Assembly (NCBI GenBank): GCA_963843305.1
Contig: CAWJJS010000001.1
Location: 1,540,804 to 1,580,803 of the forward strand
Direction: 5' to 3'
DNA: 40,000 nucleotides
Origin: an uncultured Solirubrobacterales bacterium
GTDB lineage: Bacteria; Actinomycetota; Thermoleophilia; Solirubrobacterales; Solirubrobacteraceae
Shown in pieces: positions 1 through 40,000 of the stretch; position 1 is the stretch's first letter, and each line of letters opens with the position of its first letter. Under the pieces are notes generated by a model. That model did not search any database. It had not been told where the DNA came from and saw only the letters and a program-made list of their open reading frames with translations. The position numbers and the translations under genes were made by a program.

Positions 1-57
1 CGTGTACGTCGCATCATTGAGGAGGACCGCGAGTTGCTAGAGCGACTCGCCAAGTGA
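1..57 (+). CDS. Putative antitoxin, C-terminal fragment (gene runs off the window start)
   Basis: Frame 1 reads ...RVRRIIEEDRELLERLAK, then TGA at 55-57. That stop overlaps the GTG start (54-56) of the Doc-family gene (GTGA coupling), the usual antitoxin-toxin order. Eighteen residues are too few for a family call. Confidence 0.4.
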   Translation, partial: RVRRIIEEDRELLERLAK

Positions 58-467
58 GCATCCGCTACATCGAGCTGGTCGAGTACCTCGCAATCGCGGC
101 GGAGGTAACTGGGCTAGACGTCAACATGCTTACACGTGTCGCCAAGATCGACCTCGCGGAGTCGGCGCTGCATGCGCCAGCAGCCGGCTTCGGCGAGACA
201 GAGTTCTACCCGGACTTCATCGAGAAGGCCTCCGTTCTAGCCGTGCATCTCACGAAGAACCATCCGTTGCCTGATGGCAACAAGCGCGCCGCCTGGGTAG
301 CGTTGCGCTTGTTCATCGCGATCAACGGTTGGACGTGGCGCACCACGCCGACTGTCGATGATGCCGAGCAGGCCGTCCTGGCCATCGCCGCCGGCACATG
401 GAGCCAGGACGACATGGCCACATGGCTGCAGCGCCACCTCACGCCACCGTCCACAACGCCCTCGTAG
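54..467 (+). CDS. doc: Doc (death-on-curing) toxin, Fic/Doc family
   Basis: 137-aa ORF with the Doc variant of the Fic motif, HPLPDGNKRAA (HxFx[D/N]GNKR). The size is typical and it is coupled to the upstream small ORF. Confidence 0.85.
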   Translation: MSIRYIELVEYLAIAAEVTGLDVNMLTRVAKIDLAESALHAPAAGFGETEFYPDFIEKASVLAVHLTKNHPLPDGNKRAAWVALRLFIAINGWTWRTTPTVDDAEQAVLAIAAGTWSQDDMATWLQRHLTPPSTTPS

Positions 468-576
468 GCTCGCCCCCGACCATGCATCGGTCCTCTTCAT
501 CAGACCTTGAGACCGTTGCCATCGTCCGCTGATCGACGTCGCAATGCGCTCTGGTCTTCAACGGGAGGAGATCGAG

Positions 577-1730
577 ATGCCGCACAATCGGGGCACACGC
601 CACAACCGAGATATGTGTAGGCTCGTGTCCTACGGGGGACATACGAAGTGGGTCGGCACGCACTCCAGTCTTGAGGCCTATCGAGCGGCCGAGCAGCGGC
701 GGCTTGCCGAGCTGCGCAGAGAAGTTGATAGTGCCGAGCAACGACGTATCCCGACAGTGTTGGAGTTCGCAGGGGCTGTGATCCATGAGAACGGCAGGAT
801 CACAATGACCTGGCCGGATGGACAGCGAGCGTTGAAGGAGACCGGACGCCGGGCTTCCAGCATGAAGCGTATGCGAGAGGCACTCCGCCCGTTCTTGCGC
901 GACTTTGGCGAACGGCCTCTCGATAGTTTCGGCCGCGACGAGGCGTTGACATGGGCGCTCGCTCATGGGCGCAACGTCCAACAGTCCGTGCGGCAGTTCT
1001 TCAACCACGCCACCGACCGCGAGCTAATCACGAGTAATCCCTTCGTCCGCCTCGGCGTAAGCAAGCGTACGCGCCTTATCGATCGGCCCGACTTCGAGAT
1101 CATCAGCACCGAGCAATACAGAGGTCTCTGCCAGTGCGCACGCACGAGCCGCACCGACGACTATGGCCTCATCATCGAGGGCGCGATCCTCGCGATCGGG
1201 GAGGCAGCGATCCGCCCAGGAGAGATCTTCGCGCTGCACCACGCCGATCTCGACTACGCCGAGAACATCATCAACGTCCGCCGGCAACGGGACCCATCAA
1301 CTGGGGCCATAGTGTGGTCCAAGGACGACGACCGCCGATGGGTGGTCATGAGCCCCGCCCTACGAAAGCACCTCCGGACGATGCCGCGATACAGCGACAC
1401 GATCGTCTTCCGCCATCCGTGGCGGCTACATGACCCAATCCAACTGGACCCACTACTGGCACGCAGTGCGCGCGTCAGCAGGGATGCCCAGCCAAGAGTT
1501 CTACGAGCTCAAGCACCGCGCGATCCAATGGATGATCGACCCCATAGACGACGGCGGTGTCGGCCTCGACTTCCAAACAGTCGCGACGATGATTGGCCAT
1601 GACCGACGGCGGCTACCTCATCGCCACCGTCTACACCAAGCTCACCCAGCGGCGAGCCCAAGCACGCGCTCAACGCGCCGTCGACGCCTACCAGCAACGC
1701 ACTCCCTGCCCCAAAGAGCCGGCCGTCTAG
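577..1730 (+). pseudogene. Tyrosine recombinase (phage-type integrase) disrupted by two frame changes
   Basis: RBS GGGAGGAG precedes ATG 577. Integrase sequence is readable across three frames. The first runs to ~1410 (..AIRPGEIFALHHADLDY..RRWVVMSPALRKHL..). The +1 frame follows (AIRGGYMTQSNWTHYWHAVRASAGMPSQEFYELKHRAIQWM, the HxxR box, ..TVATMIGHD) to ~1605. A further +1 frame (DGGYLIATVYTKLTQRRAQ, catalytic Tyr region) ends at TAG 1728-1730. The length is 3n+2, consistent with two 1-nt insertions. Confidence 0.8.
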
Positions 1731-1853
1731 TTGCAATAGCTCTGCAAAAGAATCCGGCAGCGGCTGCAATGGATTTGCAATAGCGCGATCGCCCAAAAGC
1801 CGGGCACGCCCACCCGCCACGCCGATCAAGTCGGGCCTTTCTGCTGCAAAACC
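1731..1853. repeat. Cluster of five TGCAA(W) motifs directly after the decayed integrase (TTGCAATAGC twice)
   Basis: TTGCAATAGC at 1731-1740 and 1775-1784, plus cTGCAAAAG (1742-1750), cTGCAATGG (1764-1772) and cTGCAAAAC (1844-1852). Confidence 0.5.
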
Positions 1854-1978
1854 GTAACTTCTCGACAACTTCAACCGGTCGCTCAGAGCAGACCACAGCA
1901 CCTAACCGACGCGAACCGGATTTGTACCCTAAGCCCCTCCAAAACGACCTTCCTACACGAAGGGATGTCCCAATCAAA

Positions 1979-1988
1979 AATCGGGGCG
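1979..1988. repeat. Candidate att core copy A (AATCGGGGCG, same as the 3' end of tRNA-Pro)
   Basis: The identical 10-mer occurs in the same orientation at 10837-10846 and 24397-24406. The last copy covers the final 8 nt of the tRNA-Pro gene. Confidence 0.5.
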
Positions 1989-2027
1989 ATTGGTGGTGTT
2001 TGGCTTGAGCGCTGGCGATTCGAGGGG

Positions 2028-2050
2028 TCGTGTGCGGTTTCGTGAGCGGT
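2028..2050. repeat. Arm-type repeats, island 1 left arm (TCGTGTGCGGT t TCGTGAGCGGT)
   Basis: Two tandem copies at 2028-2038 and 2040-2050. They match the copies at 10665-10675 and 10699-10709. Confidence 0.55.
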
Positions 2051-2076
2051 CGGCGTCATGCCATCGACGCCGACCG
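2047..2076 (-). terminator. Stem-loop downstream of the 68-aa gene
   Basis: Perfect 11-bp inverted repeat CGGTCGGCGTC / GACGCCGACCG with an 8-nt loop. It lies 14 nt past the stop at 2090-2092 on the minus strand. No U-tract follows. Confidence 0.4.
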
Positions 2077-2089
2077 TCCACCTTCAGAC

Positions 2090-2296
2090 TCAGCTCGAAC
2101 CGTGTTCGCGCGCGTAGCGAAGCAGATCATCCATTGACGTAAGACCTGTCTGCTGCCTCAGAGTCTCAAGATGCATGTCGCTCCGGACGCCGAAATCGAC
2201 GCCGTATTTCTCCTCGATCGTCCCGACATTGGTGTCGCCGCGCTTACGACGCCACTCCCCGTTCTCGTCCCGACTGCGTTCCTGCGGATGACCCAT
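2090..2296 (-). CDS. Small hypothetical protein (68 aa)
   Basis: Strong RBS (GAAAGGAGG, 6 nt before the ATG). An AT-rich putative promoter region lies at 2297-2400. The gene sits between the att core and the integrase. No recognisable family. Confidence 0.6.
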   Translation of the reverse strand: MGHPQERSRDENGEWRRKRGDTNVGTIEEKYGVDFGVRSDMHLETLRQQTGLTSMDDLLRYAREHGSS

Positions 2297-2410
2297 AGGG
2301 GCCTCCTTTCATAGGTGAAATTATTGTTCTCAAGCTATCAAATGGTGCGGCAGCTTTTGCGAACATACGTTCTTGTATATGCGGCAGATTAGACCCCTCG
2401 TGGGACGCCC

Positions 2411-3524
2411 TCAAAACAAGGTCTGCTGGATCGGTTTCTCTGGCTCGCGCGGCTTGCGCTTCTCACGGGCATGAGAGGCGTATGCGCCGACGATGCGGTC
2501 GAGCGCTCGGCCCTTGTCGCGGTGTCCGTAGAGGCGGCGAACGAGGTTCCCGCCGTCCTGATGTCCGAGCGCGATGGCTACGTCCTCGGATGACATTTCA
2601 AGCTCGTTGACCATGTACCAGCCCGCGAAGTGTCGAGTGGCAAGGTAGAGGCTGCCTTCCCAGCTTGCGGCGGCCCTGACGGCCTTCCAGTGGTAAGCGC
2701 GGGAGCTTGGTGTCCAGTGCTCGCCGCGCAGCGAGACGAAGCAGAATTCACCCTCACGCGCCAGTGCCGGAGAGGGCGTCGTGGGCGTGTGTGGTCAGAG
2801 GTGCCTCGCGCCGCAAGTGATTCTTCGGCGTGTCGAACGCGCGGGTCGCGGCGCTGAACTGTTCGGCTACGACGATGCGGGCGCGGTCAAAGTCGATCCG
2901 CTCCCACCGCAGCGCGTCAAGCTCGCCGGGGCGAAGGCCGGTGAACGCAGCGACTTGCAACCACGCCGCAAACGACGGACACGCCAGTTTACGGGCGTGC
3001 GCGATGATCTCCCACACCTTCTGCTCGGTTGGTGGTTGCTGGTCGCGTCGGCCCTTGCCGCGTGAGATGCCGAGCTTCTGAAACGGGTTGCGGTCGATCA
3101 GCCGACCAGCCTTCACCGATGCCGCGTCGTTGAACATCGAAGACAGCCCCTGGACCGACCCGGCACGGCCACCACCGGCGAGCCAGTCGGCGACGATCTC
3201 ATCCCCGACTTGGATGATCGGGACATCGCGGTAGCGCGCGGCGAAGCTCTTGGTCAGCTCACGGCGGCGGATGTCGCTCGACTCCTTTGGGCGCGCGAAC
3301 AGCGGATCGGTTGTCCAGCGCTCCCAGAAGCTATGGACGGTCACGTCCCTTGCATGGACCGCCCCCAAACGCTCGCGCGCCTTCTCGCGCGCCCGCTTTG
3401 CTTCAGTCTTGGTCGCGAACGTGCCAGGGCCGCCAACGACCTTCGAGACGCTGAGGTTCTTCCCGGTCGCAGGGTCGTAGACCTGCGCTCGCCAGCGACC
3501 CGATGGGAGCCGTGTGACGCTCAC
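2411..3524 (-). pseudogene. Tyrosine integrase of island 1, single frameshift near 2755-2765
   Basis: GTG 3524 follows RBS GGGAGAGG and overlaps the xis stop (GTGA). The 5' part (VSVTRLPSGRWRAQVYDP..AAFTGLRPGELDALRWERIDF..) reaches TGA at 2754. The adjacent frame continues with REGEFCFVSLRGEHWTPSSRAYHWKAVRAAASW..ATRHFAGWYMVNELEMSSEDVAIALGHQDGGNLVRRLYGH, which holds the HxxR and catalytic Tyr regions. The length is 3n+1. Confidence 0.8.
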
Positions 3525-3709
3525 GCCGCCCTCTCCCGTTCCGAGGCCCAGGAGATAGCCGCAGACGGCCGGAAACGGCGCGTGCGACGTCCCCACGTCA
3601 CCGACGGCATCCCCTCGGCGACCATCCGATCCACCGTCGCCAAACTCACACCCATGATCGCGGCCAGCTCAGCGCGCGCTACGTAGCGCTCAGGCGCTAC
3701 AGGTTGCAC
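3521..3709 (-). CDS. Excisionase-type HTH protein (Xis) of island 1
   Basis: ..YVARAELAAIMGVSLATVDRMVAEGMPSVTWGRRTRRFRPSAAISWA.. is an excisionase/MerR-type HTH. Its stop overlaps the int start codon. The start (GTG 3709) is uncertain. Confidence 0.65.
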   Translation of the reverse strand: MQPVAPERYVARAELAAIMGVSLATVDRMVAEGMPSVTWGRRTRRFRPSAAISWASERERAA

Positions 3710-3921
3710 AGCGGCTGCTCGGGTCTCCGGGCTTGGGTTTTGTCCCCTCACACAGGTATATGACCGTGAGCGGCCGAAAACGGCCACCGACTTTGCACTC
3801 GGCTCCCGAAACAACCAATCGCTGCCCCATTGCGAGACGCACCCCTTGGTGGCGCGCCGGATCGCCGCGTGAACCCGGTGGGTCGATCCCGAACGATCCG
3901 GCACAGCCAGGCGAACCACCG

Positions 3922-4170
3922 TCAGAGCGAAAGGTCGTCCATACGCACGGCAGCGCGACTCGCGAATACGAACTCTCCGCAGCGGTGGATCAAGCCCGCA
4001 GCGTGCAGACTTGCGACTGCATCGACAGTCCCAAGATGCTCGCCGCGCTCGCGTTCGAGCTCCGCAATCGACCAAGACCGCTGCGAATCGGACGACAGCA
4101 ACAGACTGAGGATTCCTTTCTCTGCCCGCTCCTCGTCATCGGCGGGCATCCGGCTAATCTCATCCTGCAT
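3922..4170 (-). CDS. Small winged-helix protein, paralog family 1 of 3
   Basis: RBS GGAAAGGAAGG precedes ATG 4170. MQDEISRM...SIAELERERGEHLGTVDAVASLHAAGLIHRCGEFVFASRAAVRMDDL matches the motif LHRAGLIHRCNEFAFPTRPARRFEEL of the ORF at 15302-15520. Confidence 0.65.
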   Translation of the reverse strand: MQDEISRMPADDEERAEKGILSLLLSSDSQRSWSIAELERERGEHLGTVDAVASLHAAGLIHRCGEFVFASRAAVRMDDLSL

Positions 4171-4317
4171 GGGAAGGTCCTTCCTTTCCTTGCCACGCCC
4201 CGGGCAGTTAGAGCTGCGCCGGGGCACTTTTTGATTGGGATTCCGTCAAGCTGAGCGCCAAGATGCGATCAGCACTACGACTTGCTTGTCAGCATACACT
4301 AAAAGAATGCTGTAGAA

Positions 4318-4933
4318 ATGTCTGACGTAGAACAAAAGCCCGATCTCCCAGCGCTCCACCGCCTCGCCTATTCCCAGGATGGCCTCTTCACAACGCGACA
4401 GGCCCAAGAACGAGGCGTCAGCGCACAGCTTCTCGCCCACCACGCCCGATCAGGCCGGTTCCAGCGGATGCGACAGGGGCTCTATCGCCTCAGCGACTAC
4501 CCAGCAGGCGAACACGATGAGATACGCGCCGCATGGCTCACCGTCGGGATGGAGAGGACGATCGTCTCGCATGAGAGCGCGCTCGTGCTGCATGGACTTT
4601 CCGACGTCCTGCCAAACACAGTGCATCTTCTCGTCTCCCGCGAGCACCGGGGAGTCCGGGCGCCCAGCGGCGTCACCCTGCACACCGCTACCGCGCCCAT
4701 ACCGGACGAGCGACATCACGACCCGCTACGGCATCCGCGCCACAATCCCAGCGAGGACGATCATCGACGCGGCACGCTCAGGCACCGCGCCAGAGCAGAT
4801 CCAGATGGCCATCCGCCAGGCCCTCCAGGAAGGCCGCACCACGCCGGACCAGCTCGCCGAGCACGCCGAGCGAAACGGCGGACACGTCGCCGCACTCGTG
4901 AAGCAAACAACCGAGGAAGCAACCACCGCGTGA
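4318..4933 (+). pseudogene. AbiEi-family antitoxin/transcriptional regulator, frameshifted near 4710
   Basis: The N-terminal AbiEi-like wHTH (LHRLAYSQDGLFTTRQAQERGVSAQLLAHHARSGRFQRMRQGLYRL) is in one frame. The C-terminal half (DITTRYGIRATIPARTIIDAARSGTAPEQIQMAIRQALQEGRTT) is in the +1 frame and ends at TGA 4931-4933. Confidence 0.75.
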
Positions 4934-5897
4934 AGTACGACACCGCCGAGGCATTCCGAGCGGCGCTTGACCAGCGCATTCGCAACGAAGCGACCACGAC
5001 CAGGTCTGCCCGTCATGCGGCTACGGAAGCGCGTCGCCTTCGAGCGCTTCCTCGCCAGGCTCGCTGTCGCGGAGCCCGGAAACTGGGTGCTCAAGGGAGC
5101 ATTCGCGCTTGAGCTGCGACTCGGCGTGCGAACACGCAGCAACCAAGGACATCGACCTTGCGGGAGCCGACGACGAGCAGACCGCGACCATAAGGCTCAT
5201 CGCCGCACAGGCGATCGACCTCCACGACCACTTCAGCTTCGACGTGGCGCGCACCGCCGCACTCGACGAAGCAGAAGCATTCCGAGCCGTCCGCTACAGC
5301 GTGACCGCCGAAGTCGCCGGACGACGCTTCGAGCAGTTCCCCGTAGACGTCGCGCTCAACGAGCAGCCAACCACCCCCTCCGAACGACTGCCAATCCCAA
5401 GCCTCCTGGACTTCGCGGACATCCAGCCCGTCGAGATGCCCGTGATCGCCCTGGAGCAGCACATCGCCGAGAAGGTCCACGCATACACCGCAACCTACGG
5501 CCCACAGGAACAACAGAGCACCAGGATCAAGGACCTCATCGACATCCTCCTAATCGCCGACCTCGCCACCCCACACGCCGACCGCCTACACGCGAGCCTT
5601 GCCACGACTTTCAGCACCCGCGAACGCCAGCCACTCCCGACCGCGCTCCCACCGCCGCCAACCTCGTGGGCAAGGCCCTACACAAGCGCCGCAGCAGACG
5701 TCGGGCTACCAACCGACCTCGGGACAGCGCACGCCGAGGCCGCCACCTTCCTCGACCCGATCCTCGTCGGCACCACCGACCGGCCGCTGGAACCCTGCGC
5801 AGAAGCACTGGAACGATCCCTGAGCAGCGAGCACGGACTCCCCTCGCGAGCTGCGCAGCCCGCCCAACCGCGCACCCAAAAATCTTGCACAGACTAG
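4930..5897 (+). pseudogene. AbiEii-family nucleotidyltransferase toxin (DUF1814), two frameshifts
   Basis: GTG 4930 overlaps the AbiEi stop (GTGA). VKYDTAEAFRAALDQRIRNEA is followed in the +1 frame by RLRKRVAFERFLARLAVAEPGNWVLKGAFALELRLG. A further +1 frame gives TKDIDLAG...STRIKDLIDILLI. The nucleotidyltransferase G-rich/DxD signature is therefore spread over three frames. The length is 3n+2. Confidence 0.75.
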
Positions 5898-6080
5898 ATG
5901 CACGGCCCAGCGGGCGCTGTGCAAACGCTGTGTCGAACCAACGAGGACCACGGCCGCGCTCGGCACAGCCAAGGGGGGAAGCATGAGGAGGCCCCTACCC
6001 AGGCAACAGTTCGATCGAGCCGGGCCGCCTTGTAATGTAAATCGGCTGGGCATCTGTCACGAACCGTCGCTTCGCCTGCC

Positions 6081-6963
6081 TTGTCTCCTGCGCCTACTTC
6101 GAATTCCCGCGAGCCAATCGGGCACCGCTTCAGCGCGGCCCTCACACACTGGTGGCCGATCGCCGTCGGCGTCCTAGGCACAGCCCTGCTCACGATTGGC
6201 GGTGTCAGCCCAGATGCCACGTTCGAGATCGGGGGCGACACCGACCACTGGGTTCCGTTCCTGATCGGCGGGGGCCTCATTCTCCTCACGCTCGGCGCCG
6301 TCAGCGGAGGGGTGCGGCAACTGCACCTCGACAGGTTGCAACGCGAGCGCACCGAGTTCAAGGAACACGCCGAGGCCGGCGCGCGAGCGCTGCTGCGACT
6401 CATTTTCCATGAGCTGGAGCAGCTCCGCTTAGCCGCCGGACACTTCAGCAACGAGCGCGTCACCCTCTTCCGCTGCGACGGCGACGGTTTCATCGTGCTC
6501 GGCCGACGCTCCGCCCGCCCTAACTACGACTACGACCGTTGCCCCGGACGACCCAGGTACCCCGAAGATCAAGGCTGCCTCGGATTCGCCTGGAAAGACG
6601 GCCGCTCCGAGCAGACCGCGCTGCCCCCCGCCGGCCAGGCCCAGCCATGGAGCGAGGATTGGGTTCGGGCACAGACAGAAGCTCGGGGTACCACGCGCCA
6701 CAGCCGAAGCGCTCACGATGCCAAGTTGCTCATACCTCGCGTATCGCATCGAGGGCCTCGAGCGATCGCTCGGCGTAATTGTCTTCGAGAGCATCAACAC
6801 ATCAAGCCAGGCCGAACAGCTCAAATCGACGGTCGCAATCACCTCGGACACCCTCGACCCGATTCAGAAAAGCGCCTCCGGCAGACTCGCCGACCTCCTC
6901 CGCGAGAGCGAGTTCATCCCTGCCGCTACCGTCGCGGCGCTGCTGCCTGGCATCCGCGACTAG
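6081..6963 (+). pseudogene. Membrane-anchored protein with GAF-like C-terminal domain, frameshifted near 6680
   Basis: Two N-terminal hydrophobic segments (WWPIAVGVLGTALLTIGGV, WVPFLIGGGLILLTLGAV) are followed by ..VTLFRCDGDGFIVLGRR..GCLGFAWKDGRSE... The protein-like sequence then continues in the +1 frame (GVPRATAEALTMPSCSYLAYRIEGLERSLGVIVFESIN...) to 6963. The GAF assignment is tentative. Confidence 0.5.
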
Positions 6964-7017
6964 GCGATCCCCGGAGTCCGCCCCACCCACGTCAGTGGCG
7001 GCTAGGCTTCCGGCGCT

Positions 7018-7599
7018 TCAGCGGTTTGCTGGCGTGCCAGTAGCCTCGTGGTGCCGCTCGCCTCGTGCAATCCGCTTGCGCGCCGCGATCGAGTTGATCC
7101 GCCACCGCATCAACGCCTCCGAGACGCCCATCGCCTCCGCCGCCGCGCCTGTGGCCACGCCCCTTGTGCACAGCAGCAGGCATGCCTCGTCAGTTACCAG
7201 GAGCGACGCGCCAAGCCAGCTCGCCTCGGCCTCCTGCGCCTCATCAAACCCGGGCGCCTTACCGTCCGACACAGGGTGGGGCTCATGAAGCAGTAGCGCG
7301 TGCGCGAGCTCATGCGCGATGTCAGCGCGCTGCCGGGTCGCTGCGTGCACGTCGTTGTGGATGATCACCCGCCGCTGCCCGACGAACGCCATCATCGCCG
7401 AGAACGCGCCCTCCTCGACGCCCGCCAGCAGCTCCACAGCGCCCGGAATCACGGACCCGTAGTCGGTCAAACGCCAGACGGGGATCGCGAGGTGCTCAGC
7501 AAGCGCCCACGGGTCCAGCGGATCGAGGGCTGCGAGTTCCAGCTCGCCCCGAACCTCCTGCGCCAGCGCACGCGCTTCGGTCTTGAAGCCCCGGCGCAT
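7018..7599 (-). CDS. ImmA/IrrE-family zinc metallopeptidase (COG2856-type)
   Basis: 193 aa with the HEXXH motif HELAHALLLH. It lies 9 nt downstream of an XRE HTH gene, the classic ImmR/ImmA-like pairing. Confidence 0.75.
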   Translation of the reverse strand: MRRGFKTEARALAQEVRGELELAALDPLDPWALAEHLAIPVWRLTDYGSVIPGAVELLAGVEEGAFSAMMAFVGQRRVIIHNDVHAATRQRADIAHELAHALLLHEPHPVSDGKAPGFDEAQEAEASWLGASLLVTDEACLLLCTRGVATGAAAEAMGVSEALMRWRINSIAARKRIARGERHHEATGTPANR

Positions 7600-7608
7600 C
7601 AGGCAGCC

Positions 7609-7962
7609 TCACTCGGTCCTTAGCCGCTTGTACGTCGCTTTCAGCAGCTCATCCAGTGCCGCTGCCGCATCCTCGTTCAGATGCGGGTCCCGGCGCAAAA
7701 GGACGGCGATCTCAGCCAGTGGCTCCGACACACCGGGTGTGCCCGCGATGAAGTCACCCGGTTTCAGGCCTGCCCATGCGACGAGCGCGGCGAACGAGTC
7801 GACATCCGGCCGCTTGCCCTGACCCACCCTGGTCAGAGTGGAAGCGCTGACACCTGCCTCGTACGCCAGCTCCTTCCATGTCACATCGCGCGATTCGCGC
7901 GCTGCATTCAACGCGAGGAAGAACCCACGGCTGTCGAACGCGCGTGTTCGATTCGCGCTCAC
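7609..7962 (-). CDS. XRE-family helix-turn-helix regulator
   Basis: TWKELAYEAGVSASTLTRVGQGKRPDVDSFAALVAWAGL is a Cro/C1-type HTH. Its GTG start (7962-7960) overlaps the TGA of the upstream DUF6527-like gene. Confidence 0.8.
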   Translation of the reverse strand: MSANRTRAFDSRGFFLALNAARESRDVTWKELAYEAGVSASTLTRVGQGKRPDVDSFAALVAWAGLKPGDFIAGTPGVSEPLAEIAVLLRRDPHLNEDAAAALDELLKATYKRLRTE

Positions 7963-8372
7963 AACGCCCCGCCCTCTCCGACGGCGCGCCGTCGTCGTCG
8001 CCGTCGTCGTCGCCGCCGCGAGTCCCGCGTGAAACTCACGCGTCCGTCACGCAGCCAGAAATGACAGCGGGTGTACGCATCGGAGAAGTTGACGGACGGT
8101 GAGAGCGACGGGCCGCCGCTCCCTGCGCTCAACGTCCAGAACGGCCGGCGGCTCGCGGAGAGGTTGACCATAATTGTGTGCCCGGTCCCGCACGGACACT
8201 CAAAGCTGGCCCACTGCGGGTCCGCCGGGCTTCCCGTCACCACGACCGCTCGGCGGGGAAGCCGGGCGGGGAGTTCACTCTGCCGTGCGAAATATTTGAC
8301 GTCGTCCAGCCGCGGTGTGATCACACGCTGACGACGAAGCCAGTCGGTTGCCCGGTCCGCTATGGCGCCCAC
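7959..8372 (-). CDS. DUF6527-type zinc-knuckle protein with a poly-arginine tail
   Basis: FECPCGTGHTIMVNLS..PFWTLS..GPSLSPSVNF..RCHFWLRDGRVSF matches the CxC...CH core remembered for DUF6527 proteins, which accompany prokaryotic E1/E2/Ubl operons. The C-terminus carries 11 consecutive Arg. The start is uncertain: GTG 8372 is preferred (GGGGA RBS, 13-nt overlap with the E1 gene), with ATG 8435 or GTG 8324 as alternatives. Confidence 0.7.
   Translation of the reverse strand: MGAIADRATDWLRRQRVITPRLDDVKYFARQSELPARLPRRAVVVTGSPADPQWASFECPCGTGHTIMVNLSASRRPFWTLSAGSGGPSLSPSVNFSDAYTRCHFWLRDGRVSFTRDSRRRRRRRRRRRAVGEGGAL
7986..8018 (-). repeat. (CGN)11 trinucleotide tract encoding Arg11
   Basis: The minus strand reads CGG CGG CGA CGA CGA CGG CGA CGA CGA CGG CGC. 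Confidence 0.9.
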
Positions 8373-9742
8373 GTGATCCCCAGAGGCGGTTCCCGATCGC
8401 CGAGACCCCACTTCGTCGCGGGTGCGCAATAGCAACCGTCGCGGATCGCGCCCGCGGGCCTGCCGATCGCCCGGTCGCTGATGCGCAACAGCACCTTCCC
8501 CGACAGCCCCGCCTCAGCGAAACCGAACAGCCGCTGCAGCAGATCCGCCACCGCGTAGGAGGCCGTCATGGTCGTATAGGCGATTACTGCCGGGTCCGGC
8601 TCATCCAGGCCCTGCGCGTATCCCTCCGCCGCCAGACGCGTCCGCTCGCTCTCGGAGTAGCGCTCTTCCGCGGCGCGCTGCGGATCGATCTCACCACGAC
8701 ACAGCAAACACGGTTCGCCGGGGGTAGCGACCGTCACCCGACCGTAGATGCCCACGATCTTCTCGTGATCGGAGGAGATGACAACGCCCATGTCGATCAC
8801 GGGGATCAGATACCAGTACGCAAGCCGCGAGAGGACGCTGCGGCTACTGTGGCTATCGGTGCACCCAAACACCACATCGCATGTGCGCAGCAGTTCCATC
8901 GTCTCTCGCCGCGTGACGTTCGCGTGGTGGCCCTCGACACGTGTCCTCAGACCGATCGCCGTGAGGTGGTCGTGGAGCACCGCGACCTTCGCCCGTCCGA
9001 CGTCGGAGAGCGTCGAGCCATAGATTCGGGTCACGTTCGTGTCGGTGACGACGTCATGGTCGATCAGCACAAGCTGCCCGATCCCGAGTCTCGTCAGCTG
9101 CTCGGCGACCGCTGAGCCGGTTCCCCCGCAACCCACCACACCCACCCGGAGGCTGCTCAGCACCTGCTGGCCGGCCTTACCGAACGCCCGGATCTGCCGG
9201 TCATATGCCTCGAGCTCAATCCCACGGCTGCCTTCGTCTGCCCCAAATGCCCGGGCGACACGGATCTGGCGGCCGACGGTGCGCACTCGCTCTACGGCAA
9301 GGACCGGCTGATCATCCTCGAAGACACGACCGCTGAGCGTCGGTCGACCCTCAAGGACACCGAGTATCAGGCTGGCGTACCGGGCCGAGTTCGCACGCGT
9401 TTTGAACACCCGGGTCAGCGCCTCATCGACAACGTCGTCGCGAATCGACGGCGTCGGGGGGCTGTGCGGGTGCGTGTGGAAGAAGATCGGGACGAGCTTC
9501 CGCGACGCGGCGACCTTCAGGGCATGCATCCACCCATGGGAGGCGATCCGCAACTGATGCCCGTCTCGTTCCTCGTAGGCGCTGTCGGGCACCGACAGGA
9601 TCTCGTTGATCGTGAGTGTGAGCCGCTCGCGGTCGTCCGCGACCCCGGCGAGCAGGACGGCTGCCGTCTCGCGTGGGTCGGCGAGGGCCGCGGTCAGCTC
9701 GCTCCAGTGCTGTTCAGCGAACGTGACCGTAACGGTGCTCAT
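8360..9742 (-). CDS. JAB/MPN deubiquitinase-like domain fused to a ThiF/E1-like adenylyltransferase
   Basis: The N-terminal domain has a perfect JAMM motif, HTHPHSPPTPSIRD (HxHx7SxxD), with an upstream Glu (PRETAAVLLAG). The C-terminal Rossmann fold reads VGVVGCGGTGSAVAEQLTRLGIGQLVLIDHDVVTDTNVTRIYG, with CxxC (PCLLC) and CxC (GCYC) motifs. ATG 9742 overlaps the E2-like stop (ATGA). Confidence 0.85.
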   Translation of the reverse strand: MSTVTVTFAEQHWSELTAALADPRETAAVLLAGVADDRERLTLTINEILSVPDSAYEERDGHQLRIASHGWMHALKVAASRKLVPIFFHTHPHSPPTPSIRDDVVDEALTRVFKTRANSARYASLILGVLEGRPTLSGRVFEDDQPVLAVERVRTVGRQIRVARAFGADEGSRGIELEAYDRQIRAFGKAGQQVLSSLRVGVVGCGGTGSAVAEQLTRLGIGQLVLIDHDVVTDTNVTRIYGSTLSDVGRAKVAVLHDHLTAIGLRTRVEGHHANVTRRETMELLRTCDVVFGCTDSHSSRSVLSRLAYWYLIPVIDMGVVISSDHEKIVGIYGRVTVATPGEPCLLCRGEIDPQRAAEERYSESERTRLAAEGYAQGLDEPDPAVIAYTTMTASYAVADLLQRLFGFAEAGLSGKVLLRISDRAIGRPAGAIRDGCYCAPATKWGLGDREPPLGITWAP

Positions 9743-10125
9743 GCTGCTATGGGCACGCCGGCCTGAAGGTTGGTCCGAACGAACCGCAGGTACGACTGAA
9801 GGTTGTCGATTCCGGGCCGCCAGTCGTTCTCGTTCAGGTGGCGAGACCACCGCTGCCAGGTCCGCTCAACGTAGACCTCACGCTGCTCGGAGCCCGGCGG
9901 CATTGCACCAGCCTGATAGGCCACGGCCGGTGAGAGCCAGAACATATCCGGGCGCGCGTCAGGGAAACCGTTCGGCAGCCGGATCAAAAGGTCCGCATGG
10001 GTCACGTCGTACCCTGGCGGCAGCCCGTAGTCGCTGATCACGAGGTTTACGACCTCACCCTCCGCGTGGGTTCGAAAGGTCAGGCCGCGGGACTGCAGGA
10101 AATTCGTGTCGTCTTCGGCTAGCAC
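9739..10125 (-). CDS. Prokaryotic E2/UBC-like (UEV-like) protein lacking any cysteine
   Basis: 128 aa. ..LVISDYGLPPGYDVTHADLLIRLPNGFPDARPDMFWL.. resembles the prokaryotic E2-fold family found beside multiubiquitin and E1-JAB genes. Its GTG start overlaps the Ubl gene end by 7 nt. The sequence contains no Cys. Confidence 0.65.
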   Translation of the reverse strand: MLAEDDTNFLQSRGLTFRTHAEGEVVNLVISDYGLPPGYDVTHADLLIRLPNGFPDARPDMFWLSPAVAYQAGAMPPGSEQREVYVERTWQRWSRHLNENDWRPGIDNLQSYLRFVRTNLQAGVPIAA

Positions 10126-10376
10126 GCGCCCGGGCTGATGTTGCTGGGGGACGAGTAGAAGTGCATGTCCTCTTTGACGCGCACCGTTTCGACTGGGGTA
10201 ACGGCCTTGTCCTCAGTGTCGCCGTGCTCCTCAAGCCACAGGTCAAAGTTCTCACCGATCGGCGGCGTGGGAACGTTTCGCAGTTCGGCGCCTGTCATGT
10301 CGCGCTCATGGACGGTGTACGGCTGGCGGTCAATATGAATCCTGATCGTGGGCTCGTGCTCCGAAGCGTCTGCCAT
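10119..10376 (-). CDS. Ubiquitin-like beta-grasp protein (multiubiquitin-family type, single domain)
   Basis: RBS GAGGAG precedes ATG 10376. The 85-aa sequence is MADASEHEPTIRIHIDRQPYTVHERDMTGAELRNVPTPPIGENFDLWLEEHGDTEDKAVTPVETVRVKEDMHFYSSP... This matches the pattern remembered for multiubiquitin-domain proteins (I.I.v...y.v....tG.el......p....L.......d..v......v....g..F). It is the first gene of the operon. Confidence 0.65.
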   Translation of the reverse strand: MADASEHEPTIRIHIDRQPYTVHERDMTGAELRNVPTPPIGENFDLWLEEHGDTEDKAVTPVETVRVKEDMHFYSSPSNISPGAC

Positions 10377-10664
10377 CTCGTAGTCTCCTCTAAAGATTGC
10401 TAGTGCGGCGTGCGATTGCATTCTAGCAACCAGTTCCGTCGTGTCCCCGGCTCTGCTTCCGCCTCGTTCCCCAGCGTGGGCGGCTCGTGGGCGGGACGGC
10501 CAGAAAGCGACAGCTAGCTCGTCCAGCAATCTCGGCCAAATCGCCCCGCGATTCCCACCCCTGTACCCAAATATTCCCGGTCAGGGCGGCTCCCAGCCCC
10601 CGCCCACATCCACCAGCACTTGTATCGGGGACGGGTTGAATCTGCGACCGCCCGCCCGACAACA

Positions 10665-10709
10665 TCGTGTGCGGTCTATGCCTTTCGCCATGTGCGATTC
10701 GTGTGCGGT
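10665..10709. repeat. Arm-type repeats, island 1 right arm (TCGTGTGCGGT x2)
   Basis: Copies at 10665-10675 and 10699-10709, 34 bp apart, with a degenerate ATGTGCGAT between them. The 11-mer is the same as at 2028-2038. Confidence 0.55.
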
Positions 10710-10835
10710 CAGCACCAATAGCCAGTACAGCAGCCGACCCGCCAAACATCGGCATTATGCCGCTGAATTGGTTACCCAGAGCCAAATCCCGAAGCTAGAG
10801 AGGCCCCAAGCATCCCCCTGACTCCAACAGCAAAA

Positions 10836-10846
10836 CAATCGGGGCG
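10836..10846. repeat. Candidate att core copy B (CAATCGGGGCG)
   Basis: The 11-mer is identical to 24396-24406 at the tRNA-Pro 3' end. The following bases (AACGGTTCAAGTTGG) loosely resemble the tRNA T-arm region (CCCGGATTCGAACCGG). Confidence 0.5.
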
Positions 10847-10899
10847 AACGGTTCAAGTTGGCTGCAACAGCCAATCTTTCCGGGCGTTCCCTAGTCGGA

Positions 10900-10920
10900 T
10901 GCTCCCGAGTTGCTCCCGAG
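10900..10920. repeat. Arm-type repeats, island 2 left arm (TGCTCCCGAG x2)
   Basis: Copies at 10900-10909 and 10911-10920, immediately after the integrase stop codon (10922-10924). Confidence 0.55.
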
Positions 10921-10921
10921 A

Positions 10922-11965
10922 CTACCTGGACGCCACGGCTTCGAGGGGAGCGATATCCTCGCCCCAGGCCGCCAACAGGCGAGCGCGGGCTGCATCCTCG
11001 CGCGGATGACCGTAAAGCTCTTGCACCAGGCGACCGCCATCGGTGTGGCCCAACTGGACCGCGACATCCCATGGCGTCGATCCTCGTTCGAGCAGCATCG
11101 TCGCACCCGCGTGGCGAAGCTCGTAGAAGTCGAATCCGGGCCGGTCAGCAAGGAGCCTGAGCTTGGTCCAATACCTGTGATGGAGGCTAGCGGTCCACTG
11201 CTTGCCACCAGGAGTCACGAACAGCAAGCCAGAGCGGTGGTCAGGCACGTCCGAGAGCGCGTGCTGTGCGACGGGCGGGATTGTGACGGTGCGTGGCTTC
11301 CCATTCTTCGGAGGCGTCGTCTCGTGGCTGTGGCTGGAGTAGGCCCGCTCGATGGTACATAGCTGACCGCTGATGTCATCGCGGCGCAACGCGAACAGCT
11401 CGCCGGGACGTAGCCCGACGTAGCCCGAGAACAGGATCATGGCCCGGTACTCCGGCCCGTACTCGCCAAGCTCCATCCGACGATCCAAAGCCAAGTTCGC
11501 AAGTTCCATCAACTCGCTCTCGGTCAGCGCCACGATGTCCTTGCGGCCACGGCCACGGGCGATGCGGAGTTCGGCGAAAGGGTTGTAGGGGACCAATCCA
11601 TCCCGCAGGGCATCGCCGAACATGGCCCGTACGGTCGTCAGGTCGTGTCGGTGCTTGAGCGCCCACGCTCTCGCGGTGGGTCGATCAACGTCGCCGAGCT
11701 TGACGCCCTTGAAGTCCTTGGCAAACGTCTTCGTGTGCTCTTCGTTGGTCATCGTCGTGGACTTGCGTGGGCGCGGGAAATCCCGCATCCACCGCTCAGC
11801 AAACTGATCGCATGTCTCGGCTCCGGTTGGCTTGCCCTTCAGCCGATGATCTGCCTCCGCCGCTAGAGCCTCTCGCTTCGTCGCGTAGGTCCCCAGATGC
11901 ACCTTGCGCTTGAGCGCTTTGTCGTAACCGCTTGCCGTCCAGCGCTTACCCCGCTTCCGTGCCAT
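10922..11965 (-). CDS. Tyrosine recombinase / integrase (intact)
   Basis: 347 aa. ..GLRPGELFALRRDDI.., ..FYELRHAGATMLLERG.. (HxxR) and ..VQLGHTDGGRLVQELYGH (catalytic Tyr) are all in one frame. The N-terminus is an Arm/SAM-like region. Confidence 0.9.
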   Translation of the reverse strand: MARKRGKRWTASGYDKALKRKVHLGTYATKREALAAEADHRLKGKPTGAETCDQFAERWMRDFPRPRKSTTMTNEEHTKTFAKDFKGVKLGDVDRPTARAWALKHRHDLTTVRAMFGDALRDGLVPYNPFAELRIARGRGRKDIVALTESELMELANLALDRRMELGEYGPEYRAMILFSGYVGLRPGELFALRRDDISGQLCTIERAYSSHSHETTPPKNGKPRTVTIPPVAQHALSDVPDHRSGLLFVTPGGKQWTASLHHRYWTKLRLLADRPGFDFYELRHAGATMLLERGSTPWDVAVQLGHTDGGRLVQELYGHPREDAARARLLAAWGEDIAPLEAVASR

Positions 11966-12179
11966 GCACGTACCTTTCGTCTAGCCACGCCTCAACCTCG
12001 GTGGGATTGAAGCGTAGCCGTGAGCCCCACTTGTGTCGGGGCATTCCCTCGCTGAGCCGATAGCGCCACCATCGCTCCGAGTAACCGAAACACTCCTGTA
12101 GCTCAGACAACGGAACCAGGCGTGCTGCCCGCCGACGTTCAAGCGGGAATCGCACGACTCCGGCAGTTTGAACGCTCAC
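11946..12179 (-). CDS. Excisionase-type HTH protein (Xis) of island 2
   Basis: GTG 12179 follows RBS GGGGAGG. ..LVPLSELQECFGYSERWWRYRLSEGMPRHKWGSRLRFNPTEVEAWL.. is an excisionase HTH. The gene overlaps the int start by 20 nt. Confidence 0.7.
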   Translation of the reverse strand: MSVQTAGVVRFPLERRRAARLVPLSELQECFGYSERWWRYRLSEGMPRHKWGSRLRFNPTEVEAWLDERYVHGTEAG

Positions 12180-12508
12180 GCCGCCTCCCCGAAGCTCTGC
12201 GCCAGCTTCAACCAACCCGCGATCTTTTCGTCTAGCAGGCGACGAGCAGGGCCGTTCAGGATACGCTCTACTTTGCTCTGAACGCGCGAAGGCGCGAAGC
12301 AGCCTGCCAAGGCTTTCGTACCGTTGCCGTCTACTACTTGCTGTCGCGCCAATGTGTGCTCCGTCCACCGATTCGTTTCTCGATGTCCGCCAGCACGTAG
12401 GAAGGCCGCTGGGAAGTCCGAGCCCCATTGGCGACTTCCTGACAACTCGTGCCGAGTGTAGCAGAGGCGTTTCCGTTTATTCAGCGTGGCTTTCGCTTCG
12501 GTCGCCAA
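12176..12508 (-). CDS. Hypothetical protein (110 aa, TTG start)
   Basis: Its TGA overlaps the xis GTG (GTGA coupling). It faces the divergent AT-rich promoter region at 12509-12668. No recognisable family, and the start is uncertain. Confidence 0.4.
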   Translation of the reverse strand: MATEAKATLNKRKRLCYTRHELSGSRQWGSDFPAAFLRAGGHRETNRWTEHTLARQQVVDGNGTKALAGCFAPSRVQSKVERILNGPARRLLDEKIAGWLKLAQSFGEAA

Positions 12509-12620
12509 GCCTCGTGCAGATATTGCACCTTTGCTCTATCGGGTCGCTCTCCACTCGGGTGTTCCTGGCGTTTTACCTATTCATTTCGCTTTTACTATGA
12601 AAACGTTGACCGCCCGTCGC

Positions 12621-12626
12621 TATAAT
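12621..12626 (+). promoter_or_regulatory. Perfect TATAAT -10 hexamer upstream of the RHH gene, followed by GTGAT/ATCAC inverted repeat
   Basis: TATAAT at 12621-12626 lies in an AT-rich divergent intergenic region. GTGAT (12629-12633), ATCAC (12639-12643) and a further ATCAC (12651-12655) could be an operator. No well-spaced -35 hexamer is present. Confidence 0.35.
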
Positions 12627-12668
12627 CTGTGATGGACAATCACGTCCAGAATCACCACAAGGAACACC

Positions 12669-12854
12669 ATGTCTACCGAGTCAACACTAACGAGAGCCAT
12701 CAGCAGCCGGGTGAAGCCCGACCAGATCGCTCAGCTTCAGCACTATGCAGCAATCGACCGCGTGACGCCCAGTAAGTTCATTGCTCGGCTCGTTTACGCA
12801 GAGCTTCAGCGTCGTAACAGCGCATCCGGTTCTGCCGGTGCCGACCATGAGTAG
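12669..12854 (+). CDS. Ribbon-helix-helix (CopG/Arc-like) small DNA-binding protein
   Basis: 61 aa. ..ISSRVKPDQIAQLQHYAAIDRVTPSKFIARLVYAEL.. shows the RHH beta-strand plus two helices pattern. It is the first gene of the rightward operon. Confidence 0.6.
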   Translation: MSTESTLTRAISSRVKPDQIAQLQHYAAIDRVTPSKFIARLVYAELQRRNSASGSAGADHE

Positions 12855-13683
12855 GGGCGACGCTGTTTCTTCAGCCAAGCGGTCCACGTCTACACCGAAA
12901 ACCGGTGCCTTTGACCGACTGAATTGGGCTCGGGATCAGCAAGTCAACAATACGACGCGCAAGGCGATTCTGTTTGCCTTGGTGAGCTACTCCAAACCAA
13001 ACGGACACGTATGGGCGCGCCAAGTCACGCTCGCAAAGGTTGCCGAATGTAGCCGACAAACCGCAAACGAACATTTGCAGCGGCTACGCGACGAAGGCAA
13101 GATCGACATGCGCCGTCAATATCGGACGGACGGCTCCCGTCGTGACAACGAGTACCTGCTCTTGTTCCGCTCCGACGTAACATGGCCGGATGGCACGATA
13201 CCCGAGAATATGTCGGCCATCCCGACACATTCCGGTGAGAACTGGTCGGGGACACCGACACATTTTGGGAAAAACATATCGGCCAAACCGACAACCCGTG
13301 TCGGGGAAACCGACAACCTAAGTCGGCCATCCCGACACGTCAGGTCGGAACGTGTCGGGCAAACCGACAGTATAGACAGGAAAGAGAGCAAGAAACGCAG
13401 ACACACGAAATCTGACCAAGGCAACTCTGCTACAGACTCCGTGTGCATGCTTGGACAGGATGACGATGGTTCCGAGGATCGAGAGCCATCCAAAGACACT
13501 CCCCAGAAACGTATGGAAAAGCTGCGGGCAGCAGCAGCGGAACGTGCAGCAGGGCCAAAGCCCATAGCCGCTACAGATGAGCCCGAGCCGGTGGCTACCG
13601 AATCGAAGCTGGACGAACTACGACGGCGAGCAAGGGGACGCGCGACAAGCGACAGCGCTTTTGACATCGACGCCTCAGTCTAG
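12847..13683 (+). CDS. wHTH DNA-binding protein, possible replication initiator of the element
   Basis: ATG 12847 overlaps the RHH gene end. N-terminal wHTH: ..RKAILFALVSYSKPNGHVWARQVTLAKVAECSRQTANEHLQRLRDEGKI... The central coding region holds the phased iteron-like array. The C-terminus is acidic and low-complexity. Confidence 0.6.
   Translation: MSRGDAVSSAKRSTSTPKTGAFDRLNWARDQQVNNTTRKAILFALVSYSKPNGHVWARQVTLAKVAECSRQTANEHLQRLRDEGKIDMRRQYRTDGSRRDNEYLLLFRSDVTWPDGTIPENMSAIPTHSGENWSGTPTHFGKNISAKPTTRVGETDNLSRPSRHVRSERVGQTDSIDRKESKKRRHTKSDQGNSATDSVCMLGQDDDGSEDREPSKDTPQKRMEKLRAAAAERAAGPKPIAATDEPEPVATESKLDELRRRARGRATSDSAFDIDASV
13212..13370. repeat. Six phased 17-bp iteron-like units GTCGGSSANMCCGACAM inside the Rep-like gene
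   Basis: Units start at 13212, 13245, 13278, 13300, 13322 and 13354, giving spacings of 33, 33, 22, 22 and 32 bp. Units 1 and 5 are identical (GTCGGCCATCCCGACAC). A 10-bp perfect inverted repeat, CCCGACACGT (13331-13340) / ACGTGTCGGG (13350-13359), is also present. Confidence 0.85.
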
Positions 13684-13700
13684 TATTCTATGTGAATGAC

Positions 13701-13734
13701 AGTGAAGCTCAGGCTAAAGATGATAAGCTTCACT
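13701..13734. other. AT-rich stem-loop between the Rep-like gene and the serine recombinase
   Basis: AGTGAAGCT (13701-13709) pairs with AGCTTCACT (13726-13734) around a 16-nt loop. It could be a terminator or a recombinase site. Confidence 0.35.
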
Positions 13735-13741
13735 TCCTCGC

Positions 13742-14506
13742 GTGGTCTTGCTAGTCACATCGGCCAAGCGTCACCGCATTAGGGTCAGTCGGAGCGTCCG
13801 TGAGAGCCCTGGGTATATTCGCTGCTCCACAACGGAGCAAGCCATAGACGGTATAAGCCTCGATGCACAGCGCAGTCGCATTACGTCGTGGGCCGAGGCA
13901 ACTTGCACCGATCTCGCGGAGATAATTACCGACGCGGGGATCAGCGGGACCCGCCCGCTCGCAGACCGTCCGGGCGGCGCTCGTATAGCGGCGCTGCTTA
14001 CCGCACGTCATCCTGACGTTGACACCGTGGTCATTGCACGACTGGATCGGCTGGGCAGGGATGCTGCCGAGACTCTGAACTATTTCAAGACGTTTGCGAA
14101 GGGCTCTGTCGGCTTGGTCTCGATTGCCGACAGACTCGACCTCTCAACACCACAGGGGAGGGCAATGGCTGGAGTTTCGGCGGTCTTTTCGGAGCTTGAG
14201 AGAGCGCTGATCGCACAACGAACGGCGGACGCACTCGGGGAGCTTCGTTCGCGAGGGCAGGTGTACGGAGCTATTCCTTTTGGCTTCAATCGAGAAGGTA
14301 ACCGTCTGATCCCTGACAACGCCGAGCAGCGTGTGCTCGCTCGTATTCGGCGACTTCGTGGGCGCGGCTTCAGCTACGACCGAATAGCGCGATCCTTGAA
14401 TGGGTCGGGTGTTCGTGCAAAGCGGGGTGGTAGGTGGAGTTCCATGTCGGTCAGGTCGGTCTTTCTCACTGCCCCAAGGGTGGGCTGTATCGAGGCAGCC
14501 GCGTGA
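13742..14506 (+). CDS. Serine recombinase (resolvase/invertase catalytic domain plus partial Recombinase domain)
   Basis: GYIRCSTTEQ holds the catalytic Ser. Other landmarks are ..VVIARLDRLGRD.., ..FSELERALIAQRT.., and then YGAIPFGF...RGGRWSSMSVRSVF. At 254 aa it lacks the zinc-ribbon and coiled-coil of large serine recombinases. The start (GTG 13742 or TTG 13748) is uncertain. Confidence 0.8.
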   Translation: MVLLVTSAKRHRIRVSRSVRESPGYIRCSTTEQAIDGISLDAQRSRITSWAEATCTDLAEIITDAGISGTRPLADRPGGARIAALLTARHPDVDTVVIARLDRLGRDAAETLNYFKTFAKGSVGLVSIADRLDLSTPQGRAMAGVSAVFSELERALIAQRTADALGELRSRGQVYGAIPFGFNREGNRLIPDNAEQRVLARIRRLRGRGFSYDRIARSLNGSGVRAKRGGRWSSMSVRSVFLTAPRVGCIEAAA

Positions 14507-15051
14507 GCCTGCTTGTCCCTCAGCCGATGAAGCGTGAGTGTTCGTGTGGGGCCACCCTGCGGTGGGAGAGCCGTGAGGACTACGACGGCAAGCGCTCACT
14601 GGCGCTCTGCTCGAATCCGGACTGTGGTGTTGTCACGACCGCAGTGACTAATGGCCACCAATCCGAGGACGGGCTGCGAACATTCCTGCTCGGAGATGCC
14701 CCTGTTCAGCGGTATCTCGCACCATGGGCGCGGCTTTACTGGAAAACGAGCCAATGGCGCTATCGGTGGCTTTCGCATCACGAGACGTGTCCCGACTGTG
14801 ACAGCGAGTTCACTGTCCAACTCGGTCTTCCTCCGTTGGCTGAGAGGCAGAACGATCCATACCAGGTCGTTATGTGTCTTACCTGTGGAGCAACGGGTAT
14901 GGCCTGGTGGCTCGGCGGAGAAAAGGTCGCCATCGCGATTGAGGGGAACGAGTGGAACGATTCTGCGACCGCCGTGCTGATACTGAAGCGGGTCCTCGAA
15001 GAACGGGCAGCCAAGACCTGCCAAAGCTGGACCTGGGACTTCCTCGGTTGA
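14503..15051 (+). CDS. Hypothetical protein with two zinc-ribbon-like Cys clusters
   Basis: GTG 14503 overlaps the recombinase TGA (GTGA). Cys clusters: CSCG...CSNPDCG and CPDCD...CLTCG. Confidence 0.55.
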   Translation: MSLLVPQPMKRECSCGATLRWESREDYDGKRSLALCSNPDCGVVTTAVTNGHQSEDGLRTFLLGDAPVQRYLAPWARLYWKTSQWRYRWLSHHETCPDCDSEFTVQLGLPPLAERQNDPYQVVMCLTCGATGMAWWLGGEKVAIAIEGNEWNDSATAVLILKRVLEERAAKTCQSWTWDFLG

Positions 15052-15233
15052 CTCCTACGACCTCGCTGTCCCGAGCCGAGAAGCTCGCCGACCGCGTCTG
15101 CGTTGTGTGCGGGGGCTCGCTGGCGGGCCGCAGCGAGGCGACCCGTCATTGCTCGGCTGCGTGTCGAGTGGAGGCATCGCGCATCAGGGCGATTCTGGCG
15201 GGAAATTACAGCGGACCCTATTGTTCCGGTTAG
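15048..15233 (+). CDS. Small zinc-finger protein (61 aa, TTG start)
   Basis: TTG 15048 overlaps the upstream TGA (TTGA). CVVCGGSL...RHCSAACRVEASR is a CxxC...CxxxC motif common in small phage or plasmid proteins. Confidence 0.45.
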   Translation: MTPTTSLSRAEKLADRVCVVCGGSLAGRSEATRHCSAACRVEASRIRAILAGNYSGPYCSG

Positions 15234-15301
15234 AGAAAGACTGGAAGCAGCCGAGAGGGGCGTACAAAGGGCTCTGCCGGGACGAAGGGACGGTGGCGTA
15301 G

Positions 15302-15520
15302 ATGGGCGATGAGAGCGCGACCGATTGGGCCGTACTCACTTCGCTACTTGATGGCGACTGCGTGCCCTGGTCCACCGAGGAGATCGCACGCGAGATCGGC
15401 GATCACCACGCCGTAGCCGACAGTCTCAACCGGCTTCACCGAGCAGGTCTCATCCATCGCTGCAACGAGTTCGCGTTCCCGACCCGGCCCGCACGACGCT
15501 TCGAGGAGTTGCGAGCCTAG
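15302..15520 (+). CDS. Small winged-helix protein, paralog family 2 of 3
   Basis: 72 aa. ..WSTEEIAREIGDHHAVADSLNRLHRAGLIHRCNEFAFPTRPARRFEEL is paralogous to 3922-4170. Confidence 0.65.
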   Translation: MGDESATDWAVLTSLLDGDCVPWSTEEIAREIGDHHAVADSLNRLHRAGLIHRCNEFAFPTRPARRFEELRA

Positions 15521-15591
15521 CCATCACAAATCAGTGACCCCGACGCCGTTGATAGCGACGCCGGGGTCTTACACAGGAGGTAGAAGCTCCC

Positions 15592-23103: not shown

Positions 23104-23790
23104 TTACAGCGGTCGTATCGCCTCAACGACCTGGCGGGCAAACTCGCGGGTCGCAGTCAGCGATTTTGCGGCTTCGTCTCGCGTGACTCGGGCACCCTTG
23201 TGGATGAGCGCGTTGCGCCGCTCAACATGAGTGCGGTAGCCGTCCCATACGGCCTTCGGCTCACGGATGCTGCGCCCGGTCACGGCCTTCCAAACCTTTG
23301 GCCCTCTCTGGTCGAGCATCGTGTAGGACGTGAGAAGATCGGGGATGACCTGCGCGAGTTGTTCGGTGGCGTGGCGTGACACGGCGAACTGGATCGCCCC
23401 CTCGACTAGTAGCTCGCAAGCGGTTTGCGCTGCGACGACCGTGAAGTCGTAGTGCTCCTTGTCGTACATCTCTTCGGCCAGCACGAAGAACCGGGTCTGA
23501 TCCATACTGAACGTGACCAGTGGGTTGAGGGGCATGATCGCGGTGGGCTGCTCCCAAATCTCAGGTAGCCCCGCATGTGCGCGGAGGTCGGCATATATCT
23601 GTTGGGCTTCCTGCCCTGCCGACGTCACGGTGGGGGCTTCCACTTCGATCTGGACCTTGGCGGCGACCGGCACCCCGTCGATGTCGCCCGTGACGATCCC
23701 GGCGACACGATCATCCCCATAGGCGGTCGCATCCTCAAGCGCAGCCGCATCTTGGTCAGGTGCATCGAGCGTTATGAGATAGCGGGACAT
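23104..23790 (-). CDS. HEPN-motif protein (228 aa), candidate RNase
   Basis: The C-terminal helical domain ends with ..GYRTHVERRNALIHKGARVTRDEA.., which contains the canonical HEPN RNxxxH (Rx4-6H) motif. The N-terminal ~100 aa form an unrelated acidic domain. Confidence 0.55.
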   Translation of the reverse strand: MSRYLITLDAPDQDAAALEDATAYGDDRVAGIVTGDIDGVPVAAKVQIEVEAPTVTSAGQEAQQIYADLRAHAGLPEIWEQPTAIMPLNPLVTFSMDQTRFFVLAEEMYDKEHYDFTVVAAQTACELLVEGAIQFAVSRHATEQLAQVIPDLLTSYTMLDQRGPKVWKAVTGRSIREPKAVWDGYRTHVERRNALIHKGARVTRDEAAKSLTATREFARQVVEAIRPL

Positions 23791-23864
23791 GCCCTTGTGA
23801 GGATAAGTCGAGAGTCGGCGAACTGCCCCCCCAGGGCGCTAGTCTCGCGCTCCGTGAACCAGCC

Positions 23865-24146
23865 ATGACCATCCCAGCGGAGACCGGCCCTCTCGGTGCC
23901 CCCGACCGCCTTTCGGTTTGGCCCGTCGAGGGCGGACGCTACGGCCTGGACGCCACTTACCACGGCAGGACAGGCTTCGAGCGAGCCGAAGCACAACGAC
24001 AGCACCTTCAGGCCGCGAACCTCTCGGCGTCCGTCCGTCAGGAGTTGGGCGACGACTGGACGCTGCGACTCGGGCCTCTGACCCACAGCGCCGCCTGGGC
24101 GGCCATCGAAGCCTTCATCGGCCCGCCCGGTCCTCGTACGAGGTAG
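23865..24146 (+). CDS. Hypothetical protein (93 aa)
   Basis: GC3-rich codon pattern, divergent from the HEPN gene. No clear RBS and no recognisable family. Confidence 0.35.
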   Translation: MTIPAETGPLGAPDRLSVWPVEGGRYGLDATYHGRTGFERAEAQRQHLQAANLSASVRQELGDDWTLRLGPLTHSAAWAAIEAFIGPPGPRTR

Positions 24147-24244
24147 CCAGCGCCCCTCTCGGAGCCCGTCTCAGCCTCTCAGCGGCTAACCCGACGGCGG
24201 CCTCCTGTGGGTGTACCAGTTGTGCCCTACGGACCATCCCCTGT

Positions 24245-24289
24245 TTTCGGGAGCATGTTGCTCCCGAAATGCTCCCGAAAGCTCCGAGA
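24245..24289. repeat. Arm-type repeats, island 2 right arm
   Basis: TTTCGGGAGCA (24245-24255, inverted), then TGCTCCCGAAA (24259-24269), TGCTCCCGAAA (24270-24280) and a degenerate GCTCCGAGA (24281-24289). The core is the same as at 10900-10920. Confidence 0.55.
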
Positions 24290-24398
24290 CAGGGCGATTC
24301 AGACCGGGTACGGCCTGCACTCAATTGCACCCAGATTTAGCATATTTTGCAGGCTATTTTGCGCACTCCTGCACGTCGCTGCATCTTGCGTGTTGCAA

Positions 24399-24472
24399 TC
24401 GGGGCGCCCGGATTCGAACCGGGGACCTCGCCGACCCGAACGGCGCGCGCTACCAGGCTGCGCCACGCCCCG
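24399..24472 (-). tRNA. tRNA-Pro (anticodon CGG)
   Basis: The minus strand reads CGGGGCG TG GCGC AGCCTGGTA GCGC G CGCCG TTCGGGT CGGCG AGGTC CCCGG TTCGAAT CCGGG CGCCCCG A. This is a canonical cloverleaf with anticodon loop UUCGGGU. CCA is not encoded. The 3' end faces the islands. Confidence 0.95.
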
Positions 24473-24563
24473 ACGCAGGACGCAGTATCCCACACACCGC
24501 ACCCAGGCTCCGGCCAGACTGTCTCTACCCCACCGACAGAGCCCGAGCGGCTACGCTCGCCCC

Positions 24564-25328
24564 ATGCCCTGCCAGCTTCAAGACGCCATCGCCGACCTGG
24601 ACAAACTCCTCCAACCCGAGCGCTTCAAGGACTACTGCCCCAACGGCCTTCAGTTCCCCGGCAAAAGCGAGATCAGAAAGCTCGCCACCGGTGTCACCGC
24701 AAGCGCTGAGTTGTTCAAGCTAGCCATCGCTGCCCGAGCCGACCTGCTCGTAGTCCACCACGGGATCTTCTGGGGATCGACCGCCACACCCATCGACTTC
24801 CGCATGAAGCATCGACTGAAGCTGCTGTTCGACTCGGACATGGGCCTCGCCGCCTACCACCTTCCGCTCGACGCCCATCCCCAACTAGGCAACAACGCCT
24901 TGATCGCACAAGCCCTCGGTGCCGACACGCTCGAGCCCTTTGCCCTGCACGACGGCGAGCCAATCGGCTTCATTGCGCGCTTCCCTGGGAAAGGCGTCGA
25001 CGCTGAAGAGTTGTTCGCGCGAGTAACGACACTCACAAAACGGACACCCCTCGTCTTCGACGCTGGCCCTGAGCAGATAAGCAGGCTGGCGATCGTGTCC
25101 GGTGCCGGCAACGACTACCTCAAGGACGCCATCGCGGCAGGCGCCGACGCCTTTCTCACCGGCGAGCCTGCCGAGCGCGTCATGAGCGAAGCTCAGGAGA
25201 GCTCGATCCACTTCATCGCGGCCGGCCACTACGCCACCGAGACGTTCGGCGTGGAGCGCCTTGGCGAGCATCTGAGCGAGCGCTTCGAACTGGAGCACAC
25301 GTTCATCGACGTGCCCAACCCGATCTAG
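24564..25328 (+). CDS. Nif3-like dinuclear metal center protein (YbgI/NIF3 family)
   Basis: ..DYCPNGLQFPGKSEIRKLATGVTAS..ADLLVVHHGIFW..AAYHLPLDAHP..GNN..HFIAAGHYATE.. are NIF3 hallmarks. The start is set at ATG 24564 because the longer ORF would read through the tRNA gene. Confidence 0.85.
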   Translation: MPCQLQDAIADLDKLLQPERFKDYCPNGLQFPGKSEIRKLATGVTASAELFKLAIAARADLLVVHHGIFWGSTATPIDFRMKHRLKLLFDSDMGLAAYHLPLDAHPQLGNNALIAQALGADTLEPFALHDGEPIGFIARFPGKGVDAEELFARVTTLTKRTPLVFDAGPEQISRLAIVSGAGNDYLKDAIAAGADAFLTGEPAERVMSEAQESSIHFIAAGHYATETFGVERLGEHLSERFELEHTFIDVPNPI

Positions 25329-25433
25329 CGGCCTGCGGCACGTCCAAACCATGGCGCCGCCGCGACCTCACGAGACCCACAATGCCAGGACATGCTCGAC
25401 CAAGATCCCGGACGCGGGTCCTTTCCAAAACCT

Positions 25434-25463
25434 CGATGCCCCGCGCGCGCACGCGGGGCATCG
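25434..25463. repeat. GC-rich palindromic element, copy 1 (CGATGCCCCGCG..CGCGGGGCATCG)
   Basis: 12-bp perfect stem with a 6-nt loop. A related copy with similar flanks (AAAAnnnCGATGCCCC ... GGGGCATCGyCCrTTTCG) lies at 35541-35570. Confidence 0.8.
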
Positions 25464-25566
25464 CCCATTTCGCAAACATCCCAGCTTGCGGCAATCCCAC
25501 GTTGCATATGTCCGGGCTCAGGGGTATACGTTCGGGTAGAAACTCACCTGATAGGAGGATCTACCG

Positions 25567-25749
25567 ATGGCGAATCACCTGACGCCCAGCGAGCTCGCCC
25601 GCGAAGCCGGCCTGGAGCGCAAGGAAGTGCTCCTGAAGTGTCTTGAAAACGGTGTCCCGATCTTCAGAGGGCGCATCGACAAGAGCCTGTTCATGGCAAG
25701 CATCCGTCAGGGCGGATCGCAGCAGCGGGCAGTCCACGCCAGCGGCTGA
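25567..25749 (+). CDS. Small hypothetical protein (60 aa, possible HTH)
   Basis: RBS AGGAGG lies 8 nt before the ATG. Sequence: MANHLTPSELAREAGLERKEVLLKCLENGVPIFRGRIDK... Confidence 0.5.
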   Translation: MANHLTPSELAREAGLERKEVLLKCLENGVPIFRGRIDKSLFMASIRQGGSQQRAVHASG

Positions 25750-25852
25750 GCGAAAAGCGGCTGGCTCGGCGGCCAGCTGTCCGTGGCCTCGAGTACCCAA
25801 AGTCCCTAACATCCCAAGGGTTCATAAGGGGTTATCGAGGAGGAGTCGCAAC

Positions 25853-27661
25853 ATGGAGGCCAGCGCCACAAAGCCGAGTACTGCGTCGCACACCATCGCC
25901 GACCTGATCTCGCGCGCGGCGCTTGAGCACGGCGACCATGCTGCAGTGCGCTACAAGCACGACGACGCCTGGCAAGACGTGAGCTATAAGCAGCTTGCGG
26001 ACATTGTCGAGGAGATCGCCCTCGGACTGATCGATCTGGGCGTCGAGCACGGCGAGCGCGTTTGCATCCTTGCCAATACGCGTCCTGAGTGGTCCTACGC
26101 CGACATGGCCATCACCTCCGTCGGCGCCGTGGTCGTGCCGATTTACCAGACCAACTCGCCCGAGGAGTGCCTGTGGGTCATTGCCGATTCAGGCGCCAGC
26201 GCGATCGTGTGCGAGGACGAGGAGCAGCTGAAGAAGATCGCACAGATCCGCGATCAGGTTCCCAACCTGCGCACCGTGATCGTGATGGATCCCTCCGCTG
26301 GCGACTCCGCTCTGGAGGCGACCGCGCTCGACGAGGTTCGCGAGCGCGGTCGCGCACACGACGCCTCCGAGCTACAAGCACGCCGCGAGAGTGTCAAGCC
26401 GGAGGATCCCTTCACGTTCATCTATACCTCCGGCACCACCGGGCCCCCCAAGGGGTGCGTGCTGAGTCACGGCAACTACGCCTCGATGATGGAGATGCTG
26501 CGCAGTGTTGGGCAGATCGAGGACGACGAGGTCATCTACCTCTACCTGCCGCTCGCCCATGCCTTTGCGCTGCTGATCCAGCTCGGCGCTTTCGACCTTG
26601 GCGCGACGATCGCCTACTTCGGCGGCGACACCAAGCAGATCGTGACTGAGCTGGTGGAGGTCAAACCGACTTACCTTCCCTCGGTGCCGCGCATCTTCGA
26701 GAAGATCTACACGCTCGCCAACGCTGCGCTGCAGTCCAAGTCCCCGGAGGAGCAGGAGCAGGCGCGCAAGGCGATCGTACTTGGCGGCAAGGTGCGCGAG
26801 CTACAGGCCAAAGGCGAAGAGGTTCCCGCGGAGCTGATGGCGCCCTTCGAAGAGGCTGACGAGAAGCTGTTCAAGAACGTCAGGGCTATCTTCGGCGGCA
26901 ACGTACGCCACGCCGTCACCGGCGCCGCGCCGATCGCCAAGGAGATCCTTGAATTCTTCTGGGCCGCCGGCGTGCCGGTGCTCGAGGGCTACGGCATGAC
27001 CGAGACTGCTACAGCCGCAACCGTTTGCACGGTCGAGGACCACAAGTTCGGCACAGTCGGCAGACCGTTTCCCGGCGTGGAGATCAGGATCGCCGAGGAT
27101 GGCGAGGTGCTGATCAAGGGGCCGAACATCTTCCAGGGCTACCACAACAACGCTGATGCCAGCTTCGGCTCGATCGACCAAGGCTGGCTGCATACCGGCG
27201 ACCTCGGCTCGCTCGATGAGGACGGCTTCCTCTCGATCACCGGCCGCAAGAAGGACATCATCATCACTGCTGGCGGCAAGAACATCACGCCCGCGAACCT
27301 CGAGAACGACCTCAAGCAATGCCGCTGGATCTCACAAGCCGTCATGCACGGCGACCAACGTCCCTATCCGGTCGTGCTGATCACGCTCGACGAGGAAGAG
27401 ATCGCCGGCTACGCGCGCGAGCACAACCTGCCCGAGGACACAGCGCAACTGTGCGAGGAGTCCTCGGTGCGCGAGATGATCGGCGAGCAGGTGGAGCGTG
27501 CCAACCTCCGCTATGCGCCCGTGGAGCAAGTCAAGCGCTTTGCGATCTTGCCGCACGACCTGACCCAGGAGACCGGTGAGCTCACGCCGACGTTGAAGGT
27601 GAAGCGCAACATCGTGGCCGAGAAGTACGCCGACGTCCTCGATGCCCTATATGCGGGCTAG
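25853..27661 (+). CDS. Long-chain fatty acid-CoA ligase (AMP-dependent synthetase/ligase)
   Basis: RBS GAGGAGGAG precedes ATG 25853. AMP-binding motif FIYTSGTTGPPKG, then ..EGYGMTET.., ..WLHTGDLG..DEDGFLSITGRKKDIIITAGGKNI.., typical of the FadD15-like subgroup. Confidence 0.9.
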   Translation: MEASATKPSTASHTIADLISRAALEHGDHAAVRYKHDDAWQDVSYKQLADIVEEIALGLIDLGVEHGERVCILANTRPEWSYADMAITSVGAVVVPIYQTNSPEECLWVIADSGASAIVCEDEEQLKKIAQIRDQVPNLRTVIVMDPSAGDSALEATALDEVRERGRAHDASELQARRESVKPEDPFTFIYTSGTTGPPKGCVLSHGNYASMMEMLRSVGQIEDDEVIYLYLPLAHAFALLIQLGAFDLGATIAYFGGDTKQIVTELVEVKPTYLPSVPRIFEKIYTLANAALQSKSPEEQEQARKAIVLGGKVRELQAKGEEVPAELMAPFEEADEKLFKNVRAIFGGNVRHAVTGAAPIAKEILEFFWAAGVPVLEGYGMTETATAATVCTVEDHKFGTVGRPFPGVEIRIAEDGEVLIKGPNIFQGYHNNADASFGSIDQGWLHTGDLGSLDEDGFLSITGRKKDIIITAGGKNITPANLENDLKQCRWISQAVMHGDQRPYPVVLITLDEEEIAGYAREHNLPEDTAQLCEESSVREMIGEQVERANLRYAPVEQVKRFAILPHDLTQETGELTPTLKVKRNIVAEKYADVLDALYAG

Positions 27662-27693
27662 CTCGCCATTAGCTGCGAACATAGTTAGCGACG

Positions 27694-28173
27694 ATGCGTA
27701 CCGATCCCAGCGAGACCGGCGGCCTCTTTGTAGGGCGCAGACCTGGCACCGCGCCTACTCGCTTCCGGGCGCTACCCGAGCGCGGCAGCAGATCCAGGCA
27801 GCGCATCGACAATACGCTGGCCAAGTTCCTGTTCGCCGCGATGGTCGTTGGCAGCCTGCTGTGCTGGGGGCCAATACCGGTTGCCTGCCTTTGGCTCAGC
27901 GCACAGGCCAACTACCTCACCGGCAGCGTGTCCTTCGGGGTGTTGATCGCTCTGGTTGCCCTGTTCGCGCTTTTGTTCGGCATGCTGATGCTGCTCAGGC
28001 GTCTTGACAACGCTTGGATCCTGGTGCGTCGTGCCGCCGGGCATGACCAGCGCAGCGGTGCTCTCGGGCGGATATTCGGCGTCACGGCCGCCATCTGTGC
28101 CGCGGCCTTCTCTTTCTGGTTCGTCGTGATCCACGGCCCGGGGTCGAGCACCATGCCTGGCAACGCTCCGTGA
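27694..28173 (+). CDS. Hypothetical membrane protein (159 aa)
   Basis: Three hydrophobic segments: FLFAAMVVGSLLCWGPIPVACLWL, VSFGVLIALVALFALLFGMLMLL and IFGVTAAICAAAFSFWFVVI. Confidence 0.55.
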   Translation: MRTDPSETGGLFVGRRPGTAPTRFRALPERGSRSRQRIDNTLAKFLFAAMVVGSLLCWGPIPVACLWLSAQANYLTGSVSFGVLIALVALFALLFGMLMLLRRLDNAWILVRRAAGHDQRSGALGRIFGVTAAICAAAFSFWFVVIHGPGSSTMPGNAP

Positions 28174-28272
28174 GCAAGGGACGCGAGCGAGAAAACCTCG
28201 CACAATTCGTGGTGAGGGATCAGCACATGCGAGCAACCCACACGCCAAGCCGACAAAGAGACCGGTAGCGAG

Positions 28273-29373
28273 ATGGGGCTACTCGACTACTACAAGCAGT
28301 TCGAGGGGATGACCGAGGAGGAGGTCAACAGCGAACTGCGCGAGGAGGCCGACGAGCGCAAACGCAAGGCACTGACGCGCGTTGAGACGCTCGACCTCTC
28401 ACAGACGACCTGGCCGGATCTACCCCATCCCGAGGTGGTCAGCGCGATCACCTTCGTTGCGCGGCGCGGGATGCAGCGCTACCCGCACATGCGCGGTTCG
28501 CAATTGCGGGCGCGGCTGGCTGAGCGCCATTCCGTCGACCAGGCCCGGGTGATCGTCGGCAACGGTGCGGCCGAGCTGCTTAGCGCCGCTACACGTGCGC
28601 TGATCGAGCCCGGGCAGGAGCTGATCACCTCTTGGCCCTCCTATCCCCTCTTCCCGATCATGGCGCGTCGCGCCCACGGGCGCGCGGTACCGGTCAGCGG
28701 CGGCGTGGACGCGCTATTGGAAGCCGTTGGCGAGAGCACGCGCGTGGTCGCGCTGGCCAGTCCCAACGACCCCACCGGCGAGCTGCTGCCGACGGCCGAG
28801 CTGGAGCGACTGCTCGCGGCACTGCCCGACCATGTCGGCGTACTGCTTGACGAGTCGCTGGTCGAGTTCGCCGACGCGCAGCCGACCGACTCATCGCTGC
28901 GGCTGCTGGAGAGCAACCCGCGCCTGCTCGTCTTCCGCAGCTTCTCAAAGGCCTGGGGGCTGGCCGGCCTGCGCTGCGGCTATGCGGTCGGGGCGCCCGG
29001 TGCGGAGGACTTGCTTGCCGAGCTTGAACCCGACCTTGGCGTCAGCGAGATTTCCCAGGCCGGAGCGCTCGAGTCCTTGCGCAACTGCTCGGATTTGATC
29101 GCCAGGCGCGTGCGGCGCGTGAGCAAGGAGCGCGAGAGGCTGACCACGGCGCTGCGCCAGCGCGGCTTCGAGCTCTCAGACAGCCAGGCCAATTTTCTCT
29201 GGCTTGCCTATCCCACCCTCGACGGCGGCGAGCTGGCCGCGCGCCTGGCGCGCTCGGGCATCCTCGTGGCGGCCGGAGACGCGCTCGGCGAGCCGCGTCA
29301 TGTGCGCATCGCAGTCCGCGATGAGGCCTCCTCGACGCGTTTGCTGAACGCGATCGACCGCGCGCTGGCCTGA
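28273..29373 (+). CDS. Class I/II PLP-dependent aminotransferase (histidinol-phosphate aminotransferase-like)
   Basis: ..SPNDPTG.., ..DESLVEF.., and SFSKAWGLAGLRCGY, the PLP-lysine motif of the HisC/CobD-like family. Confidence 0.8.
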   Translation: MGLLDYYKQFEGMTEEEVNSELREEADERKRKALTRVETLDLSQTTWPDLPHPEVVSAITFVARRGMQRYPHMRGSQLRARLAERHSVDQARVIVGNGAAELLSAATRALIEPGQELITSWPSYPLFPIMARRAHGRAVPVSGGVDALLEAVGESTRVVALASPNDPTGELLPTAELERLLAALPDHVGVLLDESLVEFADAQPTDSSLRLLESNPRLLVFRSFSKAWGLAGLRCGYAVGAPGAEDLLAELEPDLGVSEISQAGALESLRNCSDLIARRVRRVSKERERLTTALRQRGFELSDSQANFLWLAYPTLDGGELAARLARSGILVAAGDALGEPRHVRIAVRDEASSTRLLNAIDRALA

Positions 29374-29488
29374 GCGATCGGGACTGTTTGGGATTTGTTC
29401 GTTCCCTTAGCGTCCGAGCGGCCCTCGCAAATCACACGGCACAGGTGATCCGACGGGGCGTGCCCAGCCTGTGAGCACGCCGCAACCG

Positions 29489-30784
29489 CTAGCCAGCCGA
29501 GCCCGACTGGCGCAGCAAGGCTCCCGTCGTGCCTTCGAGGATTTTGCGCCAGGCGCCGACCTCCTCTTCCTCGGCCTCGAAATGGCGCACCACCTTGCGC
29601 ACACGGCGCTCGGAGATCTCGATGCCGTGGCGCGCCCAAATCTCCTTGTAGCGCTCGTATTCGTCAAGCAGATGGTAGGTCACCGACTGGAAGCCGTGGC
29701 GCGCTATCTCGATGCGCGAGGAGAAGCTCATGATCGAGGTCTCGAACATCAGCTCGTCGGTCGGCTCGGGCTCGATCAAGACGATGTCCACGCCCGGATA
29801 GCGCTCCTCCCACATGCTCGCCAGCTCGTGCAGTCGTCGGTGGCCGAGCAGCTTGAAGGCCTGATAGCCGATCTTGGAGAAGCCCATGTCGGAGATCCTG
29901 CGTGCTGGAGGGCCAGCCTCCCCGTCCGCGCGTTGGTTCACGAACGGCACGATCGGGTTGATCACGATCACCAAGGAGGCGCCCGCTTCTACCGCGATGT
30001 CCAGGTTCGTGGTCGAGACGATGCCCCCGTCGATCAGCTCGCGGTCGCCTATCTTGACCGGGGCGTAGACCATCGGCAATGCGCCCGACGCGCGCACCGC
30101 CTTGGAGATCGGTACGTCGTCAAAGCCGTCGGCGCCGAACACGATCCGCTCGCACGAGTCGAGGTCCGTCGCCACCAGGTACAGCTCGTGTTGGAGCGCG
30201 CGGAAGTCGTCGTGGCGACCGTCCTCTTCCAGCACGCGCCGCAGGTAACGCTCGATGCCCTCGCCCGTGTAGGCGCCGCTCGGCAAGGTCTCGGCGATGC
30301 CGAGCACAATGTCGATCAGCGACACCTGGCCAAGCTGGGGCAGCAGTTGACGCGCCAGTAAAGCCATCCTCAAAGGGAGCCGCACACCGGTGCGCGCAAG
30401 CTCAGGCAGGTTCAGACGCAGGAGGTCACCGAGGTCGATGTCCCTGAATGCCTGTGGGCCCTGGTGGGTGACGACGCGCATCATCTCCTCTGGCGTAACG
30501 CCATTGGCGCACAGCGACGCGACGAACGCGCCGGCCGAAGTGCCTACGTAGACGTCGAACTGGTTGATCGTGCGATTGGCCGCGAGCAGGTCGAGCGCGC
30601 GCAACGCTCCGATCTCGTACACACCGCCGGTGAAGCCGCCACCTCCCAGCACCAGCGCCGTCTTGTCCCGTCGCGGGCCGCTGCGCTTTGAGGTTCGTGC
30701 GGGAGCGCTCCGCTTGGAGGGCGAGCGTGTTCTAGTGCCCGACGCCCGCTTGGCGGCTGCTTTCAAGTTGACAACCTCGCCCAT
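29489..30784 (-). CDS. Patatin-like phospholipase family protein
   Basis: Oxyanion GGGGFTGG, nucleophile elbow GTSAGA (GxSxG) and the catalytic Asp in IDGG, with a basic N-terminal extension. Confidence 0.85.
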   Translation of the reverse strand: MGEVVNLKAAAKRASGTRTRSPSKRSAPARTSKRSGPRRDKTALVLGGGGFTGGVYEIGALRALDLLAANRTINQFDVYVGTSAGAFVASLCANGVTPEEMMRVVTHQGPQAFRDIDLGDLLRLNLPELARTGVRLPLRMALLARQLLPQLGQVSLIDIVLGIAETLPSGAYTGEGIERYLRRVLEEDGRHDDFRALQHELYLVATDLDSCERIVFGADGFDDVPISKAVRASGALPMVYAPVKIGDRELIDGGIVSTTNLDIAVEAGASLVIVINPIVPFVNQRADGEAGPPARRISDMGFSKIGYQAFKLLGHRRLHELASMWEERYPGVDIVLIEPEPTDELMFETSIMSFSSRIEIARHGFQSVTYHLLDEYERYKEIWARHGIEISERRVRKVVRHFEAEEEEVGAWRKILEGTTGALLRQSGSAG

Positions 30785-30859
30785 AACTACTCATTGTACG
30801 TACTGTTACGCAGTAACTCCGGCGCCGGCCGGATCGAAGACGACAGAACCCTACTGACG

Positions 30860-32200
30860 ATGGATCCCGCACACATCCTTCACTTGTCCACACCACGCGC
30901 TTTGCGGCGATCTACCTCAGCCGGACCACGCGCACGCTTGGCAGGGCGACGCCCGATCCCGCGAAGACGACGCATGGTCTTGGCGACGTTCGCAGCGGCG
31001 CTCGCGCCCGCGCTCGCCATGACGTCCACGGCCATTGCCCAGAATTCGCTCGAAGCGCCGCTTGCCCGCGAGATGAGGCTCGCCGGGGCCCAGTCGGGCG
31101 CCTATGTCTATGACCTGACGAAGGCCACGACCCTATTCAGCGAGCGGGCCGAAGTTCCCCATCCGCCCGCCTCCGTGGAGAAGCTGTATACCGCCACGAC
31201 CGCCCTGGAGCTGATGGGCCCCGAAGCCACGCTTGCCACCAGCGTGCTCGGCACGGGGCATCCAGGTCCAGACGGGCGCTGGGAAGGCAACCTCTACCTG
31301 AAGGGCGGCGGCGACCCCACATTCGGCAGCGCCTCTTTCGTCGCGGCCCGCTACGGCGGCCAGGGGGCGACCGTGACGAAGCTGGCCGCGCTCGTAAAGG
31401 CGGCTGGTATCAAGGAAGTCACCGGCAACGTGGACGGGGACGATTCCTGGTTCGACTCCCTGCGCGGGGACCCCTACAGCGACTACGCGCCCGACCCCGA
31501 ACTGGAAGGCGAGCTGAGCGGCCTTTCATTCAATCGCGGCGAGACGGGCTCGGAGGGCGGCTTGCACGCACCCGCGGCCTATGCGGCACTCCAGCTGCGA
31601 GGGGCGCTTCGAGCCGAGGGAATCAAAGTCCATGGAGGCACCGCTGCGGTGACCCCCGTCGGCGCGACGATGGTGGCAACCGAGTCCTCGCCGAACTTGG
31701 CGACCCTGCTCGGACTGACATTGCCACCTTCTGACAACTACTTCGCGGAGACTTTGATCAAGGACATCGGCGCGCGCTTCGGTGGTGCCGGCACCACCGC
31801 CGCCGGTGCTGCCGTGGTGCGCTCGACCATCGCCAAGGACTTCGGCCTTCATCCCTACCTGATTGACGGCTCGGGGCTGTCGCACTCCGATCACACCACT
31901 CCCAAGCAAGTGGTGGAGCTGCTCACCGCACTCGCTCCCAGCCCCCTGGGCACAACCCTGCGCAACGACCTGGCCGTCGCCGGTCAAACCGGGACGCTCT
32001 CAGAACGGATGCGACACACGCCCGCCTCAGGGCGCTGTCGCGCCAAGACGGGGACCTTGAACGGCGTGTCCAACCTGGCCGGCTACTGCGAAAGCGCGGG
32101 CGGAGACATCCTTGCCTTCGCGTTCTTCAACGACGGCATCGAAACGTATAAGGCGCACACGATCCAGGACAACATGGCGATCACGCTAGCTCGCTATTGA
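30860..32200 (+). CDS. dacB: D-alanyl-D-alanine carboxypeptidase/endopeptidase, PBP4 family (peptidase S13)
   Basis: SxxK (PASVEKLYT), SxN (PPSDNYFAE) and KTG (AKTGTLNGV) motifs, with a signal-like RRRRMVLATFAAALAPALAMTSTAIA. The start is ambiguous (30794, 30860 or 30974). Confidence 0.85.
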   Translation: MDPAHILHLSTPRALRRSTSAGPRARLAGRRPIPRRRRMVLATFAAALAPALAMTSTAIAQNSLEAPLAREMRLAGAQSGAYVYDLTKATTLFSERAEVPHPPASVEKLYTATTALELMGPEATLATSVLGTGHPGPDGRWEGNLYLKGGGDPTFGSASFVAARYGGQGATVTKLAALVKAAGIKEVTGNVDGDDSWFDSLRGDPYSDYAPDPELEGELSGLSFNRGETGSEGGLHAPAAYAALQLRGALRAEGIKVHGGTAAVTPVGATMVATESSPNLATLLGLTLPPSDNYFAETLIKDIGARFGGAGTTAAGAAVVRSTIAKDFGLHPYLIDGSGLSHSDHTTPKQVVELLTALAPSPLGTTLRNDLAVAGQTGTLSERMRHTPASGRCRAKTGTLNGVSNLAGYCESAGGDILAFAFFNDGIETYKAHTIQDNMAITLARY

Positions 32201-32218
32201 GCGGACTTATATAAAACG

Positions 32219-32245
32219 ATTCGACCCGCCAAAAGCGGGCCGAAT
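32219..32245 (+). terminator. Stem-loop after dacB
   Basis: ATTCGACCCGC caaaa GCGGGCCGAAT forms an 11-bp stem with one mismatch, 19 nt after the stop. No U-tract follows. Confidence 0.4.
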
Positions 32246-32395
32246 GCGGCACAGTCACATGACACATGTTGTAGTGATAGTACCACAGCTAGCGCGGCTT
32301 AACAGCCATTCGGACGGATGATGGGGACGCGACGGTGACGAATCCGTCTCGGCGCCTGACTATTGCTGCCTGTCCCACATCGTCCATCTAATCGG

Positions 32396-32484
32396 CGGAA
32401 GGTGTGGGAGTCGAACCCATCCGGAGGGTCACTCCGAAAGTTCATGTGTCACATGACTGTGCCGACCGCGGCACTGCACCTTCC
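32396..32484 (-). tRNA. tRNA-Sec-shaped / allo-tRNA-like gene with 8-bp acceptor, 4-bp T stem and GAC in the anticodon position
   Basis: The minus strand reads GGAAGGTG CA GTGCCG CGGT CGGCAC AGTCAT GTGACAC ATGAAC TTTCGGAG TGACC CTCCGGA TGGG TTCGACT CCCA CACCTTCC G. It has a perfect 8-bp acceptor, a 6-bp D stem with a 4-nt loop, a long variable arm (7 bp), T loop TTCGACT and discriminator G. No UCA anticodon can be placed in a 7-nt loop. Confidence 0.6.
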
Positions 32485-32492
32485 TGTTGCTT

Positions 32493-32498
32493 ATTGTA
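32493..32498 (-). promoter_or_regulatory. TACAAT -10-like hexamer upstream of the tRNA-like gene
   Basis: The minus strand reads TACAAT aagcaacag GGAAGG..., so the hexamer ends 9 nt before the first tRNA base. There is no convincing -35. Confidence 0.3.
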
Positions 32499-32523
32499 CG
32501 CAGGGGGGCGGACGGAATTGTGG

Positions 32524-34665
32524 CTACCCACCCAGCAGCTCGAGCAAAGCTCCCTCGTCCAGCACCGCCACCTCCAGCCGCTCGGCCTTCTCCAACTTGG
32601 ACCCCGGCGACTCTCCCGCCACCAGGTAATCGGTCTTCTTCGACACGCCACTGGTCACGCGCCCGCCGGCGGCCTGGATGCGCTCGGTGGCCTGCTCGCG
32701 CGAGAGCGTCGGCAGCGTGCCCGTGAGCACGAACGTCTTGTTCACCAAAGGACCACTGGTCGGCGCGGGCCCCTCCTCGGCGAAGCGCAAACCCTGCTTG
32801 CGCAGGTCTTCGACCAGCGCGCCCATGCGCTCGTCGTGCAGTTGTGAATGGATCAAAAGGCTCATCTTCTCACCGATCCCGGGGGTCTCGGCAATCTCGG
32901 CGGCGCTCGCCGCGAGCAGGGCGTCGATGTTGCGGAAGCGCAACGCCAGATTGCGCCCGGTGACCTCGCCGACCTCCTCGATACCAAGCGCGAACAGGAC
33001 GCGTCCGAACGGCCGCTGCTTGGAAGTCTCGATTGCGTCAAGCAAGTGGTTGACCGACAGCTCACCAAAACCCTCCAGCTCGAGCAACTGCTCACTGTGT
33101 TCATGCAAACGGTAGTAGTCGGCAGCCGTGTGAACCAAAGCCTGTTGCTGCAACAAGGCCACCTGCTTCTCGCCGAGCCCGTCGATGTCCATCGCCCCGC
33201 GCGAGACGAAGTGCTTGAGCAGCTGCCACGCGCGCTCTGGGCAGTCGCGGTTGGGGCAGCTTGTGAAGACCGACCCCTCTGGCTTGACTGTAGGCGTATC
33301 GCAAAACGGACAGCGCTCAGGCGGCCGCGTCGGCTCCGGACGATCTTTGTGCTCGGCGACGTGTGGAGCGGGCGAGACGACTTGCGGGATCACGTCGCCG
33401 GCGCGCAGCACGATCACGTCCTCGCCGGCACGGATGTCCTTGCGGACGATGTCCTCCTCGTTATGCAGCGTCGCCAGCTTGATCACGACGCCGCCGGCCG
33501 CCACCGGCTCGAGCATCGCGTAGGGGCGCAGGTCGCCGAACTTGCCGACGTTCCACATCACTTTGTGTAGGCGCGTCACGGCTGTGGTCGGCGGGAACTT
33601 CCAGGCCACCGCCCAGCGCGGATCGCGACCTACCGAGCCGAGCCGGCGCTGTAGCTCGAGGTCTGAGACCTTGATCACGACCCCGTCGATCTCAAAGTCC
33701 AGGTCGCCGCGACGCTCCTGCCAGCGCAGGCATTGCGCGATCACCTGCTCCTCGCTGTCGAGCAGCTTGATGTCGCGGTTGACGCGGAAACCATGCTCGC
33801 GCAACCATTCGAGCGCCTGCCAATGCGTCTCGAATTTGAGCTCCGGCGCCACCCCTATTTGGTAGGCCCACATCGACAGGGGACGTTCGGCCATCAGAGA
33901 AGGGTCGAGCTGGCGCACAGCTCCGGCCGCCGAGTTGCGGGGATTCATGAAAGTGGACAGGCCGGCTTCGGCGCGGCGCTCGTTGACGGCGGCGAAGTCC
34001 TTCAGCGACATGTAGATCTCGCCGCGCACCTCCAACAAGGGCGGCGCATCGTCGATGCGTAGTGGGACCGAGCCGATCGTGCGCAGATTGTGCGTCACGT
34101 CCTCGCCGACCTCACCGTTGCCGCGTGTAGCTCCGCGCACGAGCACGCCGTCGCGGTAGAGCAGGCTGATCGCCAGCCCGTCGACCTTCGGCTCCACCAC
34201 GTACTCAAAGCTCGAGCGCTCGATCCCTTCGCGGGCTAGGTGCGTCCTCATGCGCGTCACCCAAGCCCTCAGCTCCGCTTCGTTGCGAACGTTGTCCAGC
34301 GAGAGCATCGGCTCCAGGTGCTTGACCTTCTCGAGCTTGCCGACCGGCTCGCCGCCGACGCGCTGGGTCGGCGAGTCGGCGGTTCGCAGCTCTGGATATT
34401 CGGCCTCCAGCGCGCGTAGCTCGTCGAGCAGCGCGTCGTATACGTCATCGGTGATCTCGGGGTCGTCGAGTACGTAGTAGCGGTGAGCGTGATGCTCGAG
34501 TTGAGCGCGCAGCTCAGCTGCACGAGCGAGCTGCTGCTTGGAAGGGCGCTCCCCGGAGGCAGCTTGCGTGGTGGGCTCGGCTCCGGCCGGCCCAGAGTCC
34601 CGATTCCCGGGAGCCTGAGCGTCCGACTCCTGCTTTCGGGACGACCGCGTCGACGGTCTGCTCAC
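32524..34665 (-). CDS. ligA: NAD-dependent DNA ligase LigA
   Basis: Adenylation motif EPKVDGLAISLLY (KxDG), Zn finger CPFCDTPTV...CPNRDCP, HhH repeats and a C-terminal BRCT (FVLTGTLPTLSREQA). GTG 34665 overlaps the surE stop (GTGA). Confidence 0.95.
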   Translation of the reverse strand: MSRPSTRSSRKQESDAQAPGNRDSGPAGAEPTTQAASGERPSKQQLARAAELRAQLEHHAHRYYVLDDPEITDDVYDALLDELRALEAEYPELRTADSPTQRVGGEPVGKLEKVKHLEPMLSLDNVRNEAELRAWVTRMRTHLAREGIERSSFEYVVEPKVDGLAISLLYRDGVLVRGATRGNGEVGEDVTHNLRTIGSVPLRIDDAPPLLEVRGEIYMSLKDFAAVNERRAEAGLSTFMNPRNSAAGAVRQLDPSLMAERPLSMWAYQIGVAPELKFETHWQALEWLREHGFRVNRDIKLLDSEEQVIAQCLRWQERRGDLDFEIDGVVIKVSDLELQRRLGSVGRDPRWAVAWKFPPTTAVTRLHKVMWNVGKFGDLRPYAMLEPVAAGGVVIKLATLHNEEDIVRKDIRAGEDVIVLRAGDVIPQVVSPAPHVAEHKDRPEPTRPPERCPFCDTPTVKPEGSVFTSCPNRDCPERAWQLLKHFVSRGAMDIDGLGEKQVALLQQQALVHTAADYYRLHEHSEQLLELEGFGELSVNHLLDAIETSKQRPFGRVLFALGIEEVGEVTGRNLALRFRNIDALLAASAAEIAETPGIGEKMSLLIHSQLHDERMGALVEDLRKQGLRFAEEGPAPTSGPLVNKTFVLTGTLPTLSREQATERIQAAGGRVTSGVSKKTDYLVAGESPGSKLEKAERLEVAVLDEGALLELLGG

Positions 34666-35492
34666 GCGCTCCCGCCATCGAGAGCCGGCGCGAGCAGCGC
34701 TTGCAGATCGAACCCGCGCAATACCTCCAACCCGCCACGGTGAGTCAGGTCGAAATGGATCGGCGTTACCGCGATACGCCCTTCGGCGACGGCCGCCAGG
34801 TCGGTGCCGGGCTCGTCGTGGAAGCCAGGGTCCGACCCGTATATCCAATAGCGCTGGCGCGTGGCGGAGCCGTCCGCGTGCGGCGCGACCTTCAACTCGT
34901 CGCGATAGATGCGCTTGCCAAGGCTTGTCACCTCGACTCCGTCGGGCTCACCGGCGGGCACATTCACGTTGAGCAGGGTTCCGCTCGGCACGGGCAGTTC
35001 CTCGATGCGCTCCACCAGGCGCGCCACGAACGTGGCGGCGACACCGAAGTCGAAACCACCGTCGTAGCGAAAGTCAAGCGCCCGTGCGCGCGACTGCTGG
35101 GAGACGGCAATCGCCGGCAAACCGAGCACCACACCCTCCAATGCTGCCGCAACTGTGCCCGAGTAGGTGATGTCATCGCCGAGGTTGGCGCCATGGTTGA
35201 TGCCGGCAACGACCAACTGCGCATCGAAGTCCTCGACCAGTCCGAGACGCGCGAGGCGCACACAATCCACGGGCGTGCCGTCAGTTGCGTAGCCCACCGT
35301 CCCGTCTGAGAACGACACCTCCTCCACCCACAGAGGACGTCTTGTGGTGATCGAGCGAGCCATCGCCGAGCGGTTGCCGTCCGGGGCGATCGTCACGAGG
35401 CGCACGCCAGGCAGCTCGAGCAGCGAGCAGCGCAGTGCCTGCAGGCCGTCGGCCTCGATCCCGTCGTCGTTGGTGAGCAGCACGTTGAGCAT
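34662..35492 (-). CDS. surE: 5'/3'-nucleotidase SurE
   Basis: The N-terminus MLNVLLTNDDGIEADGLQAL is the SurE signature, followed by ..GINHGANLGDDITYSGTVAAA... Confidence 0.9.
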   Translation of the reverse strand: MLNVLLTNDDGIEADGLQALRCSLLELPGVRLVTIAPDGNRSAMARSITTRRPLWVEEVSFSDGTVGYATDGTPVDCVRLARLGLVEDFDAQLVVAGINHGANLGDDITYSGTVAAALEGVVLGLPAIAVSQQSRARALDFRYDGGFDFGVAATFVARLVERIEELPVPSGTLLNVNVPAGEPDGVEVTSLGKRIYRDELKVAPHADGSATRQRYWIYGSDPGFHDEPGTDLAAVAEGRIAVTPIHFDLTHRGGLEVLRGFDLQALLAPALDGGSA

Positions 35493-35540
35493 CGTCGTCT
35501 TCCAGCATAGGGTTAGCCGCGGCCCGACCTTGTGAAAATG

Positions 35541-35570
35541 CGATGCCCCCCGCGCGCGCGTGGGGCATCG
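35541..35570. repeat. GC-rich palindromic element, copy 2
   Basis: CGATGCCCC ccgcgcgcgcgt GGGGCATCG. Its flanks are similar to those of copy 1 at 25434-25463. Confidence 0.75.
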
Positions 35571-35628
35571 TCCGTTTCGTTAGCCGCCCAGTCCGGTACA
35601 GCCGGTCCCGCCCATCCAGCCCAGCCCG

Positions 35629-35708
35629 GCTCGGTCCAGCCCAGGCGAGCTCGGTCCAGCCCAGGCCAGCTCGGTCCAGCCCAGGCCAGCCCGGTCCAGT
35701 CCGGCTCA
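35629..35708. repeat. 20-bp tandem repeat x4 (GCTCGGTCCAGCCCAGGCSA)
   Basis: Units at 35629, 35649 and 35669 are near-identical; the unit at 35689 is degenerate (GCCCGGTCCAGTCCGGCTCA). The array lies in the truA-surE intergenic region. Confidence 0.9.
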
Positions 35709-35715
35709 GGCTCCG

Positions 35716-35744
35716 CCGGCTCCAGCCCAAAAACCTGGAGCCGG
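35716..35744 (-). terminator. Perfect 10-bp stem-loop just downstream of truA
   Basis: CCGGCTCCAG (35716-35725) pairs with CTGGAGCCGG (35735-35744) around a 9-nt loop, 12 nt past the truA stop. No clear U-tract follows. Confidence 0.45.
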
Positions 35745-35755
35745 CGAGCAAGACA

Positions 35756-36499
35756 TCAGCCTTTTGGATACGCCACAGACACCAGCGCCAAACCACACGC
35801 TGGCGCGGTGGGACCAGCATGCGAGCGCGGCCTGCCCTCCAACAACTCAGCGAAATCGTCGAACGAGCGTCGCTCGGTGGCCACCTCGAGCATCGTGCCG
35901 ACCAGAACCCGGTTCATGTGGCGCAAGAAAGAGTCCGCCTCGATCCACAGTTCCAGCACGTCGCCGCGCTCGCGCCATTCTGCCCTCCGCACATTGCGCT
36001 CGAAGCGCGTGTGTTCTGTCTCTGTTGGCGTGAAGGCCCTGAAATCATGCTCTCCGGGGAGCAGCGCGACGCATCGCTCCAGCAACGAGCGATCGAGTGC
36101 TCGCGGCCACCACAGCGCGCGCCCGCGCTCGAACACGTCGCGCGTGCGGCGCGCCAGGACGCGGTAGCAGTAAGTCCGGCTCCTAGCGTCGCGCCTGGCG
36201 TCGAAGGTTCCGCCGGCAGGCTCGCAGGAGAGCACGGCCATATCCGGCGGCAACAGCGAGTTCAGGCGCAGAGGGTCGAGCGCCTCGTGGCGATAGCTGA
36301 CCACCTGCCCCCAAGCGTGCACACCCCGATCGGTGCGACCGGCGACGGTGACCGTCAACGGCTCTCCGTCCTCGCCCTGCTCGCCGAGGATCGTGCGCAA
36401 TGCTCGCTCCAGCTCGCCCTGCACGGTTCGCAACCGCGGCTGCAACGCCCAGCCGGCAAACTCGCTCCCGTCGTATTGCAACGTCAGCTTGGAGATCAT
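35756..36499 (-). CDS. truA: tRNA pseudouridine(38-40) synthase TruA
   Basis: MISKLTLQYDGSEFAGWALQP...VAGRTDRGVHAWGQV contains the catalytic Asp motif RTDxGVHA. Confidence 0.9.
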   Translation of the reverse strand: MISKLTLQYDGSEFAGWALQPRLRTVQGELERALRTILGEQGEDGEPLTVTVAGRTDRGVHAWGQVVSYRHEALDPLRLNSLLPPDMAVLSCEPAGGTFDARRDARSRTYCYRVLARRTRDVFERGRALWWPRALDRSLLERCVALLPGEHDFRAFTPTETEHTRFERNVRRAEWRERGDVLELWIEADSFLRHMNRVLVGTMLEVATERRSFDDFAELLEGRPRSHAGPTAPACGLALVSVAYPKG

Positions 36500-36619
36500 T
36501 TGTGCCCGCGAGGGTACTTATGCCCTGTGGGTATCGCCCTATCCCGACCTCAACGAACGCACCGGAGGTGCCACTCGCGTACTGGCCGCTACAGCTTGAA
36601 ATCGCCGTCTCCGGCGGAT

Positions 36620-36973
36620 CTACACCAGCTCTAGGTAAACCATCTCGGTCGCGTCTGAGCGGCGCGGGCCGAGCTTGAGGATGCGCGTGTACCCACCGGG
36701 CCTGTCGGCGTAGCGGGGAGCGACCTCCTCGAACAGCTTGTATACGGCGAACTTATCTTGCGAGAGCGCCGAGAGCGCCTGGCGGCGAGCGTGCAGGTCG
36801 CCACGCTTGGCGAGCGTGATCAGCTTCTCGATCTCGGGCTTGACCGCCTTGGCCTTGGCTTCGCTCGTCTTGATCCGCTCGTGCTCCAGGACCTCCTTGG
36901 TGAGGTTCATGAGCAGCGACTTTCGATGCGCCGAGTCGCGGCTGAGCTTGTTGCGTGTCTTCTGATGTCTCAT
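36620..36973 (-). CDS. rplQ: 50S ribosomal protein L17
   Basis: MRHQKTRNKLSRDSAHRKSLLMNL...TLAKRGDLHARRQA...GGYTRILK. Confidence 0.95.
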   Translation of the reverse strand: MRHQKTRNKLSRDSAHRKSLLMNLTKEVLEHERIKTSEAKAKAVKPEIEKLITLAKRGDLHARRQALSALSQDKFAVYKLFEEVAPRYADRPGGYTRILKLGPRRSDATEMVYLELV

Positions 36974-37045
36974 GGCTTTTGTACGTTCGCTTGATGCTCG
37001 CGCGAGCGGTCAGTCTAAAGGGCTGACCGCTCGCGCGGGCTCTGC

Positions 37046-38023
37046 TCAGTCCTGGCGCAGTTGCAGGCCTCGCGCTTCGAGGGTTTCGATGACCTCGTCG
37101 ATCGACTTCTTGCCGAAGTTGGGGATCGCGTTTAGCTCCGCCTCGGACTTGGAGATGAGGTCGCCGACGGTCTGGATGCCGGCACGCTTGAGACAGTTGT
37201 ACGAGCGGACTCCGAGCTCGAGCTCCTCGATCAGGATGCTCCACTCCTCGCCCTGCAGCGCCGCGGGAGCGCCGCCGCCACCGACCGCCAGGCCATGACC
37301 GTCGAGCTGGCCTCCGGGCACGGCGCGCAACTCCTGGATGCGGTCCGCGTCGGTGAAGATCGCAAGCTGGGAGATGAGCAGCTCGGCCGCCTCGCGCAGC
37401 GCGGCCTGTGGCTCGATCGAACCGTCGGTCTCGATGTCGAGCGTGAGCTTGTCGAAGTCGGTCTTCTGTCCGACGCGAGCTTGCTCGACCGCGTAGGCGA
37501 CACGCCGCACGGGCGAGAAGATCGAGTCGATCGGGATCACGCCGATCGGCTGGTCGGCCGACTTGTTCTCCTCGGCGGGGCGGTATCCGCGACCGCGACC
37601 GATCGTCATATAGAGCTCGAGCTTGGTCTTCTTCTCCAAGGTCGCCACGTGCACGTTCGGGTTGAGGATCTCAACACCCGCGGGCAGGTCGATGTCCTTG
37701 GCCGTGATCTCCCCTGGCCCGGTCACGACGAGCGGCGCCTCGACCTCGCTCGCATCGGAATGCATGCGACACACGATGCCCTTGAGGTTGAGCACGATGT
37801 CGGTTACGTCCTCCTTGACGCCCTCTACTGTCGAGAACTCGTGCGCCACGCCCTCAATACGTACGCTCGTGACGGCGGCGCCGGCGAGCGAAGAGAGCAA
37901 GACACGCCTGAGCGAGTTGCCGAACGTGTAGCCAAAGCCGCGGTCGAGCGGCTCGATTGTGAACGTGCCACGGTTCTGCTCCACGGACTCGCTGGTGATC
38001 CGGGGGATTTGGAAGTCGAGCAT
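37046..38023 (-). CDS. rpoA: DNA-directed RNA polymerase subunit alpha
   Basis: ..GFGYTFGNSLRRVLLSSL.. in the N-terminal domain. The C-terminal domain reads ..LELGVRSYNCLKRAGIQTVGDL... Confidence 0.97.
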   Translation of the reverse strand: MLDFQIPRITSESVEQNRGTFTIEPLDRGFGYTFGNSLRRVLLSSLAGAAVTSVRIEGVAHEFSTVEGVKEDVTDIVLNLKGIVCRMHSDASEVEAPLVVTGPGEITAKDIDLPAGVEILNPNVHVATLEKKTKLELYMTIGRGRGYRPAEENKSADQPIGVIPIDSIFSPVRRVAYAVEQARVGQKTDFDKLTLDIETDGSIEPQAALREAAELLISQLAIFTDADRIQELRAVPGGQLDGHGLAVGGGGAPAALQGEEWSILIEELELGVRSYNCLKRAGIQTVGDLISKSEAELNAIPNFGKKSIDEVIETLEARGLQLRQD

Positions 38024-38120
38024 CGGGGTCCTAACGTCGTGTTGGTGTGAAACCGGCGCTGGAGCAGCGCCGACTCTTGCGCGCCGCCGCCGCCTTCAGG
38101 CGCCGGCGCGGGGAAAGCCT

Positions 38121-38741
38121 CTACTTCGAGTACAGCTCGACGATGAGCTGCTCCTGCACCGGCGCGGCCACCTCTCGGCGCTCCGGCTTGCGCAGCACCT
38201 TGGCCGTGAGCGACTCGTGGTCGGCCTGGAGCCACGCGGGGATCTGGCCGGTCAGCTCGGTGGCGTCCCTTACCACCTGCATTGCCGGCGTATCCGCTTT
38301 GACGGCGATCACATCGCCAGGACGCACCTGATAGCTGGGGATGTCCACCCGGCGACCGTTGACCGTCCAATGGCCATGACGGATCAGCTGACGCGCCTGC
38401 CTGCGCGATGCCGCGAAGCCGAGACGCACCATCACGTTGTCCAGGCGACACTCGAGCAGTGCGAGCAGGTTCTCACCGGTGATGCCGGGCTGGCGCGAAG
38501 CCTTCTCGTAGTAGCCGTGGAACTGCTTCTCGAGCACTCCGTAATAGCGACGTGCCTTCTGCTTCTCGCGCAACTGCAGGCGATACTCGCTCTGCTTCTG
38601 GCGACCGCGGCCGTGCTCTCCGGGCGGATATGAGCGTCGCTCAACGCCGCACTTGTCGGTCAGGCAGCGCTCACCCTTGAGGAACAGCTTCTGTCCCTCG
38701 CGACGGCACTGCTTGCACTGTGGACCTGTGTCTCTTGCCAT
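38121..38741 (-). CDS. rpsD: 30S ribosomal protein S4
   Basis: [26 protein letters not shown]...YGVLEKQF... Confidence 0.97.
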
Positions 38742-38769
38742 GGACCTAGCTCTCTGCGATCAAGTTGTT

Positions 38770-39165
38770 TTAGACGCGCCGGCGCTTGCGCGGTCGACAT
38801 CCGTTGTGAGCCTGCGGGGTTACATCCTTGACTCCGGTCACCTCGAGTCCGGCGGCCTGCAGTGAGCGGATCGCGGTCTCGCGTCCTGAGCCTGGGCCCT
38901 TGACGTAGACCTCGACCTTCTGCAGTCCCTGCTCCATGCCCTTGCGAGCCGCCGCGTCGGCCGTGACCTGCGCGGCGAATGGAGTGGACTTGCGTGAGCC
39001 CTTGAAGCCCGCGCCGCCGGCCGACTCCCACGCGAGCACATTGCCCTGGGTGTCGGTGAGCGAGACGATCGTGTTGTTGAAAGACGTCTTGATGTGGGCT
39101 TGTCCAACCGGAACATTCTTCTTCTGTCTGCGACGCCCGCGGGCAGGACGCTTTGGAGCCGCCAT
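38770..39165 (-). CDS. rpsK: 30S ribosomal protein S11
   Basis: ..[44 protein letters not shown]... Confidence 0.97.
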
Positions 39166-39542
39166 CAGCGGACCTTCTTCTTGCCGGCTACCTGCAGGCG
39201 CTTGGGGCCCTTGCGCGTACGGGCGTTGGTCTTCGTCTTCTGTCCGCGCACCGGCAATCCGCGGCGATGGCGCAGGCCGCGATAGCAGGCGATCTCCTGC
39301 AAGCGCTTGATGTCCTGCGAGCGCTCGCGGCGCAGATCGCCCTCGACGGTCAGCGAGCGGTCGATCGCGTCGCGCAGACGCGAGACCTCGTCCTCGGTGA
39401 GATCGCGTATGTAGGTATCGGGGCTGACCTTGACCTCCTCCAAAATCTTGTTGGAAGTAGAGCGGCCGATGCCATAGATGTATGTGAGCCCGATCTCCGA
39501 GCGCTTGTTCAAGGGCAGATTGACCCCAGCGATACGTGCCAT
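39165..39542 (-). CDS. rpsM: 30S ribosomal protein S13
   Basis: [34 protein letters not shown]... Its stop shares 1 nt with the rpsK start (TGATG). Confidence 0.97.
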
Positions 39543-39548
39543 CCGCGG

Positions 39549-39662
39549 TTAGCCCTGCCGCTGCTTATGACGCTTGTTCTGGCAGATGACGAGAACCGCT
39601 TTGTGGCGGCGAATGATCCTGCACTTCTCGCACATCGGCTTGACCGACGGTCTTACCTTCAT
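39549..39662 (-). CDS. rpmJ: 50S ribosomal protein L36
   Basis: Absent from the ORF track because it is under 60 aa. The minus strand translates to [37 protein letters not shown] then TAA, the canonical L36 zinc-ribbon sequence. Confidence 0.95.
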
Positions 39663-39874
39663 GATCCCTTTCGGCTGGTCCCTGCGACCCGGCTCTGGCT
39701 GCCGGGACGGCCGCCGCTACCGCGTCGTGGTGTTGCCCTCACGCGCCAAGCCTCGGCGCATTCGAGCAGGACAGCGGATGGTAGCAACTATCGTGCGCAG
39801 ACCGTTGCTCGAATGAACAGCGACTCGATATTCCACTGTCCTAGCGGAAACTGCGGTGCACATGAGCTGCGCAA

Positions 39875-40000
39875 CTACCCCGCCGTAGCTGCCGGCTGCG
39901 TGTCGAGTCCCTTGACACCGCGCTGCTCAGGGGCAACATGCCAGGGGGTCAGAACACGCGCGCCCTCACGAGTGATGGCTACCGTGAACTCGAAGTGCGC
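39875..40000 (-). CDS. map: Methionine aminopeptidase, C-terminal fragment (gene runs off the window end)
   Basis: The minus strand reads AHFEFTVAITREGARVLTPWHVAPEQRGVKGLDTQPAATAG then TAG (39875-39877). (H)FEHTV.vT..G.e.LT is the MetAP C-terminal signature, and its position upstream of rpmJ-rpsM fits the conserved order. Confidence 0.75.
   Translation of the reverse strand, partial: AHFEFTVAITREGARVLTPWHVAPEQRGVKGLDTQPAATAG

Follow-up and report, generated by a model that had tools for sequence, protein, structure and literature searches.

An operon in the 40,000-nt window analysed here, a single stretch of DNA from an uncultured Solirubrobacterales bacterium, is very probably a complete Type I Bub (formerly 6E.1/DUF6527) operon, with a chemistry that we assign by transfer from experiments on the Citrobacter and E. 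coli systems (Table 1). Type I Bub was described by Ye, Gong, Chambers and Corbett (2024; bioRxiv 10.1101/2024.11.21.623953), who reported crystal structures, conjugation both in vitro and in cells, and the identity of BubE as a Ser-His protease. Tyr/Ser oxyester conjugation and deconjugation by BubE were shown for the Citrobacter and E. coli systems, and the structures from Citrobacter sp. RHBSTW-00271 are deposited as PDB 9ea4, 9ea5, 9ea8, 9eae and 9eav (Ye et al., 2024). A first-pass annotation of the window had proposed a prokaryotic ubiquitin-like conjugation system of the DUF6527 type; the solved-structure matches are indeed Bub proteins, and its further view that this type has no experimentally defined function still holds for the biological role but not for the biochemistry, as structures, conjugation and the BubE protease have all been defined. 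The locus is in this respect an already known kind of system and adds no new chemistry.

Read directly from the sequence, bubA, bubB, bubCD and bubE (7959-10376, minus strand) are four translationally coupled genes. The stop of bubA and the start of bubB share a 7-nt overlap (GTGCTAG), the bubB/bubCD junction is an ATGA overlap and the bubCD/bubE junction an overlap of 13 nt. This coupled minus-strand set with its overlapping stops and starts had been noticed before, all of its features proved to be at the positions given for them, and the gene content proposed then (ubiquitin-like protein [Ubl], E2-like protein, JAB-E1 fusion and DUF6527 protein) agrees with the Pfam matches. An operon of four genes, however, is too short a description: the four are real, but the string runs on through a CapH-like gene, whose start overlaps the bubE stop (GTGA), to an M78 peptidase gene that begins 9 nt past the stop of the CapH-like gene, making six in all.

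Table 1. Features of the Bub locus, with positions counted from the first nucleotide of the window.
Feature	Position	Strand	Description
Six-gene unit		-	bubA, bubB, bubCD, bubE, CapH-like HTH gene, CapP-like M78 peptidase gene
Predicted promoter	10420..10447	-	sigma-70-type; -35 GGGACA, 16-nt spacer, extended -10 TGnTAGAAT
Candidate operator of CapH-like repressor	10397..10429	-	palindrome plus further arm
Shine-Dalgarno GAGGAG	10390-10385	-	8 nt before bubA ATG; sequence read directly
bubA	10376..10119	-	85-aa ubiquitin-like pro-protein, single beta-grasp domain, ATG start
bubB	10125..9739	-	128-aa E2, Prok-E2 family E, GTG start
bubCD	9742..8360	-	460-aa fusion of JAB/JAMM peptidase and E1 adenylation domain
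bubE	8372..7959	-	DUF6527 serine protease, predicted deconjugase, 137 aa if the start is GTG 8372
CapH-like gene	7962..7609	-	117-aa XRE-family helix-turn-helix repressor, GTG start
CapP-like gene	7599..7018	-	193-aa ImmA/IrrE (M78) zinc metallopeptidase, HELAH motif

The profile searches suggested at the outset returned Prok-E2_E, Prok-JAB, ThiF and DUF6527, while Multi_ubiq fell just short of its curated cut-off against BubA (E 1.3e-4, 22.5 bits; cut-off 24.5 bits), the fold then being backed by a profile and by an AlphaFold2 model. Against the solved BubA of E. coli ZDHYS365 (9cd2), the 31-sequence BubA profile gave an E-value of 1.3e-7, and the model (pLDDT 80.7) found its best fold matches in the Citrobacter and E. 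coli multi-ubiquitin structures (TM 0.70-0.75, rmsd 1.7-1.9 Å). Sequence, profile and model together confirm the beta-grasp-like protein of 85 aa that had been recognised behind a GAGGAG ribosome-binding site. Its C-terminus has the conserved motif HFYSSPSNISPG and, beyond Gly83, a two-residue Ala-Cys tail (...SPG-AC). Gly83 is invariant in one set of 31 and another of 18 BubA homologues. An ...INPG motif followed by tails that differ in length fits processing after the Gly, as shown with Citrobacter BubAB.

The genes bubA and bubB are separate at this locus and at the 80 nearest loci, and a recent frameshift of a fused bubAB gene, leaving the operon a decaying remnant, would be another way to account for the split. 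Type I BubA and BubB are given as fused in the text of Ye et al. (2024), the two frames here overlap in a C/G-rich stretch with Pro-Gly read in both, and neighbouring genes do carry frameshifts. The comparative data nevertheless refute this reading and leave it next to no probability, as BubA and BubB share one ORF at 0 of 81 loci, the identical 7-nt overlap recurs at 11 of the 81 (L001 included), all 58 of 58 database E2 homologues are stand-alone proteins of 99-142 aa, the BubA homologues measure 82-100 aa and end in ...PGxC, and the catalytic residues are all intact. Rows of Table S1 of the same study also count operons with the two genes apart as Type I, for example those of Verrucomicrobium sp. 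3C, Streptomyces sp. 61, Mycobacterium sp. GA-2829 and Hyphomicrobium denitrificans (Ye et al., 2024), so we do not treat a BubA-BubB fusion as defining.

The separate bubB and bubCD products can be aligned residue by residue with their Citrobacter counterparts. BubB, previously described as E2-fold-like, matches Prok-E2_E (8e-34), and its best solved match is Citrobacter BubB (PDB 9eae, E 1.8e-13), with SRH and DMF aligned and with S94, H96 and D60 facing S333, H335 and D299. Ser94, the predicted catalytic residue, lies within WQRWSRH, a motif invariant in 25 homologues, and there is no cysteine anywhere in the 128-aa protein. BubCD matches ThiF (2e-40) and, above the curated cut-off, Prok-JAB (1.4e-6), and over residues 21-433 its best solved match is Citrobacter BubCD (PDB 9ea4, E 3e-32). 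It contains HTHPHSPPTPSIRD, GCGGTGS, IDHD, Cys345/348 and Cys437/439, so that the JAMM motif, ThiF fold and Cys pairs reported earlier are all present. The JAMM residues are E25, H89, H91, S99 and D102, the adenylation domain has GxGxxG at 204-209, R239 and D296, and Tyr375 is the crossover-loop residue; among these, E25, H89, H91, D102, R239 and Y375 align with Citrobacter E28, H91, H93, D104, R227 and Y370. H89, H91, D102, R239 and Tyr375 are conserved in 100% of 72 BubCD homologues, and a cysteine in the crossover loop (positions 349-385) occurs in 0 of the 72. [quoted passage not shown] The CxxC and [H/C]xC pairs of BubCD, here C345, C348, C437 and C439, probably form a structural zinc site of the MoeB type.

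This MoeB-like CxxC...CxC motif is one of the points that would suit a sulfur-carrier biosynthesis module (MoaD/ThiS with MoeB/ThiF), the contrary outcome that had been named in advance. Behind BubCD, the E1 domain finds its next-best solved structures in MoeB (1.4e-15), Uba4 and ThiF, and one fragment bears the source annotation molybdopterin/thiamine adenylyltransferase. We nonetheless consider such a module close to refuted, as one protein combines the E1 with a JAMM peptidase and has the E2 and a Ubl-specific protease encoded on either side of it, the Ubl closes with PG and a predicted removable tail instead of GG, the operon has no rhodanese, MoaE or ThiG-type partner, and the Bub structures are closer by 17 orders of magnitude in E-value.

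BubE matches DUF6527 (PF20137) at 7e-20, in keeping with its earlier description as a CxC...CH protein of that type; its start codon is ambiguous (GTG 8372 or TTG 8435). It holds CPC...CH and a Ser93/His104 dyad, its zinc ligands (C59, C61, H65 and C103) make a C2HC site where the published one is C4, and there is a run of 11 Arg at the C-terminus. Across 78 homologues conservation is 100% for C59, 98% for C61, 83% for H65, 100% for P92-S93, 84% for C103 and 100% for H104, and zinc sites of the Citrobacter-like form CxCxC...CxxH occur in the BubE proteins of L064 and L066. The function of BubE is predicted from experiments on the Citrobacter protein.

Transferred to this locus, the published chemistry suggests the following pathway. 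The JAB domain of BubCD would remove Ala-Cys from pro-BubA and so expose Gly83, which the E1 domain would adenylate with ATP, and BubA would then form a tyrosine oxyester on the crossover-loop Tyr375. From there it would be handed on to BubB, forming a serine oxyester with Ser94, with His96 and Asp60 assisting, and would then be transferred to lysines of target proteins, from which BubE, as a zinc-stabilised Ser93/His104 protease, would take it off again. To our knowledge, no ubiquitination-like pathway other than Bub has been reported to function in the absence of catalytic cysteines.

The last two genes of the unit resemble a CapH/CapP pair. The first product is matched by HTH_31 (3.6e-5) and HTH_3 (3.9e-4), both under their curated cut-offs, and weakly by PADLOC capH (6e-3); the second is matched by Peptidase_M78 (1.3e-11) and weakly by PADLOC capP (4.7e-6), having 193 aa against the 242 positions of that model, and its PDB matches include no solved CapP structure and only a weak match to IrrE (E 0.027). 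A CapH-like gene also directly follows bubE in L002, L005, L007, L011, L012 and L027, with the six-gene order kept in all of these except L011, which is alike minus a detected peptidase gene. A promoter scan of 6800-11000 gave one site against 0.6 expected from shuffles, and at the corresponding place L002, L007, L027 and L012 have TTGAC(A/G/C) together with a -10-like box. Overlapping the predicted -10 box is a 14-bp palindrome, TTGCTAGAATGCAA (10429..10416), of the form TTGC-N6-GCAA. A further CTAGCAA arm follows at 10403..10397, giving an inverted repeat of 7 bp with its arms 19 nt apart, and the whole makes up the candidate operator. Of the 7 loci with a CapH-like gene downstream, 5 have TTGC-N6-GCAA some 50-100 nt ahead of bubA, and the other 2 have degenerate near-copies whose right arm departs by 2-3 changes; of the 70 loci that lack the gene, 0 have the palindrome (background density, 0.034 per kb). 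Like the homology, residue conservation and gene order described above, this co-occurrence is a direct observation.

From it we infer how the operon may be regulated and triggered. The HTH repressor would sit on TTGC-N6-GCAA over the -10 box and keep the whole operon, its own gene included, at a low level, until a stress signal, which by analogy with CapH/CapP could be DNA damage or phage infection, activated the M78 peptidase and the repressor was destroyed. We give this repressor/peptidase switch about an even chance of being correct. A wider proposal, that a Solirubrobacterales-like clade has captured a CapH/CapP-like switch within the Bub transcription unit and so made a self-contained, autorepressed tagging module that is inducible by damage or infection through TTGC-N6-GCAA, is more tentative and falls somewhat below that. 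If it is true, the operator, repressor and peptidase offer a direct handle on the trigger and targets of Bub systems, and a minimal Bub form is functional with a Ubl of 85 aa and a two-residue pro-tail. Regulators that are predicted to be co-transcribed with the enzymes, together with a conserved candidate operator, could help to identify what turns Bub systems on.

The surroundings of the operon combine mobile-element and defence genes. It had been called the only intact cargo of a decayed island, which is right for the left flank (a frameshifted AbiEi, a truncated AbiEii and an integrase fragment) but not for the right, which holds intact genes: the integrase there is full-length, and a serine resolvase and two ThsB-like TIR genes accompanied by an 8xMP membrane protein lie there too. 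The operon adjoins an integrase and an excisionase-like gene; 49 plasmids carry full-length homologues, and 0 of 50,697 phage records do. The operon was rightly taken for a candidate defence system, and for an antiphage role itself, which we infer, we regard the balance as roughly level. The related E1/E2/JAB systems CBASS type II and Bil are antiphage, whereas no Bub operon gave phage protection in E. coli (Ye et al., 2024).

This lack of protection would also fit a working Bub conjugation that acts on behalf of the mobile element or in a general response to stress instead of in antiphage defence, for example by modifying proteins of the host or the element once DNA is damaged and so controlling element maintenance, excision or growth arrest. 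The only solved relatives of the peptidase are IrrE proteins, and pairs of an HTH protein and an ImmA/IrrE peptidase (ImmR/ImmA, DdrO/IrrE) also govern prophage and ICE induction and radiation responses. The position directly beside an integrase and an excisionase-like gene and the frequency of homologues on plasmids point the same way. The regulator pair, however, travels with the Bub genes across genomes and not with the integrase, AbiE remnants and a TIR-based system nearby are typical of defence islands, and the antiphage activity of CBASS type II and Bil again speaks for defence; we consider a mobile-element or stress role less likely than not.

Bil and the type II CBASS proteins Cap2/Cap3 likewise use E1, E2 and JAB-type parts to join a protein C-terminus to targets, but their chemistry depends on thioesters and cysteine catalysis, whereas the present E2 is cysteine-free, and both are without DUF6527. 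We rejected a Bil system because the JAB protein of Bil is separate and its two-domain E1 includes a Cys domain; here a single adenylation domain, joined to JAB, makes up the E1, and the E2 lacks Cys. Type II CBASS was rejected in the same way: Cap2 unites E2 and E1 and acts on a CD-NTase of the same operon, with Cap3 as a separate JAB, while the present operon has a stand-alone E2, a JAB-E1 fusion and no CD-NTase among its six genes. PADLOC E1-E2 models cover only the adenylation region of BubCD (residues about 137-413). The regulator pair resembles CapH/CapP of CBASS and other defence operons, and the broader class of XRE-HTH plus ImmA/IrrE (M78) switches, in the order of an HTH gene and an HExxH M78 peptidase gene, in having PADLOC capP/capH among its best matches and in the candidate palindromic operator over a predicted promoter; it differs in its weak matches, its short peptidase and its place inside the regulated operon instead of beside the Ubl end.

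The closest comparison is with Citrobacter Type I Bub, which shares the Ubl, the cysteine-free family-E E2, the JAB-E1 fusion and the DUF6527 protease (activities predicted here), the aligned JAMM E/HxH/D, adenylation Arg, crossover Tyr, E2 Ser-x-His plus Asp and BubE Ser/His, and a mobile or defence setting. In Citrobacter, however, BubA is a three-domain Ubl fused to the E2, where the present one is a separate single beta-grasp with a two-residue tail; the E1 is without the CxxC...CxC zinc motif kept here; and BubE has a C4 zinc site and a hydrophobic extension in place of C2HC and an Arg-rich one. The unfused operons in rows of Table S1 share the layout in which Ubl and E2 each have a gene of their own, next to a JAB-E1 fusion and DUF6527, and often have CapH and CapP; one of them, Verrucomicrobium sp. 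3C (our locus L064), has an E2 43% identical to BubB. Gene numbers in those rows place CapH/CapP beside the Ubl gene, whereas here and in 5-6 relatives the pair comes after DUF6527, co-directional and with the stop overlapped. The supplementary files of that study hold no entries for Conexibacter, Solirubrobacter, Patulibacter or Thermoleophil- names (Ye et al., 2024), and the locus is a compact, fully intact Bub example from a lineage missing in the published catalogue, with a minimal single-domain Ubl.

Operons of the 6E/DUF6527 kind were renamed Bub in the 2024 preprints of the Corbett laboratory, which define the parts of the Type I system as BubCD (a JAB-E1 fusion), BubB (a family-E E2), BubA (the Ubl) and BubE (the DUF6527 protein) and support them with crystal structures and with conjugation data obtained in vitro and in cells (Ye et al., 2024; bioRxiv 10.1101/2024.11.21.623953). 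Bub systems operate without a catalytic cysteine: the E1 uses a tyrosine that is invariant in the crossover loop, the E2 relies on a likewise invariant serine, and the intermediates are consequently oxyesters; the conjugates are removed by BubE, a Ser-His protease (Ye et al., 2024). Our analysis assigns the window operon to Type I Bub with high confidence. The best solved relatives are Citrobacter BubCD (9ea4; 3e-32) and Citrobacter BubB (9eae; 1.8e-13), the next solved relative of the E1 after BubCD being MoeB at only 1.4e-15. Within the species collection, a Solirubrobacterales MAG comes nearest, its E2 being 66% identical to that of the window. The first-pass annotation had raised the possibility that these are sulfur-carrier (MoaD/ThiS-type) genes, but this can effectively be excluded because E2, JAB and protease partners are present, the C-terminus of BubA is PG plus a tail, and the Bub structures are far closer matches.

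Features of the operon and its surroundings, in window positions
Feature	Position	Strand	Remarks
Fic/DOC-domain ORF	54-467	plus	short
Tyrosine-integrase fragment	2754-3596	minus	model positions 5-77 of 172 matched, at protein C-terminal end
ORF with AbiEi N-terminal part	4318-5112	plus	
ORF with AbiEi C-terminal part	4379-4933	plus	
AbiEii	5109-5897	plus	lacks ~70 N-terminal model positions
ORF, 320 aa	6081-7043	plus	convergent with peptidase gene
M78 (ImmA/IrrE) metallopeptidase gene	7599..7018	minus	193 aa; HELAH; 9 bases past HTH gene
XRE-type HTH gene	7962..7609	minus	117 aa; start overlaps bubE stop as GTGA
bubE	8372..7959	minus	137 aa; 13-nt overlap
bubCD	9742..8360	minus	460 aa; ATGA overlap
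bubB	10125..9739	minus	128 aa; GTGCTAG overlap with bubA stop
bubA	10376..10119	minus	85 aa; GAGGAG 8 nt 5' of ATG
Tyrosine integrase, full-length	10922-11965		adjoined by excisionase-like gene
Serine resolvase	13742-14506		
8xMP 'octameric membrane protein' gene, full-length	19732-20265	minus	PF24838, 1e-35; follows TIR genes
ThsB-like TIR gene	20308-20724	minus	Pfam ThsB_TIR, 1e-6
ThsB-like TIR gene, tandem paralogue	20746-21198	minus	Pfam ThsB_TIR, 2e-10
tRNA-Pro	24398-24473		

The overlapping stops and starts described in the first-pass annotation for the four minus-strand bub genes (10376-7959) are exactly as claimed. Its family assignments hold outright in Pfam for bubB (Prok-E2_E, 8e-34), bubCD (ThiF, 2e-40; Prok-JAB, 1.4e-6) and bubE (DUF6527, 7e-20), whereas the Multi_ubiq match to BubA, at 22.5 bits, lies slightly below the 24.5-bit cut-off. 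The beta-grasp fold proposed for this Ubl is borne out by two approaches: a profile built from 31 homologues hits the solved BubA from E. coli ZDHYS365 (9cd2; E 1.3e-7), and the AlphaFold2 model (pLDDT 80.7) has its best fold matches in the multi-ubiquitin structures of Citrobacter and E. coli (TM 0.70-0.75, rmsd 1.7-1.9 A). Both were needed, the BubA sequence on its own having given no meaningful match to a solved structure.

According to the text of the preprint, every Type I BubA is part of a fusion with BubB, and the entries of its Table S1 include unfused Type I operons such as that of Verrucomicrobium sp. 3C, our locus L064 (Ye et al., 2024). The separate bubA and bubB of the window might be read as a bubAB fusion decayed by frameshift, but the comparative data contradict this and effectively exclude it. 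All 58 E2 homologues in the databases are stand-alone proteins (99-142 aa), none of 81 loci carries the BubA and BubB domains in one reading frame, and 11 of the 81, among them a near-identical metagenome copy of the window locus (L001), share the 7-nt overlap seen here. We therefore treat bubA and bubB as two genes. In a MAG assigned to Oscillatoria nigro-viridis PCC 7112 (L020:5227-6375) the Ubl ORF stops 17 nt before the start of the E2, which lies in another frame, whereas O. nigro-viridis is entered in Table S1 as a Ub+E2 fusion (Ye et al., 2024); the mismatch could stem from differences between strains, annotations or assemblies, or from the presence of a second operon.

BubA homologues have in common the C-terminal motif F-[FY]-x-[AS]-P-x-x-I-N/S-P-G, behind which comes a variable tail of 0 to more than 20 residues. 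The JAB domain has been demonstrated to cleave directly past the conserved glycine (Ye et al., 2024), and the motif with its variable tails fits such processing. The window tail is Ala-Cys, and the terminal Cys is probably conserved owing to the gene overlap and not to its chemistry, since the overlapping GTG-CTA start of bubB leaves no choice of codon there.

The catalytic residues agree with the published chemistry, as E25, H89, H91, D102, R239 and Y375 of the window BubCD align with E28, H91, H93, D104, R227 and Y370 of the Citrobacter protein. Family-E E2 loci number more than 539; across 72 BubCD homologues, drawn from a set of 80 related loci, conservation is 100% for H89, H91, D102, R239 and Y375, and a crossover-loop cysteine is present in none. 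C345 and C348 are likewise conserved at 100% and C439 at 98%, while position 437 is His or Cys, a pattern suggestive of a MoeB-type structural zinc site. BubB contains no cysteine and carries the invariant WQRWSRH (Ser94, His96) plus Asp60. In BubE, Pro-Ser93 and His104 are invariant among 78 homologues, and C59, C61, H65 and C103 are the predicted zinc ligands; both C2HC and C4 forms occur among the 78, with ligands 3 and 4 varying jointly. At its C-terminus the window BubE bears 11 consecutive arginines, whose codons form a near-tandem CGN repeat (~7989-8021, minus strand). Shorter Arg-rich tails are found in its closest relatives (RRRRRRR in locus L002, RPRRRR in L007 and L011) and are absent from more distant BubE proteins, for which hydrophobic extensions have been described instead (Ye et al., 2024). 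The L001 BubE differs from that of the window at one residue, having Cys for Arg107. Automatic gene calls on L001 (2445-2843) and on an 11-kb Logan contig, both metagenome contigs with the exact BubCD protein of the window, omit bubE altogether and leave ~400 nt empty between the genes for the E1 and the HTH protein, and the DUF6527 gene is therefore easily overlooked in annotation-based surveys.

The HTH and peptidase genes that follow bubE have PADLOC capH (6e-3) and capP (4.7e-6) among their best matches, both weak, and against solved structures the peptidase finds only weak IrrE matches (E ~0.03); we therefore call the pair CapH/CapP-like. CapH and CapP adjoin 31% of Bub operons (Ye et al., 2024). 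The same six-gene order occurs in loci L002, L005, L007, L012 (Conexibacter sp. DBS9H8) and L027, and also in L011, where the peptidase gene was not detected. A promoter was predicted at one site 5' of bubA (GGGACA, 16 nt, TGnTAGAAT), and no intrinsic-terminator-like site was found in 11000-6800. The predicted -10 box sits within a 14-bp palindrome, TTGCTAGAATGCAA, with an extra CTAGCAA arm 19 nt downstream. TTGC-N6-GCAA, which has a background density of 0.034 per kb, lies ~50-100 nt 5' of bubA in five of seven loci with a downstream HTH gene; the other two have degenerate near-copies with the right arm changed at 2-3 positions, and none of 70 loci without the HTH gene has it upstream of bubA. 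This is good comparative evidence for a candidate operator, and it makes negative autoregulation of the entire six-gene unit the candidate mode of control. To the regulatory model of the six-gene unit we give an even chance of being right.

The claim of a decayed island with the operon as its sole intact cargo stands for the left flank, but several right-flank genes look intact. On the left, an AbiE remnant (4318-5897, plus strand) has its AbiEi split between two frames at ~4705, a decay for which HMM coverage was more decisive than the partly informative GC3 phase plot. The integrase fragment and the Fic/DOC ORF suggest older, eroded mobile-element insertions. The 320-aa ORF, for which no family match was found, is probably frameshifted, judging from a GC3 phase shift at ~6600, before which the N-terminal half looks membrane-anchored and beyond which the product is Arg/Pro-rich and apparently out of frame. 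On the right, beyond the full-length integrase, 12781-17533 (plus strand) holds small co-directional genes, including an HTH_36 protein and the serine resolvase, which has the start of a Recombinase domain, as well as several ORFs without a family match. These genes are also called on an independent metagenome contig, and their GC content (0.56-0.60) is below that of the rest of the window. To locate the island borders, copies of the tRNA-Pro 3' end were sought, but no convincing att repeat emerged, repeat family D11 matching only 79% over 29 nt.

Further right, the two TIR paralogues, linked by a 111-nt direct repeat (75% identical), and the 8xMP gene resemble a Thoeris-like TIR system whose effector is a membrane protein (19732-21198). 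The 8xMP partner is not among the models of PADLOC 2.0, and a literature search for '8xMP' found nothing relevant.

Whether the Bub operon itself acts against phage seems to us a question finely balanced between yes and no, because the authors of the preprint saw no phage protection by Bub in E. coli (Ye et al., 2024). A live alternative is that it serves a stress response or a mobile element. Homologues of BubCD at full length were found on 49 plasmids, and 50,697 phage records yielded none, which is consistent with a function for the host or a mobile element.

Searches by system and protein names retrieved no follow-up literature on Bub beyond the two 2024 preprints, and the top results for Prok-E2_E, multiubiquitin and 6E.1 held nothing relevant. 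The window operon is a sound example that will not surprise specialists, and it is of use mainly as a compact system in which to look for the trigger and the targets of Bub pathways. Its host lineage is absent from the published Bub catalogue, and it differs from the known systems in minor features: a split, minimal BubA; a kept E1 zinc motif, which Citrobacter BubCD lacks; a C2HC site in BubE, in contrast to the published C4 site, together with the poly-Arg tail; and regulators inside the operon, where they form the last two genes of a co-directional string, whereas in those operons of Table S1 that were compared CapH/CapP stand on the Ubl side (Ye et al., 2024).

Follow-up and report, generated by a model that had tools for sequence, protein, structure and literature searches.

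A putative (8/4) allo-tRNA with a co-evolving complement of its anticodon half in a chromosomal RNA cassette of Solirubrobacteraceae

Allo-tRNAs, originally found as look-alikes of tRNA-Sec scoring below threshold (Mukai et al., Nucleic Acids Res 2017, PMC5389517), work in Escherichia coli and are toxic there, and how native hosts might tolerate or use them has so far been a matter of speculation. The window analyzed here, which is the whole 40,000-nucleotide stretch from the chromosome of a soil actinobacterium (Solirubrobacteraceae), raises this question at a defined locus, as it contains an element that the initial annotation described as a possible allo-tRNA of tRNA-Sec-like shape with the anticodon GAC, or alternatively as a regulatory tRNA-like RNA or a decayed selC. 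We asked whether the element is a maintained tRNA gene, what accompanies it, and how its activity might be restrained.

Geometry and maintenance of the tRNA gene

Read on the minus strand from 32484 to 32396, the element has the sequence GGAAGGUG-CA-GUGCCG-CGGU-CGGCAC-AGUCAU-GUGACAC-AUG(A)ACU-UUCGGAG-UGACC-CUCCGGA-UGGG-UUCGACU-CCCA-CACCUUCC-G. The parts initially assigned to it were all found, namely, the 8-bp acceptor stem (GGAAGGTG/CACCTTCC), the 2-nt linker (CA), the D arm with a 6-bp stem and a 4-nt loop (GTGCCG-CGGT-CGGCAC), the T arm with a 4-bp stem and the loop TTCGACT (TGGG-TTCGACT-CCCA), and a discriminator G (G73). The long variable arm was also present with the proposed 7-bp stem and 5-nt loop (TTCGGAG-TGACC-CTCCGGA), with the qualification that its pairs include one U.G. 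The anticodon arm, which had been given as 19 nt, is in fact 20 nt long and has a stem that exceeds 5 bp, with 6 pairs and one conserved nucleotide bulged in its 3' strand, the bulge being a deviation from what is expected of an allo-tRNA. The proposed 7-nt loop GUGACAC, which carries GAC as a non-Ser and non-Sec anticodon, is borne out by the other alleles (Table 1), in which the loop is UUGACAC, CUGACAC, or GUGACAU. The 15-nt palindrome that had been pointed out in the same arm, TCATGTGACACATGA, is present with 0 mismatches, but the loop-closing structure suggested for it is not conserved, because the other alleles do not have the palindrome; closure of the anticodon loop was, hence, rejected as a conserved feature, and the open 7-nt loop with the anticodon GAC is the conserved state.

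The MFE fold of the 89-mer was a cloverleaf of −41.7 kcal/mol (z = −3.7), with 0 of 200 shuffled sequences being equally stable, and its acceptor branch consisted of 8 + 4 = 12 bp. The 7/5 geometry fails, as the fifth T pair would be A65.C81. Where a canonical elongator tRNA-Val has the 7/5 geometry, a short variable loop, and A73, this RNA has the 8/4 geometry, a 19-nt variable arm, and G73. The bulged anticodon stem and, in the window allele, G32 are unusual for a decoding tRNA.

ARAGORN, which had been proposed as a check, was run on the window and 11 loci and made no call at the element, either in the window or at any of the nine loci that carry it (see below). Similarly, an Rfam scan at gathering thresholds gave no match at the element. 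[quoted passage not shown] A covariance model (R1) built from the seven distinct tRNA alleles scored 111.9 bits in the window, where it found a single copy, and its application to 192 loci revealed no copy beyond the nine known ones.

The cassette that contains the element (Table 1) is flanked by dacB (Peptidase_S13) on the plus strand and by ligA on the minus strand, with surE, truA, rplQ, and rpoA farther out. The tRNA is its first part and is followed by a Y-shaped hairpin, a −10-like motif, the 22-nt segment that we call the anti-arm, and a terminator. A LigA-based scan of species-representative genomes placed the window in Solirubrobacterales (Thermoleophilia, Actinomycetota), with 85% identity for the best match, and blastn of the element and of the 323-nt gap against 80 ligA loci of such genomes found no homologue. 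The convergent ligA and dacB genes are spaced by −7 to +70 nt in most of these 80 relatives. The short gaps, together with the lack of a homologue in the 80 loci, indicate that the 323 nt is a lineage-specific cassette. Other loci hold unrelated insertions, which makes the gap an insertion hot spot.

Table 1. Positions in the window of the cassette, the tRNA, and the associated elements
Feature	Position	Strand	Remarks
RNA-only cassette, ~320 nt	32201..32523	minus	Fills the gap from the ligA stop (32524-32526) to the dacB stop (32198-32200)
P1, −10-like hexamer TACAAT (predicted promoter)	32493..32498	minus	Sequence and 8-nt distance invariant in 9/9 loci
Putative (8/4) allo-tRNA, 89 nt	32396..32484	minus	Anticodon GAC; G73; followed by CC at 32394-32395
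Anti-arm target, tRNA nt 21-42	32443..32464	minus	D-stem 3' strand, anticodon-stem 5' strand, loop, and half of the 3' strand
Anticodon loop GUGACAC	32446..32452	minus	Anticodon GAC at 32448-32450; N-U-G-A-C-A-Y in 7/7 alleles; both-sides changes in the adjoining stem pairs
Y-shaped (three-way junction) hairpin in the spacer	32313..32388	minus	RNAalifold consensus −39.4 kcal/mol; 28 pairs, 4 changed on both sides
P2, extended −10-like TGGTACTAT (TGnTAnnnT), predicted	32277..32285	minus	8 nt upstream of the anti-arm
Anti-arm CAUGUGUCAUGUGACUGUGCCG	32247..32268	minus	Pairs with tRNA nt 42-21: 20 Watson-Crick + 2 G.U
Intrinsic terminator	32211..32245	minus	12-bp hairpin 32219-32245, then CGUUUUAU; hairpin 97% paired, 9 loci

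A pattern scan of metagenomes with the D-arm core and the T loop yielded, among the matches listed, one true homologue on a syntenic contig (L162). The other listed matches were chance juxtapositions with ordinary tRNAs. Seven further carriers (L264, L268, L269, L270, L271, L272, and L273) were obtained from the contigs encoding the closest LigA clusters, and five close relatives (L262, L263, L265, L266, and L267) do not have the tRNA. The window and these eight homologues make up nine loci with seven distinct tRNA alleles, and every one of the homologues lies between ligA and dacB, where the initial annotation had proposed to look for conservation. The cassette was found in one Solirubrobacteraceae clade only; as the nine loci are related members of this clade, the covariation counts given below do not represent independent events.

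The closest LigA relative, L262 (96%), does not have the cassette, indicating that the cassette is dispensable. In L162, ligA is 86.5% and the cassette 95.5% identical to those of the window, and the tRNA is identical at 89 of 89 positions; in L264, ligA is 90.8% and the cassette 74% identical. The cassette alleles are, thus, discordant with the ligA tree, indicating recombination among strains, and such shuffling, as judged from these comparisons, is compatible with selfish or accessory behavior without proving it. BLAST of the cassette against phage and plasmid collections gave no match, and a 17-mer spanning the T arm and acceptor gave 61 matches in viral contigs, all of which were unrelated 3' ends of tmRNAs or tRNAs. 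None of selA, selB, and selD was present among the Pfam-scanned ORFs of the 40-kb window.

The cloverleaf is under evident constraint. In the nine-sequence alignment (A2), 98.7% of its 387 pair cells were standard pairs, and six pairs were changed on both sides (D stem, 2; anticodon stem, 3; variable arm, 1). When the partners were slid by 1-3 columns as controls, pairing was 37-49%, with one both-sides pair at one slide and none at the others. The 6-bp D stem was 100% paired, its loop (YGGK) keeping GG, and the acceptor and T stems were paired in 97-100% of cells across the nine loci. The T arm, the 3' acceptor strand, the D-loop GG, U33-GAC-A37, and G73 were invariant. GCC (G73 and CC) comes after the acceptor at every locus, and L264 and L269 encode CCA. 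Acceptor A.C mismatches were found in two alleles (A1.C72 in L269 and A2.C71 in L272), which weakens the case for selected aminoacylation everywhere. The TACAAT hexamer noted upstream of the gene is also in place, with 8 nt between it and G1. A general promoter scan found none in the region, and P1 and P2 are consensus matches only; the tRNA probably has a promoter of its own (TACAAT).

Taken together, the 8/4 geometry, the tRNA-Sec-like D arm, the long variable arm, G73, the non-Sec and non-Ser anticodon, and the compensatory evolution over seven alleles uphold the initial suggestion of an allo-tRNA, and the assignment of the element as an (8/4) allo-tRNA by the published criteria (PMC5389517) is supported at the sequence level. 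The alternative suggestion of a decayed selC did not hold, because compensatory changes next to an anticodon, a promoter hexamer, and a 3' GCC that never vary would not be seen in a pseudogene; hence, the gene is a maintained one.

The anti-arm and its pairing with the tRNA

A repeat search of the window identified a 22-nt inverted repeat (I1) between the anti-arm target in the tRNA and the anti-arm (Table 1). The anti-arm, which had no place in the initial annotation, lies ~130 nt downstream of the tRNA on the same strand; a −10-like element precedes it by 8 nt, and the terminator follows it directly. We rejected an integrase att site as an explanation of the repeat because the two copies are inverted, are separated by no more than 174 bp, and are not part of an island. 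We also rejected a modification guide of the box C/D type, as the machinery is absent from bacteria and the complementarity extends over 22 nt.

Across the nine loci, the long-range helix was 95.9% paired, and seven pairs and 19 cells were changed on both sides, whereas slid controls gave 15-50% pairing and at most two both-sides pairs. As an example, U29, A31, and U41 of the window tRNA are replaced by A, G, and C in L268, whose arm has U, C, and G opposite them instead of A, U, and A. L271-L273 have one or two mismatches between the arm and their own tRNA. The non-Watson-Crick cells in cognate pairs comprised 22 G.U, two A.C (one event), and three transversion mismatches; the transition-type mismatches represent at least 11 site/type combinations of G.U in the sense RNA versus one of A.C. 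A constraint on the similarity of the DNA alone predicts the two kinds equally often, and the bias to G.U, therefore, points to selection on the RNA of the tRNA sense rather than on DNA.

The cognate duplexes were of 21-26 bp with −37 to −54 kcal/mol, compared with about −13 kcal/mol for the D and anticodon hairpins that they replace, and the cognate duplex was the most stable one, or tied for it, for almost every allele. In unconstrained MFE folds of the full transcript from tRNA +1 to the terminator, the long-range helix was formed in all nine alleles, with 14-22 of its 22 pairs, and the unconstrained fold was superior to one with the cloverleaf enforced by 1.7-20 kcal/mol. Covariation with cloverleaf partners was also seen for the D-stem 5' strand and for nt 44, neither of which belongs to the anti-arm target. 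This covariation and that of the long-range helix together indicate that two mutually exclusive structures are both maintained. Extended complementarity of the co-evolving kind, a characteristic of antisense-controlled RNA modules, is, thus, a property of this locus.

The surroundings of the anti-arm were also examined. The motif TGnTAnnnT occurs exactly once per cassette in all nine loci, 6-8 nt before the cognate arm every time, and its sequence differs between alleles (TGGTACTAT, TGTTAACAT, TGTTACTGT, TGGTAGTAT, and TGTTATCGT). A crippled TATCGC is found in its place at the orphan arm of L265 and at the second, non-cognate arm of L264. The anti-arm is largely unpaired, and the strong terminator comes directly after it. 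With P2 and the terminator placed around it in this way, the arm could be both the 3' end of a read-through precursor and a separate sRNA of ~65 nt with the seed at its 5' end. The Y-shaped hairpin of the spacer had no Rfam match. A 32-codon ORF in the spacer (start 32387) was rejected, as L162 and L271 have frameshifts in it and the substitutions are compensatory in the manner of RNA; no conserved ORF was found in the cassette.

Proposed mode of action and alternative readings

The reading that we favor, with reasonable though not strong confidence, is that the gene produces a tRNA that is probably charged with Ser and reads Val codons, and that this tRNA is restrained either by an antisense RNA of its own or by a fold-back lock. 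SerRS uses the long variable arm, G73, and the pairs G1-C72, G2-C71, and A3-U70, and ignores the anticodon; in addition, a 12-bp branch is of the length accepted by EF-Tu. As these SerRS elements are present, the mature tRNA is predicted to bring Ser to the Val codons GUC and GUU. The use of the GTC codon here is 27 per 1,000 codons, and unrestrained decoding of Val codons as Ser would, therefore, be harmful.

In the proposed sequence of events, the tRNA would be matured, serylated through the elements named above, and would then read GUC and GUU as Ser. The anti-arm, acting either as the 3' part of a read-through precursor (fold-back lock) or as the ~65-nt sRNA from P2, would nucleate on the anticodon loop, invade the strands, and form the 21-26-bp duplex. 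This duplex would replace the D and anticodon arms, masking the anticodon and breaking the L shape, and would leave the acceptor/T minihelix and the variable arm intact; its length would suit RNase III. Decoding by the tRNA would, according to this scheme, occur only upon the removal or under-production of the anti-arm.

A more far-reaching version, which we offer tentatively as a possibility that may well prove wrong, is that the cassette is an all-RNA toxin-antidote module. The toxin would be the Ser-charged allo-tRNA(GAC), rewriting the Val codons GUC and GUU proteome-wide, and the antidote would be the cognate antisense sRNA or fold-back arm that unfolds the anticodon half. Allele-specific pairs would diversify and be exchanged by recombination among strains, and the loss of a labile antidote (e.g., by a transcription shut-off during stress or phage infection) would result in mistranslation.

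Among the alternatives, the least improbable one, although we consider it unlikely, is that the functional molecule is the whole long-range-paired RNA of ~270 nt, which never decodes. The 5' module of acceptor, T arm, and variable arm would then be a tRNA-like handle by which the RNA is processed by RNase P, receives CCA, is stabilized, or is bound by a protein. The long-range helix is indeed the thermodynamically preferred state of every allele, the hairpin of the spacer is conserved and shows covariation, and a non-decoder could tolerate a bulge in the anticodon stem, G32, and the mismatched acceptors of two alleles. Regulatory ncRNA roles have also been proposed for allo-tRNAs, and inactive allo-tRNA(UAU) species have been found (PMC5389517). 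However, the covariation of the D-stem 5' strand and of nt 44 outside the long-range helix implies that the cloverleaf must form. Moreover, the loop UGACA is invariant while its surroundings co-vary, although pairing alone would leave the loop free to change with the arm, and the arm has a −10-like element of its own.

It is less probable still, and in our view rather doubtful, that the product is a benign accessory tRNA, charged with Val or weakly active, for which the complementarity has no role beyond the processing of the precursor, the formation of the 3' end, or quality control, and is neither regulatory nor an antidote. ValRS reads A35 and C36 as identity elements, so that the tRNA might be Val-charged and harmless, and the dispensability of the cassette, its place in an insertion hot spot, and the position of the arm next to the terminator would all suit this reading. 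However, a Val identity is disfavored by G73 and the long variable arm, and the duplex would wreck the shape of a processing substrate rather than aid its processing. The specificity of each arm for its cognate tRNA would also be needless in a processing signal, and we know of no ordinary tRNA gene that needs a 22-nt co-evolving complement of its anticodon domain.

An action of the 22-nt inverted repeat as DNA appears very improbable, whether as a pair of sites for a protein or recombinase or as an incomplete inverted copy of the tRNA gene whose similarity is maintained by gene conversion, in both cases with no pairing of RNA. The repeat is inverted in the DNA and there has been shuffling between the cassette alleles and the genes on either side, as such an action would allow, but homogenization of the repeat at the DNA level is rejected by the excess of G.U over A.C mismatches, where equal numbers are expected. 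Arms of 22 nt that are 174 nt apart are also short for RecA-driven conversion, and no recombinase is encoded inside or beside the cassette. Finally, a decaying selC (tRNA-Sec) pseudogene, suggested by the sub-threshold best Rfam match to tRNA-Sec and by an acceptor (GGAAG.../...CUUCC-G), a D loop (CGGU), and a T loop (UUCGACU) that we take to resemble those of E. coli selC, is scarcely credible and is refuted by the both-sides changes in three stems, by the invariant anticodon, T arm, promoter hexamer, and 3' GCC, and by a tRNA that is 100% identical between genomes 13% divergent.

Comparison with known systems and significance

Like the (8/4) allo-tRNAs described previously, the tRNA of this cassette has a 12-bp branch split 8/4, a long D stem with a tetraloop, a long variable arm, a lengthened anticodon stem, G73, and an anticodon that is neither Ser nor Sec (PMC5389517). 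Insertion of Ser and killing of E. coli were observed with allo-tRNAs that have Leu anticodons, and toxin-antitoxin loci are found near the genes of allo-tRNAs; toxicity and a link to toxin-antitoxin biology are suspected for this kind of tRNA (PMC5389517). The members listed there come from Clostridia, Proteobacteria, and Acidobacteria, whereas the host here belongs to Actinomycetota (Solirubrobacteraceae), and a Val anticodon such as the GAC found here was seen only once among them (PMC5389517). Further differences from those allo-tRNAs are the conserved single-nucleotide bulge in the anticodon stem and the placement of the gene in a cassette at a fixed site of the chromosome, together with an antisense arm that co-evolves with it, a Y-shaped hairpin, and a second site resembling a promoter; the text of that report contains neither "antisense" nor "complementary" and mentions no part of the cassette (PMC5389517).

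With bacterial tRNA-Sec (selC), which is probably the evolutionary source of this tRNA, it shares the 8-bp acceptor, the 6-bp D stem with a 4-nt loop, the long variable arm, G73, and the T loop UUCGACU. It differs in having the anticodon GAC rather than UCA, an 8/4 branch rather than the 8/5 branch (13 bp) read by SelB, and a score below the Rfam gathering score. Actinobacterial tRNA-Sec is itself of an (8/4) form, with a bulge 51a; the 12-bp branch of the present tRNA does not have this bulge and, therefore, fits EF-Tu rather than SelB.

A chromosomal precedent is provided by tRNAProX of Streptomyces and Kitasatospora, dual-identity tRNAs in which the body dictates one amino acid and the anticodon reads another, and which are toxic when expressed and have been proposed to be a stress tool (PMC10404621). 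[quoted passage not shown]

With respect to control, toxin-antitoxin systems have been listed as types I-VIII (PMC11869752). The proposed logic resembles, by analogy, fold-back inhibition combined with the antisense control of type I toxin-antitoxin systems, and it would fit the reported toxicity of allo-tRNAs and the toxin-antitoxin loci near their genes. In hok/sok-type fold-back, type I antisense antitoxins, and RNA-RNA (type VIII) pairs, a potentially harmful RNA is kept inactive by its own 3' segment and/or by a small adjacent antisense RNA with a separate promoter and terminator. Extended pairing, cognate allele pairs, and a duplex long enough for RNase III are shared with these systems. 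In those systems, the restrained molecule is an mRNA or a tRNA-sequestering sRNA, whereas here a tRNA would take this place, and the antisense segment is downstream on the same strand, not overlapping on the opposite strand.

As far as the searched literature shows, a cassette with a cognate anti-arm is undescribed. Even by a conservative reading, a conserved tRNA gene of this clade escapes standard tRNA finders and the Rfam thresholds. To the question of how a native host might tolerate or use an allo-tRNA, the locus offers a concrete, testable answer, namely, built-in RNA pairing with the decoding half of the tRNA. If this is true, it would be the first natural tRNA under dedicated antisense RNA control and would provide synthetic biology with a ready-made orthogonal on/off switch for suppressor tRNAs. 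Furthermore, it would extend allo-tRNAs to Actinomycetota and add an RNA-only layer of control to programmed mistranslation.

The ligA/dacB gap as an insertion site

The gap 3' of ligA in the ligA loci of species-representative genomes (L001-L080) indicated that the convergent ligA/dacB gap in Solirubrobacterales is an insertion hot spot, in which repeats, tandem units or hairpins were found at individual loci (see table). Small, secreted-looking ORFs were also observed in other ligA/dacB gaps among these loci. Furthermore, three close relatives without the cassette had a common gap filler of 85-127 nt (AAGCGGCTCACGATTTTGGGATT...GTTCCCGTGATCT...), which was unlike the cassette. Since the cassette-free close relatives have this different common filler, the filler and the cassette represent two alternative alleles for the same gap.

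Coordinates of gap inserts, cassette variants and other features
Feature	Locus	Position
Three AT-rich repeats, ~95 nt each	L013	6022-6327
Four tandem GGCGAGCGGGGCCYGA units	L005	5998-6118
Strong hairpin, then small ORF resembling XRE-type HTH (by eye)	L014	6016-6559
Same arrangement (by eye)	L015	6019-6456
Alternative gap filler	L262	5146-5272
	L266	5131-5214
	L267	3832-3916
tRNA with mismatch at pair 1-72	L269	5185-5274
tRNA with mismatch at pair 2-71	L272	5182-5270
Allele with duplicated parts	L264	2658-3031
Arm-plus-terminator module	L265	5157-5266
JAB-ThiF fusion, tyrosine integrase, HTH_36 protein	window	8360-13683
tRNA-Pro(CGG)	window	24398-24473
tRNA-shaped CGGGCGGCGAAAGCCGTGGTCGGTAAGAAAATCCGCAGGGCTCAAAAGGCCTGTGAGGGTTCGACTCCCTCCGCCCGCACCA with RF00028 match	L147	1306-1610
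	L158	304-604
	L163	831-1132
	~20 more soil metagenome loci	

Other elements in the window and in soil metagenomes

The JAB-ThiF/integrase/HTH_36 genes and the tRNA-Pro(CGG) gene, 10-16 kb from them, may represent an integrated element or defence island; the JAB-ThiF/integrase/HTH_36 region has no relation to the tRNA/anti-arm cassette. In soil metagenomes, a match to the group I intron model RF00028 (50-52 bits) was followed, ~20 nt further 3', by a 76-nt tRNA-shaped sequence (CGGGCGGCGAAAGCCGTGGTCGGTAAGAAAATCCGCAGGGCTCAAAAGGCCTGTGAGGGTTCGACTCCCTCCGCCCGCACCA), which was not called by ARAGORN and scored just 29 bits against Rfam tRNA-Sec.

Variant forms of the cassette

In the L264 allele, the Y-shaped hairpin contained a 17-nt tandem duplication, and two anti-arms were present in tandem. 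The upstream one was paired with its own tRNA at 26/26 positions and retained TGTTATCGT; the downstream one was similar to the arms of other alleles, paired poorly and was preceded by a crippled -10. In the relative L265 (LigA 90%), all that was present of the cassette was its arm-plus-terminator module (GCTACAGCATGTGTCATCGGCTGCGGCG and then the hairpin); the tRNA and the Y-shaped hairpin were absent, and the -10-like motif was damaged. This anti-arm is an orphan, probably the remnant of a deletion. In L269 and L272, G-to-A changes placed an A.C mismatch in the acceptor stem of an otherwise intact cassette, and, judging from these sequences, aminoacylation may be attenuated or inactivated in both lineages.
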